Assembly (NCBI GenBank): GCA_963775685.1
Contig: CAVZJV010000014.1
Span: forward strand, 2,016,001 to 2,080,000
Direction of reading: 5' to 3'
DNA length: 64,000 nt
Source of the DNA: Candidatus Bathyarchaeota archaeon
GTDB taxonomy: Archaea > Thermoproteota > Bathyarchaeia > Bathyarchaeales > Bathycorpusculaceae
Below, in pieces: positions 1-64,000 of this stretch. Made by a program: the position numbers and the translations under genes. Each line of letters begins with the position of its first letter. Within the stretch, counting starts at the first letter, position 1. The notes beneath the pieces were generated by a model that worked only from the letters and a program-made list of their open reading frames with translations, was not told where the DNA came from and did no database searches.

Positions 1-632
1 TCCAACTATAACAACAACGCTTTTGGCAATAGACCACTTAAGCACCGGACCACTCGGAGTTCCAAAGTTAGCTGGTGCAATCGGCGCAAGCGCATCACCT
101 CTTGCAGGCAACGGATTGGCGGGATTTGGCAGCTACCTCCAAGGTTGCTACGCTAACCCGAGCAATATGGCATCTGTTCCAAGTATTGAATCACTTATGG
201 CCATAGCTAAATATCACGGATGGGTCGGTGGAGCATCAAGCATCGCAGTAATCATCGCAGGAATCGCCCTCTTTGTCTTAGCTCGCAAATACATTAAATG
301 GAAAATCACCCTCAGCTACATTGTTAGCATCGCAGTTCTCTCATTAATATTCTCATTCATCTACGCAGACGCTGACTTAACTACAAGATTGCTCTTTGAA
401 TTATTCATCGGTAGCTCAATCTTCCTGGCGTTTTTCATGGCAACGGATCCAGCGACAACACCCTTCAGCGGAGTAGGACAAATTATCTTCGGCGTAGGTC
501 TGGCAATTCTTGACCATACTGATACAAACGTATATGAACTTCTTTGGTGGCTCATTGCTAGCATTGCTAATCATGAACTTAACTGTACCACTTATTGACC
601 AAATACGTATCGACAAACCCTTCGGGAGATGA
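1..632 (+). CDS. rnfD: RnfD/NqrB-family membrane subunit (5'-truncated by the window edge; frameshift near 510)
   Basis: Contains 'GSSIFLAFFMATDPATTP' (RnfD FMATDP motif). After ~510 another frame continues as LTILIQTYMNFFGGSLLALLIMNLTVPLIDQIRIDKPFGR* (TGA 630-632), a typical RnfD C-terminus. Confidence 0.85.
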
Positions 633-637
633 ATAAA

Positions 638-1915
638 ATGGCAAACTTAGTTGAAATAAAAGAACATAAAGACGTAGCAAGAAAAACACCCATTGAAGTT
701 TTCCCTGACCCAAAAATTGCAGTAGTCCTTAACCAACCAACAGTCCGGGGCAAAAACAGATCCCTTGGTTTCTGTTGGCGACACTGTGGTCATCGGACAA
801 AAAATCGCCGACTCCAAAGAACGTATTAGCGCACCCGTTCATAGTCCAATCTGCGGCAAAGTCATAAAAATCGCCGACATATACAACAGCTGCTATGAAA
901 TGGCGACAGAAGCTATCTACATCGAAAACGACGGCAAAAAAACCAAAGACAAAACTCTAACTCCCATCTCTGAAGCAGAACTCAAAGACACCTCAAACGA
1001 AGTACTCTTAAAACGAATCCGAGAAGCAGGCATCATAGGTTTAGGCGGCGCAGGTTTCCCAACAAGCATCAAACTTGCCAGTCCCCGCAGACAAAAAAAT
1101 AACAACCCTGATCGTAAACGGCGCAGAAGGCGAACCATACGACACAGCAGACGAACGCTTAATGATCGAGAAAACCGCAAACCTTGTACGTGGAGTCCGA
1201 GTTATACGCAAACTTCTTGGGCAACCCCAAAGTCATCGTCGCAACCAAAGAAAGCAAAGTTGAAGCTATACCTAAACTTCAAGCAGCCTTCGGCAAAGAA
1301 CCAGACACCCAAGTCATAGCAAAACACCTAACCTACCAACAGGGCGACGCAAGCGTGCTACAAAAAGCAATCCTTGGCTACGAAACCCCTCCAGTCAAAC
1401 GCAGCTACGAAATGGGCACCATAGTGCAGAACGTCTCAACCATAAACGCAATCGCAAACGCCGTCTTCGAAGGTGAACCACTTATATCCAGAGTTACCAC
1501 CTTAAACGGTGACATCGCAAAACCCAAAAACCTACTTGTGAAAATTGGCACTCCAATTGCTGATATCCTTAGCCAAAACAACGTAAATACAAGCGATATC
1601 GGAAACATCGTAGTCGGCGGAGTGATGATGGGCACTGCTCTGCAAACAATCGATGCTCCAGTAACCAAAAGAACCTCAAGCATAATCTACTTCGCAAAAA
1701 GCAAAGCCAAAAAAGGTCAAAAAACAACCGCCTGCATTCACTGCGGAAGATGTCTCAATGCCTGTCCAGTTCGTCTACAACCTATCGCGATCTACAATGC
1801 GGTCATGAAAGGTGACTTCGCAAAAGCTGAGAAACTGTGGGCTAAAGACTGCCTTGCATGCGGAACATGTTCATTTGTTTGTCCGTCAAGGTTGCCGTTA
1901 GCTAGCACCATATAA
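638..1915 (+). CDS. rnfC: RnfC/RsxC-like electron transport subunit, split by several frameshifts
   Basis: Pieces in successive frames: VSVGDTVVIGQKIA..SAPVHSPICGKV, IREAGIIGLGGAGFPT, LIVNGAEGEPYDTADERLM, GGVMMG, and two CxxCxxCxxxCP ferredoxin motifs. Confidence 0.85.
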
Positions 1916-2110
1916 AATGGCGCGTCAATAATAAAAATTCCCTCTTTATTTTTTCTTTATTTTTATTCGTTTAAATAGTTAAATGACTTATCGTTTTAGC
2001 AATATTTATTTACTGTGAAAAAGTTTTGACGGAGATTTGCTTAGGCTCAAAGCTTTCAAGCATTAAGCTTATAAATATGCCACAACGTAAATAAGTCTAA
2101 GGGATAAAAA

Positions 2111-2762
2111 TTGGAAGAAAACAAATTTAAGCTATCAGACATCTTCGGCGGCATTATTATTCCAATAATTCTAGTAATTCTCATCTATGTTCTCGCAGTT
2201 TACGTTAACGTCGGTGGACAATACCACGTTATCGGTGCTACAAACACTATTGCTGTCATTCTTGTTAACGGCTTTGCTCAAATGATTGTTCTCGGTATCC
2301 CATTGGTTTTAGGCTTGCTATGGAATAAATGGGCAGGTGGAGCTGCAGGCTTCGTTATGGGAGGTCTCTATTATGTGGCGAACGCAGGTCAATATAACGG
2401 AATTTATGCAAGTGCAGGAGTTACAACTTACAACTTCTTTGGTGACATAAGCATGCTCTTTTATCTCGTAAACGCTGTTATAATCGGCTACATGGCTGGC
2501 GCACTCAACAATGGATCAACAAACTTCAAACGAATGCTCGGTGCAGGCTTAACCGCTGCCATAATAACTGCAGTAATTCAAAGCTACCTGAACTATACTA
2601 TCTCGCTTGCACCCTGCAAGACAGATGGCTCAAGACTCTTGGGTAGTTGATCCTGTGTTGGCAGTTGTAACGAATTTCGTACCAAGCATTGCTTTAGGAG
2701 TTATCGTACCTATTCTCGGTAAAGTAATGACCTGGTATGGCATTCAGCCACAAAGGCATTAA
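2111..2762 (+). CDS. Polytopic membrane protein, possibly an ECF S-component (frameshift near 2615-2645)
   Basis: About 6 hydrophobic helices and 'LGLLWNKWAGGAAGFVMG'. Hydrophobic coding continues in another frame to TAA at 2762. Confidence 0.6.
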
Positions 2763-2889
2763 AACTCCCCTCCTCTTTTCTTTTTAAATTTTCGTGAATA
2801 TTTTAAGAAAAACAAGTACTATTTTTTTAGAAAATCTTTTTTCATGGCACTTCAATGAACACTTGCGTTAAAAGTTTTTTTAAAAAATT

Positions 2890-4173
2890 TTATTCAGTTT
2901 GGTTTGGAGCAAACTCCCAAGCAATGTTGCCTTTCCAAATCTCGCCCAGTTTTGTAATTCGAACTTCCTTGTCATCGATTTCGATGAGTCCTTTTTCTTG
3001 TAGTTTTTGCAGTTGCTTTGGAAAAACTTTCTCAGGAGTTGTGTTGAATTTTTCCATGAACTCTTTCTTGCTTACTGGAAGACGCAGGTAAAGTCTAGTC
3101 ATGGTTCGCCGCATCATATCTTCATTTGTTGATTCAGAGAGTCTGCTGATAGGCAATTTTCCGGACTTTACAGTTTCCATATAATCGTTGATGTTTTCTA
3201 TGTTAGAATATGAGAACTTTTGCAAATAACCCATAAAACAGCCAGCGCCTGTTGTCAAGATGCCTCCCCATGGCCAGCCGTTAAGGCAGTTTTCCCTCAT
3301 GTGCCATTCAACACGGCTGTAACGGTCATGTCCGACGGCTTTGTAACCTGCTTCGGTGAGCATTTTGTGACCAGTAAGGAACATTTGTTTTTCGTATTCT
3401 GCGTCGCCTTGTGGTGGAGATTGTCCGTTTTTAATCATTTTTTCCAGGATTGTTCCTGGGTCTACATGCAATGAGTAGGCGTCAACTTCTGCATCTAATT
3501 CGATGGTTTTCTTGAGTGTGTTTATCCAGCTTTCCATTGTTTGTCCAGGTAAATTATACATTAGATCCACGCAAACCACTAATCCTAGTTTGCGGGCATG
3601 CTTAATGGCTTGTTCCACATCTGCGGCGCTGTCTGGTAAGCAGAGCGCCTTTCGTAGTTTGTCATCGAAAGTTTGCGCGCCCATGTCCATCTGGTAGACG
3701 CCGTACTCGGCTAGTTTGTTAATTTTCTTAAGAGCCAAAGTTTTTGAGGACCCAGTGACCTTGATGAAGTATTCTTTACTTGTGGTAAAGTTCGCTTTGC
3801 AGAAATCGATCAAATCAATTATTTGTTCCGCAGACAGAACACTTGGGGTTCCGCCGCCTAGAACTATCTCGTCAAACACACTTGTCTTCACGTACCTTGT
3901 CTTGGCGTACATAGCGAGTTCTTTTTTGAGCAAGTCAAGGTAGGGTTCAATCTGAACCTTGCTTGATGCAGTGGTTGGGAAATAGCAAAACGCACACCTG
4001 CTGTCACAAATCGAAACCCACGGTTGCAGCTCCATTAAGCGGCCTGAAGTGTTCTCGGTGTCTAGGAACTTCATGAAGGCTTCATATGTTTCAGGTTGTA
4101 TCCCTGGGTAATCCCTGTAAGTGTAGGGCGGCCAATTTTCTCTTGTGCCGTAAGCTTCAGAGGTTTTAGTCAT
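2890..4173 (-). CDS. HemN-like (class C) radical SAM protein
   Basis: CDSRCAFC, LGGGTPS, DLMYNLPGQT, GAG motif and a HemN_C-type tail (LIEIDDKEVRITKLG). Confidence 0.85.
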   Translation of the reverse strand: MTKTSEAYGTRENWPPYTYRDYPGIQPETYEAFMKFLDTENTSGRLMELQPWVSICDSRCAFCYFPTTASSKVQIEPYLDLLKKELAMYAKTRYVKTSVFDEIVLGGGTPSVLSAEQIIDLIDFCKANFTTSKEYFIKVTGSSKTLALKKINKLAEYGVYQMDMGAQTFDDKLRKALCLPDSAADVEQAIKHARKLGLVVCVDLMYNLPGQTMESWINTLKKTIELDAEVDAYSLHVDPGTILEKMIKNGQSPPQGDAEYEKQMFLTGHKMLTEAGYKAVGHDRYSRVEWHMRENCLNGWPWGGILTTGAGCFMGYLQKFSYSNIENINDYMETVKSGKLPISRLSESTNEDMMRRTMTRLYLRLPVSKKEFMEKFNTTPEKVFPKQLQKLQEKGLIEIDDKEVRITKLGEIWKGNIAWEFAPNQTE

Positions 4174-4283
4174 CTAAGGTTCCCCTTTTGTAGTTTTTAA
4201 AACCGCTCGATGACATAATAAAGTTTCCGCAAAATTAGCTCAAATCAAAAAATCTTTGATAGCGCATATTTTTGGGTTCACAT

Positions 4284-5069
4284 TTATTCTGTTTGAGCTT
4301 TTTTCCATATGTTTTCAAAGTAGATCTCTGCTAGTTTTACAACATTACGGTTATTAGTCCATAGGCTTGGAACTATAGTATGCGCTATGCGGATGTTAAC
4401 TTCTTTATTATCAAACATTATCAAGCCCACCTGAACATCCTCGATAAATCTGAATTCAAAAGAGGGATTCTTCTTTAATAACTGGATATTTCTATCCGTC
4501 GTAATGCCTTCCTTTTTGGTCGTGAGTGCTTGAATTCTAATACCCCTTCCTGTTGCTTTTTCAAGTTGCTCACCAGTGTGAAACATAATTGTGCTCATTC
4601 TCTCTTTTGTGTATATTATTTTGACACTCGATTGGGTTTCTTCGATGTCTTCTCTAACTTTTCTGAAGAACAGTCCCTTCTCTGAAGTTATTACAAACTG
4701 CGTGGATTCTTCATTCATATCACTCTTTAGGTCACTTACAGAAATTTTGTCAAAAACTGTTTTTGCCTTCTTTTTAAGCTCGGAATATTCGTTAGTTCTT
4801 TTGTTTAAGAGCATGGAGAATCCTTTTTCTAATGGAATTGCCCTGAAGACTGTTGGCTTGGATATTATTTTTTCAACTAGGCCAATTTTTTGAAGATTGG
4901 GTAGAACTCTGTATATGTCTTGTCGAGCAACACTTGACTCTTTACAAATTCTCTTCACTTCCCCGCCCGAGTTGCCGAGTTTAATAAGTGTCAAATACAG
5001 TTTAGCCTGCACATAAGTGAGGCCTAAATTCATGAATATCCCCACAGATTCTTCTTCGTTTTGTGCCAC
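4284..5069 (-). CDS. TrmB-family transcriptional regulator
   Basis: LGLTYVQAKLYLTL..VARQDIYRVL..LQKIGLVEKI..PTVFRAIP N-terminal HTH and a C-terminal effector domain. Divergent from the beta-propeller gene. Confidence 0.85.
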   Translation of the reverse strand: MAQNEEESVGIFMNLGLTYVQAKLYLTLIKLGNSGGEVKRICKESSVARQDIYRVLPNLQKIGLVEKIISKPTVFRAIPLEKGFSMLLNKRTNEYSELKKKAKTVFDKISVSDLKSDMNEESTQFVITSEKGLFFRKVREDIEETQSSVKIIYTKERMSTIMFHTGEQLEKATGRGIRIQALTTKKEGITTDRNIQLLKKNPSFEFRFIEDVQVGLIMFDNKEVNIRIAHTIVPSLWTNNRNVVKLAEIYFENIWKKAQTE

Positions 5070-5442
5070 TTTTTTCCCTGCTAGTGTCTATTGGAATGAT
5101 TTAAGAATTTTTCCTGAAACCAAGGGCTTCTATTCAGAAGAACTGCTGGTTGCACGGATTCAAAAAATGATTTTTGGAATATAGTGATGGTCAACGCTGC
5201 TGGGCTGAAACTTTTCTGGTTTTGTTCTAAAAAATAGGTTAGTTTAAGACATTTTGCTTTTTCTTTTCTGTTAGTTCTTGACCAGCAAACTGTTGCAATT
5301 GGTCTAACATAATTCGCTATTTTGATTTATAGGACTTTTTTTAAAATGATTTGAATGAATTTGTCAGCAGTACCACTTGTTACAAGATCTTTTAACGAAT
5401 TTGATCCAATAGTTAGTTACAGAAAAAAAGGAAAAATGAAAA

Positions 5443-8028
5443 ATGCTGAAACTAAAAAATAAAACTATAGCTATTTTGATTGCAGCAATCTTGACAATTT
5501 CAATGAGCGCTTCAATAACACTACTGCCAAGCGCTAGTGCACATGACCCACCGTGGACGCTTCCAACATACTGTTTCATCAATATTGCTCCTTCTCCTAT
5601 TGGAGTTGGGCAGCAAGTTAACGTCAACTTCTGGCTTCAAGTGCCTCCACCAACAGCCGCCATGGCTAGTGGGGACAGATGGACAAACATGACCGTACTA
5701 GTCACGCATCCAGATGGAACAACTGAAACCTTAGGGCCTTTCTCATCTGATGACACTGGGGGATCACACACTGTCTATACGCCTTCAGTGGTTGGCAATT
5801 ACACTTTCCAGATGATCTTTGGCGGAAACACCCTACTAGGGCTAAACACGCCCAACGGACAGCCATCGACCAACCCGTTTGTCGGCGATTATTATGAACC
5901 CAGCAAAAGCAACGTATTCACCTTGCCCGTACAACAAGACCCAATTAGCTATGCACCCGTGATTTCACTTCCAACCGAATACTGGACGCGGCCAATCTAT
6001 GCCCAAAACAACGATTTATGGTATGCAATTGGTGGTAACTGGCTTGGTCTTGGAGTGTCAACGTTTGCAAACACTGGCCAATACAACGCTCAAGGAAGCT
6101 ATGCACCATACACAACTGCGCCAAACAGTGCTCACATTATGTGGACAAAGCCTATAGCTTTTGGCGGCACAATTGGAGGAGAATTTGGCAATGATCAACA
6201 AAGCAACTTCTGGTCAACTTCTCAGTATCAGCCAAAGTTTGCGCCAATCATCATTAATGATATGCTCTACTATACTATGTATCCTGGTTCTACTGCTAAT
6301 CCCGCGGGTTGGGCTGCTGTTAACTTGCATACTGGAGAGACAATTTGGACTCAAGACTATACAACTATTCTAAAGTGCGGTCAAATAATGGATTATTTAA
6401 CGCCTAACGAGTATGGTGCTAGAGCTTATCTGTGGGCTACTGGTTCGGTGCCTGGTGTGGTTTCGACTGGAACGACTTACAGTATGTATGATGCTATGAC
6501 GGGCAAATATATCCTTAGCATTGTCAACGGAACAGGTCTTAATTCTATTCAACTTGATGACTACGGCGGCTTAATTGGCTACTATGTTAACGCAAGCGGA
6601 ACTCAGAGATCGCTAACTGTATGGAACTCTACTAGGGCAATAATGCGCGGCGAAAACGGTAATGGCGATCCAAACGGCTGGCAATGGAGACCTCCGCAGG
6701 ACGGAGTGATAGCGTTCCAAAATGGAATAGAATGGTCCGCACCCATCGCAACAACAATTGATGGCAATTCTATAGCTCTAAGCCTTAGCGGCATCAACGG
6801 AGGAGTGGTACTTCTATCGTACGCAAGTGGGCAATCTGCTTACTTCCAGGGCGGATGGTATGTTGTAGCAGGATACAGTGCAGTTGACGGACATTTGCTT
6901 TGGGGACCAAAGAACCATACCGAAGTTGAGAATTCGCGTGTTCTTTTTGGCGCTGAAACTATGGGATATGGGACCTGGGTTGAGTTTGATTCTGCCGCAT
7001 TAACAGCAACAGGCTACAGCTTAACAACTGGTGACAAAATATGGGGACCAAAACCTATGCCAAACGTTAATCCTTTCACTTCGCTTGGTCAACGATACTG
7101 TCCAGGCCCTGATGGAACGATGCTTACTTGGACTTATGGCGGAGATGCTTATTCTATTGATATGGCTACTGGCACTTTTAACTGGGAATACCATGCGCCT
7201 TCGAGCGGTTATGAGTCTCCTTATGGCACTTGGCCATTTTGGACTTTTAGCGTTGGAACGGTTGCAGATGGCAAGCTATTTCTGCCGGTAGGTCACATGT
7301 ATAGTCCGCCGCTATTCCACCACGCACAACAAATGGCATTGAATCTCACCGATGGCTCTGTTGTTTGGAGTATTACTGCTTTTGACGTTACTAGTGCACC
7401 AGCTATCTCTGATGGTATTGCGGTTACGCTAAACGCTTATGACAATCAGCTATATGCATGGGGCAAAGGTCCAACCGTTACATCAGTGTCTGCACCTCAG
7501 GCAGCTATTGATTTAGGCCGATCGATTGTTATTAGTGGTACAGTTATGGATATCTCTGCAGGTGCATCGCAAGAAGTATCAGCCGCGCGCTTTCCTAATG
7601 GTCTTCCATGTGTTTCTGAAGCAAGTCAACAGACTTGGATGGAGTATGTTTACATGCAGCAGCCACGCCCCAACGACGTTACTGGGGTTCCTGTTTCAAT
7701 CGATGTAATTGACTCCAACGGTAATCTGCGTACCATCGGCACAGCTACAAGTGATGCAAGCGGCGCGTTTAGTTTCCAGTGGACTCCTGATATCGAAGGC
7801 AAATACACTGTTATTGCGACATTTCTGGGATCTGAGTCTTACTATTCGTCTTACTCTGAAGCTGCTTTCGCGGTTGATCCTGTTGCTACACCAACGTCTG
7901 CACCTGCTGATACTTTGCTTGGATTGGCGACAACTAATGATCTTTTGATGTACATGGCTGCTTCTGTGGTTGCTATAATCGTTGCCATTGCCATAGTTGG
8001 CATACTGCTGCTTAAGAAAAACCCCTAG
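5443..8028 (+). CDS. Large secreted, C-terminally anchored beta-propeller ('PQQ-binding-like') surface protein, paralog A
   Basis: Signal peptide, Ig-like N-domain, W-rich propeller repeats, conserved RFPNG..WMEYVY.Q domain, and a TM helix ending KKNP. Confidence 0.85.
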   Translation: MLKLKNKTIAILIAAILTISMSASITLLPSASAHDPPWTLPTYCFINIAPSPIGVGQQVNVNFWLQVPPPTAAMASGDRWTNMTVLVTHPDGTTETLGPFSSDDTGGSHTVYTPSVVGNYTFQMIFGGNTLLGLNTPNGQPSTNPFVGDYYEPSKSNVFTLPVQQDPISYAPVISLPTEYWTRPIYAQNNDLWYAIGGNWLGLGVSTFANTGQYNAQGSYAPYTTAPNSAHIMWTKPIAFGGTIGGEFGNDQQSNFWSTSQYQPKFAPIIINDMLYYTMYPGSTANPAGWAAVNLHTGETIWTQDYTTILKCGQIMDYLTPNEYGARAYLWATGSVPGVVSTGTTYSMYDAMTGKYILSIVNGTGLNSIQLDDYGGLIGYYVNASGTQRSLTVWNSTRAIMRGENGNGDPNGWQWRPPQDGVIAFQNGIEWSAPIATTIDGNSIALSLSGINGGVVLLSYASGQSAYFQGGWYVVAGYSAVDGHLLWGPKNHTEVENSRVLFGAETMGYGTWVEFDSAALTATGYSLTTGDKIWGPKPMPNVNPFTSLGQRYCPGPDGTMLTWTYGGDAYSIDMATGTFNWEYHAPSSGYESPYGTWPFWTFSVGTVADGKLFLPVGHMYSPPLFHHAQQMALNLTDGSVVWSITAFDVTSAPAISDGIAVTLNAYDNQLYAWGKGPTVTSVSAPQAAIDLGRSIVISGTVMDISAGASQEVSAARFPNGLPCVSEASQQTWMEYVYMQQPRPNDVTGVPVSIDVIDSNGNLRTIGTATSDASGAFSFQWTPDIEGKYTVIATFLGSESYYSSYSEAAFAVDPVATPTSAPADTLLGLATTNDLLMYMAASVVAIIVAIAIVGILLLKKNP

Positions 8029-8051
8029 CCAAAAGAAAGTGACTCAAAATC

Positions 8052-8068
8052 TCTTTCCCCTTTTTTAG
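8052..8068 (+). terminator. Pyrimidine-rich (CCC + T-run) archaeal terminator candidate
   Basis: TCTTTCCCCTTTTTTAG after the stop codon. The same signature follows stops at ~1938, ~2766, ~32855 and ~39507. Confidence 0.5.
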
Positions 8069-8107
8069 TTTTGTATTGGCAATAATTCGCTTTGGTAATT
8101 GGAAAGG

Positions 8108-8210
8108 GCTGAGTAGGCTCTGGACACAATTCACGATACAATAGCCGTAGTTATCGTGAAGAGCGTTTTGCATTTCGCTCTTTTCTCCTAATACGTTCCA
8201 GAACCTCAGC
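8108..8210. ncRNA. Structured repeat element, copy 1 (candidate regulatory RNA)
   Basis: Closing stem GCTGA..GGCTCTGGA / TCCAGAACC.TCAGC. Internal hairpins TTCACGATA/TATCGTGAA (8130-38/8152-60) and GAGCG/CGCTC (8161-65/8176-80). Homologous to 39560-39655. Confidence 0.7.
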
Positions 8211-8229
8211 AAACTTTTCCAAAAAACAT

Positions 8230-9630
8230 TTACATAGGTTTAAGCCGGGCCATGGCTCGCCAAAGCATATAGTTAGCTCCTGTTCTAACCATTATCTTGC
8301 TGTACAAGTTGCCCTTTAAGTAGCCTTTCACTGCTTGTCGCATGACGTATTTTGGAGAGTAGAATTTGTTGTAGAAGTTCTTCCTCATCTCCGCAATGTC
8401 CTTCGCTAGCAATGCGGGGTCTTCAAAGATGGGATTCATAGTATTGTACAGTTCCCATTTCTTCGACATCTTCCACCCATAGCTCTTCACTAGCTCACGA
8501 AGTTCAGTTCCCGGAAATGGAGTCGCGTGGCAAAGCCAAACATCATCAGGTTCAACTCTGCGAACAAAATCAAGGCTTTCCTGCAAAGTCTCCTTTGTCT
8601 CGCCCGGATATCCCAAAATGACTGATATAGTGACGAAGATTCCTGCCTCTTTAGTCCATTTGATTGCGTTTTCACACTGGGCGTTTGTAACCTGCTTCTT
8701 TAATACGTCACGCATCCTTTGGCAACCCGACTCGACGCCAAACATCACTTCGTCGCAGTTGGCTTTGCTCATCTTTGCCACGAGGTCTTTGGTTACTGCG
8801 TCGGCTCGGGTTCCACAGCCCCAGGGCAATTTCATTTTTCTCTCAATAATGCCGTTGCAGATTTCAAGCGTACGCACCTTGTTAAAAGTTAACGTGTCAT
8901 CTTGGAAAGCTACGCCTTCTGCACCGTACTCATCTCTCAACCACTCCATTTCATCCAAGACCTTCTTAGAGCTTCTTCCTCTGAAGGGTGCGCCGAACAT
9001 TTGTGAAGCAACACAGAAGGGGCATTGGTAGGGGCAGCCTCTGCTGCTTATTATTGAAAGAAGGTTTCGTCCTGTTATGTTATATTTTTCCATCGGAAGA
9101 TACTTGTATGCGGGAAGCGGCAGGGAATCAAGGTCTTGGATGTAGGGTCTGTTTGCTGTTTGAATTATTTGGTTATCTTTTCGAAAGGTTACACCTTTGA
9201 CCTCGTTAATGGGCAACTGTTTGGCTAGTTCTACTATGGTTTCTTCGCCTTCACCTCTCACGATTATGTCGACGGCTTTTTCGGATGCGAGGATTTCTTC
9301 ACCGGCGAAGGTTGCGTGCGGTCCACCCATCAAAACCTTAGCATCTGGGCAGACTTCTTTTGTCAAGTGGGCAGACTTAAGTGCCGATTCAATCGTCGGC
9401 GTCATAGAACCAATACCGACCATCGTGGGTTGATATGATTCTAATTCAACTTTGAGTTTATCATGATCGAATTCACAAACTGGACAATCGAAAATTTTCA
9501 CTTCAAAACCATTTTGCTCTAAAACCGCTGCCATGTAGGCTAAACCTAGCGGTGGAAAAAGTGGGTGGTTTCCCCGTTTCTGTAAAAGTGGTGAAGTTAC
9601 TAACGCTACTCTGGTTTTAGTTGCACACAT
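8230..9630 (-). CDS. B12-binding radical SAM protein (pair I-a)
   Basis: PPLGLAYMAAVLE, GGPHAT, GEGE, SRGCPYQCPFC, GVESG. Start placed at ATG 9630 because the longer ORF overlaps the upstream gene. Confidence 0.9.
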   Translation of the reverse strand: MCATKTRVALVTSPLLQKRGNHPLFPPLGLAYMAAVLEQNGFEVKIFDCPVCEFDHDKLKVELESYQPTMVGIGSMTPTIESALKSAHLTKEVCPDAKVLMGGPHATFAGEEILASEKAVDIIVRGEGEETIVELAKQLPINEVKGVTFRKDNQIIQTANRPYIQDLDSLPLPAYKYLPMEKYNITGRNLLSIISSRGCPYQCPFCVASQMFGAPFRGRSSKKVLDEMEWLRDEYGAEGVAFQDDTLTFNKVRTLEICNGIIERKMKLPWGCGTRADAVTKDLVAKMSKANCDEVMFGVESGCQRMRDVLKKQVTNAQCENAIKWTKEAGIFVTISVILGYPGETKETLQESLDFVRRVEPDDVWLCHATPFPGTELRELVKSYGWKMSKKWELYNTMNPIFEDPALLAKDIAEMRKNFYNKFYSPKYVMRQAVKGYLKGNLYSKIMVRTGANYMLWRAMARLKPM

Positions 9631-9649
9631 CACTATACCTGTTAATAGG

Positions 9650-10729
9650 TTATTTTTTGCGGAGGCTTTCTGGTATGTAAGCGCATGCGGGGTCTGATTC
9701 GGCGATGTCTCCTGTGTATGCAAAAGCCCGGTTTCGGCATCCTCCGCATATTTCTCGGTACTCGCAAACTCCACACTTGCCTTTCAAGACGTTTCTGTCT
9801 TGGAATTTGTTGTAGTATTTGGATGCTTTGATTTCTTCCCATGCAGTGCTCAAGCTTTTGCTGCGTATGTTTCCCAGCATCATGGGTTCGGAAGGTTGCA
9901 GGTCAGTGTAGAAGCAGGGAATTAAGTCGCCGTTTTCAGTTACGCTAAGGTACCCGCCGAAGGCGAAGTAGGTGCATTTGCCATGGAATTCTTTTTCGTA
10001 CCATCCATCAAACTCTTTGGCGGGGATTCTCTGTTTAACCACCCGCGCAAAGTGTGGGCAGTGAACGTGAACTTCAAATTTACCCCTGTACTTGGTTGTT
10101 ATATCCCAGATGTGGTTGAGGACCCATTCGTATTGTTCTGGAGTAGGTGTTAAGTCCATGGTTGCTTTTGCTCGTCCACTGGGCACTAAGTGGTTGTACC
10201 AGACAAAGTTGGCATGGTACTTGTCAGCTAACTCTGCGACATGGTCAAGGTGCTGGTAGTTTATGGTGGTAATTGCGCAGGCTAAGCCGTTTAGGATTTT
10301 GCCTCTGGATAGTTTTTCGATGGCTTTGAGGGCTTTTTTGTATGAGCCTTCTCCACGCAGTTGGTCGTTAATTTCTTCGGGACCATCGATGCTGACAGAT
10401 GTCCAGACTTGGTTTTTCACCAAGTTGTCATATATTGTTCCGTCAACAAAAACTCCGTTGGTTAAGAGACACACGTTCAAGCCTTTGTTCTTAGCGTAAG
10501 TGACAATTTCAAAGATGTCGGGGCGTGTTAGGGGTTCGCCGCCTTTTATGCCGAACCATCTTACACCAAAACTCTTGACTTCATCAACTAAATGGACTGC
10601 TTCTTGAGTTGTCATTTCATTTGCAGCATGCTTGCCCGTTGCGTCGACGTTACAGTATTTGCAACGTGCATTGCACGCGCCAGTTGCTCTCCAAGAAGTC
10701 ATTAGCAAAGGACCTTTCTTTTCTGTCAA
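9650..10729 (-). CDS. Radical SAM/SPASM protein (NirJ/AhbD-like fold)
   Basis: CNARCKYC, GGEPL, and a C-terminal GKCGVCEYREICGGCRNRA SPASM motif. Confidence 0.9.
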   Translation of the reverse strand: MTEKKGPLLMTSWRATGACNARCKYCNVDATGKHAANEMTTQEAVHLVDEVKSFGVRWFGIKGGEPLTRPDIFEIVTYAKNKGLNVCLLTNGVFVDGTIYDNLVKNQVWTSVSIDGPEEINDQLRGEGSYKKALKAIEKLSRGKILNGLACAITTINYQHLDHVAELADKYHANFVWYNHLVPSGRAKATMDLTPTPEQYEWVLNHIWDITTKYRGKFEVHVHCPHFARVVKQRIPAKEFDGWYEKEFHGKCTYFAFGGYLSVTENGDLIPCFYTDLQPSEPMMLGNIRSKSLSTAWEEIKASKYYNKFQDRNVLKGKCGVCEYREICGGCRNRAFAYTGDIAESDPACAYIPESLRKK

Positions 10730-10926
10730 AGTAAAACCAACCTTGTGTTCTCTGATAATTCGTTATTTACCTTAAGGGTTATTTTCGTCTTAAAAAAGAT
10801 TGTGCGGTTTAGTTTCTTTTCGTTTTTTTAAATATCCCTGCAAATTTCTCGTTAATTGAGTTAGTTTTGAGGAGTTTGTGGGGTTCCACAAAGTTTATAG
10901 TGAAATAAAACCCTAGACAATCATTC

Positions 10927-13515
10927 TTGGGGGCAAATGATATTCCTAAAAAACTTGCGGTAGTAGTTGTCTTGGTTTTGTTGCTTGCTTCGTCGGTTTT
11001 TGCCGTAATTCCAATTTTTCAGGCAAGCTCTGTCAGTGCACAAGTTAACTCTAACTCAACTTCCAGCAACATCTTAAATCAGTATGAGTGGACGCAGTTT
11101 CAGGGTGATGCCTCATTTACTCGATTCTCAGCCGGACCAGCCCCTAACACACCTAACATACTTTGGAGAGCCAGCGTAGACGGAATACAACCTTACATAA
11201 CAGCGTTTAACGGAATGATTTTCGTAGGTACAAACACCTCGATGGTTGCCCTTGACCAAGCAGGGAATACTCTTTGGAAAACTGAGATTCCGATGAACAA
11301 GACTTGGCCAATAGCCTACAAAATTGATGATTCACATTTAGTGGTTGAAAGCAGTTGCCTTGATATCAGCACGGGCAAGATTTTGTGGACGAGTTCAACT
11401 TTCACCTCTGACACTGGTATCTTCAATTCAGCCGTTTACAGTGCAGCAGAAAAAATTTTCTACACTAAGGTAAATTCGTACATTTTAGCTTGGGACTTTT
11501 CAGATCCTTCTCAACCCCCACCTTTGGCTTGGCAAACTTACATCCCCGGAGGCGGCATAACCGGGATCGGAATAACTTACGGTGAAGGAAAAGTTTTCAC
11601 GGGGTCTTTCATGAATCAGCAATTAGCACTTGACGCCAAGATAGGAGAAATCATATGGACGACTCTTACGCATGGTCCTATGATTTTTAATGGTGCCTAC
11701 TCTGACGGGAGGTACTTTATAGGTGGAACAGATGACAACACAATGTACAGTTTTAATTCGACTAACGGTCAGGTTCTTTGGACATACTCGCCAGGTACTA
11801 ATGGATACTTCACAACTGGTCCAGCTGTTGCATATGGAATGGTCTATGAAATGAACAAGGACGGTTACCTCTACGCCATCAACGTTGAAACGGGCATCCC
11901 CGTATGGAGATACAAGGGGCCCGATGAAAACCTGATATGGCCTGGAATGCCAACGGTTGCAGATGGCAAAATCTATGTAACAACCGGTGAACTGGCTCAA
12001 TATGTGACTCAGTATCAGACGTACTCTGAGTTTGCCTGTTTGAGTGCTTATACTGGTCAGGTTATTTGGAAGCTTCCCATAGAAGCATTGGCTCCAAGGG
12101 AATCTGCTATAGTTGCTTATGGCAACCTCTACATTATCCCTGGTAGCGTGACAACTGCTGTTGATACAACGTCAGGAACTGAATACACAACAGATAGCGA
12201 ACTATGGGCAATTGGAACCAATTCTATTACTGTTAGTAATTGGTCTATGTGGAGAGCTGATTCAACCCATTCTTCTACTTCACAAGTCGGACCTTCCAAT
12301 CTTTCTTTAGCTTGGAAATTCGAGACTAATGGGTCGGTAATATCTTCGCCGAGCGTTGTAGATGGAATCGTGTATGTTGGCTCGCAGGATAAGAGCATCT
12401 ATGCGATTGGAGCTTGGAGCGGCAGTTTGATATGGAAATATGCAACGAATGGTGCTATCATTTCTTCACCTGCTGTAGCGGAAGGCAAAGTTTTCGTGGG
12501 AAGTGAAGATGGATACGTTTATTCTCTTAATGCTAATATCGGTAGCCTAGTTTGGAAAACTTTCGTTAGAAGCAACGTTTCATTCACCTTTGGAGATTTA
12601 GTTCTTAAATCTTCACCAGCCGTTGCAAATGGCAAGGTCTACATCGGTTCATTAGACGGCAACTTGTACGCTCTCGACGCAAACAGCGGCAATATCCTCT
12701 GGAAGACTGAGACTGGTGGACCCATTGAATCCTCTCCAGCCGTGGCTGACGGCGCGGTATACTTCACTTCGCAAGAACCAAATGCAGGAGGTCTCTACAA
12801 ATTGAATGCTGACACTGGAGCTTTGATTTGGAAACAGACTCTTCCCTATCAGATTTCTTTTATTGGAGGCACAGAATTACTTGGTTCGCCCTCGGTTGCA
12901 GCGGGCATGGTTTTTGCATCCTCCAACTGGGGCGCTTACTACGCAGTAAATGAAGCAACAGGTAATATCATTTGGAAATTTATAGACAAAGAAGCCATCG
13001 AATTCATCGTTTCATCCCCAATCTACGCTAACGGTAACCTCTTCATCATCGACAAATTCAACATAGCTTGTCTCAATGCGTCCAACGGAAACATGCTTTG
13101 GAGTACCTTCACCGGAGACGAACTCTACACCTCACCATCTTACGCTGATGGCAAAATCTACCTCGCAACCAGCCAACGCGACGTATTCATCCTTGACACC
13201 ACCCGTAACGGGACAAAAATTGCAACCGCTATCCTGCCCTCTAGCAGTTGGTCTTCGCCCACCTTAGCCAACGGAAGATTATACATCGGATGCAACGACT
13301 GGAACGTTTACTCCTTCGCCAACGAAATCACTAACCAAACACCAGCCCCAACTTCAACTCCACCAGATAACACTTCATATAGATCCCTCTTGTCAGTGTT
13401 GATTATAGTTTTAGTTCTTGCTTTGATCGGCTCAGTGGCGGCTGTTATTTACTTTAGGGGTAAAAACCGATTAAAAATTGTTGCGCCTTTGCCACAGAAA
13501 TTCTTTAGCAATTGA
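10927..13515 (+). CDS. Secreted membrane-anchored tandem PQQ-like/BamB-like beta-propeller protein
   Basis: Signal peptide, many SSPAVA.G.VY.GS.DG.LYAL.A..G...W repeats in two propeller blocks, a Pro/Thr linker and a C-terminal TM helix. Confidence 0.85.
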   Translation: MGANDIPKKLAVVVVLVLLLASSVFAVIPIFQASSVSAQVNSNSTSSNILNQYEWTQFQGDASFTRFSAGPAPNTPNILWRASVDGIQPYITAFNGMIFVGTNTSMVALDQAGNTLWKTEIPMNKTWPIAYKIDDSHLVVESSCLDISTGKILWTSSTFTSDTGIFNSAVYSAAEKIFYTKVNSYILAWDFSDPSQPPPLAWQTYIPGGGITGIGITYGEGKVFTGSFMNQQLALDAKIGEIIWTTLTHGPMIFNGAYSDGRYFIGGTDDNTMYSFNSTNGQVLWTYSPGTNGYFTTGPAVAYGMVYEMNKDGYLYAINVETGIPVWRYKGPDENLIWPGMPTVADGKIYVTTGELAQYVTQYQTYSEFACLSAYTGQVIWKLPIEALAPRESAIVAYGNLYIIPGSVTTAVDTTSGTEYTTDSELWAIGTNSITVSNWSMWRADSTHSSTSQVGPSNLSLAWKFETNGSVISSPSVVDGIVYVGSQDKSIYAIGAWSGSLIWKYATNGAIISSPAVAEGKVFVGSEDGYVYSLNANIGSLVWKTFVRSNVSFTFGDLVLKSSPAVANGKVYIGSLDGNLYALDANSGNILWKTETGGPIESSPAVADGAVYFTSQEPNAGGLYKLNADTGALIWKQTLPYQISFIGGTELLGSPSVAAGMVFASSNWGAYYAVNEATGNIIWKFIDKEAIEFIVSSPIYANGNLFIIDKFNIACLNASNGNMLWSTFTGDELYTSPSYADGKIYLATSQRDVFILDTTRNGTKIATAILPSSSWSSPTLANGRLYIGCNDWNVYSFANEITNQTPAPTSTPPDNTSYRSLLSVLIIVLVLALIGSVAAVIYFRGKNRLKIVAPLPQKFFSN

Positions 13516-13611
13516 CTTTTCTGTTGGCTTACCCAAAGGGTGCCGAATTAGTGTTGACAAAAAGGTTTATACTTCTTTTGAATAACTTTTCCACACCGAA
13601 GAGAGACTAAA

Positions 13612-14318
13612 ATGAAGGTTGTTGTTCATTGGAGCGGGGGCAAAGAATGCTGTTTAGCTTACCACAAAGTCATCAAACAGGGGCATGAGGTTGCTTGTCT
13701 TCTTAGCTTTGAATATCAGAGACCTTACGTTTTTCATAGTTTTCAAGTTATGGAGCTTCAATCCAAAACCTTGGGCATCCCACTTAAAGTTGTTAGGATA
13801 AAGAAAGCTTACGAAGACATCTTGGGTGCGCTAACGAAACTGAAACAGGAGCAGGGTATTGAGGGCATCGTTACTGGCGACATCGCTGGTGCAGGATGTG
13901 CCTTGGTTCATTCAAGCTATTATGAGAGCATGGCTAAACAGCTCGGACTTGCTTTCTTGATGCCTAACGAAAGTCCCGATGGCAACACATACAATGTACT
14001 CAAAGAAGTCGTCGATGCAGGCTTGAGGCCTGTCCTGAACTGTGTCAACACAAACTTTTTTGGTGAAGAATGGTTGGGAAGAAAACTTGACCCAGAATCC
14101 ATCAAAGAACTCAAAGAGTTTACAGATGAAAAAGGCATAGACGTATCAAGTGAAGACGGGCAAGGATACCACAGCACTGTAGTGGAAGCGCCGCTTTTCA
14201 AAGAATCCATCGAAATCGACAAGTTCAAAGCCAAAGAAAAAGAAGGAAAAATCCAAGAATTGGAAGCGGAAACTGGCTCTACATGGACATTAAAGAGTGC
14301 CATCTGAAGCCCAAATAA
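13612..14318 (+). CDS. Dph6/diphthine-ammonia-ligase-like ATP pyrophosphatase #1 (frameshift near 14245)
   Basis: WSGGKEC PP-loop and IVTGDI. The alternative frame ends GNWLYMDIKECHLKPK* (TAA 14316-18), matching the C-terminus of paralog #2 (FLYMDIEEAGLKPK). Confidence 0.85.
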
Positions 14319-14448
14319 ATTTTTCTTTTGTAAAACTCCAAGTTTTTATATTGTTTGTTGTAAATTCAGTGGACTTATAAAAAATCGGTTGTTTTGCATA
14401 AAGTAAATGAACTACAAGACGTAACTTCTAGTTTCTTCGGGGAAGAAA

Positions 14449-15861
14449 ATGAAAACTCGCATTACTCTTGTGAATCCGCCATACCCTGCTGGATCCCACC
14501 AGCATCCACCCTTCATGCCCTTAGGCATCGGATACCTAGGCGCGGTTCTGGATAAGAATCATTTTAACGTTGACGTCATTGATTGTCAGGCACAAAAGAT
14601 CAGTCATCAAAAGTTTAAAGAAGAAATCGCCAAACGTAAACCAGACATAGTTGGCGTCACATGCACTACGCTAACATACAAGTCTGCTCTTAAAATCGTG
14701 AAATCATCGAAAGATGCCTTGCCCAACTGTATAACCGCCATCGGTGGTCCGCACGTTACCTTCTGGGATGACAAGGCACTGCAAGAAGCGCCCTCCTTAG
14801 ACGTTGTCATTAGAAGAGAGGGTGAACAAACCATGTTGGAGCTTGCTCAAAGAGTCGAAAATCACCAAGCATTCAACGACCTCGAAGGAACCACTTGCAG
14901 AAAAGGCGATGAAATAGTAAAGAACGAAGATAGGCCTTTCTTGGAAGACCTCGACAGCCTACCCTTCCCAGCGCTTCACTTGTGGGAAAAACTGGGGGAG
15001 CTGCGAAAATACGGAACAATCCCCTATCCAGTCATGACTAGTCGTGGATGCGTGTTCTGGTGTAACTTCTGCACTGCGGTTAGAATGTTTGGCAGAAAAT
15101 ACCGCATGCGCACCCCAAAGAACGTCGTTGACGAACTGGAATATCTGCACAAAAACTACCGGGCCAACCAATTCACCTTCTACGACGATGCTTTTACCGT
15201 GGATCAAGCAAGAACCGGAGAAATTTGCGATGAGATTCACCGTCGAGGACTAAAAATTAAGTGGGACTGTGAAACCCGCGTTGACATGGTTAGCAAAGAT
15301 CTTCTCGTTAAGATGAGGGAGGCAGGTTGCATTGCGGTTTGGTTTGGTGTTGAATCGGGCTCTTTGAAACAATTAACTAGCATGGGTAAAGGGTTCTCGC
15401 TTACGCAGACAAGACGCGCCTTTAAGTGGGCTAAAGAAGCAGGGTTGATGACAGTTGCAGGCGTAATTTTGGGTTTTCCAGGCGAAACAAGAGAGAGTGC
15501 TTGGGAAACAATCCGCTTCGTGAAGGAACTTAACCCCAACGACGTCGGCTTCTACATCGCCACACCTTATCCAGGAACACCCATGTATGAAGAAGTCAAA
15601 GCCAACGGCTCACTAAAAATAACCGACTTCGACAAGTACGACACCGCCACCCCAACCTTTGAAATTCCAAACCTAACCATGAAGGAACTCACCCAGATCC
15701 GAGAACAAGCATTCCAAAGCTTCTACCTCAGCCCCAGATACTTCATCAGCGCAATTGGCATGTTCAAGAAAGGAAAAATGTGGGGTCTTGGCGCCACACG
15801 ACTAATAATGGCACACTTCCGAAGAGCACTTATGGCGAAATTAACCAGCCCAACCAAATAG
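14449..15861 (+). CDS. B12-binding radical SAM protein (pair II-a)
   Basis: PLGIGYLGAVL, GGPHVTFWD, SRGCVFWCNFC, GVESG, TPYPGT. Confidence 0.9.
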   Translation: MKTRITLVNPPYPAGSHQHPPFMPLGIGYLGAVLDKNHFNVDVIDCQAQKISHQKFKEEIAKRKPDIVGVTCTTLTYKSALKIVKSSKDALPNCITAIGGPHVTFWDDKALQEAPSLDVVIRREGEQTMLELAQRVENHQAFNDLEGTTCRKGDEIVKNEDRPFLEDLDSLPFPALHLWEKLGELRKYGTIPYPVMTSRGCVFWCNFCTAVRMFGRKYRMRTPKNVVDELEYLHKNYRANQFTFYDDAFTVDQARTGEICDEIHRRGLKIKWDCETRVDMVSKDLLVKMREAGCIAVWFGVESGSLKQLTSMGKGFSLTQTRRAFKWAKEAGLMTVAGVILGFPGETRESAWETIRFVKELNPNDVGFYIATPYPGTPMYEEVKANGSLKITDFDKYDTATPTFEIPNLTMKELTQIREQAFQSFYLSPRYFISAIGMFKKGKMWGLGATRLIMAHFRRALMAKLTSPTK

Positions 15862-15870
15862 AAACGCCAC

Positions 15871-17253
15871 GTGGAGAAAGCAACCTTGATTCTTCTAATG
15901 ACCACCGCTCCTCCAGAAAAATCGCCCTGGGGCATGGCGGGAAAGCTTCCTCCCTTAGGCTTAGCCTACGTTGCGGCGGCACTGGAAAAGGGCGGATACC
16001 CAGTTGAAATTTATGACAATTATCTTATGGAGCGTCCCATCGAAGAGGTTAAAGCGGAAATTAAAAAGCGTCAACCACAAATCGTTGGCATAACCTGTAG
16101 CAGCTTAACTTATACTCGGTGTATCGAGACGGCTAAAGCAGCTAAAGAAGCCTGCCCAACCTGCAAGGTGGTGGTGGGTGGACCGCATCCTTCGTACATG
16201 CCCGAGACCATGCTACAACACAACGAGATCGATTACGTGGTCATCGGCGAAGGGGAAACGGCGATAGTGAAGCTTGCCGCCAGCATCATCCAAGGAGAAC
16301 CGAACAGCACCATCGCCAAGATTCCAGGAATAGCCTGCAAAATCAACGGCGAAATAACCCAAACTGCACCCCAATTCATCACAGATTTAGACACAGTTCC
16401 CTTCCCCGCACGCCACATGTTGCCCATGAAAATGTACGACCGCGCACTTCCCTACATAGACGTCAAACCCGTCGACACCATGAGCATCCTGCGGGGCTGC
16501 CCATACAAATGCGCCTACTGCGAAACCCGCGAGCTATGGGGAACAGCCTGCCGAGCCTTCTCACCACAACGAGTCATCGACGAAATCAAAGATATGATGG
16601 AGAAATACGGCACCAAAGGCATCTACTTTGTCGGCGACAACTTTACCATAAACAAAAACCGCGCCACCGAACTCTGCCGCCTAATCAAAGAAAACAAACT
16701 TGACATCAAATGGACCTGCGAAACCCGAGCAGACCTAGTCAACAAAGAACTGTTAGTAGAAATGAAGTCCGCTGGGTGCCAAACCATTTTCTTCGGTACC
16801 GAATCTGGGTCTCCGCGGATTCAGCAGAAACTCGGCAAAAACATCGACCTGCAAGAAGTCGAACGCACCTTTGAAATTTGCCGTCAAGTCGGCATCAAAA
16901 CAGCCACATCATTTATGCTTGGTATCCCAGGCGAAACTGTTGAGGATATGCAAGCAACCTTCAATTATGCCAAACGCCTAAAAGCTGATGTCTGCATGTT
17001 CAACATCTACATTGCTTGCCCAGGCAGCGAACTCTACGACGAAGTAGTAAGCCAGCACCTCTACGACCAAATGGACAACTACCTGGCAAGAGTTAAAACC
17101 AAAGAATTTGACTATGACATGCTCGTCAAAATCCAAAGAGAATACCAGAAAAGCTTCCAGAAGTCAGCCGCATCCAAGCTGATTCGGGTGATTAAGCAGG
17201 AAGGCTTAGGGAGTGCAGCTAAAAAAGGCGCCAAAGTAATCTTCCACCGTTAG
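15871..17253 (+). CDS. B12-binding radical SAM protein (pair III-a)
   Basis: PPLGLAYVAAAL, GGPHPS, GEGE, RGCPYKCAYC, GTESG. Confidence 0.9.
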   Translation: MEKATLILLMTTAPPEKSPWGMAGKLPPLGLAYVAAALEKGGYPVEIYDNYLMERPIEEVKAEIKKRQPQIVGITCSSLTYTRCIETAKAAKEACPTCKVVVGGPHPSYMPETMLQHNEIDYVVIGEGETAIVKLAASIIQGEPNSTIAKIPGIACKINGEITQTAPQFITDLDTVPFPARHMLPMKMYDRALPYIDVKPVDTMSILRGCPYKCAYCETRELWGTACRAFSPQRVIDEIKDMMEKYGTKGIYFVGDNFTINKNRATELCRLIKENKLDIKWTCETRADLVNKELLVEMKSAGCQTIFFGTESGSPRIQQKLGKNIDLQEVERTFEICRQVGIKTATSFMLGIPGETVEDMQATFNYAKRLKADVCMFNIYIACPGSELYDEVVSQHLYDQMDNYLARVKTKEFDYDMLVKIQREYQKSFQKSAASKLIRVIKQEGLGSAAKKGAKVIFHR

Positions 17254-17268
17254 CTCAATCGACTTTTT

Positions 17269-17583
17269 TTATATCGGCACTTCTATGGCTCGACAAACTT
17301 CAACAAACGCATCAATCGGCAGCTTGCTGTCAGTCACATTCTTTATCAACATACGCCCCCCATCAAAGAGGCTGACTTCCATCTTCATGCAGTCAAAAAT
17401 CAGAAGCATAGGCGCCTTCACCCGAACCTTCATCTTCTGCTTCTTAATTTTCTCGCAAGCCTGATCCATGTTAAACTTTAGTTGCGGTGCCGGAGTTATG
17501 TCGGCGGTTTTTCCTCCACAGAGCCAAACGATGTTTAAAGTTAGGTTGCCGACGACTTCTTTTTGTTGTGACGTTTCGTTCAA
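17269..17583 (-). CDS. Small protein resembling a stand-alone ThiF/MoeB C-terminal domain
   Basis: LCGGKTADITP...LLIF..MEVSLFDGGRMLIKNVTD resembles the LCG..Q/F.DGR.LI pattern at the end of long ThiF/MoeB proteins (recognised from memory). Confidence 0.55.
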   Translation of the reverse strand: MNETSQQKEVVGNLTLNIVWLCGGKTADITPAPQLKFNMDQACEKIKKQKMKVRVKAPMLLIFDCMKMEVSLFDGGRMLIKNVTDSKLPIDAFVEVCRAIEVPI

Positions 17584-17828
17584 CTCCAGCTGTATGTTTT
17601 AGGCGTAAGGTTGCTTTATCAACGTTGCGATAGAACGGGTTGGGGATTTTTTTAATAAAAATTAAACCTTTTACTTGCTTGTTTGAAGATGTAGCATTTA
17701 ATGCCCTTAAAAAAAAGTAATAATTAAAATCTGTCCTATGGTTTGAGATGGGCATCTCAAACGTCTTTTTGGTTAGTCAAGAAACTTCACTAATTTTAGT
17801 CAAGAGACCTATACAAGAAACCTTTTAA

Positions 17829-18587
17829 TTGCTAACAACTAAAAACAGATGGTCTGAGCATAGGAGCTGTTACTTCAATTATCTCATCATTGCCTTACTT
17901 TCTACACTAACACTTGCTAACTTGCAAATGTTAAGTGGAAATCCAACCTACATATGGGATTATCCAATGGATAATGGTGTTGTAGTTCCAGACAACAAGA
18001 CAAAACCGCCAACCATTCAATTTTATTTCGAAAACTATACAGAGTCGCAATAACAGCCTTTTATACCAATTTACATGAAGGTTGGCGATTCGAGCACTGC
18101 CCAATCAAGAATGCTTGAAGAAGTAAACTATGAAGCAGATTGGTTATCCAGTAATACTAACTATTTACAAATACATTGTATCGATTGTGTTAGCTCAAAT
18201 CCAAAGCTACCTACGCCTACAATAACTGAATTATCAACAACAATCAACCTAACTGATGTACCTTGAGGGAAATCACAGAATAACCATTTATGCTAACGAA
18301 ACTGGGTATTACAAGAGCTTAAATTATTCTCCAAGTGACAACTACACTTTCAATTATTATTATGATTTTAGTATTACAGGCTCATCAACGTTGAATTTCA
18401 TGGTTGATACGCCCCCTTAGTCTTCAATAAGCCCAAGCACAACGTCCTATTTGCAACAAGCAATAGAAATGCACCCCATTTAGACCCAATATTTTACTTG
18501 ATACCTGTCAGCATTATAGTGGTTGTAGTTGCGGTGTTAGTTCTGCTCTTTAGAAATCATCGAAAGACCCCTAACTTGAATCAATAG
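17829..18587 (+). pseudogene. Degraded secreted, membrane-anchored protein gene
   Basis: Fragments carry a signal-like hydrophobic stretch, 'YEADWL', 'TINLTDVP*GKS..ITIYA' Ig-like pieces and a terminal TM segment (LLLIPVSIIVVVVAVLVLLFRNHRK). Interrupted by stops and frameshifts. Confidence 0.55.
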
Positions 18588-18669
18588 ACCTTTTCCCATG
18601 GCAAGGTGCAACTGCTTATAATACTAAATTTCTTAAGCAAGGGCAAAACAATTAGAACGTTGATTTGCT

Positions 18670-18959
18670 ATGCCTGAGCAGTTTAAGCTAATGATTCTTG
18701 TTAACATTCTGTTGGGTTTGCTTTTTCTTGTTTTAAACTATGTTTACTATTATTTTGCTAACAGGTTTGAGGGGCTGGTGCTCTTTGGAGTCCTTTGTGG
18801 TTGACTTTCTATAACTTTAAAGCAGCTGCAACTATTGGAGATGTAGGTGCTCAAGAGCCTAACTTTAGTTTTTACTTCTTTTGGGGTTTAATGATCGTTA
18901 ACGTTTATTTCATATATATGCTTCAAAGAAGCAATCAAACAAAACTGAGCCTTTCTTAG
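18670..18959 (+). CDS. Small 2-TM membrane protein (frameshift near 18785)
   Basis: MPEQFKLMILVNILLGLLFLVLNYVYYYF... then, in a shifted frame, WSPLWLTFY...PNFSFYFFWGLMIVNVYFIYMLQRS. A TATA-like CTTATAA lies at ~18615. Confidence 0.5.
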
Positions 18960-19246
18960 GTTGCTGTCCTCTCATTGAATGCTTTTGGAGAACAACAACT
19001 GGTTTTTGTTTGGAAAAAGTTTGATGTTTTTCTTTGACTTGAATAAAGTTAAAAGAAGAAGAGTGAAAAAACGGCGCTTCTTCTTCTTTTGTTAGTAATA
19101 CCCGCAAAGGTTGATATGGGGCATTGCTGAAAGAAGAAAAAACGCAATTTTTCCAGAAAATGATATTTTTTCTTCTTCTCGGCAACGACCAAAAATGGGC
19201 ATTTGGATTTGAATTCTGTATTGTTCTTTCCAAGTAATGACTTTTA

Positions 19247-19975
19247 TTATTTGGGTTTGAGACCTGCTTCTTCGATATCCATGTAGAGGAAGTCGCCTAC
19301 ACGGAACGGTGAACCTCCAAAATCGACCACTTTGCTCTTCTTGGTGAACTTGGTTAATTCGACGCGTTGCTTAAACAATGGTGCGTCGAGAGTTGTGGAG
19401 TGGTATTCTCCGGGTTCCCCTGAAACATCAATTCCTTTTCCAGCTGGACCCACGAGTGGTTGCATGTCTTCGATGCATTTTCTGTCAATTTGGCGTCCCA
19501 ACCACTCGGGAGTGAAATATCTTTGGTCGACACAGCTAAGAATCGCTTTTACACCGGCGTTCTGTTCCATTTCCATAATTCGTTTGCGGCGTCGATTGCC
19601 AGGAATTAGGTTGAGGGGGCGGTCCCAAAGCGGCATCATAAGCTCCACTCCCAACTTCTTGCAAGCGTCTTTCCAAACGCGCCGATGATGGACGTTGTCA
19701 ATGTCACCTGTGACGATGGCTTTTGCGCCTTCTTCTTTATGGAGCCGTTCAAGGGTTCCCATTATGTCGTCATAGCGGTTGTCGGTGATTTTGACGAATT
19801 GGTGGGGCATGCCAAGCGCCTTGACTTGGTGTTCTATGACTTTGATGCTGTGGAAAATGTAGGGTTCCATGTAAATGTAGGTGACAAGGGAGGCGACTTC
19901 GTGGCCTTGCTCGACTATTTTGTGCAGTGCGGTGGCGCAGTCTTTTCCTCCGCTCCAGTGAACAATAACTTTCAT
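19247..19975 (-). CDS. Dph6-like ATP pyrophosphatase #2
   Basis: WSGGKDC, IVTGDI, MPLW, DVSGEPGEYHST. Confidence 0.88.
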   Translation of the reverse strand: MKVIVHWSGGKDCATALHKIVEQGHEVASLVTYIYMEPYIFHSIKVIEHQVKALGMPHQFVKITDNRYDDIMGTLERLHKEEGAKAIVTGDIDNVHHRRVWKDACKKLGVELMMPLWDRPLNLIPGNRRRKRIMEMEQNAGVKAILSCVDQRYFTPEWLGRQIDRKCIEDMQPLVGPAGKGIDVSGEPGEYHSTTLDAPLFKQRVELTKFTKKSKVVDFGGSPFRVGDFLYMDIEEAGLKPK

Positions 19976-20057
19976 GCTAAATCAACCTCCAAAGTCTCGC
20001 CTGAAACTGTTTGATGAGGGATAAACACGCCAGCATATAAGCGTTTTAGAAACTGCG

Positions 20058-21527
20058 TTAGCTTTGTTGGTCTTTGCTGGGGGTGCTGTGTCCGCCGGGA
20101 CTCTTTTTTACGTGTCTCACCCTGCCCAGTTGCCTAAATGCCCATCTTGTGAAGCGGTATTTCCAGACGAGGTGGTTTAGTGCCATGCGCGCCATGATTT
20201 GGCTGTGGAAATCTCCTCGGCGGCTCATCCTAAGGTAGTAGGTGGGGGTGAAGATGCTGTCGTAGATGGCTTTTTTGGTTTCCTCCAGCTTTGGAAGAGG
20301 CAGAAGCTTGTTCTCGAAAACCTGCATCTGCTCGTGGTACCGGTTCCAGTCTTCACTCATGGGTAAGCCAAGTTTTCGAACATAATCGGCTAATTCGGTT
20401 CCTGGGTAAGGAACTGCTTCACACATGTAAACATAGTCAGGCTTCGTTTTGCGAATGAAGTCCACGGTTTGCTGGAGCATTTCTGGGGTTTCTCCTGGGT
20501 AACCTATAACTAGTGAAATCGCAACCAGAATGCCTGCCTCTTTAACCATCTTTATGGCCTTGGCGTTTTGCTCGACAGTGGTGCCCTTTCGCATGATATT
20601 TAGCAGTTGTTGGCTGCCTGATTCGACGCCGAAATGGATTAGCTGGCAGTTTGTGCTCTTGAGTTTTGCAAGTAGCTCTTTGGATATTCTGTCTACTCTT
20701 GTTCGGGAATCCCATGGAAGCAAGAACCCTCGAGCCTGCATTTCATCACAGATTGCAATTGCTCTGTTTATGTCGTGGGTGAATGTGTCGTCGTAGAAGG
20801 CAAACGATTTGGCTCCAAACGTGTCTCTTAGCCATTCGAGTTCATCGACCACTTTGCTTGGGCTTCGGGCTCTAAAGCCGCTACCGCACATCTTTGATGC
20901 CAAGCAGAAGGCGCAGTTGAAGGGGCATCCTCGGCTGGTTATGATGGGCATGTAGTTTTTGCCGTTGATCCTGTAGCGGGTCATGTCGAAGAGGTGGTGG
21001 GCTGGGCGAGGCAGCGAATCGATGTTTTCTATGAATGGTCGGTCGGCTGTAGCCACCACTTTGCCGTTCTTCTTGAAAGTTATCCCTAAAACATCGCCAA
21101 GTTTCTCAAGCTTGCCCTCTGATACTAAGCTTGCGAGCTCCAACATCGTCTGCTCTCCTTCTCCACGAACAACGATGTCCACATCTGGACTGTCGGTGAA
21201 GGTGCGCTCGTCAAGAACTGTGACGTGTGGTCCGCCAATCATGGTTACGCAGTTTGGAAGTGCGGCTTTGGCGGCTTTGAGGATTTTAAGCGCTGGGAAA
21301 TAAGTAACTGTTGCAGCTGTGACGCCGATTATGTCGGGGTTGAGGCTCCTGAATTTGTCTTCCATCTCTTTTTGGGATGGTCGGTTAACTTGGGAATCCA
21401 CGACATCCACTTTGTACCCTTTTTCTTCAAGCACTGCCGCCAGGTAGCTTATGCCCAATGGGATGAAGACGGCTTGCGGCACATCGTCTGGGTAGGGTGG
21501 ATTTGCAAGGACTACGTGAGCTTTCAC
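20058..21527 (-). CDS. B12-binding radical SAM protein (pair I-b)
   Basis: PLGISYLAAVL, GGPHVT, SRGCPFNCAFC, GVESG, PYPGT. Confidence 0.9.
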   Translation of the reverse strand: MKAHVVLANPPYPDDVPQAVFIPLGISYLAAVLEEKGYKVDVVDSQVNRPSQKEMEDKFRSLNPDIIGVTAATVTYFPALKILKAAKAALPNCVTMIGGPHVTVLDERTFTDSPDVDIVVRGEGEQTMLELASLVSEGKLEKLGDVLGITFKKNGKVVATADRPFIENIDSLPRPAHHLFDMTRYRINGKNYMPIITSRGCPFNCAFCLASKMCGSGFRARSPSKVVDELEWLRDTFGAKSFAFYDDTFTHDINRAIAICDEMQARGFLLPWDSRTRVDRISKELLAKLKSTNCQLIHFGVESGSQQLLNIMRKGTTVEQNAKAIKMVKEAGILVAISLVIGYPGETPEMLQQTVDFIRKTKPDYVYMCEAVPYPGTELADYVRKLGLPMSEDWNRYHEQMQVFENKLLPLPKLEETKKAIYDSIFTPTYYLRMSRRGDFHSQIMARMALNHLVWKYRFTRWAFRQLGRVRHVKKSPGGHSTPSKDQQS

Positions 21528-21728
21528 TTGTTTCCCCGGCTTGATGATTGAAAAACGGTTGTTGGAACTATTATGTGTTTTGCAGAAACGCCAAAATACA
21601 AAGTATTAGGCGCTTGACGCTATTTCTCCTGCAGAATTGTTATCTGGGCTGAATCGAAACACAAGGGTTTTTATGCTAAGCACTCAATAGCGATTGTAAT
21701 CAAGCATAACTTTAGGTAAAGTGGCAGT

Positions 21729-23279
21729 TTGTCGGCGGATTTAGCTCTTATCGAAGCGAATGTTAGGACAATGAACCCACGTCAGCCCTTTGCAGAAGCT
21801 GTGGCCATAAAAGAAAATAAAATTTTCAAAGTCGGCACAACCCAAGAAATAAAAAAGCTAAGCGGAAAGAGCACAAAAGTCATCAACCTGAAAAGAAAAA
21901 CAGTAATTCCCGGCTTGATCGACACTCACATTCATTTGGCAGATTTTAGCAGATGCTTAATGTGGCTTGACTTAACAACTGCCCAATCAATCAAGGAATT
22001 GCAAAACCTCCTAAAAGAAAAAGCGAAGCAAACTCCGGCTGGGAAATGGATTGTGGGCCGTGGCTGGAACGAGAACGATTTCAAAGAAAAACGTCTATTA
22101 ACCTTGAAGGATTTCGATGCGGTCTCACCAGACAATCCAGTGATTCTCTACCATGGATCTGCCTACGTTTGTGCCGCAAATACCAAAGCATTAACCATGG
22201 CAGGGGTAACAAACCAAACAACAGCTCCATCAGGCGGAACCATAGACAAAACTGCAACTGGCGAACTAACTGGGATTTTTCGGGGCACCGCCACCAACCT
22301 GGTTTGGCAAGCCATGGCAGAACCCACGTTGAAGGAGTTGACGGATGCTACCGCGTTGGCATGTCACCAAATTGTGCAAGCAGGAATAACCAGCATAGAT
22401 TGGATAATCCATTCAGAAAACGAGCTTAATCTTATCCAGTTACTCCACGAACAAGAAAAACTCCCAATTAGAGTTAATGTGATAATACCCTACGAACTCT
22501 TGAAGAATGCAAGCAAATTTAGGTCAACCGATCTTTTGAGGCTTCGTTTGGGAGGCGCTATTATCTTCACCGACGGCTATATAGATTCTAAAACCGCTGC
22601 GCTCATGCACCCTTATAGCGACAACCCAGATAACAGCGGCAAGATGATGTGTACCCAGCAAGAATTGGCGTCTTGGGTAGAGCAGGTTTTGGCGTTGGGT
22701 CTTCAGCCTGTTATTCATGCGATGGGCGACAAAGCAATTGACACAGCCTTAAATGTGACCGAAAAATCTTCCAAGAAAGTTAGGTTACGCATTGAGCAGG
22801 CAGCACTCCTAAACAATGAACTAGTAAAACGCCTCAAAGCTCAAGACATCGTTGTTTCAGTTCAGCCAAAAATGGTTCCCACTGAATTCACGGTTTGGTT
22901 AGCCACTGAGCATTTGGGGGTTGAAAGAGCAAAATGGCTTCATCCTTTCAAAACTCTGCTAAACGCGGGTGTCAGAGTTGTTGGTGGTTCAGACTGCCCC
23001 ATGGAGCCCCTAAACCCGTTTCTGGGAATGCAAGAAGCTGTAAATAGGGAAAGTTATCCTGAGCAACGATTAACTGTTGAAGAAGCTTTGCGCATGTACA
23101 CGCTGGATGCTGCCTATTGTTCAAGTGAAGAAACCATTAAGGGTTCCATTGAAGAAGGAAAACTTGCCGATATAACAGTCCTGTCAAACGACCCATCTTT
23201 GGTTCCACCATTTAAAATCCAAGACATCAAACCAGAAATGATAATTATAGATGGAAAAATAATTTTTTCGAAGCCCTGA
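21729..23279 (+). CDS. Metal-dependent amidohydrolase (Amidohydro_3/YtcJ-like)
   Basis: PGLIDTHIH, HAMGDKA, RIEQA, GSDCP, KGSIEEGKLAD. Confidence 0.9.
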   Translation: MSADLALIEANVRTMNPRQPFAEAVAIKENKIFKVGTTQEIKKLSGKSTKVINLKRKTVIPGLIDTHIHLADFSRCLMWLDLTTAQSIKELQNLLKEKAKQTPAGKWIVGRGWNENDFKEKRLLTLKDFDAVSPDNPVILYHGSAYVCAANTKALTMAGVTNQTTAPSGGTIDKTATGELTGIFRGTATNLVWQAMAEPTLKELTDATALACHQIVQAGITSIDWIIHSENELNLIQLLHEQEKLPIRVNVIIPYELLKNASKFRSTDLLRLRLGGAIIFTDGYIDSKTAALMHPYSDNPDNSGKMMCTQQELASWVEQVLALGLQPVIHAMGDKAIDTALNVTEKSSKKVRLRIEQAALLNNELVKRLKAQDIVVSVQPKMVPTEFTVWLATEHLGVERAKWLHPFKTLLNAGVRVVGGSDCPMEPLNPFLGMQEAVNRESYPEQRLTVEEALRMYTLDAAYCSSEETIKGSIEEGKLADITVLSNDPSLVPPFKIQDIKPEMIIIDGKIIFSKP

Positions 23280-23283
23280 GTGA

Positions 23284-23541
23284 CTATTTTTGTGGTTCTT
23301 TTTGGAGTTCAGCGATTAATCTCCAGACAAAGAATCCAGCGGCACTCAGGATGAACATAATGATTGTGAAGGTGTCGAGTCTAGTTGTTATAAGATGGGA
23401 TATGGGCAATGTCAGCCATTCGGGATGGGCAATTTGGATAGTTACGCCATATAGCCATGCGAGCAATCCAAACACGAATAGCATGAATGCGAAAGCTTTG
23501 ACGGTAAACATTATTCGGTAGAGAATGGTGTTCATATCCAC
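23284..23541 (-). CDS. Small 2-TM membrane protein
   Basis: Two long hydrophobic helices; fills the gap between flanking genes. Confidence 0.65.
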   Translation of the reverse strand: MDMNTILYRIMFTVKAFAFMLFVFGLLAWLYGVTIQIAHPEWLTLPISHLITTRLDTFTIIMFILSAAGFFVWRLIAELQKEPQK

Positions 23542-23615
23542 TTAGGAATCTGAAGAGAATTATAAAACTTGCGAGAAAAAAAAGGAGTTCCGACTATATT
23601 AAAAATTAACTTAAA

Positions 23616-25064
23616 CTAGGTCATTTTCAGTAGAATCTTTATGGTTTTTATGGGGTTTCGGGCAGCTCTCAAAATTTTGGCTCTGGTAAAGGTTGGGTTA
23701 GCCATGTTGGCTCTTACGCATAGTTCCTGTAGCTCTTGGGCTGTGAACTGTGGCGTTTCAATCAAAGGCTCCGTCGCTGCCAGGGCGAAGTCACAGAATC
23801 CTTCACGAAGGTACCCGCCTTCTTTTGCCTGTTCGTAGAGGGCTGTTCCGTAGAGGGGCATGGCGATGCTGAATATGAGGCTGTCTGCGCCGAGGCTGCG
23901 GAGTTTGTAGGCGAATTTTATGGTTTCTTCGATGTCTGCTTTGGTTTCCCCGATCACGCCCAGTACGAAGAAGCAGCCGACTTTGATGCCGACTTTTTTG
24001 CATAAAACAACTGCCTGCTCAACTTTCTTCAAATCTAAATTCTTGCCGATGACCTCATTAACGACGCGCTGAACGCCTGATTCTGGGGCTACTCGGATTT
24101 TTTTGCAGCCGGATTTCTTCATTTTTCGCAGAAGCGGCTCGTCTAAGGTATCGGCGCGAACACCGTTTGGTGTAAACCACTCGATGTGCAAGCCGCGTTG
24201 AACGATTAAGTCACAGATGTCCGCCATACGCTTCTTGTCCAGTGTCATGTTTTCGTCGTAGAAATCAACCTGCTTAACGCGATAGGTCTTCACTATATGT
24301 TCGAGTTCATCAACGACGTTTTTTGCGCTTCGAGCTCGCCAAGTTCTACCCCAGAGGATGCAGACGGAGCAGAAGACGCAGCTGTAGGGGCAGCCTCTGG
24401 TGGTTGTGACGATTGTCCAGGGTTTGCTTATTTCGCCCCTTAGCGGGTTTTCTTTGACGGCTTCATTGTAAACTTCCATAGGCAACAGGTGCCTAGCAGG
24501 AAAAGGCAAAGAATCTAAATCTTCGATAAACGCGCGTTTTCCCGTAAGAGTGGATTTACCCTTTTCTTTAAAACCCAAACCATCTATCATAGCCAAATCT
24601 TGCTTTCCCGAAGCAAGCGCGTCGACGAGTTCGGAAACGGTGTTTTCTGGCTCACCGATAACAACATAATCAACATCAGATTCTGAAAGGCAAGCTTCGG
24701 GTCTCGCCGTAGGATGCTGACCCATCAACACCACTACAATCTTGCTATTGACAGCTTTGACTGCTTGGATCACATCGAACGCGGTTCTTGACCAACCCGA
24801 AAAAGGAATCTCCACAACCACTAAATCGGGATTCCACTGCCTAACTCGTTCAGCGATGGTTTCTGAACTTAAACCCACACGGTACTTTGAATCATCCAGT
24901 TCTGCGAGGTTCCTCCACCCTTCCGTTGGAGCATCGATGATACTTACAATGTGCTTTTTTTCCAAAACGGCTGCGACTGAGGCTAAGACGATGGGTGGAA
25001 AAACGTTGGGTTTTCCCCATGCTTTGGGTTGAATGCGGGGAGGATTAATCAAGCAAACACGCAT
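23616..25064 (-). CDS. B12-binding radical SAM protein (singleton)
   Basis: LINPP, GQHPT, GEPE, TRGCPYSCVFC, APESG. Several B12-domain motifs are divergent. Confidence 0.9.
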   Translation of the reverse strand: MRVCLINPPRIQPKAWGKPNVFPPIVLASVAAVLEKKHIVSIIDAPTEGWRNLAELDDSKYRVGLSSETIAERVRQWNPDLVVVEIPFSGWSRTAFDVIQAVKAVNSKIVVVLMGQHPTARPEACLSESDVDYVVIGEPENTVSELVDALASGKQDLAMIDGLGFKEKGKSTLTGKRAFIEDLDSLPFPARHLLPMEVYNEAVKENPLRGEISKPWTIVTTTRGCPYSCVFCSVCILWGRTWRARSAKNVVDELEHIVKTYRVKQVDFYDENMTLDKKRMADICDLIVQRGLHIEWFTPNGVRADTLDEPLLRKMKKSGCKKIRVAPESGVQRVVNEVIGKNLDLKKVEQAVVLCKKVGIKVGCFFVLGVIGETKADIEETIKFAYKLRSLGADSLIFSIAMPLYGTALYEQAKEGGYLREGFCDFALAATEPLIETPQFTAQELQELCVRANMANPTFTRAKILRAARNPIKTIKILLKMT

Positions 25065-25115
25065 ACGGGCACTCTTGAAACATCAATACCCTGCTGCTGC
25101 GATTAAAACTTTCCA

Positions 25116-26120
25116 CTAAATGGGCATAAACCAGAACAACCGCACAAGAACGATGACGCCGACGCAGATAAGCCCCCAAAGAACAATCGTCACATCCCTG
25201 ATCTTTAGAGCCCCCAAAATTTTATTTCCAGTCAACGGTTCCTGAGCGTCGCCAAGAATGTACTGTCCGGGCTTTTCGAGCTGAATTCGGAGTGCTCCTG
25301 CCACTGCTGCCATCGGCCACCCATGGTTGCGGCTGGGCGTTTTTTTGTGGTCTCGTCGCGCGACTCTCCAAGCGTTCCCAGCATCCATCCGAAGAATAGC
25401 TGCGGCTACAATCATAAGTAGAGCCGTCAAACGCGTAGGAACGTAATTGACAAAGTTGTCCAGGTTAGCGCTAAACCATCCCGTGTTGATGTGCTCTTTA
25501 GTCTTGAAGCCTACCATACCGTCTAAGGTGTTGATTGCTCGAAACGCAATGGCGCCGGTCACTCCGAACAGAGCGAACGACATCATGGGAGAAAGTTTGA
25601 AGTCGATGAGGTTTTCTGACATGGATTCGATTACAGCGCTGCCCATCTGTGAGCCATTTAGGTTTTTGGATTCTCTGCGAGAGAAGTGGCTGTATTTTTT
25701 TGCTTCAGGAAGATTGCTTTGGTCGATGGCTTTTGCTGTTGCTTTAGCCCAATCGGTCTCAAGTTTTATACATATGGTCATTTTTACTAAGATTATGGCG
25801 ATGAAACCGTATACCGCAATGTTGACGTAAAATGATACGTACGTGTTTATTGCCCATAACCCGAAGAAGACTGGAAGCGCAAAAGCAGCAATCACTGTTA
25901 AACCAAGCAGGGTGCCGAGGAACTTTTCGGTTTTAGCGTTGGGGCTCTTGAACGCAGGTTCGATTTTTTTGGTGAACTTTCCCATCAAAACTGTGGGGTG
26001 CAGCTTGAAAACTAACTTGTCTGGGGTGTTGGGTGAGGGGTCGCCCAAAACTAGATCCAAAAGGATAGCTAAGATTAGAATTACGATTGCGACGAGTACG
26101 TTTATGAGGTTTGGCTCCAA
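25116..26120 (-). CDS. cbiB: Adenosylcobinamide-phosphate synthase CbiB
   Basis: DLVLGDP, HPTVLMG, AVIESMSEN, FRAINTLDGMVG, SRNHGWPMAAVAGAL. Confidence 0.92.
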   Translation of the reverse strand: MEPNLINVLVAIVILILAILLDLVLGDPSPNTPDKLVFKLHPTVLMGKFTKKIEPAFKSPNAKTEKFLGTLLGLTVIAAFALPVFFGLWAINTYVSFYVNIAVYGFIAIILVKMTICIKLETDWAKATAKAIDQSNLPEAKKYSHFSRRESKNLNGSQMGSAVIESMSENLIDFKLSPMMSFALFGVTGAIAFRAINTLDGMVGFKTKEHINTGWFSANLDNFVNYVPTRLTALLMIVAAAILRMDAGNAWRVARRDHKKTPSRNHGWPMAAVAGALRIQLEKPGQYILGDAQEPLTGNKILGALKIRDVTIVLWGLICVGVIVLVRLFWFMPI

Positions 26121-26239
26121 GATAACCCAAACTTGCTTTTTGAGATACTTCCAGTAAACAGTTAATATCGATTACGGTTAATAAGACGCAGAGACTATTA
26201 TCTGAAAAACACGTACATTTTGATAGTCAGAGCTTTCGA

Positions 26240-26743
26240 GTGTGGTTGGTTTTAGGCTTGGTTTTTTATGTGTGGACGCCTGACATGTGGTTAGGTTTGG
26301 TGCCTGACTTGGTGGCTGATGAAGAGCTAAATTCAACGTTGTTTAACACGTACGTGTTTCTTGTTAAGACCGGAAAGCCTTTGGGTCCTCGGGATTTGAT
26401 GCGTGGAGTCAATCTCAGCAGCCCAAGTGTTGCCTATCGTAACTTGCAGAGGCTGATGGATTTGGGGTTAGTTGCCAAAGATGAATACGGCAACTATTTA
26501 GTCAAAAAAAGGGTCGGTATGAACGGATATGTTTGGGTTGGAAAAACGCTCATACCCCGCTTTGCCGTTTTCGGCTTCATTTTCGTCGGGGTCTTAATCG
26601 CTGAAATCGCCGTTTTGATTCCTCATTTGTTCGCGGGTTCCCCCATAGAAGAGTCATTCTGGCTATTAACGGTGGTTACGGTTGTTTCAGCTACGGTTTT
26701 TCTAGCCGAGGCAATACATTTTAGGAAGAAACTGCGACGTTAA
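26240..26743 (+). CDS. Winged-HTH protein with two C-terminal TM helices
   Basis: PLGPRDLMRGVNLSSPSVAYRNLQRLMDLGLV HTH followed by 2 TM helices. The true start is probably ~26286-26310. Confidence 0.75.
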   Translation: MWLVLGLVFYVWTPDMWLGLVPDLVADEELNSTLFNTYVFLVKTGKPLGPRDLMRGVNLSSPSVAYRNLQRLMDLGLVAKDEYGNYLVKKRVGMNGYVWVGKTLIPRFAVFGFIFVGVLIAEIAVLIPHLFAGSPIEESFWLLTVVTVVSATVFLAEAIHFRKKLRR

Positions 26744-26755
26744 TTGAAAGGATCA

Positions 26756-27814
26756 TTAATGCCAATATTTGGGTTCAATGCACTCTTTATCAATTAGTGA
26801 TGGAAACAGATTTAGTGGCCAAGCAGGCGGTACCCTTGTTAGATGGGCTGTCGTAGATTCTACTCCTTTTATTTTTCTGATTTTGTCGTCAGCGTCGAAC
26901 ATCTGTTCAAAATCTTCAAGGAAAAGTCCACAGTATAGGTCATAGGCTCCAATCAGCCTTATTATGACTACCAAGTTGGGGATTTCCAATAGTTGAGAAT
27001 ATATTTCGTTGATCTTGCTTCGGTTGGACACTTTTATGTACAAATTTGCGAGAGCCTTGTACCCAAGCTTAGAGAGGTCGAGTGTTATGCTGGAAGAAGT
27101 AAACAAGTTATTTCTTAGTTTTTTGTATCTTTGAATTACGGTTTTGCTCGAAATATCCAGTTCTGTAGCTATTTTTTTGAATGGTGTACGCGCATTTTCT
27201 GCAAGAATCTTGGCGATTTTTTTGTCGATTTCGTCTAGTTTCACCGCTCCTTCTTGTTGATGGTTGACCGATGAAACTTTAACTTCCTGGTTTTTTCCAT
27301 CTGAAGGTTTTATGACCAAGTTTTGCGGGTATTCTACGTTAGCAGCCTTGGCCCAGATTAATGCATCTACATGTGTAATGTATTGGTTAGCTTCAAAATC
27401 TTCGATAATTTCATGCAACTTTTTGAGGTCTCGCAGAGCTACTTTACCAAAAAAGTTGTAGTTGCCCCATGGGCCGACTAATCCGGCAATATATGGCTTG
27501 GTTTCAAGGAACTCTGTTACTTCTTTTGTATCTTCAATGGCATTGGTTATGCACAGATCTACTATGTGTTGGTACCCTAAACAGTGAGGGTTGACGAGCA
27601 TCACTTCGCCATTGATTACACCCTCTTTCCATAGTCCTTTATAGCGCATTCTAACGGCTGTCACAGTAATTTCGCAAGCGGCGGCAATATCGGTGAAAGT
27701 GGTTCGGGATTCCAATAAAAGTAATTTTAGTATTTTTGCATCATTTTCGTCAATTTTTACTCGATTTGCCAAAGTTGTCTTGCCCATCCATAAAGCGTGG
27801 AATCTTAACATCAA
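26756..27814 (-). CDS. Tandem (double) Lrp/AsnC-family regulator
   Basis: Two HTH_AsnC + ligand-domain units (IDENDAKILKLL..SRTTFTDIA; LDEIDKKIAKIL..NARTPFKKIA). Confidence 0.85.
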   Translation of the reverse strand: MMLRFHALWMGKTTLANRVKIDENDAKILKLLLLESRTTFTDIAAACEITVTAVRMRYKGLWKEGVINGEVMLVNPHCLGYQHIVDLCITNAIEDTKEVTEFLETKPYIAGLVGPWGNYNFFGKVALRDLKKLHEIIEDFEANQYITHVDALIWAKAANVEYPQNLVIKPSDGKNQEVKVSSVNHQQEGAVKLDEIDKKIAKILAENARTPFKKIATELDISSKTVIQRYKKLRNNLFTSSSITLDLSKLGYKALANLYIKVSNRSKINEIYSQLLEIPNLVVIIRLIGAYDLYCGLFLEDFEQMFDADDKIRKIKGVESTTAHLTRVPPAWPLNLFPSLIDKECIEPKYWH

Positions 27815-28148
27815 AAACGTGGTGCTTTATATAAGATTTTTCAAATCTTGCATGGAAAATGGGCTTAGTGTTGTCTAAGCAGTTGAATCATTTGAAATTA
27901 TTTCTGATTTGTATCCATAACATGTTTTTAATATCGGTAATCATCGTCATGCTAATCATCATAGGCGTAATCCTTATGATGACCTTATGATGAAGGTCCG
28001 CAAACAATAAGCCAGATAAACACAATAAAGAAAATATTTCCCCATTCATTTTTAGTATTCGAGCTTCTCTGTAACTCTCTTCCAATAAGACCCTTGAAAA
28101 ACAATCGAGTTAGGAGCAAAGAGAAGGCTATATCTGAATTGGTTTTTG

Positions 28149-29534
28149 CTATTTCCTTCTAAGCTTCAGTTTAATATCGGCAAATAGGTTGGCTGCGAAA
28201 ATCAACGCGGTAGATACCTTGAACCTTCTTTTCTTATTCCAGAGAAATGCCCAGCGCAGATAATAATGATGGAATGCGCCTTCCCGCAGCTTGCCAAGAT
28301 CCTTCATGCTAAGCCAAGGCGTTTCAAATATGGGATGCGTGGTGTCGTACATGTCAAAGTCAGTCACTCTAAGCCATCCCTTCTCCTTGACCATATCGTA
28401 CATGGGAGTTCCCGGGAAAGGCGTTGCAACGTTGTAGAAGCCTACGTCGTCGGGAGCGATTTTTTCTACGAACTTGACGGTTTTCCAAGCACTCTTTTTG
28501 GTTTCGCCTGGGAAGCCCAAAATAACGTTCGGAACCGGTTTTAGGCCGAGTTCTCTGACCCACCCGAGTACCTTGATGGTTAATTCGGGGCTTATTCCTT
28601 TTTTCATTGCATCTAAAACTTGCTGTGTGCCCGATTCAACACCGAACCAAACAGTGATGCATCCCGCCTCCTTCATCTTTGCAAGCAGTTCCTTAGTTAT
28701 CATATCGACGCGTGTTCCACAGTTCCACTGAATCTTTAAACCTCGCTTTAGGATTTCACCGCAGAGTTCCTCAGTTCGAGGTTGATCAACCGTAAAAGCG
28801 TCGTCGCAGAAAGTAAACTTACTAATCCCATAAGTCTTGTGCAATACCTCTAATTCGTCAACAACGTTTTTTGGGCTACGCATGCGGTACTTTCGTCCAT
28901 GCATCCTGACTGTCGTGCAGAACTCACACCAGTACACACAGCCTCGGCTAGTTGTTAAGTACAAGACATCTTCGAGTTCGCGGAACTTCTCCATAGGCCA
29001 GAGGTGACGAGCTGGAAAAGGTAGCCTGTCTAGATCTTCAATGTAGGGCCTATCTGGGTTTTGCAGGATTTTACCATCTTTTCGGCATGTGGTGCCTAAT
29101 ACGTCGTGGTAGGGTCTTTCTGACTCTATCCTCTGCGCCAGCTCCAGCATCGTGTTTTCGCCTTCTCGGCGCACTATGATGTCTAATTCTGGGCATTCTT
29201 GGAGCGCTTGTTCATCCCAAAAAGTAACGTGGGGACCGCCAGCGATGGTTATGCAGTTTGGGCAAGTCTCTTTTGCAATCTTTACCAGTTTCATTGCAGA
29301 CTGGTATGTAAGTGTAGACGATGTAACCCCAACGATGTTTGGTTGACGCTTCGTAATCTCGTTCCTAAAATCCTCCGTTGAAAGCTTAAGCACTTGGCAA
29401 TCGACTACGTCCACTTTGTAGTTATTTTTCTCTAAGACCGCGGCTATATACCCTAAACCTAACAGTGCAAAGGGCATATGCATTGCGGCGCCAACAGGAG
29501 CGGATGGGTTAACCAAAGTTACATAGGGCTTCAT
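28149..29534 (-). CDS. B12-binding radical SAM protein (pair II-b)
   Basis: LGLGYIAAVL, GGPHVTFWD, SRGCVYWCEFC, GVESG, TPFPGT. Confidence 0.9.
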   Translation of the reverse strand: MKPYVTLVNPSAPVGAAMHMPFALLGLGYIAAVLEKNNYKVDVVDCQVLKLSTEDFRNEITKRQPNIVGVTSSTLTYQSAMKLVKIAKETCPNCITIAGGPHVTFWDEQALQECPELDIIVRREGENTMLELAQRIESERPYHDVLGTTCRKDGKILQNPDRPYIEDLDRLPFPARHLWPMEKFRELEDVLYLTTSRGCVYWCEFCTTVRMHGRKYRMRSPKNVVDELEVLHKTYGISKFTFCDDAFTVDQPRTEELCGEILKRGLKIQWNCGTRVDMITKELLAKMKEAGCITVWFGVESGTQQVLDAMKKGISPELTIKVLGWVRELGLKPVPNVILGFPGETKKSAWKTVKFVEKIAPDDVGFYNVATPFPGTPMYDMVKEKGWLRVTDFDMYDTTHPIFETPWLSMKDLGKLREGAFHHYYLRWAFLWNKKRRFKVSTALIFAANLFADIKLKLRRK

Positions 29535-29888
29535 TTCTAGTCACTATTTATTGTTCCAAAATAGGTGCTTGATGCATAAACATTTCGCATACAGCGTCAA
29601 AAAATGTGAAGATAGAAAAATACCAAATCTAAGACCTAAAATTGCTATAGTAGATATTTAAGCAGTTATTTGATTGAAGGATAACTCGGTATTTTTCAAC
29701 ATGTCAATTTTTTTTACCTGCTTTTTGGAAAAATATCACACGTTCTATTTTTGCACTGTTTTCCGTCACAAAATTTTTTTGGATTTCAAAAGAACGTTAA
29801 CTGGTCGTCACACATCCAATAGTTTTATAAAGAAACCAACTCATAGAACAAAGCTGGCAAGGGCCTTTTTTTAAAGAATGTTTTTGCC

Positions 29889-29952
29889 AAATTAAAGGAG
29901 AAAGAAAAATGCAAAAAATAAAAAACAGAACTATGGCTATTTTGATTGTAGC
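29889..29952 (+). promoter_or_regulatory. Translation-initiation region of paralog B, matched by the two structured elements
   Basis: AAATTAAAGGAGAAAGA-AAAATGCAAAA-...-ACTATGGCTATTT-TGATTGTAGC: SD-like AAGGAG, the ATG and early codons. A TATA-like TTTTATAAA lies at ~29823. Confidence 0.65.
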
Positions 29953-32830
29953 AATTTTGACAGTTTCAATGACAACTTCAATATTATTAGCACCTAGTGC
30001 TAGCGCACATACGCCTGGATGGAATATTCCTACCTATGCATACATCGTTGCAGCACCTGACCCCGTAGGAGTCGGTCAAGAAGTACACATTTACATGTGG
30101 CTTGACCCCGTTTACGGAGTAGCAGGCGGATCTACTGCAGCCATTGGCACGAATGCTTCTACAGCTAGTGCAGCTTTGACAGCAAACTTTTACAGATTCA
30201 AAAACTACCAGCTCACAATCACAGCCCCTGACGGAACAACCACATCACAAACCTTTGCCACCATAACAGACACCACATCCTCACAATTTACCAGATTCGC
30301 TCCAGACCAAGTCGGCACATACACTTTCAACTTCACATACCCAGGACAAGTCTACGGCGAGAACGGCAACGGCTACGAAAACTCAATACTGATAGGCGAC
30401 TCTTACTTAGGTAGCACGGCATCTACAACTCTTACTGTTCAGCAAGATCCAATACCTGGGCCCTTAGGCAGCTCTCCGCTTCCAACACAGTACTGGACAC
30501 ACCCAATTTACGGCGAAGGCACAGACTGGTGGACAGTCTCCTCTGACTGGCTAGGTTCAGGATCACCCGTTCTAAGCGGCTATACCAGCAACAGGCTCTA
30601 CGTGCCCGACGGCATAGGACCTTTGACCTCTCACGTGATGTGGACACGTCCACTTCAGTTTGGAGGAGTTGTTGGAGGAAACGCATTTGTCGAGGGCGGC
30701 ACTAACCCCAACGGTGCAGTTCAAGGAGTCTCATACTTCGAAGGCAGCTCATACGAACCAAGATTCAGCAATCCAATAATAATCAGCGGCATTCTCTTCT
30801 ACACCGAAGTAATTTCCTTCACAGGTCCCAGCAGTGGACCAACCACGGCTGTTGATCTTCGTACAGGGCAAGTTCTTTGGTCTCGCACCGATGTGGCACC
30901 GCTTTCATTTGGCTATATCTACAATCTTTGGAATGGTGATCAACATGGAACTTTCCCGCCAATACTGTTCACATCCAACTTTGGCAGAGCTTATGATGCA
31001 TACACAGGCGAGCAGTTGTTTAACGTAACTGGTGTTCCTTCAGGCACCTCGGTGTCTGGTCCAACTGGTGAGCAGATACGTTATGTTATAAGAAACGCTG
31101 GCACAAACAATAATCCGCAATGGTATTTGTCTGAGTGGAACTCTAGCAAACTCTGGCAGTACGATGTCAACCCCTACACTGGCGGTGGAAGCTTTAACCC
31201 ATCCGTTATAAACGCAAGCAACCTGGTAATAATTTCAAATATTCCGGCTAATCCAAATACATCCGGCTCAGGCACGAGACCAACTTCAACCGGTGGAGTA
31301 TCTAACCCAGTTTATTATGGTGATACAATCGAAGTCAATGCAGACATTCCGATTAACATTACAACTATTGGAGGGCAACGCGGCGGAGTTGGTGTTGCCG
31401 GTCAAGGCATAACAACATACGACTGGAACTATTCACTACCCTGGCTAAACACAATGCCCCTAGCACCAACCTACAGCACAACAACAGGAGAAGTAACATT
31501 GCCACCTAAGGGATCAAATCCTGTATCGGTGATCGCAGCTAGCTATGGCGATGTGATGCTCTGCAGAAACGGCTCACTACCCGTTGGATATAAGGGAAAT
31601 AGCAATGGCGGCTTGCAGCTTCCTTACACGATGTTCACTGTTAACCTCAACGCCTCACGCGGAGCTGTCGGCTCGATACTTTGGATGAAAACATACGACC
31701 CCGTACAAGGCAACATCACCTACGCAAATGGCGCAGTCGATTTCCAGAACCGTGTCTTCTACTTTAACTATGAGGAAACACTCAATTGGGTAGCCTACAG
31801 TTTGGACAATGGCAACCTCCTATACACAACTCCGCGTCAAGCAGACTTTGACTACTACGGTGTGGGCAACACTATGCTAAGTGTTCCAGCTTACGGCAAC
31901 CTCTACACCAGCGGATTCTCAGGCACATGCTACGCATACAATATCGTAACAGGCCAACTGCAGTGGACATGGGGCAACGGCGGCGAAGGCAACAGCACAA
32001 ACGCTGGCCTATCTCTCTCATATGGGCATTATCCAACGTTTATTCAATCGATTGCTGGCGGTGTAATCTACTTGGCAACAAATGAACACACCATACCAAA
32101 TCCACTCTACAAGGGCACTACATATACTGCTCTTAACGCATCTACTGGCGAGTTGATTTGGCAGCTTTCTGGCTATCCCAGTGAGTGGTCTACTCCTGGT
32201 AGTGCTTGGGCTGTTGCAGACGGCTATTTGACATGCATGAACGGCTTGGATAACAACATCTACAGCATCGGCAAAGGACCCAGTGCAATGACAGTTTCAG
32301 CTCCAGACCTATCGGCAGCCTCAGGACAGGCAGTGGTGATACATGGCGCAGTGACGGATATTTCGGCAGGTACAAAGCAGAGCCAGCAGGCAGCAGACTT
32401 TCCAGCGGGTGTTCCAGTTGCAGCTGACTCTATCATGAAAGACTGGATGGGCTATGTCTATCAGCAGAAGGCGCTTCCTAGCAACTTTATTGGCGTTGAT
32501 GTTACAATAAATGTTGTTGATGCAAACGGAAACTTTAGAAGTATTGGAACAGCAACAACCGACTACACTGGCGCATATAATCTAGTGTGGCAACCAGACA
32601 TTTCAGGCACATACAATGTTATTGCTACTTTTGCAGGCACCAACGCTTACTGGCCATCATCTGCAACTGCGGCGTTTAATGTAATGGAGGAGCATCCGAC
32701 TTTATCGCCCTCGCCTACTCTGGCGCCGTCTATGTCTGATCAATACTTCCTACCGGCAATTGCAGGGCTATTTGTCTTTGTAGCTGTAATTGGCGTTGTC
32801 ATAATCTTAGTGCTAAGAAAACGGCCATAA
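29909..32830 (+). CDS. Large secreted anchored beta-propeller surface protein, paralog B
   Basis: Same architecture as 5443 (signal peptide, YWTHPIY, propeller, FPAGVP..WMGYVYQQ, TM helix ending RKRP). Confidence 0.85.
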   Translation: MQKIKNRTMAILIVAILTVSMTTSILLAPSASAHTPGWNIPTYAYIVAAPDPVGVGQEVHIYMWLDPVYGVAGGSTAAIGTNASTASAALTANFYRFKNYQLTITAPDGTTTSQTFATITDTTSSQFTRFAPDQVGTYTFNFTYPGQVYGENGNGYENSILIGDSYLGSTASTTLTVQQDPIPGPLGSSPLPTQYWTHPIYGEGTDWWTVSSDWLGSGSPVLSGYTSNRLYVPDGIGPLTSHVMWTRPLQFGGVVGGNAFVEGGTNPNGAVQGVSYFEGSSYEPRFSNPIIISGILFYTEVISFTGPSSGPTTAVDLRTGQVLWSRTDVAPLSFGYIYNLWNGDQHGTFPPILFTSNFGRAYDAYTGEQLFNVTGVPSGTSVSGPTGEQIRYVIRNAGTNNNPQWYLSEWNSSKLWQYDVNPYTGGGSFNPSVINASNLVIISNIPANPNTSGSGTRPTSTGGVSNPVYYGDTIEVNADIPINITTIGGQRGGVGVAGQGITTYDWNYSLPWLNTMPLAPTYSTTTGEVTLPPKGSNPVSVIAASYGDVMLCRNGSLPVGYKGNSNGGLQLPYTMFTVNLNASRGAVGSILWMKTYDPVQGNITYANGAVDFQNRVFYFNYEETLNWVAYSLDNGNLLYTTPRQADFDYYGVGNTMLSVPAYGNLYTSGFSGTCYAYNIVTGQLQWTWGNGGEGNSTNAGLSLSYGHYPTFIQSIAGGVIYLATNEHTIPNPLYKGTTYTALNASTGELIWQLSGYPSEWSTPGSAWAVADGYLTCMNGLDNNIYSIGKGPSAMTVSAPDLSAASGQAVVIHGAVTDISAGTKQSQQAADFPAGVPVAADSIMKDWMGYVYQQKALPSNFIGVDVTINVVDANGNFRSIGTATTDYTGAYNLVWQPDISGTYNVIATFAGTNAYWPSSATAAFNVMEEHPTLSPSPTLAPSMSDQYFLPAIAGLFVFVAVIGVVIILVLRKRP

Positions 32831-32953
32831 ACAAACCAAGTGGATAAAAAACCACTTCCCTCTTTATTTTTTTGTTTATTTTCCATAGTTTTTCAAACGG
32901 TATATTAATCCCAAAAACCCACACTACTTCAAGTTACTCTCAACTTAGGTGTT

Positions 32954-33769
32954 ATGATGCTTAAAGCCCAATCCTTAGAAGACCAAATTCACCAAGCAAA
33001 CGTTGCAGTCCACCGCTTTGAAGCACCATACTATGAGCTTCTCCACCCTGAGGTTTACAGCAGGCAAGAACAAAGAAGAATTACCGCCAAACTGAAAGCA
33101 GTTGACCAACAAATTGGAGACAACCAACGAAATGTCCTTGACGTAGGCGCGGGAACAGGCAACTTAACTGGGAAACTCCTGCAGATGGGCTATAGTGTGA
33201 CGGCAACGGATATTTCGCCTGAAATGTGTGCGGTTCTAAAAAAAAAGTATGCTCGCTACTTGCAAGATAAATTGACAGTGATTAACTCGCCTATAGAGGA
33301 CCTGAGTTTCGGCATGGGCGAGTTTGACTTGATAACATTTTATTCTGTGCTTCATCATTTGCCCGACTATTCTTCGGCTCTTTGCACTATTTGCGGATAC
33401 CTGAAAAAGAGCGGCGTAATGTACATAGACCACGAGGCATCCCCTTTCTACTGGAAGGGCGAGCCAAGCATACTTGCTAGCTTAGTTAAAGGAATATATT
33501 TTCATTCGAACCCCCTGATCAACAGCCTTTACTTCCGGTTTATTGACTTAAAAGTTCCCACTATTGATTATACACTGTCAGATTACTGGCACAAAAAAGA
33601 ACATGCCCTAAACCACCAAGCCGTAGCCCAAGTCTTTAAACAAAAAGGTTTTGAGTTTTCTAACCGAACAGATTACTATCAACACGCCACCTGGATTCCA
33701 AACCCGCTGTTTCCGCTTTATCAGCTTTTGTGCAGACCTGAAATGAGTTATTGGATAGCAAAAAAATAG
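32954..33769 (+). CDS. Class I SAM-dependent methyltransferase
   Basis: VLDVGAGTG, DISPEM, FDLI..SVLHHLPD. Confidence 0.88.
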   Translation: MMLKAQSLEDQIHQANVAVHRFEAPYYELLHPEVYSRQEQRRITAKLKAVDQQIGDNQRNVLDVGAGTGNLTGKLLQMGYSVTATDISPEMCAVLKKKYARYLQDKLTVINSPIEDLSFGMGEFDLITFYSVLHHLPDYSSALCTICGYLKKSGVMYIDHEASPFYWKGEPSILASLVKGIYFHSNPLINSLYFRFIDLKVPTIDYTLSDYWHKKEHALNHQAVAQVFKQKGFEFSNRTDYYQHATWIPNPLFPLYQLLCRPEMSYWIAKK

Positions 33770-33783
33770 TCGGCAAACAAGGT

Positions 33784-34869
33784 TTATCGGAAATCTGATT
33801 GCGCCTTTTCCAGCATGCTTACGACGGGTAACTGGTATGGGCATTTTACTTCACATTCATAACACTTAATGCATCTGTCGGCTTTAACTTCTAAACCGTT
33901 GTAGAGTTTTTTAGCCCACCCCTTCAAGTGATAGACCTGAAAGAGCGAATGGAAACGTAGTATGGCTGCTATGTTGAGGTTTTGGGGGCACGGCAGGCAT
34001 TGTCCACAGTCTTGACAATAGTTTGTCCCAAGAATAAAGTTGAAACGTTCTTTTTCTTTAGCTGTCAATCCAGCGTAATGTTCGCCGGCTTTAGCTGCGA
34101 TTTCAACTTCGCCTATGGATCTTAATCCTGGAATAACAGAGGAGACATCCTGCGACAGAACATACATTAATGCGCTGTTAACCATCTCGTCGCTGCTTTG
34201 ACCCAGTACCGTTTTGAGTTCTGGCTCATCCGAAACCAACGAAAGCGAAGGACTGTAAAGACACGTTATCAGGGTTGATGTTTTGGCTGACAGCGACTTC
34301 ATCACCACAACGCCAACATCTTGCGCCTTTGAAGCAGGTAACAGCTCCTCTAACGCCTGTCTAGTTACAACGTTAAGCGGCACCAAAACCGTGTCAAATT
34401 CGCCGCTCAAAACTGCCCTATTTAGAACCCGCGGTTTGTGCCCCGTAATGCCGATAAAATCCACCAGCCCCTGCTTGCGTGCTTCTTTGCAGGTTTGCAG
34501 CGAACCATCCTCGCTCATGGCTTTAGCAAGGGTTTTCTCGTCATCAATTCCATGAAGCTGAATGATATCCAGCCTGTCGGTTTGGAGTCGTCTTAAACTT
34601 TGTTCAAAATCTTCAAGGGATTCCTTTTTAGTTCTTGCACCCGTCTTGGTGGCGATGACGCATTGGTCTCTAACATCTTGCAGAGCTGCGCCGATTTTTT
34701 CTTCGCTGTCCCCATCAAGTTTTGCAGTGTCAAAGTAGTTAATGCCTAAATCAAAAGCTTTTCTTACAACTCTAACCGCTTCAAGGGTAGTGAGCTCGGA
34801 TATCCATGTTCCACCAAACCCTACGACTGAGACTTGGAGGTTTGTTTTTCCAAGTCTTCTCTTCTGCAA
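33784..34869 (-). CDS. Aldo/keto reductase with a C-terminal 4Fe-4S dicluster domain
   Basis: RRLGKTNLQVSVVGFG, GINYFDTA, IATK, QLHG; CQDCGQCLPCP and CIKCYECEVKCP. Confidence 0.9.
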   Translation of the reverse strand: MQKRRLGKTNLQVSVVGFGGTWISELTTLEAVRVVRKAFDLGINYFDTAKLDGDSEEKIGAALQDVRDQCVIATKTGARTKKESLEDFEQSLRRLQTDRLDIIQLHGIDDEKTLAKAMSEDGSLQTCKEARKQGLVDFIGITGHKPRVLNRAVLSGEFDTVLVPLNVVTRQALEELLPASKAQDVGVVVMKSLSAKTSTLITCLYSPSLSLVSDEPELKTVLGQSSDEMVNSALMYVLSQDVSSVIPGLRSIGEVEIAAKAGEHYAGLTAKEKERFNFILGTNYCQDCGQCLPCPQNLNIAAILRFHSLFQVYHLKGWAKKLYNGLEVKADRCIKCYECEVKCPYQLPVVSMLEKAQSDFR

Positions 34870-34879
34870 TCCGATGCAT

Positions 34880-36304
34880 CTACGCTATACCTATGGCTTT
34901 CCGCGTTCCACCTGTGAGTCTTCGTTTCGCAAAGTTTAGGGCGCCTTCCCGGCGGACACGTTTAAGAATCTGCTTTGGGGTCATGTTGAACTCTTTGAAG
35001 AACCGCCGTTGAACCGCCATAAGTGAATTGTAGTCGTACTCGTCGGTTTTTACGCTCAATAAAAACTCGTCTAACTGGTCGTATTTTTTGGATTCTAAAA
35101 CTTCTTGGTATAGTTTGCTGTCTGGGTTGGCTATGAAAACGTTAAAGATACACCAGTCTGGGTTTAATTTCTTAGCGAACTTGAGCGAGGCTTCCATGTC
35201 CTTCAAGGTTTCATCGGGGACACCTAGCATGAAAGAGCAGGCGGTTTTTATGTCGTTTTTGCGGCAGAGCTTAAACGCGTTCTCTATTTGCTTCAGCTTT
35301 GTGTCTCTACCTATACGCTTGAGAACTTTCTCTGAGCCAGATTCAACGCCAAACCAAATGGTTTTGCATCCAGCTCTCTTCATCGCGACCAAAAGATCTT
35401 GATCGACCAAATCCACGCGGGTGTCGCAAACCCATTCCAAATCAAGCTTTTCCTTCACCATCAAGTCGCAGAGTTCAAGGGTTTGTTTTCTTCTGAGGGT
35501 AAAGTTATCGTTTATGAAGTAGATGCCTTTTGTGCCGTATTTGCTTTGCAGATCCTTTATTTCGCCGATGACTCTTTGAGGACTGAACCCTCGGCAGATG
35601 TTTCCCCAGAGCTTTTTGGTTTCGCAGAAACCGCAGTGATAGACACATCCGCGGCTGATGCTCATGACGTCGGCGGGTTTAACGTTTAAGTATTCGATTG
35701 TGCGGTCGTAGAGTTCAAGCGGCAACAGGGTCCTTGCAGGGTATGGAATTTCGTCCATGTTTTCTATGAATTTGGGCGGATTTTTGATGTTAACTCCTGC
35801 ACGCCTGTAAGCTACGCCTGGGATTGAGATGGTGGCGGCAGATTCAGCGCCATTTACGATGCAGGTGGCAAGCTCTGTAACTGCTCTCTCGCCTTCACCC
35901 ATAACTACATAATCAATCTCTGGGTTATCGAGTAAACTATCAGGCACATAAGAAGCATGCCATCCTCCTACAACTATTCTGGAGGTTGGCAAAGCCTCTT
36001 TTATGGCTCGAGCCGTTTCTATGCAACGTCGATAGGTGGCTGAACCACAAGTAATTCCGACAATTGTCGGATTTGTCTTTCTGACTAATTGCTTGACTTC
36101 TTCAATCGGCTTCTTCATGAGGTAGTTGTCGAGCATCTGAACTTGAAAACCTGCTTTTTCGAGTGCAGCAGCAACATACATTAAGCCGATGGGAGGTAAC
36201 CGTTTGCCAAGATACCATGCGCCGTTTTCAGGCGGGGCTGTAGTCATGAGCAGGATGTTTTTGTTTTCATTTTCAATACCCTGTTTGTTGGTTTTGGTAG
36301 CCAC
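34880..36304 (-). CDS. B12-binding radical SAM protein (pair III-b)
   Basis: LLMTTAPPE, PPIGLMYVAAAL, GGWHAS, SRGCVYHCGFC, GVESG. Confidence 0.9.
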   Translation of the reverse strand: MATKTNKQGIENENKNILLMTTAPPENGAWYLGKRLPPIGLMYVAAALEKAGFQVQMLDNYLMKKPIEEVKQLVRKTNPTIVGITCGSATYRRCIETARAIKEALPTSRIVVGGWHASYVPDSLLDNPEIDYVVMGEGERAVTELATCIVNGAESAATISIPGVAYRRAGVNIKNPPKFIENMDEIPYPARTLLPLELYDRTIEYLNVKPADVMSISRGCVYHCGFCETKKLWGNICRGFSPQRVIGEIKDLQSKYGTKGIYFINDNFTLRRKQTLELCDLMVKEKLDLEWVCDTRVDLVDQDLLVAMKRAGCKTIWFGVESGSEKVLKRIGRDTKLKQIENAFKLCRKNDIKTACSFMLGVPDETLKDMEASLKFAKKLNPDWCIFNVFIANPDSKLYQEVLESKKYDQLDEFLLSVKTDEYDYNSLMAVQRRFFKEFNMTPKQILKRVRREGALNFAKRRLTGGTRKAIGIA

Positions 36305-36395
36305 GGCTTTGCCTCTGTGCGATTGAGTGTTATTACTTTTTGATGATATGCGTGTTTATAGCTTTAACGGAACACAACTATGCTTTTGGTTTTGC

Positions 36396-36623
36396 CTAGC
36401 ATTTTGCTGTTAAGGTCTGAAAACTCTCATCTTTGACATTGTCTGCAGTCTCTGGAAACTCATGGACTGTTGATATATACTGTTGCATAGTTGGCATTAT
36501 CTCTCTCGGAAATTTTTCTTGAGCTAATTTCAATCTACGTTGTTTCCGGATACTATGTTTCATTTCGTAGAGAAAAAGATTGTTCAATTGTATGACCATC
36601 CCTGATAACAATAGCACTTGCAT
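36396..36623 (-). CDS. Possible small hypothetical protein
   Basis: 75-aa ATG-initiated ORF in an otherwise empty intergenic region; no motif recognised. Confidence 0.3.
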   Translation of the reverse strand: MQVLLLSGMVIQLNNLFLYEMKHSIRKQRRLKLAQEKFPREIMPTMQQYISTVHEFPETADNVKDESFQTLTAKC

Positions 36624-36931
36624 ATGTTTTTTCTAATAGTGTCTTTGGTTAGGTTTATTTTTTTGAGGCTTTGCGCTTGGGCTTCCTTAATTTGTACCTG
36701 TTAGGACTTATGTGCATCCAGTACTTGCTTTTTTCATTGTAGTTTACTGGTTTACTTATGTCTTGTTTCAGAAGACAAAAATTGAGGATATTGTGGCTTT
36801 TAGATTGTAAAAAAGGCAAAATTATCGCATATATTGCGCAGTTTGGCATAAATCTTATATGCACAAGCGCGGATTAATTTGCAAGATAACCAAGTTAAAA
36901 ATAAGTTAGTTATCTTTAAAAATTAAAGGAA

Positions 36932-39484
36932 ATGAAAAATAAAATGAAATATAGCAAAATATTTGCAACCTTGATAATATTGGCTTTTATGATTTCAATC
37001 GTTCCAATAACACAAGTTAAAGCACAGACAGCAGTAACTACATTAAAAACCTACCCAGTGTGCGATGCTGTTCCAGACCCGGTAGGTCTCGGACAGGACG
37101 TACTGGTAAAATTCGGAATTCTACAGCAGGCAGGCGCCGTTGAGCAAGGCTGGACGGGTGTAACTGTAACTGTTGTTAAACCTGATAACACCACAGAAAC
37201 ACTTGGGCCATTCAGAACAGATTCAACAGGGTCATCCTTTACATTATACACACCTGACCAAGTTGGCACATACTACTTAACGACACACTTCCCTGAACAA
37301 ACAAACCCCGTTGGCTTCTTCAGCTATGAAGCAAATGTGTTCATAGCCGAAGGCACGATAATGGCAGCAAGTACTAGTGCAACTGTAACCCTTAATGTAC
37401 AGCAGGAACCTTTGACGGATTATCCAGGGCATGCTCTTCCAACAGAATACTGGACTCGACCAATTGATGACCAGCTTAGGGAATGGTATTCAATCTCAGG
37501 AAACTGGGTTGGCGTACCTGACGCTAACAATAATTATTGGGTAAGCAATGGTCTCTACAACGATGATGCGCCAGAAACTGCTCACGTTCTATGGGCAAAC
37601 CCATTGACTACAGGCGGATTAACCGGAGGCCTAATAGGCGACCCGTTAGTTCCAGCAGGCTCTGAAACAGGCGATGCATACGAAGGCAAATTCCCAGGAT
37701 CAATAATATTGAATGGAATACTCTACTACCAGCGAACAGACACAAGAGCTGAACAAGCACCAGCAATAATTGCAGTAGATCTACACACTGGAGAACAATG
37801 GATGTTCAGAAACAATACTGTACTATCATTCGGTCAAATCTTCTACTTCAACAGCTACAACTCTGACGGAGTATTCACTTATGTCTGGTCAGTATCTGGC
37901 AGCACTTATACCGCATATGATCCATTCACCGGCAATCAGCAAATAGAAATTAAGAACGTACCTTCTGGCGTTAGAACATACGGTCCAAGCGGCGAGATCC
38001 TCATTTACATAATGGACTACACAAACGGATGGATGGCTCTCTGGAACTCAACCGATTGCGGACTTCAGAATGCAGTTATCGGCACTCCTGATTACGGCAG
38101 CTGGGGCAACACAGCTCACGGAACCGCATTGGGACCCGGATTAGACGGCGCAAACCCAAGATGCATCACATGGAACGTATCTATACCCGCAGGATTATCA
38201 GCTAGCACTTCATTCTTCGCACCAATATTGAAGGTCTATCCCGATAGAGTAATGTCCATGGTCTTCAATCAATCACAAGTCGAAGTATGGGCATTAAGTA
38301 CAACCGCAGGTTCAAGAGGACACTTATTATTCGACAAAACCTGGCAAGCACCAGCTGAATGGGTAGAAGGTTCCAACACTATAAACTATGTTGGCGCAAC
38401 TAGCCAAGTCGCAAATGGCGTTATCGCCTTATGGGACAAAGAACTACAAAAACACTATGCGTTCAGTACAGAAACTGGCGATTACCTCTGGCAAACAGAC
38501 TCTGAAATCTACTTAGATGCTTATGGCTGGGGCAACGCAGAGCACACATGGTACTTCGCATATGACCACTTGTATTCAGTCGGCGTTGGCGGAATAGTCT
38601 ATGCTTACAATCTCGCAACAGGCCACACAGATTGGACTTATGCAATGTCAGATCCATATAATGAACCTGTAACAGGCGAGAACTGGTGGGGCTGGATAGA
38701 TCTAATTACAGATGGAAAAATCTATGTCGGCACACTAGAGCACTCCGCTGAGAATCCAATACCACGTGGCGGACCCTACATATGTCTTAATGCAACAGAC
38801 GGCTCTGTTATCTGGCGAGTCAACGGAATGTTCCGAGAAACCCGCTGGGGCGGTAACGGAATCATCGGTGACAGCATCATAACTACAATGGACACATATG
38901 ATCAAAGAGTATACGCAATCGGCAAAGGTCCAACCGCCATTACGCTTGCAGCTTCACCGAAGGTTTCAGTAGAAGGCAGCAGCATTTTAGTGGAAGGCAT
39001 GGTAACTGACACTTCTCCAGGCACAGAGAAATACGCTGCTACATCAAGATTCCCGAACGGTGTTCCAGCAGTTTCAGACGAAAGCATGAGCGATTGGATG
39101 CTATACGTATACAAACAGTTTGATCGTCCAAACAATGCAACTGGCGTTTCAGTATCCATAGATGTTTTAGATGCTAACGGCAACTTTAGAAACGTCGGCA
39201 CAACAACAAGCGACTCTACCGGTTCATATAGTTTCAGTTGGATACCTGACATTCCAGGAAAATACACAGTTTTCGCTACCTTCGCTGGCTCGAAAGCTTA
39301 TTATGCATCATCAACTGAAAGCGCCTTCGTTGTCGACGTAGCACCACAAGCAACCGCAGCACCAACTGAACATCCAGCATCTATGGCTGATCAGTACTTC
39401 CTGCCACTATCAATTGGTATGATATTGGCAATAATAGTCATCGGCCTAATCCTTGCACTTCTGCTGCTAAGGAAACGACCATAA
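36932..39484 (+). CDS. Large secreted anchored beta-propeller surface protein, paralog C
   Basis: Same architecture (LPTEYWTRPI, RFPNGVPAVSDESMSDWMLYVYKQ, TM helix ending RKRP). Confidence 0.85.
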   Translation: MKNKMKYSKIFATLIILAFMISIVPITQVKAQTAVTTLKTYPVCDAVPDPVGLGQDVLVKFGILQQAGAVEQGWTGVTVTVVKPDNTTETLGPFRTDSTGSSFTLYTPDQVGTYYLTTHFPEQTNPVGFFSYEANVFIAEGTIMAASTSATVTLNVQQEPLTDYPGHALPTEYWTRPIDDQLREWYSISGNWVGVPDANNNYWVSNGLYNDDAPETAHVLWANPLTTGGLTGGLIGDPLVPAGSETGDAYEGKFPGSIILNGILYYQRTDTRAEQAPAIIAVDLHTGEQWMFRNNTVLSFGQIFYFNSYNSDGVFTYVWSVSGSTYTAYDPFTGNQQIEIKNVPSGVRTYGPSGEILIYIMDYTNGWMALWNSTDCGLQNAVIGTPDYGSWGNTAHGTALGPGLDGANPRCITWNVSIPAGLSASTSFFAPILKVYPDRVMSMVFNQSQVEVWALSTTAGSRGHLLFDKTWQAPAEWVEGSNTINYVGATSQVANGVIALWDKELQKHYAFSTETGDYLWQTDSEIYLDAYGWGNAEHTWYFAYDHLYSVGVGGIVYAYNLATGHTDWTYAMSDPYNEPVTGENWWGWIDLITDGKIYVGTLEHSAENPIPRGGPYICLNATDGSVIWRVNGMFRETRWGGNGIIGDSIITTMDTYDQRVYAIGKGPTAITLAASPKVSVEGSSILVEGMVTDTSPGTEKYAATSRFPNGVPAVSDESMSDWMLYVYKQFDRPNNATGVSVSIDVLDANGNFRNVGTTTSDSTGSYSFSWIPDIPGKYTVFATFAGSKAYYASSTESAFVVDVAPQATAAPTEHPASMADQYFLPLSIGMILAIIVIGLILALLLLRKRP

Positions 39485-39559
39485 AAACAATCCACTACAA
39501 ACAACTCTTCCCTTTTTTTAGTCTCAACATCTTTTAGAAAATTTGAAGAACAGGTAGGG

Positions 39560-39655
39560 GCTGAGAAGGCTCCGGCAACAATTAACGAAATAGCCATAGT
39601 AAAAGAGCTTTTGCATTTTCGCTCTTTCTCCTTGAATTTAGTCCAGAGCCTCAGC
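39560..39655. ncRNA. Structured repeat element, copy 2 (candidate regulatory RNA)
   Basis: Closing stem GCTGA..GGCTCCGG / CCAGAGCC.TCAGC. Hairpin AAAGAGC/GCTCTTT (39602-08/39621-27) with loop TTTTGCATTTTC. Homologous to 8108-8210. Confidence 0.7.
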
Positions 39656-39718
39656 AAATCCAAACACAAAAACAAAAGCGTCAATTGGCTTCCTAACTAA
39701 CTTATGGTTTCTTCTGAC

Positions 39719-40834
39719 TTACGTCTCTAACAGTATTCTTTTTATTGTTTCAACCAGTATCTGATTGTCTTTTGCTGATCTTACGGTGACTCGAAAGTGG
39801 TGGTCGTCTAAACCCATAAATGTGCAGCAATCGCGGATTAGGATGCGCTCTTGCGCTAACAATTCTTTAATCATGGTGGACGTGCTTTTTTTGGTCTCTA
39901 TTTTTACGAGCAGAAAGTTGGTTACGGATGGGTAGACGTGTAAGCCTTCGATTTCGCTTAAGTTTTTGGCAAGTGCTACGCGTTCTTTGGCGATAGTTTG
40001 CTTGGTGTTTTCGATGAATTCTTTGTCTTTGAAAGCTGCAAGTGTGACTTGACATGCTAAGCCATTTATGCTCCATGGCAGCCGAGTGGTTTGCAGCTTG
40101 TCGATGAGGGTTCCAGCGGCGATTGCGTAACCGAAACGTATGCCTGCCATACCATAGAACTTGGTGACTGAACGGATGACAAAGAGGTTCTCGTAATCTT
40201 TCACCATACCCGCCAAGGTGTTGTTTAAACTCTCTTCCGCAAACTCAATATAGTTCTCGTCCACGCTGAAAATGATGTCTTTTTTATTACAATACTTGAC
40301 CAGATCCGCGAGTGCTTCTTTGCTGTATAGCGTACCTGAGGGACTGTGTGGGTTACAAATGCACAAAATCTTCGTGTCGTCTGTAATTGCCTTCTTGATT
40401 TTATCTATTTCCAACCCAAAGTCTTGGGGCAATTGGAGAAACACTGGTTCTCCGCCAACTCGTAAAGCTGCCTTCTCGTACTCCGAAAATGAGGGTACAG
40501 GAATCAACGCTTTGAAGCCCCGTGGCAAAATCTCTGTAATCATGTAAATAAGTTCGATCGAACCGTTACCCAATAGAAGGTTTTCTGGTTCCACACCCTG
40601 CCCAACGTACTCGGCGATTTCTTTTTTGAACTCAACAGGGTTCGGGTCAGGATAATACCGGATTAACTTAGCATTCTGTTTTACAGCTTCGACGGCTTTT
40701 GGTGATGGTCCGAGAAAGTTTATGGGTCCGCTGAACTCGAGCACATCTTCGAGAGGTATGTTATATTTTCTGCTAAAGCCCCAGATGTCGCCACCGTGGC
40801 TAACGAACCTGCGTTTCTTACAGTTGCTAGACAA
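39719..40834 (-). CDS. cobD: L-threonine-O-3-phosphate decarboxylase (PLP, HisC-like)
   Basis: N-terminal HGGD..FSGPINFLGP, GNGSIELI, CNPHSPSG, RSVTKFYGMAGIRFGY, LIRDC..F.GL, in a cob gene context. Confidence 0.85.
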   Translation of the reverse strand: MSSNCKKRRFVSHGGDIWGFSRKYNIPLEDVLEFSGPINFLGPSPKAVEAVKQNAKLIRYYPDPNPVEFKKEIAEYVGQGVEPENLLLGNGSIELIYMITEILPRGFKALIPVPSFSEYEKAALRVGGEPVFLQLPQDFGLEIDKIKKAITDDTKILCICNPHSPSGTLYSKEALADLVKYCNKKDIIFSVDENYIEFAEESLNNTLAGMVKDYENLFVIRSVTKFYGMAGIRFGYAIAAGTLIDKLQTTRLPWSINGLACQVTLAAFKDKEFIENTKQTIAKERVALAKNLSEIEGLHVYPSVTNFLLVKIETKKSTSTMIKELLAQERILIRDCCTFMGLDDHHFRVTVRSAKDNQILVETIKRILLET

Positions 40835-41372
40835 CTTTCTCTGTCTCCATCAATCGGGTTATTTCCTTTTCTACATGTAGATGCGCTTTATAGTGGGCGT
40901 TGTAGAGGTTAACAACCTTGTACAGCCAATAAATTACCCCGATTCCCAAAGTAACTAAGGTTATTATCGCATAAGTTTTTATCGGTATTGTCTGAGGCAT
41001 GAAAATTCGCTCAGGTAGTGTAGATGCAAGGAAGGCATCTTGGCTGCGTTCATGCATCACCAAATCTTTGGATAATAGGTACACTATTATGAAAACTGGC
41101 ACGATAAGGATGATGCTTGCAGCCCAGACTTTTGCATTCATCGCTTTGAATCGCTGGCTTTCTGCAGGAGGCTTCCTTGAAGCACTTTTCAAGTAAAATG
41201 TTATCTGTTTTTCTATTGCTTGGTCTTTTTGGAAATGTCTGTTTCTGCCTTCGACCAATCGGTAAAACATCGGGAAAAACGCTAGTCCGAAAGTGACAAC
41301 TGCCCCCAAAAACCACATGGAAAACCAAACCTTTCGGTCGGCTTTAACTTTAATTTTCAATGTGTTTTCCAT
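40827..41372 (-). CDS. Membrane protein with an internal duplication (DUF4234-like)
   Basis: Two similar units, 'VVTFGLAFFPMFYRL..RNRHF' and 'LVTLGIGVIYWLYKV..YNAHY'. Confidence 0.7.
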   Translation of the reverse strand: MENTLKIKVKADRKVWFSMWFLGAVVTFGLAFFPMFYRLVEGRNRHFQKDQAIEKQITFYLKSASRKPPAESQRFKAMNAKVWAASIILIVPVFIIVYLLSKDLVMHERSQDAFLASTLPERIFMPQTIPIKTYAIITLVTLGIGVIYWLYKVVNLYNAHYKAHLHVEKEITRLMETEKVV

Positions 41373-41455
41373 TTAGGCTCAAGCTGTCCATTAGATTGCT
41401 TACAAGGTTGGAGTAGCCAAACTTTATAAGGTCTTCCTTTGGCTTCTTAAATAAA

Positions 41456-42154
41456 ATGAGCTCAAGGGAAATGCTGCTTTCCGTCATAATTCCAGTGTAC
41501 AACGAGGAATTAACCATAGGCAACATTATCGACCGCACCAAGTTGGCATTGCAGCAAATAGGTTTAACTTTTGAAATCATCGTTGTAGATGACCGATCAT
41601 ACGACAGGTCCCTTGAAGTCGCCAAAAAATGCGGCGTTAAACTTTTGACATTAAAACAGCACTTGGGCAAGGGCTACGTGCTAAGGGCTGGGTTTGCCAA
41701 AGCTAAAGGTAACATTATTGTCACCATCGACTCCGACGGGTCACATCGACCAGAAGAACTAAAAGAAGTGTTAACGCCCCTTCTGGAGAATAAGGCAGAC
41801 CTTGTTATCGGTTCCAGATACATGAATAAAAAACCGGTCGCGGCTCGAAAACTAAATGCTTTTGGGGTTCGCATATTCAACTTCTTAATCCAGCTTTTAA
41901 CCCGAACCCCCACCACTGATTCCCAGTCAGGGTACCGTGCCATGAAACGGCAGGTTCTAAACAAGCAAAAGTTATACGCTCGGGAATACGAAATAGAATC
42001 TGAAATGCTAGTTAAAACAGTTAAGGCTGGTTTTAGGGTGGCTGAGGTGCCGATTAGTTTTGAGCAGCGCACTTATGGACATTCAGGCGTGGATCCACTG
42101 TGGGATGGCTCTAAAATCCTCTATTCAATTGTACTTGCTCATTTTAGGGGATAA
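41456..42154 (+). CDS. GT2 glycosyltransferase (Dol-P-Man synthase-like)
   Basis: SVIIPVYNEE, VVDDRSYD, DSDGSH, TDSQSGYRA. Confidence 0.9.
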   Translation: MSSREMLLSVIIPVYNEELTIGNIIDRTKLALQQIGLTFEIIVVDDRSYDRSLEVAKKCGVKLLTLKQHLGKGYVLRAGFAKAKGNIIVTIDSDGSHRPEELKEVLTPLLENKADLVIGSRYMNKKPVAARKLNAFGVRIFNFLIQLLTRTPTTDSQSGYRAMKRQVLNKQKLYAREYEIESEMLVKTVKAGFRVAEVPISFEQRTYGHSGVDPLWDGSKILYSIVLAHFRG

Positions 42155-42159
42155 CAAAA

Positions 42160-43149
42160 TTGACTGAACCTGAAGCCCCTAAAGTTTCAATCATAGTTGC
42201 AGCCTACAACAGCCAAGACACCATCGAAGAATGCCTCAAGTCTATTTTAGCGCAAAATTATCCCGCAGGTTTTTTTGAAGTCATCGTTATGGACGGCGGC
42301 TCCAAAGACGACACCGTCAAAATCGCAAAGAAATTTCCCTTAAAAGTCTTTTCCATACGATTAAACGCCCCAGCCGCCTACAATTACGCAATGAAAATCA
42401 GCGCTCATCAAGTCCTTGGCTTTATAGATGCGGACGCTAAAATCGAGAAGGAATGGCTAAACAAACTTACCCCTCATATTGCTGAATCCAAAGTTGCTGG
42501 AGTCAGTGGCAGTATCGAAACTTGGAACCGTGATAACCTGTGGGCAAGAAGCATCGGTTACGAGCTCAAAAACCGTTACAGCCGCATAGGCAAATACACA
42601 GGGCGCATCGCAACCATGAACCTGCTCCTGAAAAAATCGGTTATCGAAGAAGCGGGTGGATGGGACGAGAAGCTGCCAAGCCAATACGATACTGACCTTG
42701 GATTTCGAATCAGCGGCAAAGGCTACAAAATCGCTTATGAGCCAAGCGCGGTTTGTTATCATTTTAACCGACCAACGCTTAAGGTATACTATCGGCAGCA
42801 ACTTCAATACGGCAAAAACACCCTAAAACTCTACTTCAAACACGGGTATTTGGCTCGGGGCGACGAAATCACCGATGTAGGCATGAACATTCAGCCAATC
42901 TTGCTATTGGGGGTGGTGGCGTTTTTCTTTGTTGGAATAGTACCCGCGCTTAGGTTGCTTTGGGTTGTTTCAGGATTAATTTTTTTGGCGATGGCGGTTT
43001 ACTTTGTTTATTCAGCTGCGAAGTTAGCAGTTAAGTTCCATGACTCATCTGCACTGCGCCTCTTTGTGCTCTACTTTGTGAGGGCTGGAGCCTGGTTTGA
43101 TGGCGCCATAATAACTACCGCAAGATACCTTGCAGGAAAGGACCAGTAA
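42160..43149 (+). CDS. GT2 glycosyltransferase with C-terminal TM helices
   Basis: VSIIVAAYN, DGGSKD, FIDAD, YDTDL, QQLQY. Confidence 0.9.
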   Translation: MTEPEAPKVSIIVAAYNSQDTIEECLKSILAQNYPAGFFEVIVMDGGSKDDTVKIAKKFPLKVFSIRLNAPAAYNYAMKISAHQVLGFIDADAKIEKEWLNKLTPHIAESKVAGVSGSIETWNRDNLWARSIGYELKNRYSRIGKYTGRIATMNLLLKKSVIEEAGGWDEKLPSQYDTDLGFRISGKGYKIAYEPSAVCYHFNRPTLKVYYRQQLQYGKNTLKLYFKHGYLARGDEITDVGMNIQPILLLGVVAFFFVGIVPALRLLWVVSGLIFLAMAVYFVYSAAKLAVKFHDSSALRLFVLYFVRAGAWFDGAIITTARYLAGKDQ

Positions 43150-44345
43150 TGCCGCACAAAGTCTGCTTTATCTCGCCTGAATATTGGCCTCTTACAGGCG
43201 GCACAGGCTCCTACGTCTACTACCTATCCAACGAACTCCTAAAAAACGGCTACAAAATCTATGTCGTGACAGGATCAAACCAAGCCCAAGACGTCCAAGT
43301 CAACCCCCAACTTGACGTTTCTTTTCTTAAAATTACCAAAATGCCCATCATCAAATCCTTCATGCTTGCCGCCAACAGCAACCGCAAACTAAACAGCGTC
43401 CGCGACACAGCCAACGTAGATGTCACCCATCCCCAACTGCCATTAACTCCTAACTTTGCGGTGCCGCCTAACTTTGGAAAAGCACTTGTATGTACAGTCC
43501 ACTCCACATGGGAGGGCGAGGCGGAAGCCATCCGAGGAGAACCATACACCCGCCTAAACGCAAACGAAAAATTCCTGGTAAGTTTTAACTGTTTTTTGCG
43601 TTTCTTCGAAGAAGGCATGCTATCACGGGCAAGAAAAATCATCGCGGTTAGTCATTTCACTAAGTGGGAACTGACAAACTACTACAAGATTCCGGCGCAT
43701 AAGATACGGGTGATCCACAACGGTGTGGACATCAAAAAGTTCCGGCCTGCCCAAGATAAACGCAGGGTGAAAGCTGAACTCGGCTTTAACCCCGACGACT
43801 TAGCCATCGTCTCAGTGGGGCGGCTCTATGCACGGAAAGGCTTGTTTACGCTAATTGAATCCATGCCATCTGTAATCAAACGTTTCCCCAACGCCAAATT
43901 CATAATCTCAGGCAAAGGACAAAGCGATGAAATGCACAAACTCAACGCCCACGCAGAGAAACTCGGCGTAAAAAACAACATCATCTTCACCGGATACTAC
44001 CCAGACAAGAAACTGCCCAAACTCTACCAAGCCGCCGACGTCTTTGCCTTCTCGACTTTCTATGAACACCACCCCTTTGCTGTTCTGGAAGCGCTCGCAA
44101 CAGGTTTGCCCGTCGTAACAACGACTGTGGGAGGCATTCCCGAAACCATTGATAGCGGCAAAAATGGTTTTTTGGCGGCGCCTTTCCATCCACGACAGTT
44201 CAGCGAAAAAATCCTTTACTTACTTGAGCATCCTTCCTTTGGAGCAGAAATGGGTGCCAAAGCACGCCAAACCGTTGAGGAACAACTGGACTGGCGTATA
44301 GTTGTCAAAGATGCTATGAAAGTCTACGATGAAGCACTCAGTTAA
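43149..44345 (+). CDS. GT4 glycosyltransferase
   Basis: GGTGSYVYYL, IHNGVD, VGRL..RKG, EHHPFAVLEALATGLPVV. Confidence 0.9.
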   Translation: MPHKVCFISPEYWPLTGGTGSYVYYLSNELLKNGYKIYVVTGSNQAQDVQVNPQLDVSFLKITKMPIIKSFMLAANSNRKLNSVRDTANVDVTHPQLPLTPNFAVPPNFGKALVCTVHSTWEGEAEAIRGEPYTRLNANEKFLVSFNCFLRFFEEGMLSRARKIIAVSHFTKWELTNYYKIPAHKIRVIHNGVDIKKFRPAQDKRRVKAELGFNPDDLAIVSVGRLYARKGLFTLIESMPSVIKRFPNAKFIISGKGQSDEMHKLNAHAEKLGVKNNIIFTGYYPDKKLPKLYQAADVFAFSTFYEHHPFAVLEALATGLPVVTTTVGGIPETIDSGKNGFLAAPFHPRQFSEKILYLLEHPSFGAEMGAKARQTVEEQLDWRIVVKDAMKVYDEALS

Positions 44346-45304
44346 GCGACTTCAACGGGTTTGCCTCTGTATGCCATAGTTACTTTCTGGAACAACCTAA
44401 CCACATCCAGCGAGCAGAAAAGAACTTTCGTCAAATACTCATGCTGGTAAACCATCATTTGCGCTTTTACGGGCAAATCGATTGTCGGCGGCTCAAATCT
44501 GTGCGCAACCTCATTTACTTGTAAGCCTTCAACTTGGATGCCTTCTTCATTGAACCCTGTTTTGTTGGCGATATATTTGAGGTAGGTTTGCTTCCAGTCC
44601 AGCATCATAACTTTGGCAGCAATTATGTCGAGGGCTAATGCATCGTTGCCTGTGAGCATTAAGCCCATTTTGACTGGTTTGCCTTTTGTGGGTCCGTTGC
44701 CCTCAATGCCTGTTCGTGCATCCATAATTGTTAACTGTGGTTTGAAGAGGCTGTAGAGTCGATAGAACACTTCAGGCAGATAGGGATGCAGATAGATGCG
44801 TTTGTTGCTGGGTACGCAGCCAAAAAGGTTCTTGATAGCGCCGCTGTAAGCCATAAACTCATGCGTCTTCATCAAGGGCAAGTCGACGACGGCGTCTGCG
44901 TCAAGTATGGTTTTGGGCAAAAACAGCCGCTTAAGTGGGCAACCCTCTGGAAATTTAACTTCAACGACTTTGTCTTCTGATAGGTTGATAACTGTTCCGC
45001 CTGCCGCTTTGACAGCTGCTTGGGTGCCTGTTTTATCAAATGCGGTCCAGCAGGGGTAGTTGAAGCCGTTGGATTCGCCTACGATGACTTCGCTGTTTCC
45101 GTCCCGAAGCAAGCCGACGAGTTGCCGCATCAACTCTGGGCTCGTCACAACGCCGGGCAAGTACTCAGGGTGGCTGAGGTTGGGTTTAATAAAAATCCGT
45201 TTTTTATCACGTAATTCTGAATTCGCAACGGCTTCTTTAACAATATCGCTTATATCCCCTTTGGCGCGGAAAATCTTGACGGTTTTCTTTGTAGCGTTAG
45301 GCAT
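44342..45304 (-). CDS. DUF362 family (Fe-S associated) protein
   Basis: IFIKPNL, MKTH, GAIKNLFGC, EGNGPTKG, DALALD. Confidence 0.85.
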   Translation of the reverse strand: MPNATKKTVKIFRAKGDISDIVKEAVANSELRDKKRIFIKPNLSHPEYLPGVVTSPELMRQLVGLLRDGNSEVIVGESNGFNYPCWTAFDKTGTQAAVKAAGGTVINLSEDKVVEVKFPEGCPLKRLFLPKTILDADAVVDLPLMKTHEFMAYSGAIKNLFGCVPSNKRIYLHPYLPEVFYRLYSLFKPQLTIMDARTGIEGNGPTKGKPVKMGLMLTGNDALALDIIAAKVMMLDWKQTYLKYIANKTGFNEEGIQVEGLQVNEVAHRFEPPTIDLPVKAQMMVYQHEYLTKVLFCSLDVVRLFQKVTMAYRGKPVEVA

Positions 45305-46721
45305 TTTTTGCCTTCACTCCTTGAAGACAGCCTGGGTCCCCGTTTAACATGTCGCCGTTGTGGTATGCTGCTGAACGTGCCCTACATCCCCCGCAGATGA
45401 ACTTGTAATCGCATTTTCCGCATGAACCTTTGAGGTTTGCTCTGTTTCGGAAGGCTTTGAAGAGGGGTGCGTTTAGCCAGATGTCTTGGAACTTTTGGGT
45501 TTTTAGGTTGCCAACTTTTACGGGCAGGAAAACGCATGGATGAACGTCGCCCTGAGGAGACAGTGAACAGTAGAGTCTGCCTGCACCGCATCCGCCGATA
45601 AAGTCGCCCAACGGCACCGCTTTTTTTGTTACTTTGACGGTTTGCATATGCGCCATAGACAGGGTTACTTCGCCTGTGCCCAAAACACCCTGGCACTGGA
45701 GAGCTACACGAGCTAGCTGTGGTGCCGTTGCAAGGATGGTGGTTTTGCATCGAGCTGACATGCGGTTCAAAAGATAACACATCACTTCTTCCCTTTCTTT
45801 TGGGGATAGGTCTTGGTCAAAGTGGGCTTTGCCGCGTCCAGTCGGTATAAAATTGAAGTAAGTAAACCTTTCAGCATGGATTTTTTCCGCTAAATCTATG
45901 ATTGCGGGTAGCTCAGCCATGTTGTTTTTACCTACTGTTGTAGCGATGCAAACGCATAGGTCTGCTTCGACACAGTTTTTTAGACCCGCTACCGCCTTAT
46001 CGAAAGTGCCGGGGACACCTCGGAAGTCGTCATGGGTTTTGGCAGATGCACCATCGATGCTCACGTCAATGTAGTTAACTTTGGCTTCTTTGAGCTTCTG
46101 CACGTTCTCTTTTGTTAGCAACGTGCCGTTTGAAGCAACTGACACGTAGAGTCCGCGGTCAGAGGCGTAGCGTGCAACTTGGAAGAAGTCTTTTCGAGTT
46201 AAGGGTTCCCCGCCGCTAAACGCCAATGCAGTTACGCCAGCATTTGCAATCTGGTCTACGGCTGCGAGGGCTTGTTCTGTTGTTAATTCTTCCTCGTTGA
46301 CTTCGCCGCTGTTGCTGTAGCAGTGTTTACAGGATAGGTTGCATTTGTGGGTGAAATCCCAAACCACCAGAAACGGCGCTGAGAGCGACATGGGTTTTTT
46401 AATGCCGAAATACGCAAACGAACGCGCCAAATTCAACACGGCGGTTCGGGCGTAACGGTCAGATAAGAGCTTCTCGACCTTAGCCCGTTTAAACCCCAGT
46501 CCTCTACGCAGAAACTCTATCCAAAAACCAATAACCTGAGAGTACAAACCACTGCACTTGCCGCATCGAAGGTCCGTTTTGCCTGCGTAATCATCCAGCG
46601 CTGCCTCAAGCACCGTTCTGCCGCATTCACCGCATTTTTTAAGCGACATCTGGAGCATCTTCTTTGTCATGGGCAGCGAGATTACTGCGTTCCAGAAGCT
46701 GTCGTGGCTAAGGATGCTCAT
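45297..46721 (-). CDS. Radical SAM/SPASM protein with an N-terminal Cys-rich extension
   Basis: CGEC..CGKC N-terminus; CNLSCKHC; GCGAGRLYC; CGKCDYKFICGGCRAR. Confidence 0.9.
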   Translation of the reverse strand: MSILSHDSFWNAVISLPMTKKMLQMSLKKCGECGRTVLEAALDDYAGKTDLRCGKCSGLYSQVIGFWIEFLRRGLGFKRAKVEKLLSDRYARTAVLNLARSFAYFGIKKPMSLSAPFLVVWDFTHKCNLSCKHCYSNSGEVNEEELTTEQALAAVDQIANAGVTALAFSGGEPLTRKDFFQVARYASDRGLYVSVASNGTLLTKENVQKLKEAKVNYIDVSIDGASAKTHDDFRGVPGTFDKAVAGLKNCVEADLCVCIATTVGKNNMAELPAIIDLAEKIHAERFTYFNFIPTGRGKAHFDQDLSPKEREEVMCYLLNRMSARCKTTILATAPQLARVALQCQGVLGTGEVTLSMAHMQTVKVTKKAVPLGDFIGGCGAGRLYCSLSPQGDVHPCVFLPVKVGNLKTQKFQDIWLNAPLFKAFRNRANLKGSCGKCDYKFICGGCRARSAAYHNGDMLNGDPGCLQGVKAKNA

Positions 46722-46894
46722 GTAGATTACTCCAAGCGGCTTTGGTAGTTAATTGGGTGCGTGAGTATGTTAAATATTTCTCTAATCACAATCCAGACCT
46801 GAACCGCCGCAAAAACGCAGAATACTGAAAGAATTAGCTAAATTTGCAAAACCATATATCATTGGTTATCTTACAGCGCCTTTAAGGGACGAAA

Positions 46895-48208
46895 TTGAAA
46901 AAACGCACCCTGCTGATTGTAGCTACAGGTTTAATTGCAATTATAGCAGTGTCCTCTTTGATAATCTATGAAAACAGTCTCCTAAACCCTGAAGGCTCTG
47001 CGGTTGCTTGGCAAAGAAACATCCAAAACTTCGCCACTGCATTAGCGGTTGATGATGGAAAAGTCTTTATTATGGATATTTCTGGGAATGTTAACTGCTA
47101 TGACAATCAAACTGGCAAATCAATCTGGAACGGTAGCAGTGTGGGTGGTTATTTCGCTGCAGGACTAACAGTGGCGGAAGGAAGGGTCTACGGCGGCTAC
47201 AGGCATGCTTCTGTTGGATGCTTAGATGAGGCAACGGGTCAGTTTCAATGGAGCTACTCAACTAACATCGAGAATTTAGCCCCCGACAACATAATTGCAA
47301 AGAACGGAGAAGTATTTGTGATTTCCCAAAGCCCAAGCGCAGGTGTCAGCGCCCTCAATGCATCCACCGGACAACTTTTGTGGCAAACACCCTACATATT
47401 TGACACTTTTGGCAACATAACGGATTCTAAAACTTGGTGGGTAAATGGTTATCCGTTGGGCGGCGACCCCTTTGACGGAAGCATCGTTTACGGGTTAGGC
47501 GGCAATGAATCTGCGGCAAATATTTTCAAGCTGGATACGGATATTGGCAACGTACTTTGGCAAAGTAACCTAACAGTATTCGCTGGAATTCCAAGTGTTT
47601 TGGCTAATTATCAAGGGCAGGTCATTGTTGAAAGCGGTAACCAAATCCTAAGCCTCAACGACACGTCAGGCGACAGCCTATGGAACATCGACGTTGGCGC
47701 CGCTATCTATTCTCCAGTTGCCTATCAAGGTGTGTTGCTTTTCGGAGCCTCGGACAGCAACTTTTATGGACTCGACTTGCAGAGTGGCATCATATCTGCC
47801 ACAGCCCAAGTTGACAATCAAAACCTCTTCTCACTCGTCAACAGCGACAATGCCCTCACAGTTTTTCCCGTACAAGTTGATCCTCAAAACCAACGGATTT
47901 ACTGGAGCTTTGGTGTCACTGAACAAAACCAATTCAAAGCCACCATAGTCGGCCTCGATTTACCCACATTAAAAGTTGAATGGACAAAACAATTCCAAGA
48001 CAACAACCTCTCTTTGGATAGCCCTGCTGGTTTAGTTTTCAATAAAAACTCTGTTTTCCTAACTGAGAACAATGCTCTTTGGATTTTTGGCTCCTCAAAT
48101 GGTAACCTTGCTAGAAACCAACATTTCGACCACTATATTCTTGCGCCTACCTTGGCGGGTGATACTGTATTTGTGGCAGCGGACCTTCAACTAACTGCAT
48201 ACAAATAA
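46895..48208 (+). CDS. N-terminally anchored PQQ-like beta-propeller protein
   Basis: N-terminal TM/signal segment and repeated A.D..TG..LW blades. Confidence 0.8.
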   Translation: MKKRTLLIVATGLIAIIAVSSLIIYENSLLNPEGSAVAWQRNIQNFATALAVDDGKVFIMDISGNVNCYDNQTGKSIWNGSSVGGYFAAGLTVAEGRVYGGYRHASVGCLDEATGQFQWSYSTNIENLAPDNIIAKNGEVFVISQSPSAGVSALNASTGQLLWQTPYIFDTFGNITDSKTWWVNGYPLGGDPFDGSIVYGLGGNESAANIFKLDTDIGNVLWQSNLTVFAGIPSVLANYQGQVIVESGNQILSLNDTSGDSLWNIDVGAAIYSPVAYQGVLLFGASDSNFYGLDLQSGIISATAQVDNQNLFSLVNSDNALTVFPVQVDPQNQRIYWSFGVTEQNQFKATIVGLDLPTLKVEWTKQFQDNNLSLDSPAGLVFNKNSVFLTENNALWIFGSSNGNLARNQHFDHYILAPTLAGDTVFVAADLQLTAYK

Positions 48209-48445
48209 AGTAAATCCGCTACATCTGAATTTTCTTCATTTATAAACGGGGAAGTCGCCGAAAGCAAGTATTCCTTAGGAATTGAAAGTACATGTTAGCC
48301 GCTTGTAACAACTGCACACAAATATCTGCAGTCTAAACCTGTACCTAAAGCGGAAAAGCAACATTTAGCGCAGTCTGCTGGTAGTTGTTGTGTATAGCAG
48401 ATTTTCCCCAACAACAACTAATGAAAAAAGCACAGGAAAGCGCTA

Positions 48446-49066
48446 CTATACCTTTCTTTTAGCCAATATATTTTGGGCGATTTCTAAGTCTTTAGTTGTG
48501 TTGATGTTTAGAAGAACCTCGGTTTCTTCAGTGATTATGGCGGATGTTTCAATTTTGCCTTCGCCAAGGATTTTTGTGCCATCAATGATGTTGACTCCTG
48601 AAACCGCATACCAAACGCCCTTGTACTCGTCTGTTGAGGAAATCGACAAACCCAAATCCAACCGCGATTTTATGGGAACAAAAACAGCCAAAAAATCTTT
48701 TCCGCAAACCTCAAAGGCATCTACGATTTTGTCGAGGACTTGCCCTGTTATGGCTGGAACATCTGAAGGCATGGTGAGGATTGAGCCAGTCAAATTTGCC
48801 ATCGAAACAGCTTGTTTTAAATCATTATGGTAGCCTTTTGCGTCTGCGTGCAGGATTTTCCAGCCCATGCTTTGGCAGTGCTTTTCGGTTTGCGGCGTAT
48901 TAGAACTTGTAATGACATAAAACTCGGAAACCTTCTTTGCATCCAAGATTGCTTGTGCAACCCAATCGATCAGCGGCTTACCCAGAAACGGCAACAGAGG
49001 CTTCTCAGTAGGCAACCCCATCCTTGAGCCTTTGCCGCCAGCCATAATCAAAGCGGGAACTTTCAT
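48446..49066 (-). CDS. cobY: GTP:adenosylcobinamide-phosphate guanylyltransferase-like, copy 1
   Basis: ALIMAGGKGSRMG..EKPL, GY..DL, PSDVP, SGVNII, NINT..DL. Overlaps cobS. Confidence 0.8.
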   Translation of the reverse strand: MKVPALIMAGGKGSRMGLPTEKPLLPFLGKPLIDWVAQAILDAKKVSEFYVITSSNTPQTEKHCQSMGWKILHADAKGYHNDLKQAVSMANLTGSILTMPSDVPAITGQVLDKIVDAFEVCGKDFLAVFVPIKSRLDLGLSISSTDEYKGVWYAVSGVNIIDGTKILGEGKIETSAIITEETEVLLNINTTKDLEIAQNILAKRKV

Positions 49067-49920
49067 ATCAGCAATAGCACCACCACAAACAAAACCAGCA
49101 CCGCTGCCCTGGCGGCCTCATTGGTTGCTCCAATCATATCACCTGAAACCCCGCCGAAGATACTGTTGGAAACCTTGTTCATAACATATGCCACTGGAAT
49201 GCTGGCAAACACTAAGACAATTGCGGCTAAACCGGTGATTGGGTAACCTGAGAAGTAGAAAACTGGGTAAATAATAAAGGGGGACATTAAGTAGGCTGCA
49301 TAGTTGAGTTTCTTTTTGGCTTTGGCAAGAAAAATCGAGCCTAGCCCTTTATGGCTGGGTTTGCCGACCCAAACAATCGTCACCATGGAAAGCTTTGCTG
49401 AAACTTCCGCCAAAAAAATGACTGAAAAAACAAGCAACAAATTTGTCGTTATGTTCATTGTTAACCAGTTGGTTAAGAATAAACCTGTGACTGCTAAAAA
49501 CTCGACGGCAAGTGCCAAAACTGCGCCTGCACCCGTGACTGTCCACTCGTGAGCCTTCATTTTGCGGTCGTGGAGACTGCGTAAGCCAAGTGCGTTGCCC
49601 AAATCGATTAATCCGTCGAAATGCTGCAGTCCAGTGAGTACAAGCAGAAAAGCAATAGTCATTGCCGCTGGGATAAGTGTGCCTAACAGTGCAGTGGGCA
49701 AAGCCAAGTAGTTATTGATTATGTTGAGCAAGAACCCTACTATTTCGCTTGAAAGAACAAAGTAGCATGCACCAAGTAATCCTATAAAGCCGCCAATTAA
49801 AGGGAAAAGCCACATGTTTTCCGCCGTTGTGAAAATGAAATCTTCTTTTCCTCCCACTGGAATTATGGTGAGGAAAGACAGCAAATCCCTAAAAGTTTTT
49901 ATAGTTTTCACAGGCGACAT
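49063..49920 (-). CDS. cobS: Cobamide (5'-phosphate) synthase CobS, copy 1 (divergent)
   Basis: SFLTIIP, FPLIG, TGLQHFDGLIDLGN, FGGVSGDMIGATNE. Confidence 0.82.
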   Translation of the reverse strand: MSPVKTIKTFRDLLSFLTIIPVGGKEDFIFTTAENMWLFPLIGGFIGLLGACYFVLSSEIVGFLLNIINNYLALPTALLGTLIPAAMTIAFLLVLTGLQHFDGLIDLGNALGLRSLHDRKMKAHEWTVTGAGAVLALAVEFLAVTGLFLTNWLTMNITTNLLLVFSVIFLAEVSAKLSMVTIVWVGKPSHKGLGSIFLAKAKKKLNYAAYLMSPFIIYPVFYFSGYPITGLAAIVLVFASIPVAYVMNKVSNSIFGGVSGDMIGATNEAARAAVLVLFVVVLLLI

Positions 49921-49959
49921 ATACCTACAACCTTACCAATAGAGAATATAGGGTTTGTC

Positions 49960-50904
49960 GTGACTTGGATGGATGACTTGAAAGGAAAGAAAGTGTTAGT
50001 TACTGGTGGAGCAGGGTTCATAGGCTATCACCTATGCAGCAAGCTGTCGCAGTTAACTGGTGACCTGACTATTTACGATAACTTGTCAAGCGGCACCATG
50101 AAAAACGTTCAGGATGTTCCAAAAGCTAACTTCGTTAAAGGCGACATCTTAGACCTTAACACGTTGTGTATCCAAGAGAAGGCTGATTTGATTTACCATT
50201 TGGCAGCGCAAGTTGTTGTTGGGTACTCTATGGAGAATCCGCTTGTTGATTTTGAAACAAACGCTAAGGGGACTCTCCATGTTCTAGAAAAAGCACGTAA
50301 AGACGATGCCAAAGTAGTGTTTGCTTCCAGCGCGGCAGTATATGGTAACCCAACAGTCTTTCCTACTCCTGAAGCATATGGTTTTCATCCATTCTCATGC
50401 TACGGCTTATCCAAAGTAGTCGGTGAAGAATACTGCCAAATGTACCATGAACAATACGGTTTAGACATCGTCATTACAAGGTTCGCTAACGTTTACGGAT
50501 TGAGATGTCATGGTGTCATCCATGATTTCCTAGACAAGATGACTAAAGACCAAAACAAGCTAGTAATTATCGGTACAGGTCAGCAATGCCGCGACTTCGT
50601 GCATGTTTCCGATGTCGTGGAAGCTTTGGTTACGGTAGGTTCCAAAGACTCGGCTAACGGCGAAGTCTACAACTTAGGCCTTGGCAAAACCGTATCCATA
50701 CTTGAATTAGCCAAAATGATGCTAACTATCCTTAACCTCCAAAACAAAACCGTCATTGAAACCACGGGTATTTCTTGGCAGGGTGACGTAACCAAAATTT
50801 GGTTTGACATCTCCAAGGCCAAAAAAGAACTTAAATGGACTCCAAAAGTGACCTTGGAAGACAGCATAAAGGAAGTCATTACTGACAGGAAAATCAGCAT
50901 ATGA
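49960..50904 (+). CDS. NAD-dependent nucleotide-sugar epimerase/dehydratase
   Basis: VTGGAGFIG, HLAA, ASSAAVYG, YGLSK. Confidence 0.92.
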   Translation: MTWMDDLKGKKVLVTGGAGFIGYHLCSKLSQLTGDLTIYDNLSSGTMKNVQDVPKANFVKGDILDLNTLCIQEKADLIYHLAAQVVVGYSMENPLVDFETNAKGTLHVLEKARKDDAKVVFASSAAVYGNPTVFPTPEAYGFHPFSCYGLSKVVGEEYCQMYHEQYGLDIVITRFANVYGLRCHGVIHDFLDKMTKDQNKLVIIGTGQQCRDFVHVSDVVEALVTVGSKDSANGEVYNLGLGKTVSILELAKMMLTILNLQNKTVIETTGISWQGDVTKIWFDISKAKKELKWTPKVTLEDSIKEVITDRKISI

Positions 50905-51812
50905 GCCATCCAGCACCAGCCAGAGGCCTAATCGCGCTACTGAGGCTTCCCTATTGGCTTATGACTGGCGGCTTGGCATTGCTTACGGCGTTCGCCATCT
51001 TGAAAGGTAACCTTTCAAGTGTTCAAACAACATTGGGCGCTTTGAGTTTTTGGGAAGTTGCAGGTCTAACCTTTTTTTCGATGGCATTCATAGCGTCCGC
51101 GGGGTTTGCCATAAACGACTACTTTGATCGTGAAAGCGATGCTGTCATCAAACCCAAACGCCCCCTTCCATCGGGCGCGCTTTCACTCACACAAGTTGTT
51201 GCAGTTTCAGTTGCTCTCTTTGCTTTAGGTTTAGTTATGGCTTTTTTTGTTAACTTGCTCAGTTTTGCCATAATTGCTGTTGACTCGGTTCTACTCTTGC
51301 TTTACTCCTACTTGGTGAAGCGGAAGTCAGGGTTCGCCGCTAACCTGTTAATGGGTGTTTTGACGGGTACAGCCTTCATCTACGGACAAGCTACCGTTTC
51401 AGGCACAATCACCTTGGTTTCGTTAAGCCTATATCCAATAGCTTTTGGAACCATAGGTGGCAATGTCCTTCGAGACATTCTAAGCTTAGACGGCGACTCC
51501 AAAGTCGGTTATCCCACATTACCGCAGAAAATTGGCAGCATCAGCGCAGCCAAAGTTGGTGCCATATTCTTTCTATTAACTGGTCTTTTGGCTCCTCTTC
51601 CAGCTATTCCTTTTTTCACAGGGCATTTTACGGTGTATTATTTACCGCTAATTCTGCTGTGGAGCATACTGTTAATTTACTCCTCTATCCGTCTATTCGT
51701 GTCCACTTCAACCATAGCGGATATACGCAAGTATGAGCGTTTGGTAACGATGTCAATGATGTTGCTTCCGCTTGCACTCATCGTTGAGGCTGTCTTTGGA
51801 TGGTTAATATGA
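50901..51812 (+). CDS. UbiA-family prenyltransferase, DGGGP-synthase-like
   Basis: INDYFDRESD..KPKRPLPSG first Asp-rich motif, RDILSLDGD second motif, ~8 TM helices. Confidence 0.85.
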   Translation: MSHPAPARGLIALLRLPYWLMTGGLALLTAFAILKGNLSSVQTTLGALSFWEVAGLTFFSMAFIASAGFAINDYFDRESDAVIKPKRPLPSGALSLTQVVAVSVALFALGLVMAFFVNLLSFAIIAVDSVLLLLYSYLVKRKSGFAANLLMGVLTGTAFIYGQATVSGTITLVSLSLYPIAFGTIGGNVLRDILSLDGDSKVGYPTLPQKIGSISAAKVGAIFFLLTGLLAPLPAIPFFTGHFTVYYLPLILLWSILLIYSSIRLFVSTSTIADIRKYERLVTMSMMLLPLALIVEAVFGWLI

Positions 51813-53275
51813 GCGAAACCAAAAGCATCTGTCCCGAATGCCAAAAGAAAATAGACGCACAATTACGGGCAGCCAATGGCAAAATCCAAATCACAAAACA
51901 ATGCCCTGAACACGGAGATTTCAAAGCTACCCACTGGCAAAGCACACCAATATACAATCACATGCAAAAATACGACCAGTTCCAGTATCTCGGCGACCTC
52001 AACGCGCCCAAAAACCCCGACGGTTGCCCCTACAAATGTGAAACCTGCAACAAACATGCTTCAGGTACAGTCATCGGAGTAATCGACGTAACTAAACGCT
52101 GCAACTTCAAGTGTGCAGTTTGCTTCTCCACTTTTCCAGATCAGGAAGCGGATTATGAACCCACTAAAGAAGCCCTTATAAACATGCTCGAGTTCGCAGC
52201 CAAAGCTAACCCCAAACCCCCTGCAATTCTGTTCTCAGGCGGAGAACCACTTGAGCGGGAAGATATGCCTGAAATCATAGCTGCTGCTCACAGACTTAAG
52301 TTCATGACTATTCTCGCGACCAATGGGACGCATTTGGTTGACACCCCTGGGTTAGCGAAGAAGCTTAAAGATAGCGGCTTAAACATTGTTTATTTGTCGT
52401 TTGACAGTTTTCATGAGGAATTTAACAAAAGGGTCAGAGGACGAGAACTCTTAGATATGAAGCTCAAGGCTATTGATGTTTGTCGCATGCACGACATGGA
52501 AATAATTCTTGTCAATACCCTCATGAAGAGCTTAAACGATAAAGAAGTCGGCGACATGATTCGTTTCGCCGCCAAAAACACCGACATCGTCCGAGGTTTA
52601 ATCTTCCAGCCAATTGCATTTACGGGTAGGGCAACTGAGAACCCGTTCCGCGAAAACTTTCGGGAATGGAGCTTTGCTGAGGACGTTGAAAAACAAACAA
52701 GTGGCGAAATAAAATCTACTGATTTGTATCCGATGTCGGTTATGACTTCGCCGATAAAAATTATGCGTAAATTTATGCAGAAGCCTTGGCCGCTTTTCTC
52801 CTGCAGCCCACAATGCGGTATAGTTAACTGGGTTTACGTATCGAAAAGCGGCAAAATGTTCCCTATCAACCGTTTTGTAAACTTCGACCGATTTTTTAAC
52901 AGCATACGCAAAACAGCCGAAAATGCCGAATCTAAAGGCAAAATGTCCCTTCTCTCATCGCTATTTATGGCTTCTATGCTGTCGATGGACATGTTTTTAG
53001 TTACTAAAGAAGTCGGTATGCACACTCTGATGAAATCAATTATGCGGATGCACCTTGCTCCATCCTATCAATCGCTGGGCAAAATCCGGAGGAGAATATT
53101 CCTCTTGGGCTGCATGGCATTCATGGATTCATACAACTTCGACGTTAACCGCGTAAGACGATGCGTTGTGCATTACATTACGCCGGATTTGAAGATTATT
53201 CCATTCTGCGCATACAATAATGTGCACCGGGTTGCGATAGAAAAAGACTATGCGGGTAGACACAAGATAGCTTGA
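51809..53275 (+). CDS. tes: Tetraether lipid synthase (Tes/GDGT-MAS family radical SAM)
   Basis: N-terminal SICPEC..KQCPEHG metal site, GCPYKCETC..H, DVTKRCNFKCAVC, and C-terminal GCMAFMD.YNFD..RVRRCVVHY..PD..IIPFCAYN. ATGA overlap with the ubiA stop. Confidence 0.85.
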   Translation: MSETKSICPECQKKIDAQLRAANGKIQITKQCPEHGDFKATHWQSTPIYNHMQKYDQFQYLGDLNAPKNPDGCPYKCETCNKHASGTVIGVIDVTKRCNFKCAVCFSTFPDQEADYEPTKEALINMLEFAAKANPKPPAILFSGGEPLEREDMPEIIAAAHRLKFMTILATNGTHLVDTPGLAKKLKDSGLNIVYLSFDSFHEEFNKRVRGRELLDMKLKAIDVCRMHDMEIILVNTLMKSLNDKEVGDMIRFAAKNTDIVRGLIFQPIAFTGRATENPFRENFREWSFAEDVEKQTSGEIKSTDLYPMSVMTSPIKIMRKFMQKPWPLFSCSPQCGIVNWVYVSKSGKMFPINRFVNFDRFFNSIRKTAENAESKGKMSLLSSLFMASMLSMDMFLVTKEVGMHTLMKSIMRMHLAPSYQSLGKIRRRIFLLGCMAFMDSYNFDVNRVRRCVVHYITPDLKIIPFCAYNNVHRVAIEKDYAGRHKIA

Positions 53276-53392
53276 TTGAAAACATATTGAGAATAATCTA
53301 AGATCTGTCAAAAAACCAAACAAAACTGACCTATTCGGACTGATTGCGCTTTTTTATCGATGGGCCCTTCTTTAAGGCGAAGACATGCCTTC

Positions 53393-53953
53393 TTAGTTTA
53401 TTACTTGAATTTTTAGAACGCAGTAGTTCTGAGTAAAGGTGAGTGCGCCGTCGCTGCCCTGTTGCCAGAGCTCAAAAACCACCGAGTAGTCCCCTAAAAG
53501 TTTCTGGGTGATGCTCGCTGTTTTCTCCACTGATTTCCCATCGTTACTAATACTGCCCATATCTATGATTTGACTTGGCTGGACAGCAATTGGAAACGTG
53601 GTGAAGTTCTCCACAATTTTTACCTGTACCTGATAGCTGGCGGTCTCTCTCATGTGGTTTTCTACGTTAACGGAGACGCTGAAGGTGGTATTCTGGTTGG
53701 CGACTAAAACTTTTGGGTAATCAACCGCTTTATTGTGGGCATCAAGCAAGTAAATGGTGTTGTAGGATTCTGCTGGAGGCCTAAGCCAAACGTAGTACCC
53801 TATAACCGTGGCGGAAACGATAATTAACGCAAGGAAAATTGCAACAGCATAGCCCTTTTCCTCATCTAAACCGATTTTTCTTCCAATTCTCTTGGCACTT
53901 TCTAAACGTATCCGCATCCATAAATCCCCTAAACATAGTGCTAAATATCTCAA
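53393..53953 (-). CDS. DUF1616-like membrane-anchored Ig-like protein
   Basis: TM helix then ESYNTIYLLD..KAVDYP..V.VENHM...Y..VFELW. The true start is probably downstream of 53953. Confidence 0.7.
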   Translation of the reverse strand: MRYLALCLGDLWMRIRLESAKRIGRKIGLDEEKGYAVAIFLALIIVSATVIGYYVWLRPPAESYNTIYLLDAHNKAVDYPKVLVANQNTTFSVSVNVENHMRETASYQVQVKIVENFTTFPIAVQPSQIIDMGSISNDGKSVEKTASITQKLLGDYSVVFELWQQGSDGALTFTQNYCVLKIQVIN

Positions 53954-54602
53954 TTCCCGACTTAAATCTTCTCAGTTTAGGTCTTCCATATTTTCGTGTT
54001 TTGTAAGTGGTGGGGACCTCAATCATGCTGTAGCCTTCCTTGGCGAATTGAATGAGCATCTCTGTTGCATAAGCCATATCGTATGCTTTGAGTTCCACGT
54101 TGTCGATGGCGTCGTGGGATATTGCTCGGAAACCCGACTGGGTGTCGCTAAGAAATTGGCTGAAAAAGAAATCGTAGAAGGTGGTGATGACTTTGTTGCC
54201 GATAAAATTCATAAGTCCCATGGCTTTGTTGGGGTCGTACATGCGGGTGGCTAAAACCATGTCGGCGTCTTTCTCAATCATTTTGGTTATCATGCGGTTG
54301 ATGTGTCTTACTTCGTAGGTTCCGTCGCCGTCAACCATTATGATGATGTTGCCTTTTGCGTTCTTCATGCCTGTCATTAGTGCTAAGCCATAACCGCGTC
54401 TAGGTTCTATGATGAGCTTGCAGTAGCCTAAGCCTTGAACTATTTCTTTAGTGCCATCCGTCGAGTTTCCGTCAACAACGATGATTTCCTTAGGATAAGA
54501 CAAATCATTATGAATTGTAGAGACGGCTTCCAGAATATTACCCGCTTCGTTGAGTGTTGGAATTACCACCGAAACCATTTCAACTTTTGACGTCATTGGC
54601 AC
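53862..54602 (-). CDS. GT2 glycosyltransferase
   Basis: SVVIPTLNEA, VDGNSTDGT, DGDGTY, SDTQSGFRA. Confidence 0.9.
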   Translation of the reverse strand: MPMTSKVEMVSVVIPTLNEAGNILEAVSTIHNDLSYPKEIIVVDGNSTDGTKEIVQGLGYCKLIIEPRRGYGLALMTGMKNAKGNIIIMVDGDGTYEVRHINRMITKMIEKDADMVLATRMYDPNKAMGLMNFIGNKVITTFYDFFFSQFLSDTQSGFRAISHDAIDNVELKAYDMAYATEMLIQFAKEGYSMIEVPTTYKTRKYGRPKLRRFKSGIEIFSTMFRGFMDADTFRKCQENWKKNRFR

Positions 54603-54641
54603 ACATCCATTTCAAGAGGCTAATATGTTTCCGTCACATGG

Positions 54642-55799
54642 TTAAATAAGTTCTTCGTATATTTCAACAAGCCTTTCAACGTTTGCATCCCAGCTGTATT
54701 TTTCTTCCATCATGGCGCGAAGTTCTTTTTTGCGTGAACAAAAATCAATAGCTGCAAAATCCAAAACTGCCTTCACAAGTAGTTCTGGTTGGTTAGGCGG
54801 CACCAGTTTCCCATAATCCTCTGTGAGAACCTCTCTTATCCCCCCAACGTCGGTGGCTATAACTGGGAGTCCGCATGCCATTGCTTCAAGCGCAACCAGC
54901 GGCAGGCCTTCACCTGATTTAGAAGGCAACACAAACAAGTCTGCAACATTGTAGTACGATGGCAAATCCTCATCGCTGACAAACCCTGATAGCCTGAAGT
55001 TAGCTTCAATCCCCAATTGGGTAACGTGTAACTTGACACTTTCCATATCTGGACCTTTACCGACAACCAAAAATACAATTTTAGGGTTCCTTTTAACCGC
55101 AATGTTCGCAGTGTCTATTAGTGTGTCGACACCGTTTTTGTAAACAAGTCGTCTCACTGTTAGAACTACGGTGGCGTGTTGGGGAATCCCGAGTTTTTTC
55201 CGCATTTCCTCGCGTTTTCCCGTTATTGGTCGAAACCTTGCTAAGTCAACGCCGTTGTAGATGACGCTGACTTTGCTTGGTTTTGCGCCTAACCTTAACA
55301 CATAATCTTTAGTTGCGCCGCTTATCGCGATGATTTTGTCTGCGGTTTTGAGGTTTTGTTTTCCCACTGTCAAATCGTTTAAACGCTCAACATTGTCAAA
55401 GATATTGTTGTAGTCGATGAAGGTGTTGTGTTGGGTGAGTACGAAAGGTTTGCTGCATAGTTTGGCTAATTTACCTGCTGTGAGTGAGGTTAGGTATGGA
55501 TGTCCATGAGCGTGGACAATCTTGCTTGATTTCACTGCTTTAACAAAGGTTGGAAAGCTGGGCACGGTTGGAATTGAGTAAGGAATGCCGAGGCGGAACC
55601 CTGTGTTGAGTGATTCATAACATTCGACAGGCACCCCATCGACCATGTAGTGTTTAGGTGTTTCTATTCTGTTGGTTACTACCATAGGTGCAAAATTTCT
55701 CTTCTGTAGACGCTTGCTTTGTTCATTAACCACCTTCTCTATTCCGCCAACATGCGGCAAGAAAGTGTGTGTAACAATGCAGAGGCGAATTTGAACCAT
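54642..55799 (-). CDS. GT4 glycosyltransferase
   Basis: PHVGGIE, IYNGVD, RRLVYKNG, EGLPLVALEAMACGLPV. Confidence 0.9.
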   Translation of the reverse strand: MVQIRLCIVTHTFLPHVGGIEKVVNEQSKRLQKRNFAPMVVTNRIETPKHYMVDGVPVECYESLNTGFRLGIPYSIPTVPSFPTFVKAVKSSKIVHAHGHPYLTSLTAGKLAKLCSKPFVLTQHNTFIDYNNIFDNVERLNDLTVGKQNLKTADKIIAISGATKDYVLRLGAKPSKVSVIYNGVDLARFRPITGKREEMRKKLGIPQHATVVLTVRRLVYKNGVDTLIDTANIAVKRNPKIVFLVVGKGPDMESVKLHVTQLGIEANFRLSGFVSDEDLPSYYNVADLFVLPSKSGEGLPLVALEAMACGLPVIATDVGGIREVLTEDYGKLVPPNQPELLVKAVLDFAAIDFCSRKKELRAMMEEKYSWDANVERLVEIYEELI

Positions 55800-55899
55800 G
55801 GAAGCCCAACGGGTAAAACCTCAATCGGCAGACTATTATAATCTTCTGGTAAACAATGGCAAATGGTCTGCAGGGGGTTCTGGCACATTTTTGTTGAAA

Positions 55900-56391
55900 T
55901 TATGGTGGGGTGTCTATGCTCTTCAAAGCACGGGTATACACGTTTGAGGATGCTCCAGCAACCAAAGCGCCTATGGCGTCGTTAGTGAGCGGCGGAAGTT
56001 TTTTTAGGATGCCTGGTTTGGCTTGGTCAAAGCGTACGAACTCAAACATGCCTTTTGACCCGCCGATGTAGGTGGCTATAGCTATCCCTATAAGTTCGTC
56101 AGCGACCAGCCCCGGTCTGCCCATAAATCTCTCCCTGGTTAATCCTGGAATTCGTCCGTTCTCTGCTTCTTCTTGGGCGTGGAAGGCGGCAACGATTAGG
56201 GTGGAGACGTTAACGTCAGTTAGGATGTCGAGGAGTTCGGATCTGAGCATTTCGGAGGCTTTTTCTTCGGTTTCTATGCCTGGGTGCGGAACGTACATTT
56301 CGAGAGCTGCGTGAATGAGGCTTTTGAGGGAAATGTCTTTTTTTTCCAGGTACTCAAGCAAAGGAGGGATTTTATCGGTCATGTGATTCAA
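55900..56391 (-). CDS. cobZ: Archaeal alpha-ribazole-5'-phosphate phosphatase CobZ
   Basis: DVNVSTLIVAA, LVADELIGIAIATYIGG.KG.F.F.RFD..KPGIL..LPP, in a cob gene context. Confidence 0.85.
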   Translation of the reverse strand: MNHMTDKIPPLLEYLEKKDISLKSLIHAALEMYVPHPGIETEEKASEMLRSELLDILTDVNVSTLIVAAFHAQEEAENGRIPGLTRERFMGRPGLVADELIGIAIATYIGGSKGMFEFVRFDQAKPGILKKLPPLTNDAIGALVAGASSNVYTRALKSIDTPP

Positions 56392-56691
56392 CCTTTGTTT
56401 TAGAAGTTTGGGACTGTTTTAAGTGTTATGTGGCAGGTTTACCGTAACGCTTATATGAAAAGGTTGGATAAACCAACCAAATGGTATGTGTGATAATTTG
56501 ATAAACATTAAGAAAACATTGCCAGTTCAAGCCAAAGTTTTACTGAAAGGTAAATTATCTGAAAGTTTGACAAGTAAAACCTTATTTTCATGTTTATCTG
56601 TTTCTATACATAAGAGTCAATTTTACGTTCACCCAAAACCCATAACCCAAATAATGGTTGAGGGTGAAATTAGTTAGGAGGAAAAAACAAG

Positions 56692-57363
56692 ATGAAAGTT
56701 GTTGCTTCATGGAGCGGCGGCAAAGACAGCGCCTACGCATACTTCTTGGCCACCCAGCGGGGTCACCAAATAATTAACCTATTAACTATGATGATGAGCG
56801 AAGAAAAATCAAATTTCCACATGATACCCTCAGGAATCCTTGATGCACAAGCAGAAGCTATCGGGATACCCTTGATTAAAAAAACTACATCGGCAGCAAA
56901 GTACGAGGAGGATTTCAAGGCTGCTCTGCTCGAATGCAAAGCAAAGGGCGCGCAGGGTTTAGTTACGGGGGACATCTATGAGGTTGCTGGGCATGAGGAA
57001 GGTTGGCTTGGGCGAATCTGCAAAGAAGTAGGCTTAACCCCTGTTAAGCCGCTTTGGATGGGTGACACAAAACAAATCTACCTTGATTATCTAAAAACTG
57101 GCTTCCAAGCCACCGTTGTGCGCACCAAACTTGAGTTGCTTGGCTTAGATTGGCTGGGTAGACCATTGAACCGAAAGTTCTATGACGACATCCTTAAACT
57201 TGGCAATGTTGACGCATGCGGCGAAGGCGGTGAATACCACACCGTCATAACCGATGGACCAACCTTCGAGAAAAAGATTGAAATCCAAGAAACACAGAAG
57301 CATAAGCTTGAGGGCGGTTTTGGATACTTGGAAATCAAGAGATTCAAAGTTATGCCCAAGTAA
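56692..57363 (+). CDS. Dph6-like ATP pyrophosphatase #3, first gene of the cobT-cobS-cobY operon
   Basis: Canonical SWSGGKDS, VTGDI, PLW and DACGEGGEYHT motifs; strong AGGAGG RBS. Confidence 0.9.
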   Translation: MKVVASWSGGKDSAYAYFLATQRGHQIINLLTMMMSEEKSNFHMIPSGILDAQAEAIGIPLIKKTTSAAKYEEDFKAALLECKAKGAQGLVTGDIYEVAGHEEGWLGRICKEVGLTPVKPLWMGDTKQIYLDYLKTGFQATVVRTKLELLGLDWLGRPLNRKFYDDILKLGNVDACGEGGEYHTVITDGPTFEKKIEIQETQKHKLEGGFGYLEIKRFKVMPK

Positions 57364-57375
57364 AGGGAAACCAAA

Positions 57376-58464
57376 ATGGACGTACTGATTTCGAATAACA
57401 CGTTGAAGGCCAAAGCTTTCCTTGACGAAATAGAAGCCAAAAACCCACTTTTCCTCTGCACCATAGCCACAACTGAAACCGGCAAAATCCCAGGGTTATC
57501 CGCGGCTGGTGCCAATCCTGACTTTACCGATTTCACCCCGCCCGCAGATGCGGAGCTGCTACTGTTGGGCAAGTGCAAATCTATTCAAGGCGTCCCAATT
57601 ACACCCGACGGCATTCCGACGCCTGGTTTGATAACCACATCAGCCCTGCATTTAGCTGACATACCTGTGCTGGTTGTCAACGGCGGCGTGAAGGTTAAGC
57701 CTCAGATTCCCTACGTTGATTTAGGTGGCAATCCTGGGCGAGACATCCGTACCGGCGACTCTGTTGACAATGTCGAAGAAGTCATCGAACGCGCCAAGGT
57801 CTTAGGTGAACAACTAGCGAAAGTGTCGGATTATCTTGTAATAGGTGAGAGCATTCCCGGTGGAACCACAACAGCGCTCGGCGTCCTGTCGGCTTTGGGC
57901 GTTAACGCGCAGGGCAAAGTCAGTAGTACTCTTCCTGAGAATCCTCATAATTTAAAGGCAGAAGTGGTTGCGGCAGGTTTGAAGGCAGCAGGAGAAAAAT
58001 TCGGTAGCCTAAAACGCAGCCCCATAAAAGCTGTGTCATGCGTGGGTGATCCCATGATGGCAGCAATGGCTGGTTTGGTTATCGGTGGAGCAAGACAGGG
58101 ACCTGTTTTGATGGCTGGTGGAACCCAGATGACTGCAGTTTTGGCTGTAATTAATGCCTTGAATCCTGAGTCACTCTGCAACGTGGCTGTGGGAACGACT
58201 CGGTGGGTGGTAAATGACGTGAAGTCCGACATTTGCGGCATCGTTAAGCAGTTCTGCCAAGTGCCGATAATAGCGGCAGACTTGGACTTTGGTCCCTCAA
58301 AGTATCCGGGTTTACAGATCTATGAAACAGGACTTGTCAAGGAGGGCGTTGGAGCGGGCGGAGCCTCGATTGCGGCGATGTCAAAGACCGGTGGTGCAGT
58401 TTCAAAGGATATACTTCTTAAGGAAATAGAGCGTAACTATGCTTCACTGATGAACAAAAAGTGA
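57376..58464 (+). CDS. cobT: Archaeal-type nicotinate-nucleotide:base phosphoribosyltransferase CobT
   Basis: TETGKIPGLSAAG, TPPADAE, GESIPGGTTTA, GDPM, LMAGGTQM, VKEGVGAGG. Confidence 0.9.
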   Translation: MDVLISNNTLKAKAFLDEIEAKNPLFLCTIATTETGKIPGLSAAGANPDFTDFTPPADAELLLLGKCKSIQGVPITPDGIPTPGLITTSALHLADIPVLVVNGGVKVKPQIPYVDLGGNPGRDIRTGDSVDNVEEVIERAKVLGEQLAKVSDYLVIGESIPGGTTTALGVLSALGVNAQGKVSSTLPENPHNLKAEVVAAGLKAAGEKFGSLKRSPIKAVSCVGDPMMAAMAGLVIGGARQGPVLMAGGTQMTAVLAVINALNPESLCNVAVGTTRWVVNDVKSDICGIVKQFCQVPIIAADLDFGPSKYPGLQIYETGLVKEGVGAGGASIAAMSKTGGAVSKDILLKEIERNYASLMNKK

Positions 58465-58471
58465 AGCGCGC

Positions 58472-59224
58472 TTGGTCATTAGACAACTAAAAAATCTTCT
58501 TTCTTTCTTAACCGTTTTCCCAGTCGCCATGGACGGGAATCTTCTTACTGACTGCGCACAAAACATGTGGGCTTTTCCGCTATTTGGTGCGTTCCTCGGT
58601 TTCTTGGCGGGATTGTTTGGTTTGGTGGCTTTCCGCCTTTTGCCCAGCATAGTTGCGGGCGCACTGGTTTTGGCTCTGCTGCTATGGATGACAGGGTTGC
58701 ATCATACTGATGGGCTGCTGGATTTTGGCGACGGCGTTATGGCACACGGTTCAACGGAACACAAAATTGACGTCATGCATGACCAACTCACAGGCGCCGG
58801 CGGCTTAGCCCTGGGAATCCTGACTATATTAATCTCTGTGCTAGCGTTTGGGCAACTAAACATTAGCCTTATTCTTCCTTCAGTGATTGTGGTTGAGCTC
58901 TGCGCCAAGCTTTCGATGGTTGTGGCGGCTTGGGCAGGCAAATCAGTGCATCAAGGTATGAATTCGCCGTTTCTTGAAGCCATGCACGGACGCGGCGGCA
59001 ACCTGCGCTTGGGGGCGGCACTAATAATCTCTTTCGCTGCGGGATTGCTTTTGTTGAAGTTTGCAGGAATCCTTGTTGTTTTGGCCGGTATAATTACAGG
59101 TTTAGTGATGGTCGCTGTTGCCCACGAGCACTTCAAAGGTGTCACAGGCGACGTGTTTGGCGCCACAAACGAGTTGACAAGGCTGGTTTGCGTGGTTGTT
59201 TTGGTGGCGGTGGTTATACGGTAA
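58472..59224 (+). CDS. cobS: Cobamide synthase CobS, copy 2
   Basis: SFLTVFP, TGLHHTDGLLDFGDG, MHD..TGAGG, FKGVTGDVFGATNE. Confidence 0.9.
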   Translation: MVIRQLKNLLSFLTVFPVAMDGNLLTDCAQNMWAFPLFGAFLGFLAGLFGLVAFRLLPSIVAGALVLALLLWMTGLHHTDGLLDFGDGVMAHGSTEHKIDVMHDQLTGAGGLALGILTILISVLAFGQLNISLILPSVIVVELCAKLSMVVAAWAGKSVHQGMNSPFLEAMHGRGGNLRLGAALIISFAAGLLLLKFAGILVVLAGIITGLVMVAVAHEHFKGVTGDVFGATNELTRLVCVVVLVAVVIR

Positions 59225-59829
59225 TCGCACTTGTTATGGCTGGCGGCAGGGGCACCCGTATGAAGCTGGCGCAGGAGAAACCACTCATTGAAGTTTGCGG
59301 CAAACCCGTCATCGAATATGTTCTCTCAGCGCTCAAAGAAGCCAAAAAGATTGATCACGTAATTGTTGCCACAACTAAATGCACACCTAAGACCACAAAG
59401 CTTATGCATCAACTTGGCGTAGAAGTCATCGAAACCCCCGGAAAAGACTACGTTTCCGACATGGGCTACGTCGTTCAAACCCTAAAGCTGGGTGTTTTCT
59501 TAGCTATCGCGGCTGACCTTCCATTGGTGAGGAGCCAAATGATTGACGCAGTTTTGGAACGTTACGAACGCTGTGGCAAACCTGCGTTGACGGTTGCGGT
59601 TCCTTTAGAAACTAAGGCAAAGTTGGGCATGTGCATCGAATACTCCTTCAAACTAGACGAAAAGAACGTGGTTCCAGTGGGCATAAACGTCATCGATGGA
59701 AGCAAACGGTACGGCGACGAATGGCTCGACCAAGACATCTACCTGCTAAACTTCCGAGAACTAGCCGTCAATATCAACACGGTGCCGGAGTTGCAGCTTG
59801 CAGAACGATTGCTGTCTCAGAAGCGGTAG
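59218..59829 (+). CDS. cobY: CobY guanylyltransferase, copy 2 (start uncertain; ACG at 59218)
   Basis: VIALVMAGGRGTRM..EKPL, ETPGKDYVSD, ADLP, PVGINVI, AVNINT. Confidence 0.85.
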   Translation, partial: TVIALVMAGGRGTRMKLAQEKPLIEVCGKPVIEYVLSALKEAKKIDHVIVATTKCTPKTTKLMHQLGVEVIETPGKDYVSDMGYVVQTLKLGVFLAIAADLPLVRSQMIDAVLERYERCGKPALTVAVPLETKAKLGMCIEYSFKLDEKNVVPVGINVIDGSKRYGDEWLDQDIYLLNFRELAVNINTVPELQLAERLLSQKR

Positions 59830-60348
59830 AAAAGAAATCTTGCCTAAATGGTCTTTCTTGTATAAGTGGGTTCTTAGCATGTTAATGAATGCAGAAACTG
59901 CCAATTCGATCTTCTCCTCTTGGTTTTGCAATAAGTTTCTGTTAAGCTTCGAAGCTGGGCAAGATAGATTTTTTTTGGAAGGGTTAGCTAAGATTTTCTC
60001 TTGTTATTCTTGCAATATGAGGAAAAGATGATCGGGAAATATTTGTTGTCTGATAGAACAACATCGCTTGAAAATTGCAGAATGGCTGAGGTTGTTTTGG
60101 GTCGCTTTTGTAATACAGGCTTTGCAATGTTTGCAGTTGCGTCTGGATTAGTCACAAAACGTCATAAAAAGTAAATTTGTCCTTTGGGAAGAATAACAAT
60201 TGCCGTTACTAATTGATAAACCTCCATGAAACCAAAAAATGCTAACGAAATGTAAAATTATGCACAAATCTAGGCTCCAAATAGGTATTAGCTAAATAAT
60301 AGCTGGACTGGCTTACGCAACTAAAATAAGTAACTATCAACTTAGGAA

Positions 60349-60720
60349 ATGTGTATGACGTCTCCTAAAAAAGCGTTCAAAACAACAGACGAGTACGTTG
60401 CTTCTTTTCCCAATAACGTGCAATTTGCTCTCCAGCAAATAAGGCAAGCCATCAAAGAATCTGCACCACAAGCACAAGAAGTCATAAGCTATAGCATGCC
60501 TGCCTTCAAACAAGATAGCATCTTGGTTTGGTTTGCATCTTTCAAGAACCACATCGGTTTTTTCCCTAAAGTTTCAGCTATGGAAGCCTTCAAAGAGCAA
60601 CTGTCCAGCTACCAAACAAGCAAGGGCACCATACGGTTTCCGTTAGATAAGCCAATCCCCGTTGACCTTGTTAAGGACATAGTGAAGTTTCGAGTCAAAG
60701 AGAACCAAAGTGTAAAGTGA
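60349..60720 (+). CDS. DUF1801 (YdhG-like) protein
   Basis: DEYVASFP, E.ISYSMPAF, FASFKNHIGFFP, SKGTIRFPLDKPIP. Confidence 0.85.
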   Translation: MCMTSPKKAFKTTDEYVASFPNNVQFALQQIRQAIKESAPQAQEVISYSMPAFKQDSILVWFASFKNHIGFFPKVSAMEAFKEQLSSYQTSKGTIRFPLDKPIPVDLVKDIVKFRVKENQSVK

Positions 60721-60722
60721 AT

Positions 60723-61604
60723 TTAAGTTTCAGCTTTGTGTTGCTTGCTATCTAAGACTTCTTTTAGCGTTGCCTGCATTTTCCTAGCATCTACATCCAA
60801 TATCGGCGATTCGCAAATCATAGTTGGGTGCATCCCAAAATCCGCAATCACCTCAGCCAGTAAACGAAACTCCGGCCCGAACTTTTCTTCGTCAAGGGTA
60901 TGGTGACGTTTTTCGCCTTGGTTGCTGAATTCGATTTTTGAGAAGTGACAATGCATGCTTCTGAGGACTTCTGTGCCGAGTTTCTGCTCGACTTTTTCGG
61001 CTACTGCGCGGAAGTCTTCGACTTTTTTTAGGGTTCCTTGGTGTAATGCATGCAGGTGCCCCCAGTCGATGACCAGTTGGGTGCCTTCAACTTCCTGGTT
61101 GATTGTTAGGATTTCGTCTAAAGTGCCAACTTGGAATTTCCTGCCCATGGTTTCGGGTCCGAGTTTAACTTTTAACCCAAGCGATTTCATTTCGGTGCTC
61201 ACTTCTTTAAGTGCGATAAGGCAGGTTTTAAAAGCGTAGTCTTTTTCGAATTTGCCATGGAAGCCCGTGTGGAAAACCACGACGTAAGCATTCATCCAGT
61301 CTGCAGCGGTTGCACATGCAATTAAGCGTCGCTTACTAGCTTCTACGACTTCCTTTTTGCCTGACAGGTTAATGAAGTAGGAGCCATGCATGCTCAACTT
61401 GACATCGTTTTTTTTTGCTTCTCCGCCGAGTTTTTGGGCGTCTTGCTGTTTTATCTGCGGTTTGGGTCCCCAGCGGGATGCTTGGTACTCTAACGCGTCT
61501 AGTCCCTCTTCGTGGAGAAGCTTTGGGACGTCAGCTGTGGTTGCGCCCATTAGCCGAAACATTGGCGGTATGCCTGCTGGACCAAATCGGGTGTGCTCTG
61601 CCAT
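60723..61604 (-). CDS. Endonuclease IV-like (AP endonuclease 2) TIM-barrel protein
   Basis: RFGPAG, HGSYFINL, VFHTG, PETMG, IDWGHLHA, HCHFSKIE, ICESP. Confidence 0.88.
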   Translation of the reverse strand: MAEHTRFGPAGIPPMFRLMGATTADVPKLLHEEGLDALEYQASRWGPKPQIKQQDAQKLGGEAKKNDVKLSMHGSYFINLSGKKEVVEASKRRLIACATAADWMNAYVVVFHTGFHGKFEKDYAFKTCLIALKEVSTEMKSLGLKVKLGPETMGRKFQVGTLDEILTINQEVEGTQLVIDWGHLHALHQGTLKKVEDFRAVAEKVEQKLGTEVLRSMHCHFSKIEFSNQGEKRHHTLDEEKFGPEFRLLAEVIADFGMHPTMICESPILDVDARKMQATLKEVLDSKQHKAET

Positions 61605-61725
61605 TTGTATCCCTTCATCATATTGTTACGTTGGCAATAACGCTTTCTCTAAACAACTCCAACGTGACATTTTTTAAAAAATTGTTTTAATGCTCAGCGG
61701 TTGTTCACTAGTTTAGGAAGCAGCT

Positions 61726-62508
61726 TTAAAACATTTGAGTTATTGTAGGAATATGGCCAAAAAAGTGCACATAAACAGCTGCCACCACAATCCCAACGGT
61801 AAAAGCAATCAGAGCATAATCTCCCCTGTGCAATTTTAGCAAATACAGGTTTGTGCGTTTTTTTGTAGCTCCCCACGCGCGAGACTCCATTGCTTCCGCC
61901 AACTCAAGGCTCCTTCGGATTGCGCTGACAATTAACGGGATAAGGACGGGAACATAATTCCTGATTCTCTTGAGCAAACCACCCTTCTCCAGTTCTAATC
62001 CTCTGGCTTTTTGGGCATCCATGATTGTTTGGGCTTCTTCGGCCAAGACAGGGACAAATCGAACTGCGGTCGTGAATGCGAAGGCGAATTCGTAGGGCAC
62101 ACGGGATTCCTCGAGAGCTAAGCCTAAATGGTCAGGTGAGGTGGTCAAGAAGAACACAGAGAATGATTCTACAAGAACAACGAATCGCAGGGTCATTGCT
62201 GCCGCGTTCTCCACGTTGAAAGCCGTTAAATGGTAGCCTGAAGTGAAATAGGTCGTGGCAACGTTAACAACAAAGATGAAGGTTGCCAAAAATGCTGCTC
62301 CACGTAGCGAACGCAGCCACTGTTTCTGCACACGTGCCAGCAAAACAAAGGGGACTTGCATAAAGAACAAAACTATCAGGGGAATAATCTGGTTGAAAAT
62401 AATGGCGACGACAAATATGCCGATGACGTATGTGAATTTGATTCTGGGGTCTAAGTTGTGAATTGGCGAGTAAACTTTTCTGAACCTTAAGCCGTCAAAA
62501 ACGCTCAT
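61726..62508 (-). CDS. ecfT: ECF transporter transmembrane T component
   Basis: LDPRIK, RFVPVL..E...I..AQKARG, AEAMESRA. Confidence 0.92.
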   Translation of the reverse strand: MSVFDGLRFRKVYSPIHNLDPRIKFTYVIGIFVVAIIFNQIIPLIVLFFMQVPFVLLARVQKQWLRSLRGAAFLATFIFVVNVATTYFTSGYHLTAFNVENAAAMTLRFVVLVESFSVFFLTTSPDHLGLALEESRVPYEFAFAFTTAVRFVPVLAEEAQTIMDAQKARGLELEKGGLLKRIRNYVPVLIPLIVSAIRRSLELAEAMESRAWGATKKRTNLYLLKLHRGDYALIAFTVGIVVAAVYVHFFGHIPTITQMF

Positions 62509-63329
62509 TTAGCGTCTGTTCTCCTTGGCTTTTAGAATGATTTGTTTGGCTTCGTAGATGTCAATTATATCCTTGGGAAAACCAAGCGACGACAGCTTAG
62601 TGAAGAGTTGTGATATCTGAGGCAGAACAATGGAAGACATTTCTAGCAGGGCTGGGTCAGTAAGAATTTGTTTTCCTTCTCCGTCAGCAACAATCTTGCC
62701 TTCCCTCATCAAAACCACACGAGGGTTGCATTCAGCCACAAACTCCACATCATGGGTAACGGTAACCACGGTTTTCTTCTGAGTCTGCATCTGCATGATA
62801 AACTGCCGCAACTTTTCCTTCTGCTCGTGGTCCTGCCCAATCGTCGGCTCATCCAAAATTAAGTCTTAGGGTCCCAAGCTAAAACTGAAGCCAGCGCTAC
62901 CCGTTTTCGTTCGCCACCGCTAAGCAAGAAAGGCGAAGTTTTCCGGTACTGAGTTAACGATAGAAGGTTTAGTGCCCATGTGACCCTTTGCTCGATGACT
63001 TCTGGTATGAAACCGAAGTTTTTGAGGGCAAAAGCGATTTCTTCTTCGACGGTTTCGCTGAAGAGTTGATGGTCCGGGTTCTGGAAGACAAAGCCTACGT
63101 TTCGCGCTATGGCGGCAACGCTTGACTTAGTTGTTTCAACTCCATCAACAAGCACCGCTCCTTTGGAAGGTTTTAGGAGTCCGTTGAAGTGTTTAACAAG
63201 AGTTGATTTTCCTGCACCGTTCTGCCCCATGATGGCAACGAATTCGCCATCCTTTATGGTAAGTGAGACGCCTTTTAGGGCTTCAACTTTATTAAGATAA
63301 GAAAAACGAATGTCCTTTGCTTCAATCAT
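62509..63329 (-). CDS. ecfA: ECF transporter ATPase (frameshift near 62858)
   Basis: GQNGAGKST, FQNPDHQLF and LSGGERKRV in one frame; LDEPTIGQD and VTHD continue in the next frame. Confidence 0.88.
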
Positions 63330-64000
63330 TGCTGCCCTAGTGCCTCCAGCAGTTGGTCAGCAAGTTCTTCAGAAGACAGGGGTGTACGGTCGCCCAAATT
63401 TAAGCCATCTTTTTTTAGCATCTGGTAGAGTAGCGTTGCCTTTGGGATTCCTACGCCGATTAAACGGGTTTCCTCGTTGCTTAAGATCTGTCTTGGGTCA
63501 CCTTCAAAACGGACCATTCCTCGATCCATTACGATAAGGTGATTAGCGTATTTAGCCGTCAAATCCAACCGGTGCTCAACTAGCACAACCGTTATTCCCT
63601 GCTCCTTGTTCAACCTGTAAATTACTTCAAAAATTTTCTCTGCACTCAACGGGTCAAGAAACGAAGTGGGTTCATCTAAAACTATGATTTCTGGTTCCAT
63701 CGCCAAAACAGATGCAATCGCAACCCTCTGCTGCTGCCCACCCGAGATTTCATGCGGAGACCGCTCGCGAATATCATAGATGCCTGTTTGGTTTAGTGCC
63801 CAATCAACTTTTTTGCGCATTTCCTCTCTGGAAACCCCAAGGTTCTCCAAGCCGAACGCAACGTCTTTTTCGATGGACAGGGCAAAGAGCTGGTTTTCTG
63901 GGTTCTGGAAAACTAAGCCCACGTGCTTTGCCATCTCATAGGTATGGTGTTTTAGGGTGTCGATTCCCGCAACCGAAATTTCGCCCTTGATTTCACCCTG
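63326..64000 (-). CDS. ecfA: ECF transporter ATPase (5'-truncated by the window edge)
   Basis: FQNPENQLF, ISGGQQQRVAIA, LDEPTS, VEHRL. Confidence 0.9.
   Translation of the reverse strand, partial: QGEIKGEISVAGIDTLKHHTYEMAKHVGLVFQNPENQLFALSIEKDVAFGLENLGVSREEMRKKVDWALNQTGIYDIRERSPHEISGGQQQRVAIASVLAMEPEIIVLDEPTSFLDPLSAEKIFEVIYRLNKEQGITVVLVEHRLDLTAKYANHLIVMDRGMVRFEGDPRQILSNEETRLIGVGIPKATLLYQMLKKDGLNLGDRTPLSSEELADQLLEALGQQ

Follow-up and report, generated by a model that had tools for sequence, protein, structure and literature searches.

An element of about 100 nt that recurs behind genes of a surface-protein family in Bathyarchaeia, which are abundant, uncultured archaea, carries in its interior the antisense of the family-consensus ribosome-binding site, start codon and early codons, and is confined to places where that family occurs. 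The stem that closes the element is kept by compensatory change, and its interior changes between lineages along with the 5′ ends of the family genes. This combination suggests an anti-start hairpin and RNA-mediated mutual silencing of the family genes, and the best reading in our view, to which we give somewhat under an even chance, is that the element is a plus-strand anti-start RNA module with sibling mRNAs as its targets. If it acts as RNA, it would be the first multi-copy anti-start regulator of a whole gene family to be seen in archaea and would provide a simple control over which of ~30-40 surface-protein paralogs is made, with a purpose like that of antigenic or phase variation. Should it act as DNA instead, a repeat mirroring the start of the family it flanks, and following it in evolution, would still be an unusual and testable link between gene ends.

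The window, that is, the whole stretch of 64,000 nucleotides that was analysed, holds two copies of the element (copies 1 and 2) and the family paralogs A, B and C, with the following features:

5443-8028, plus strand: paralog A (861 aa), host of copy 1, with a signal-peptide-like N-terminus and a C-terminal hydrophobic anchor.
8057-8069, plus strand: C-run, T6 and AGT motif (CCCCTTTTTTAGT), an archaeal-terminator-like tract between the paralog A stop codon and copy 1.
8108-8210, plus strand: element copy 1 (core), with an R1 score of 101.5 bits.
8130-8160, plus strand: hairpin 1 of copy 1, 9 bp, TTCACGATA (8130-8138) with TATCGTGAA (8152-8160), loop CAATAGCCGTAGT.
8161-8180, plus strand: hairpin 2 of copy 1, GAGCG (8161-8165) with CGCTC (8176-8180), loop TTTTGCATTT.
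8181-8189, plus strand: linker of copy 1, TTTTCTCCT, antisense to the family Shine-Dalgarno (SD) sequence AGGAGAAAA.
29896-29941, plus strand: paralog B translation initiation region, with SD AGGAGAAAG (29896-29904), ATG (29909) and ACTATGGCTATT (29930-29941).
29909-32830, plus strand: paralog B (973 aa), with the consensus 5′ end and no downstream element.
36932-39484, plus strand: paralog C (850 aa), which hosts copy 2 and has a 5′ end mismatched to the element.
39510-39522, plus strand: C-run, T7 and AGT motif, upstream of copy 2.
39560-39655, plus strand: element copy 2 (core), scoring 108.5 bits.

The distance from stop codon to element is 79 nt for paralog A (stop at 8028), which has weak PQQ_2 beta-propeller and Big_3_5 matches, and 75 nt for paralog C (stop at 39484). 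In copy 1 the outer stem is formed by GCTGA (8108-8112) and GGCTCTGG (8116-8123), paired with CCAGAACC (8198-8205) and TCAGC (8206-8210), and the conserved unit also takes in the flanking GGG (8106-8108) and AAAC (8211-8214). The loop of hairpin 1 is, save for one G.U pair, the antisense of ACTATGGCTATT, which corresponds to codons ~8-11 of consensus family genes, and the loop of hairpin 2 is the antisense of AAATGCAAAA, the start codon context. Copy 2, the outer stem of which pairs GCTGA (39560-39564) with TCAGC (39651-39655), is without hairpin 1; it has AAATAGCCATAGT at 39588-39600, a hairpin 2 (GAGC/GCTC) at 39605-39624 enclosing TTTTGCATTTTC, and the anti-SD TTTCTCCTT at 39625-39633. All of the sequence details in a preliminary description of this DNA (stems, loops, linker, the complements in paralog B and the differences in host gene A) were present on re-reading, and the element does lie behind A and C and not behind B, which has none within 400 nt. 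The two copies then reported are both real, but they belong to a much larger set, as nhmmer finds 34 matches in this genome and hundreds in its relatives. The linker TTTTCTCCT is also similar to the 3′ tail of 16S rRNA, CACCTCCT.

The complementarity of each copy was ranked over the 5′ windows of 3648 ORFs (100 aa or longer), including 46 family 5′ ends. For both copies nine of the ten best scores belonged to family 5′ ends, placing paralog starts among the top predicted targets as the preliminary description had anticipated. Paralog B came 15th of 3648 with copy 1 and second with copy 2, and cofolding gave net energies of -29.7 kcal/mol for copy 2 with B (-3.1 ± 2.4 in 100 mononucleotide shuffles) and -9.9 kcal/mol for copy 1 with B (-1.8 ± 1.6 shuffled). 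Paralog B had been proposed as the one target; the predicted partner proved instead to be the family-wide consensus 5′ end. That the host genes are poor partners, on the other hand, was correct: A ranked 221 for copy 1 and 39 for copy 2, C ranked 596 and 655, respectively, and the cofold energies of the copies with their own hosts (copy 1 with A, -2.6 kcal/mol; copy 2 with C, -3.6 kcal/mol) lay inside the shuffled range. Across 33 full-length paralogs of this genome the mean start match was 21.8 for genes with the element (n = 13) and 25.4 for those without (n = 20; MWU p = 0.016), a contrast that is seen again in several paralog-tree clades and is not phylogenetically independent; an ATGCAA start was present in 2 of the 13 and 12 of the 20, respectively. 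No such contrast is seen in G052, a genome of the genus g16 from another family of the order, in which the element lies behind 14 of the 15 family genes; in g16 own and sibling start regions match the element equally well. With regard to a possible nucleotide-level constraint on the 5′ coding ends of the family, the identical-codon fraction was 0.71 for codons 1-8, where Lys and Asn codons of an AT-rich genome dominate, 0.47 for codons 9-20 and ~0.43 elsewhere.

Compensatory change keeps the stems, which had been put forward as a check on the element being a structured RNA. In an alignment of 94 distinct copies, which was fitted to the model, 88.0% of cells pair, compared with 79.2% after shuffling, changes on both sides occur in 15 of 19 pairs, and the covariation score is 0.247, compared with 0.131 for shuffles (none of 500 reached the observed score) and 0.03-0.06 for slid partners. 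An independent MAFFT/RNAalifold analysis of 29 g16 copies found compensatory change in 8 of 15 pairs. The antisense segments are predicted to be largely accessible, with a mean unpaired probability of 0.83 for the anti-start motif in 19 of 26 own copies carrying both motifs and of 0.81 for the anti-SD in g16 copies. Hairpin 2 bears a strand signature, with 60 G.U to 14 A.C combinations when read on the plus strand; the outer stem has none (53 G.U, 52 A.C), and folding energy favours neither strand: by hand count, the plus strand folds more stably in 14 of the 26 own copies and in 5 of the 16 G052 copies.

Between lineages the element interior shifts along with the family 5′ ends, AGGAGAAA/ATGCAAAA in the one case and GAAGGTGA/ATGAAAAA in the other. 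The family genes of G052 have the 5′ ends GAAGGTGA...ATGAAAAA...TTGCTACTATCACTTTGGT, and the element interior there is the exact reverse complement. Scores were higher for the cognate than for the non-cognate genus (23.3 versus 18.4 and 30.6 versus 24.9), with a sense-orientation control of ~18. At five divergent single loci (L184, L198, L155, L157 and L150) the own start ranked 1, 3, 4, 6 and 8 among 47. The expectation that the loops would covary with paralog 5′ ends was thus realised between lineages and failed within them, in that the element does not track its own host gene.

Within the genus (g1) the element was present in 28 of 36 genomes, all 36 of which have the protein family; outside it, the element was present in both g16 genomes, which likewise both have the family, and in none of the 22 other genomes of the order, which have neither; the 24 same-order genomes outside the genus therefore include two with the element. 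It lies ~35-120 nt past family stop codons, on the same strand and downstream of a C-rich/T-run terminator-like motif. In this genome 19 of the 34 matches are 46-117 nt past a same-strand family stop codon, and family coding similarity is found within 900 nt upstream of 23; in the other genomes a family ORF precedes 46 of 57 matches. This is not the scatter regardless of family by which the preliminary description would have recognised a generic MITE or REP. Conservation peaks in the element itself, with a mean pairwise identity (300 pairs) of 0.70, compared with 0.55 over the final 300 nt of coding sequence, 0.60 for the spacer and 0.37 for the DNA downstream. In three congeners without matches to the element (G027, G010 and G030), the 19 family genes sampled lack both the element and any complementary flank; they have a plain T-run only, and their flanks scored a mean of 21.6 for complementarity, compared with 20.0 for the sense control (means by hand).

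On the anti-start reading, the plus strand would be transcribed, most likely through read-through of the T-run past the stop codon. In 62 of 64 copies the stop codon and the element are separated by a tract of at least five T residues, the usual archaeal termination signal, and a full-length plus-strand RNA therefore needs read-through; AGT comes after the T-run in 19 of 22 own copies, and further runs of five or more T residues occur inside 34 of 64 elements. An own promoter is unsupported because a TATA-like box at -45 to -20 was found in 16 of 49 g1 copies and in none of 27 g16 copies. The RNA would form the long closing stem and present the antisense to the family ribosome-binding site, start codon and first codons, which may then pair with the 5′ ends of family mRNAs, blocking translation initiation and/or triggering decay. 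In this genome the partners would mainly be sibling paralogs without an element, and in g16 they may include the element's own mRNA. The preliminary description had proposed cross-regulation or mutual exclusion: the worse-matching starts of element-bearing genes in this genome agree with it, but it is not general, because nearly all G052 genes carry the element and g16 own starts match as well as siblings'. An elaboration that we put forward tentatively, and consider rather unlikely, is an RNA hierarchy in which element-bearing paralogs would export an anti-start RNA that silences consensus-start siblings, their own starts having drifted to give self-immunity, such that one subset of surface proteins would be made at a time and module and 5′ ends would co-evolve across genera.

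The T-run upstream of the element, an outer stem unbiased by strand and a distribution that is patchy and mobile-like give some weight to DNA-level explanations. The element could be a palindromic DNA repeat, selfish or related to recombination, that moves to or is swapped among the 3′ flanks of the family genes, its interior kept by templated copying or short-patch gene conversion and not by selection for an RNA duplex; we consider this possible, though on balance unlikely. Copy numbers in congeners range from 0 to 28 matches, 11 of the 34 own matches are solo, without family sequence upstream, and there are truncated halves and a locus, L130, that has collapsed to the outer stem alone. Copies 0.90-0.91 identical adjoin genes that are only 0.26-0.66 identical, and one paralog, B′, has an element that its 99% identical twin B is without, the homology of the pair extending up to the stop codon. 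Presence of the element is scattered over the paralog tree and nearly unclustered, with 8 changes, compared with 10.5 when shuffled (160 of 2000 shuffles gave as few or fewer). At L184 the likeness to the 5′ UTR reaches upstream of the SD, as copying would give. Against a DNA repeat stand the fixed position and orientation behind a single gene family, seen in two families of the order, and conservation above that of the neighbouring coding sequence. No full-length parent was seen, as the outer arms surround the 5′ end of no family gene, and the blocks identical to 5′ ends are only ~10-20 nt and broken up by stems, a short length for gene conversion. The repeat would also leave the unpaired placement of the anti-start and anti-SD segments unexplained.

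The element does resemble REP and MITE hairpins in being a ~100-nt, multi-copy palindrome located after genes in patchy numbers. REP/REPIN, ERIC and Correia repeats are imperfect palindromes of ~100 nt that occur in many copies, usually past genes and in patchy numbers, and some repeats of these types affect mRNA stability or the translation of a neighbour. REP-type repeats spread regardless of gene family, whereas the element is tied to one, and we know of no REP- or MITE-like repeat that mirrors the start region of the family it flanks. RAYT (Y1) transposases are needed by REPINs. A search for PF01797 (IS200-type Y1) that was positive in 6 of 14 known genomes gave no matches in this genome, which is 96.9% complete, leading us to reject a REPIN/RAYT identity and further distinguishing the element from this group of repeats; the result also counts against the DNA-repeat reading.

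A second alternative, which we think decidedly unlikely, is pairing in cis, in which the element in the 3′ UTR of the host mRNA would close on its own start region to repress or protect it, as in icaR of Staphylococcus aureus. The same-strand position directly behind the gene is in keeping with this, as is G052, where nearly all family genes carry the element and own starts match as well as those of siblings, and L184, L198 and L155 match their own genes best or nearly so. In general, however, own start regions are matched no better than those of other paralogs, with ranks evenly spread, and in this genome the hosts A and C are poor partners by both rank and cofold energy. The ATGCAA start that the element mirrors is missing from 11 of the 13 full-length element-bearing genes, and the T-run upstream of the element also argues against cis pairing.

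It is less probable still that the element is an mRNA-end hairpin (terminator helper, block to 3′ exonucleases or insulator of convergent genes), its resemblance to start regions being functionless. Bacterial repeated extragenic palindromes with such roles in terminator help, exonuclease blocking and insulation are known, and a long stable stem just past a terminator-like T-run, often between convergent genes, would suit any of them; three collinear antisense blocks that shift with the family 5′ ends in at least three lineages, and the confinement to one gene family, would be left unexplained. Least probable of all, and remote in our estimation, is that the minus strand is the active one, as a start-region mimic (SD and ATG) that decoys a regulator or ribosomes or as the start of a small ORF, since although a good SD-spacer-ATG is readable in most copies and outer-stem mismatches fit the minus strand as often as the plus, the ORFs from the mimic ATG are 1-71 aa long and unconserved in sequence and frame, which rules out a hidden peptide as the cause of conservation and a minus-strand small protein with it, the ATG is missing in 3 of 30 copies, the promoter-side DNA downstream of the element is unconserved and the G.U bias of hairpin 2 favours the plus strand.

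For the anti-start RNA several partial precedents exist, and the statement in the preliminary description that there is no described equivalent was too strong: 3′ UTR pairing to SD regions is described in bacteria (icaR, OppZ/CarZ, NarS), as are archaeal sRNAs with anti-RBS loops (sRNA154, sRNA41). RNAs of the OppZ/CarZ and NarS type are released by RNase E, depend on Hfq and are found in Enterobacteria and Vibrio. Such 3′ UTR-derived sRNAs are reported to act in autoregulation and mRNA cross-regulation (OppZ/CarZ, PMC7398697; NarS, PMC7038943; reviewed in PMC9438474), and the likeness lies in an RNA tied to the 3′ end of one mRNA that would pair with the start region of a related mRNA; they are single loci, whereas the element is a multi-copy family with a long closing stem. 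The icaR mRNA of S. aureus pairs its 5′ and 3′ UTRs through a 3′ sequence complementary to the SD region (PMC3868564). There too the 3′ flank of a gene complements an SD region, and pairing by the element would likewise block translation initiation. However, icaR is a single, self-acting bacterial gene, whereas the element, putatively transcribed, occurs in ~30 copies per genome behind archaeal paralogs, mirrors start codon and early codons in addition to the SD, and has poor partners in its own genes in this genome. In archaea, sRNA154, sRNA41 and sRNA162 of Methanosarcina mazei are described as masking ribosome-binding sites (PMC5867862, PMC3510493), in sRNA154 through a loop with an anti-RBS sequence (PMC5867862). 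These are single intergenic genes with their own promoters and unrelated targets, unlike the element, which is repeated, adjoins the same gene family whose starts it mirrors and lacks a recognisable promoter. The element was undescribed in the papers that our literature search covered; searches by family and taxon gave nothing relevant, and one for "Bathyarchaeia" with "regulatory RNA" found no paper.

Several other identities were considered and rejected. The Rfam 15 covariance models, run against six copies (E ≤ 10), gave a sole match, to sR53 on the minus strand of a single copy (15.5 bits against a gathering score of 49, E = 0.5), and a box C/D sRNA was set aside as a chance-level match. 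An invertible DNA switch (inverton) finds no support in 63 arm-defined copies, taken from assemblies of this genome and of other loci: the interior is antisense in 48 and tied in 15, and none is flipped; inversion products or half-elements beside 5′ ends were likewise rejected, as the two 3′-half copies are plain truncations. In a bulge-helix-bulge motif, as cut by the archaeal splicing endonuclease, a central helix of 4 bp stands between two 3-nt bulges, one on each strand and each 5′ of that helix; the outer stem does have two 3-nt bulges on opposite strands, but they are 5 bp apart (GCTGA/TCAGC) and each is 3′ of the central helix. Integron attC sites carry R″/R′ core sites (RYYYAAC ... GTTRRRY) at their ends and stand in cassette arrays beside an integrase, whereas the ends of the element (GGGGCTGAG ... 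CTCAGCAAACCC on one strand, GGGTTTGCTGAG on the other) are without core sites and its copies are single and scattered behind family genes. The g16 flanks, judged by eye with regard to target-site duplications, are inverted complements that lengthen the stem rather than direct repeats.

Whatever its mode of action, a covariance model built from the element copies marks the true 3′ ends of family genes and aids their annotation. The g16 elements also have an internal AAAATGAAAAA/TTTTTCATTTT pairing that may sequester the anti-start segment.

The element is conserved, structured and linked to the surface-protein gene family, and it co-varies at the lineage level with the translation start of the family that it flanks. 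Both window copies, copy 1 behind paralog A and copy 2 behind paralog C, have the sequence details given for them in the preliminary description.

Features of the two element copies and of the paralog B start region in the window
8108-8112, plus strand: copy 1 outer stem, GCTGA part, pairing with TCAGC at 8206-8210
8116-8123, plus strand: copy 1 outer stem, inner part (GGCTCTGG), pairing with CCAGAACC at 8198-8205
8130-8160, plus strand: copy 1 first hairpin, a 9-bp stem that presents CAATAGCCGTAGT
8161-8180, plus strand: copy 1 GAGCG/CGCTC hairpin with the loop TTTTGCATTT
8181-8189, plus strand: copy 1 linker, TTTTCTCCT
39560-39655, plus strand: copy 2, with closing stem, GAGC/GCTC hairpin and linker as in copy 1, without the first hairpin
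29896-29904, plus strand: AGGAGAAAG of the paralog B start region, with the ATG at 29909 and ACTATGGCTATT at 29930-29941

The 5′ arm of the copy 1 closing stem carries a 3-nt bulge. On the minus strand, the two copies resemble a ribosome-binding site (SD) followed by an ATG and some codons, which accounts for their complementarity to the paralog B start. A 97-aa TTG ORF (39391-39684, minus strand) runs across copy 2 and into the end of paralog C; in all likelihood it is a by-product of this mimic start and no gene. No conserved small protein was found to begin at the mimic ATG, as the ORFs there (1-71 aa) have no common sequence or frame, and the ATG itself is absent in 3 of 30 copies. Rfam holds no family for the element.

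The observation extends well beyond the window, to a repeat family that is tied to the gene family and present in two genera. A BLAST search of the genome returned 13 matches with E below 0.001, and two rounds of nhmmer returned 34 at E ≤ 0.01, 19 of them 46-117 nt past the stop codon of a family ORF on the same strand, the arrangement that our systematic search for an association with family genes covered. Family coding similarity (pseudogene pieces counted) lies within 900 nt upstream of 23 of the 34; the 11 matches without it are mostly weak or partial, plus a few solo copies, one of which sits behind a tRNA gene (G000:C14:1247737-1247820). tRNA genes also directly adjoin some family 3′ flanks in related genomes (loci L135, L137, L160, and L180). 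The gene family is large in this genome, with 75 similar ORFs (≥100 aa) and 33 full-length paralogs, and the proteins (about 850-970 aa) have a signal-peptide-like N-terminus, a C-terminal hydrophobic anchor and weak matches to the PQQ_2 and Big_3_5 domains.

We ran a covariance model (R1), built on 26 copies from the window's genome, against the genomes of 60 relatives. Within the same genus the element turned up in 28 of 36 genomes; the two genomes of g16, a genus in another family of the same order, have it as well, and 22 further genomes of the order gave no match. The protein family has a matching distribution (36/36, 2/2, and 0/22, respectively). Among 57 nhmmer matches in loci fetched from related genomes, which include the window's own copy 2, 46 sit behind a family ORF, mostly at 35-90 nt. 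Copy number is patchy, at 0 to 28 R1 matches per genome, and neither an element nor a complementary 3′ flank was found at 19 family genes sampled from three congeners with 0-1 match.

Most paralogs of the window's genome start ...AGGAGAAA(A)GAAAAATGCAAAAA...AAAACTATGGCTATTTTGATTGC. From this consensus, three or four collinear pieces recur as reverse complements inside the elements, namely the SD, ATGCAAA and, by element sub-family, ACTATGGCTATT or TTTTGATTGCAGC. When the 5′ windows of 3648 ORFs are ranked by match, family 5′ ends take nine of the top 10 places for each window copy, and cofold energies are in line with this ranking. The start of paralog B ranks 15 (copy 1) and 2 (copy 2). The complementarity proposed earlier is present; B as the specific target is not borne out, as the interior mirrors the family consensus. 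The host genes rank poorly (A at 221 and 39, C at 596 and 655).

On sequence comparison, the co-variation of the interior with family 5′ ends between lineages is our strongest result. Family 5′ ends in the g16 genome G052 read GAAGGTGA..ATGAAAAA....TTGCTACTATCACTTTGGT, and exactly those pieces recur, as reverse complements, in the element interiors of that genome, while the outer stem is the same as that of the window's genome. We scored 47 gene-element pairs (48 built, one duplicate removed; L116, with a mis-set start, and L149, with none, omitted). Elements of the window's genome scored 23.3 against start regions of that genome vs. 18.4 against those of G052, G052 elements scored 30.6 against their own start regions vs. 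24.9 against the others, and a sense-orientation control with the same elements gave ~18. At five divergent single loci the gene adjacent to the element ranks 1, 3, 4, 6, and 8 of 47, and at locus L184 the similarity continues into the 5′ UTR. Within a genome, a gene is no better matched by its own element than are other paralogs, with ranks distributed evenly across sets of 19 and 13 genes; judged by these scores, the interior tracks the family consensus of its lineage, not the host gene.

The R1 alignment held 95 matches from 100 sources (11 copies from the window's genome, 56 genome-search loci and 33 of 78 related loci). Pairing as proposed occurs in 88.0% of its cells vs. 79.2% when shuffled, two-sided changes occur in 15 of 19 pairs, and the covariation score is 0.247 vs. 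0.131 shuffled (reached by 0 of 500 shuffles; slid partners, 0.03-0.06), figures biased toward the proposed pairs because the alignment was fitted to the model. An independent MAFFT/RNAalifold alignment of 29 g16 copies has compensatory change in 8 of 15 pairs, and in g16 the stem is extended outward by ~11 bp whose sequences vary by copy yet stay complementary. Pairs are thus kept by compensatory change in two alignments and in the g16 extension, and the structure of the element is therefore under selection. Strand comparisons leave it compatible with either RNA or single-stranded DNA: outer-stem mismatches read on the plus strand comprise 53 G.U and 52 A.C, folding energies prefer neither strand, and the plus strand is favored by the inner hairpin only (60 G.U vs. 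14 A.C), where the alignment is noisy.

We tentatively regard the element as a candidate plus-strand RNA module directed against translation starts. Such a role is supported by the polarity fixed relative to the host gene, by the selected stems, by family start regions being the top predicted partners and by an interior that follows family 5′ ends even where SD type, start context and early codons have changed. One or more of the antisense segments are also predicted to be unpaired, with a probability of 0.83 for the anti-start and 0.59 for the anti-SD in copies of the window's genome. Elements of G052 (L114-L129) hold the anti-start TTTTTCATTTT together with a sense copy, AAAATGAAAAA, and as the two pair with each other the prediction for g16 is a sequestered anti-start, unpaired with a probability of just 0.11, and an exposed anti-SD (0.81). 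Trans action on siblings fits the arrangement in the window's genome; in g16, cis and trans action cannot be told apart.

The main weakness of an RNA role lies in the approach to the element. A T-run of at least five lies in the spacer of 62 of 64 copies with a recognizable upstream stop codon, beginning a median of 28 nt past the stop (34 of the 64 have such runs inside the element), and, given how transcription terminates in archaea, this tract is expected to end many transcripts ahead of the element. Since this tract precedes the element and a TATA-like box ahead of it is not conserved, a plus-strand RNA would depend on read-through. In the same genus the spacer motif CCCCTTTTTTAGT (CCCC-T6/7-AGT; 8057-8069 and 39510-39522 in the window) goes with the element, and family genes without an element have, by eye, the T-run and not the AGT. 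In the g16 motif, CTCCC-T7-GGGAG, the T-run forms the loop of a small hairpin. From the end of the T-run to GCTGA the median distance is 29.5, 31, and 27 nt in three groups.

The main rival, which we consider rather unlikely, is a DNA-level repeat that renews its interior by copying 5′ ends. Consistent with it, elements are more alike (mean identity 0.70) than the CDS end (0.55), spacer (0.60) and downstream sequence (0.37), and some are 0.90-0.91 identical behind genes just 0.26-0.66 identical. Shortened halves also occur, as does a collapsed copy at related locus L130, ~60-95 nt past the stop, where only the outer stem is left, its arms joined directly (GGGGGCTGAG-CCTCAGCAAACCCC). Paralog B lacks an element, and its second copy B′ (G000:C14:2300356-2303283, minus strand; two ORFs, protein 96-99% identical) carries one near-identical to that of C. 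The similarity between B and B′ sets in ~40 nt into the part that encodes the signal peptide and goes no further than the stop codon, a pattern that resembles gene conversion of a whole cassette from one family locus to another. No flipped interior was found among 63 arm-defined copies, and no Y1 transposase in the genome. Separately, two identical family genes (G000:C14:51152-53755 and C14:819173-821776), with upstream elements (50723 and 822102) at 0.90 and a downstream flank at 0.94 identity, are a recent segmental duplication, the second copy without the upstream gene.

Returning to the candidate RNA, 13 of the 33 full-length paralogs carry the element, and their start regions match elements worse than those of the 20 others (mean 21.8 vs. 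25.4, Mann-Whitney p = 0.016). ATGCAA starts occur in 2 of 13 carriers vs. 12 of 20 non-carriers (two-sided Fisher ~0.015, a hand calculation on genes that are not independent). The contrast is repeated in several separate clades, and carriers show hardly any clustering on the protein tree (8 changes vs. 10.5 shuffled; 160 of 2000 shuffles gave 8 or fewer). This fits a division of these paralogs into senders, with starts that have drifted beyond the element's reach, and receivers, which have kept the target. No such split was found in G052, where the element follows 14 of 15 family genes. The earlier interpretation is supported in part, for the link with the gene family, and not for a B-specific target or for general mutual exclusion.

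The form of the element is similar to that of repeated extragenic palindromes. Its nearest described functional counterparts are the 3′-5′ UTR pairing of icaR (PMC3868564), the 3′UTR-derived sRNAs OppZ/CarZ and NarS (PMC7398697, PMC7038943) and the archaeal anti-RBS sRNAs sRNA154, sRNA41, and sRNA162 (PMC5867862). On the defining features compared, the element belongs to none of these. No description of regulatory, small, antisense or noncoding RNA in Bathyarchaeia was found in a search of openly accessible main articles, and the candidate RNA would represent a new variant of anti-start regulation borne at 3′ ends.

A single match, L139:4133-4205 (nhmmer E = 5e-4), does not share the strand of its neighboring family gene, in whose sense its interior reads SD and ATGCAAA; this may be an inverted copy or else part of a downstream feature. 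Between paralogs A and B, the window also encodes a strongly PQQ-like beta-propeller of another type (10927-13515; Beta-prop_ACSF4, 242 bits) without an element, and in a related genome (G004, locus L057) a relative of this protein has the element behind its gene.

Follow-up and report, generated by a model that had tools for sequence, protein, structure and literature searches.

Related systems

Several families of intergenic palindromic repeats are known in bacteria, namely REP/BIME, ERIC, and the Correia elements of Neisseria. Integrons contain attC sites (for example, the VCRs of Vibrio), which bear RYYYAAC/GTTRRRY boxes and occur in a cassette array beside intI/attI. Multi-copy "sibling" antisense sRNAs are repeated genes that combine a conserved scaffold with target-pairing segments, and in Sulfolobus, transposon-derived RNAs reportedly pair with the 3' UTR of an mRNA. 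Anti-SD pairing between the 5' and 3' UTRs is reported for the icaR mRNA of Staphylococcus aureus (PMC3868564), a 5'/3'-UTR interaction for hbs of B. subtilis (PMC5737220), and translational repression by a MITE in a 3' UTR for rice (PMC5338036).

The element described here belongs to a family of folded modules with a core of ~95 nt, which occur in many copies, are specific to certain Bathyarchaeia, and are tied to one surface-protein family. The Bathyarchaeia, which abound in soils, peat, and sediments, are essentially uncultured. In word searches of open-access text, no account of such an element turned up for Bathyarchaeota or any other archaea, and none of regulatory RNAs in Bathyarchaeia or Bathyarchaeota.

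As in icaR and hbs, the DNA that follows the coding region contains a complement of the SD region of a message, and the strand of the adjoining gene (the gene strand) carries an anti-SD and an anti-AUG. Complementarity to the SD and AUG of the family is present, with no preference for the start of the adjoining gene. Unlike in icaR and hbs, the complement forms a structured module that is repeated behind 20-30 paralogs and matches the family consensus instead of its own gene's start. It stands beyond an oligo-T tract, its co-transcription with the gene is putative, the host is an archaeon, and the module additionally holds a self-complementary SD-like/anti-SD pair.

With REP, ERIC, and the Correia elements, the module shares the many ~100-nt copies with inverted ends, the location in 3' flanks and often between convergent genes, the folding of both strands, a copy number that varies between relatives, and the lack of a transposase of its own. 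It differs from them in its link to a single gene family in a single orientation, in an interior that copies the family start site and differs between lineages as that start site does, and in internal hairpins that covary. Moreover, target-site duplications were not visible in 53 copies judged by eye, and the genome (96.9% complete) gave 0 matches to Y1_Tnp and 0 to the TnpB zinc-ribbon, the two transposase domains searched for. The resemblance to attC sites lies in a repeat of ~60-130 nt whose dyad symmetry is imperfect and which includes extrahelical bases; it is found behind each gene of a set, and its structure is better kept than its interior sequence. Here, however, the genes measure 2.6 kb and are dispersed, not arrayed beside an integrase and attI, the interior derives from a start site, and the RYYYAAC/GTTRRRY boxes are absent from the element arms (GCTGAGGCTCTGG / CCAGAGCCTWCTCAGC). 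The sibling and transposon-derived sRNAs resemble the element in being repeated, with a conserved scaffold and putative target-pairing segments, and in a possible origin from mobile or duplicated DNA. The element differs from both in that a genome has ~30 copies, every one physically joined to a gene of the presumed target family.

Resemblance to the start sites of a surface-protein family

The window, that is, the whole 64-kb stretch of DNA that was analysed, contains two copies. The core of copy 2 (39560..39655, minus strand, from closing helix P1 to P1) is the genome's second-best match to covariance model R1 (130.1 bits), and its minus strand, read from the window, is GCTGAGGCTCTGGACTAAATTCAAGGAGAAAGAGCGAAAATGCAAAAGCTCTTTTACTATGGCTATTTCGTTAATTGTTGCCGGAGCCTTCTCAGC. 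It lies behind gene C (36932..39484, plus strand), which encodes an 850-aa surface-protein paralog with a signal peptide, a PQQ-like beta-propeller, an Ig-like domain, and a C-terminal membrane helix ending in LLRKRP. Gene C has a terminator-like oligo-T tail, CCCTTTTTTTAGT (39510..39522, plus strand; ACTAAAAAAAGGG on the minus strand). Such tails are nearly invariant in element-bearing flanks and are also found behind family genes without the core; the tail was assigned to the gene flank and not to the core. Copy 1 (repeat D16; 8108..8210, minus strand; 123.4 bits with the covariance model) is located behind gene A (5443..8028, plus strand), an 861-aa paralog of the same surface-protein family. 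The associated proteins are secreted, membrane-anchored surface proteins of one family. Both window copies sit between convergent genes, as was pointed out in the preliminary description. Copy 1 also comes after B12-radical-SAM and SPASM genes.

The stretch that copy 2 resembles (29889..29952, plus strand) comprises paralog B's translation initiation region together with its first 14 codons (gene 29909-32830, ATG at 29909). The reverse complement of 39560-39655 had been read as a four-block match to the RBS, ATG, and first codons of this gene, and the blocks were recovered with 16/17, 11/11, 13/13, and 8/10 identities, separated by fillers of 3 nt and 8 nt (13 nt in the target). When the 96 nt were compared by Smith-Waterman with 5,352 candidate ATG starts from the whole genome (mean 16.0, sd 3.7), the 11 best distinct matches were all starts of family paralogs, and B ranked second with a score of 51. 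In a whole-genome BLAST at E <0.01, the only matches other than elements were the start of B and that of one other paralog. The start-site match is far above chance.

Gene C was rightly described as a loose match, since its own start ranks 5th of 14, and over the copies the start of the adjoining gene takes ranks from 1 to 14 of 14 with no preference. The stretch had been regarded as the second of just two copies of an element directed at paralog B; the genome actually holds ~30 copies, whose likeness is to the family-consensus start and not to that of the gene next to them. What stands is that the element is real, repeated, and structured, with an interior that copies the initiation region of the family.

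Structure and covariation of the core

The core is closed by a helix that is conserved in sequence, carries a 3-nt bulge, and surrounds two hairpins. In the MFE fold of copy 2, P1 encloses P2. The 5' arm of P1, GCUGAGGCUCUGG (39643..39655, minus strand), pairs with 39560-39575, where the 3' arm CCGGAGC-CUU-CUCAGC, including the bulge, was both read and folded on the minus strand. The bulge is retained in the distant copies of genome G040. In each window copy, the closing helix has one G.U pair on the minus strand that becomes C.A on the plus strand, in agreement with the preliminary description. Junction J1/2 contains the SD-like AAGGAG (39628..39633, minus strand; CUCCUU on plus), which matches the RBS of paralog B. 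It is followed by the P2 hairpin (39602..39627, minus strand), which folds in MFE predictions with the stem AAAGAGC/GCUCUUU and the loop GAAAAUGCAAAA (39609-39620). This hairpin is built, as proposed earlier, by the inserted GCG/GCTC bases and displays an AUG (39614-39616, minus strand) or, on the other strand, an anti-AUG. The P3 region (39577..39600, minus strand) contains ACUAUGGCUAUU, which corresponds to codons 8-11 of paralog B (13/13 match to 29930-29942). Beyond P1, a pyrimidine-rich tract (39541..39559, minus strand, including CUGUUCUUC) is complementary to the SD-like purines in the junction and could pair with them.

The structure was set by hand and then refined via the covariance model, and the main alignment comprises 53 copies from 23 genomes. 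Over these copies, P1 cells are 86-96% paired, with two-sided changes in 6/8 inner pairs; such changes in P1 appear only across genomes, and none was found within the source genome alone. RNAalifold recovers P1 independently, while on a plain MAFFT alignment of the source-genome copies it returned nothing useful because the hairpins are out of register. Counted on the model-fitted alignment and among related copies, 10/18 modelled pairs show two-sided change with pairing kept. Altogether, 89.8% of cells pair, compared with 29-53% when the partner is slid, and the observed values were reached by 0-1/500 shuffles.

The loop sequence AAAUGCAAA sits in a hairpin whose stem covaries. P2 stems differ by subfamily with pairing kept (GAGC/GCUC, GAGG/CCUC, GAGCG/CGCUC, ACGC/GCGU), and other copies present the codon 8-11 block in a hairpin loop on the stems CACGAUA/UAUCGUG, GGUGA/UCACC, or CAGUG/CACUG. 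An SD-like tetramer occurs in J1/2 of 48/53 copies, and the duplex between J1/2 and the pyrimidine tract is stronger than in shuffles (mean z -1.42, 51 copies). The preliminary description had allowed that homologues might not conserve the loops, or that the match might reflect a one-off inverted duplication. Since AATGCA is kept in 38/53 aligned copies and the element occurs in many related genomes, a one-off inverted duplication does not account for it.

Within the 64-kb window, no match to Rfam release 15 (4,227 families) reached the gathering score, and around both window copies only chance-level matches were obtained (best E 0.43-8), which score far below the gathering thresholds. Readings as K-turn, bulge-helix-bulge, hammerhead, H/ACA, or C/D RNAs were dropped because, judged by eye, the defining motifs are absent from P1 and the junctions.

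Distribution and genomic context

The 3.06-Mb Bathyarchaeia genome holds ~24 full and 6-8 partial copies, corresponding to ~30 nhmmer matches and 32 covariance-model matches, which are scattered over contigs C5, C9, C10, and C14. At 21 of 30 places, an ORF with the family-type C-terminus ends 12-30 nt beyond the module, and at 4 further places broken family remnants lie 46-94 nt away. The element is therefore found behind a family gene or remnant at 25/30 places, in inverted orientation every time, which is not the pattern of a dispersed repeat. The core lies 20-50 nt beyond the oligo-T tail of the gene. Among 24 copies, 13 lie between convergent genes and 8 face a gene start, and only two of the latter (one gene) face a family-like start. 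The neighbouring gene on the element strand varies between copies.

Across the order, 36/151 genomes carry the element, and 34 of those 36 also have the protein family, of which no positive genome was found outside taxonomic families f1 and f7. The element is dispensable for the protein family, as 10/44 family-positive genomes lack it. Between species of one genus, the copy number ranges from 0 to >19. At syntenic aminotransferase loci of other Bathyarchaeia, the element was found in 0/80 cases; in one flank read at these loci (L099), another gene directly follows.

Homogenisation of cores and the question of mobility

The likeness between cores is uncoupled from that between their flanks (Spearman -0.04; Mantel 654/1000), and cores up to 93% identical adjoin gene ends that are only 64% identical. 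Sequence likeness falls sharply beyond the P1 arms. The cores have been homogenised, or have moved, independently of their flanking genes. In the closest homologue of gene C (G153, 74% aa identity), the distal flank is kept and both the core and the pyrimidine tract are missing, a comparison of one pair in which the upstream border is not comparable and deletion is equally possible. The uncoupled cores and the coreless orthologous site are both equally compatible with a mobile repeat.

The main rival explanation is a selfish palindromic repeat of the MITE, REP, or Correia kind, with the P1 arms as terminal inverted repeats, which we consider somewhat unlikely. Such an element would spread or convert among the 3' flanks of family genes with no host function, and its interior would be a captured start fragment kept similar by ectopic conversion. 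In all 53 copies the P1 arms have the form of MITE terminal inverted repeats (14 bp plus the 3-nt bulge, flanked by GGG(UUU)/CCC). Besides the uncoupled cores, the sharp border at P1, and the G153 flank, this explanation is favoured by the 80 element-free aminotransferase loci, the variable copy number within one genus, the tandem doublets present in genus g18, and the equal folding of the two strands with as many G.U as A.C pairs in P1. It fits less well with the 25/30 places behind family genes in one orientation, with the lack of visible target-site duplications and of Y1_Tnp and TnpB matches noted above, and with the fact that no longer parent element was seen and that two half-copies lead into no ORF. 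Nor does it account for P2 and P3 stems that covary around conserved loops, or for a P1 sequence that is nearly identical across two taxonomic families.

A further point against a purely selfish repeat is that, in three lineages, the interior follows the start sequence peculiar to the lineage in question. The elements of genus g16 carry GAAGGTGAAAAAATGAAAAAAC, which shares a run of 22 identical nt with the start region of a g16 family gene, and those of genus g18 carry GCCAAATAAAGG and ATAGGAGAA, which are common to g18 family starts.

This likeness may also be read at the DNA level. The inverted start-site copy would then recombine, site-specifically or homologously, with 5' ends of the family, so that genes or promoters are inverted or 5' ends swapped, and the surface coat would phase-vary in the manner of shufflons or invertons. 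The inverted homology between elements and family 5' ends (blocks of 11-22 nt), the homogenisation of the cores, and the presence of 19 genomic tyrosine-recombinase (Phage_integrase) matches, including two that lie no more than 1.5 kb from an element, are in line with this idea. In tandem arrays (L179), moreover, the element and the start of the next gene flank that gene's promoter region. We nevertheless regard recombination as improbable. The preliminary description had suggested a switch between the element and gene starts, but the element is not most like the start of its own gene. The interior has the same orientation in 53/53 copies, with the SD-like block beside the 5' arm; only 8/24 copies face any gene start; the matching blocks are short and interrupted; and no rearranged variant was seen among the assembled sequences. 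The compensatory changes in P1, P2, and P3 play no part in such a model.

Functional strand and a possible 3'-end function

That the strand clues conflict was noted at the outset and holds for the full set of copies, where folding and G.U counts favour neither strand consistently. The argument for the minus strand from G.U pairs did not survive the larger sample, as the closing helix has 25 G.U versus 26 A.C over 53 copies. Whole-core MFE favours neither strand (23 vs 29). The MFE of the P2 window prefers the gene strand (27 vs 13), and the energy of the duplex between SD and tail prefers the element strand (31 vs 20). T-runs of at least 5 within 30 nt after P1 were found in 26/52 copies on the element strand and in 7/52 on the gene strand, with 8.4% in background windows. 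Upstream on the element strand, no positionally conserved promoter was found, the P1-anchored alignment being without an A/T peak, and a conserved T6-7 tract separates gene and element on the gene strand. We consider the two strands about equally probable as the functional one.

Another rival explanation is that the module serves at 3' ends only, as a bidirectional terminator or as a hairpin barrier to 3' exonucleases between convergent units, with the likeness to start sites being incidental. Its location between the oligo-T tail of the gene and the next unit, the 13/24 copies between convergent genes, the stable closing helix followed by element-strand T-runs above background, and the folding of both strands are all compatible with this function. 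On the other hand, archaeal termination requires oligo-T only, and coreless family genes have the same oligo-T tail. Gene-strand T-runs after P1 are near background, and both the conserved loops and the lineage-specific copy of the start site are left unexplained. This explanation is given little credence.

A putative regulatory RNA module

The reading that we prefer, tentatively and with somewhat less than an even chance of being correct, is a putative regulatory RNA module that acts via pairing with, or mimicry of, start sites. We infer that the module acts as RNA through its start-site sequences. If the gene strand is functional, read-through past the T6-7 tail would yield an anti-start-site RNA, in which the anti-SD, anti-AUG, and anti-codon-8-11 segments would be displayed on a three-way junction. 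Through these segments, family mRNAs could have their SD and AUG covered, and the outcome would be translational control of the whole family instead of the gene's own message. If the other strand is functional, the module may be a decoy of the start site that its own anti-SD tail can mask. The similarity of the cores, and their match to the family start sequence, would be maintained by concerted evolution or mobility.

A more specific form of the regulatory RNA reading, self-referential control, is unlikely as it stands. Here, each member of the family would have, right after its terminator, a module displaying the family RBS and start codon, or their complement, on the three-way junction, and conversion or mobility would keep the module matched to the family start sequence. 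If true, an expressed member would dampen or exclude the translation of its 20-40 siblings, which would represent an archaeal RNA-based counterpart of mutually exclusive expression in antigenic-variation families.

A non-coding module that embeds the start site of the gene family to which it is attached is a rare pattern, and this module co-varies with the family start site between lineages. It raises the question whether archaea use RNA-level coordination for large surface-protein families or whether the flank of one gene family has become the niche of a specialised mobile repeat, either of which would be new for archaea.

Coding potential and annotation

The AUG in the P2 loop could also open a small-protein gene on the minus strand, encoding a type I toxin or a RiPP precursor near radical-SAM genes. 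Translated, the window copies read MQNALHDNYGYCIVNCVQSLLSPF... and MQKLFYYGYFVNCCRSLLSPY..., which differ at third positions and by a 9-nt indel, and the location of copy 1 after the radical-SAM genes would suit a RiPP precursor. Against this, 8/53 copies have no ATG at the site, the ORFs range from 4 to >35 codons, and P1 is read in different frames (QSLLSP, TRAFSA, SRALSAP). Beyond MQ, the copies have no peptide in common, and the neighbouring gene on that strand differs between them. As the ORF is not conserved over the 53 copies, the small-protein reading is highly improbable and was rejected.

The work defines a new structured element with a covariance model that can be used for annotation. 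Hundreds of copies, with a total of >400 expected, occur across two taxonomic families and would otherwise be mis-called as small ORFs. In the window, a 97-aa and a 30-aa ORF overlap the element.

Match to the family's start site

The second copy of the element (core at 39560-39655) lies behind gene C (36932-39484, plus strand, 850 aa), one of several paralogs of a surface-protein family (the family). On re-reading the sequence, the plus strand of this stretch and its reverse complement were exactly as given in the preliminary description, and the segmented match to the start of paralog gene B (29889-29952) was recovered with the same 16/17, 11/11, 13/13, and 8/10 identical positions. Gene B encodes 973 aa, and the matched region covers its RBS, its ATG (29909), and codons 1-14. 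Folding reproduced the hairpin AAAGAGC/GCUCUUU, which had been proposed to be built by extra bases and encloses the loop GAAAAUGCAAAA. Copy 1 (core at 8108-8210), behind gene A, is indeed on the same strand as copy 2, each copy being located between convergent genes.

When the 96 nt of copy 2 were compared by Smith-Waterman alignment with 5,352 candidate ATG starts genome-wide (scores averaging 16.0, sd 3.7), the top 11 distinct gene starts were all family starts, with gene B second at a score of 51. A BLAST search of the whole genome gave, at E < 0.01, no matches outside the elements except the start of gene B and that of one other paralog. The match between copy 2 and the family starts is not due to chance.

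Many family paralogs have near-identical nucleotides in the first 15 or so codons (ATGCAAAAAYTAAAAAATAAAACTATGGCTATTTTGATTGC; seen at 29909-29970, at 5443-5510, and at further family starts), even though overall protein identity is no higher than 40-60%. This points to one of two causes, concerted evolution of the family 5' ends or selection on the mRNA sequence.

The window also contains a 324-nt inverted repeat (15037-15360 and 28629-28952, 73% complementary) between two B12-binding radical-SAM genes (14449-15861, plus strand; 28149-29534, minus strand), which are old paralogs; it has at least four radical-SAM genes in all.

Anatomy and fold

Read on the element strand (the window's minus strand for both copies), the element begins with GGGUUU and the 5' arm of stem P1, GCUGAG GCUCUGGA, followed by junction J1/2, which holds SD-like purines (..AUAGGAGAAAAG). 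After this junction come hairpin P2 with loop AAAUGCAAAA, hairpin P3, the junction UUAGUUUUA, and the P1 3' arm UCCAGAGC-CUA-CUCAGC with its 3-nt bulge, and then CCC. Beyond CCC lie a pyrimidine-rich tract, 10-30 variable nt, ACUAAAAAAGGGGAAAG, about 20 nt, and the stop codon of the convergent gene.

The P2 stem varies by subfamily with its pairing kept (GAGC/GCUC, GAGG/CCUC, GAGCG/CGCUC, ACGC/GCGU), and the P3 stems vary too (CACGAUA/UAUCGUG, GGUGA/UCACC, CAGUG/CACUG). In a model-fitted alignment of 53 related copies from 23 genomes, 89.8% of cells were paired versus 29-53% with slid partners, and two-sided change was seen in 10/18 pairs; these values were reached by 0-1 of 500 shuffles. Both the fitting and the kinship of the copies limit these counts. 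P1 showed no two-sided changes among the own-genome copies; its compensatory changes stem from other genomes (e.g., GCUUCAU/AUGAAGC), and RNAalifold finds P1 unaided. Unpaired blocks are kept as well, namely the SD-like tetramer in 48/53, AATGCA in 38/53, and CTAYGGM in 13/53 copies.

A fourth pairing is suggested by the complementarity of the SD-like tract to the post-P1 pyrimidine tract (e.g., GGAGAAAAG with CUUUUCUCC), with apparent compensation by eye in the aligned sequences (GAGGAAAG with UUUUCCUC; GGAAG with UUUCC). This duplex is stronger than with shuffled tails (mean z -1.42, 51 copies) and may represent a pseudoknot or an alternative fold.

Taken alone, copies 1 and 2 could pass for coding sequence, as they share MQ..YGY..VNC..SLLSP, differ in third positions, and show a 9-nt indel. 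A protein gene starting at the loop ATG fails over the 53 copies: the ATG is absent in 8, the loop-ATG ORFs span 4 to more than 35 codons, and the frame through P1 is not constant. That the element encodes a small protein is therefore highly improbable. Two minus-strand ORFs, one of 97 aa (TTG start, 39391-39684) and one of 30 aa (loop ATG, 39614-39524), overlap the element as well as gene C's 3' end; both are artefacts that arise from the element and from the gene end read in antisense, and could be annotated as genes by mistake.

Distribution and tie to the family

The element occurs at about 30 places in the 3.06-Mb, 14-contig genome, as found by BLAST, nhmmer (30 matches at E < 1e-5), and covariance model R1 (32 matches at E <= 0.01, 23 of these at E <= 2e-10), the latter made from 22 own-genome copies. 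No family in Rfam matches it. Among 41 relatives, the model matched in 21/24 other genomes of the genus and in one genome of another family; the close relatives are Bathyarchaeia MAGs of soil, peat, and fen origin. In an even sample of the order (151 genomes), the element is present in 36 genomes and 7/63 genera: 17/35 genomes of family f1, 17/35 of f7, 1/25 of f6, and the own genome. The model search found it in 0/55 genomes of the order's other nine families, and per-genome copy numbers in this sample are minima, as at most 19 candidates per genome were scored.

The family protein next to the element, 850-970 aa long, is secreted: its signal peptide ends near AHTPPW, it contains a PQQ-like beta-propeller and an Ig-like domain, and its C-terminal membrane helix terminates in LLRKRP. 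At 17/30 element places in the own genome, an ORF of at least 800 aa ends 12-30 nt past the tail; a further 4 carry stop-to-stop ORFs that are shorter but share this C-terminus, another 4 carry remnants of broken family genes, and the remaining 5/30 showed no family ORF or remnant. With gene C as query (E <= 1e-20), the protein family was found in 44/151 genomes, each of which belongs to f1 or f7. It is carried by 34/36 element-positive genomes, both exceptions being weak element matches, and the model search did not find the element in 10 family-positive genomes of this sample.

The A-run/GGGG tail is the family gene's own oligo-T terminator-like tract, which also occurs behind coreless family genes, both in the own genome and in element-free genomes. 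A purely structural module of the gene's 3' end would be an improbable description of the element, in which the start site of the family is embedded.

At four loci (L050 C14:658403, L058 C14:661676, L054 C14:747821, and L053 C9:2836), the adjoining family genes are split into short stop-to-stop ORFs, either because the paralogs are frameshifted or decayed or because of assembly errors; the elements beside them still score high. Genes with N-termini resembling those of Lrp/AsnC-type HTH regulators lie repeatedly at a distance of 400-600 nt on the element strand, upstream of the elements at C14:791793, C14:1896438, C14:2312602, and C14:72938 in the own genome and at L180 (3817-4788) and L181 (5588-7563).

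Start-site sequences and strand

Subfamilies contain different parts of the family 5' end, one having ACTATGGCTATTT and another TTTTGATTGCAGC..CTTCAACAGTT, which compares with gene A at 5474-5500. Elements are not closest to their own gene's start (ranks spread over 1-14 of 14), and scores are 20.5 in the sense orientation versus 16.6 in the reverse-complement control. The model sequence is GGAGAAAAGAAAAATGCAAAA, the consensus start of the family. The interior follows the lineage. In g16, a genus of another taxonomic family, elements contain GAAGGTGAAAAAATGAAAAAAC and CTACTATCAC, and the start of a g16 family gene, cgaaggtgaaaaaATGAAAAAAC, shares 22 identical nt with the g16 element sequence. 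This element folds as a rod in which the AUG block pairs with an internal UUUUUCAUUUUU, with the same 3-nt P1 bulge kept. In genus g18, GCCAAATAAAGG and ATAGGAGAA are common to elements and family starts.

The element is a conserved, structured, non-coding module that is linked to the family and contains the translation start site of the family. That it acts as an RNA through these start-site sequences is the most probable reading, at somewhat below even chances, divided equally between the strands. G.U pairs had been taken as a clue for the minus strand; in P1, G.U (25) and A.C (26) are balanced and favor neither. Neither does the whole-core MFE (element strand 23, gene strand 29, p = 0.10), while the P2 window MFE favors the gene strand (27 versus 13, p = 0.03). 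The SD:tail duplex (31 versus 20, p = 0.016) and T-runs of at least 5 within 30 nt after P1 (26/52 versus 7/52, background 8.4%) favor the element strand. Upstream of the element, no A/T peak or motif was found at constant spacing; the neighbor there on the element strand is convergent in 13, tandem in 8, and missing in 3 of 24 cases. The family gene is the one constant neighbor and therefore the one constant source of transcription; a T6-7 tract separates it from the element.

Read-through on the gene strand would yield an anti-start-site RNA displaying anti-SD, anti-AUG, and anti-codon-8-11 sequences on a three-way junction and masking family start sites. Such control would be family-wide, given the lack of preference for own starts. 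An RNA of the element strand would instead be a start-site decoy whose own tail masks its SD.

In appearance, bacterial families of intergenic palindromic repeats are closest to the element. In working, the nearest system would be the anti-SD control by the icaR 3'-UTR (PMC3868564), provided that the element is read on the gene strand. The element shows the full set of defining features of neither. Word searches of openly accessible literature turned up no account of such an element in Bathyarchaeota or other archaea.

Cores, flanks, and mobility

For 18 of the roughly 24 full copies, core identity showed no correlation with how similar the neighboring 450 nt of gene end were (Spearman -0.04, Mantel 654/1000). 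Pairwise identities averaged 0.61 for cores (maximum 0.93) and 0.63 for gene ends (maximum 0.74); the core at C14:2300188 is 93% identical to copy 2, their gene ends 64%. The element either undergoes concerted evolution or is mobile. Gene C's closest homologue (74% aa, genome G153) keeps the distal spacer and tail, and its flank lacks both the core and the proximal pyrimidine tract. None of 80 loci syntenic for the neighboring aminotransferase has the element; given these loci, gene C with its element looks like a lineage-specific insertion or rearrangement. In one flank that was read (L099, 2629-3729), a same-strand gene, presumably an aldo/keto-reductase, directly follows the aminotransferase orthologue.

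A MITE/REP/Correia-like repeat specialised on the family-gene flank is the main alternative, which we consider rather unlikely, yet worth weighing; a genome search found no Y1 transposase or TnpB in the own genome. A role as recombination substrate has a low probability; the genome holds 19 Phage_integrase (tyrosine recombinase) matches. What probability remains falls to explanations that we have not thought of.

Two of the Phage_integrase matches are less than 1.5 kb from an element (C14:823509, C14:1176485). In g18, L199 and L201 have two elements in tandem behind a single family gene, with a spacing of about 130 nt. Two half-copies (C14:2279153-2279309 and C14:655475-655631) consist of the P1 5' arm, the junction, and the start of P2, followed by unrelated sequence, and may be recombination or deletion products.
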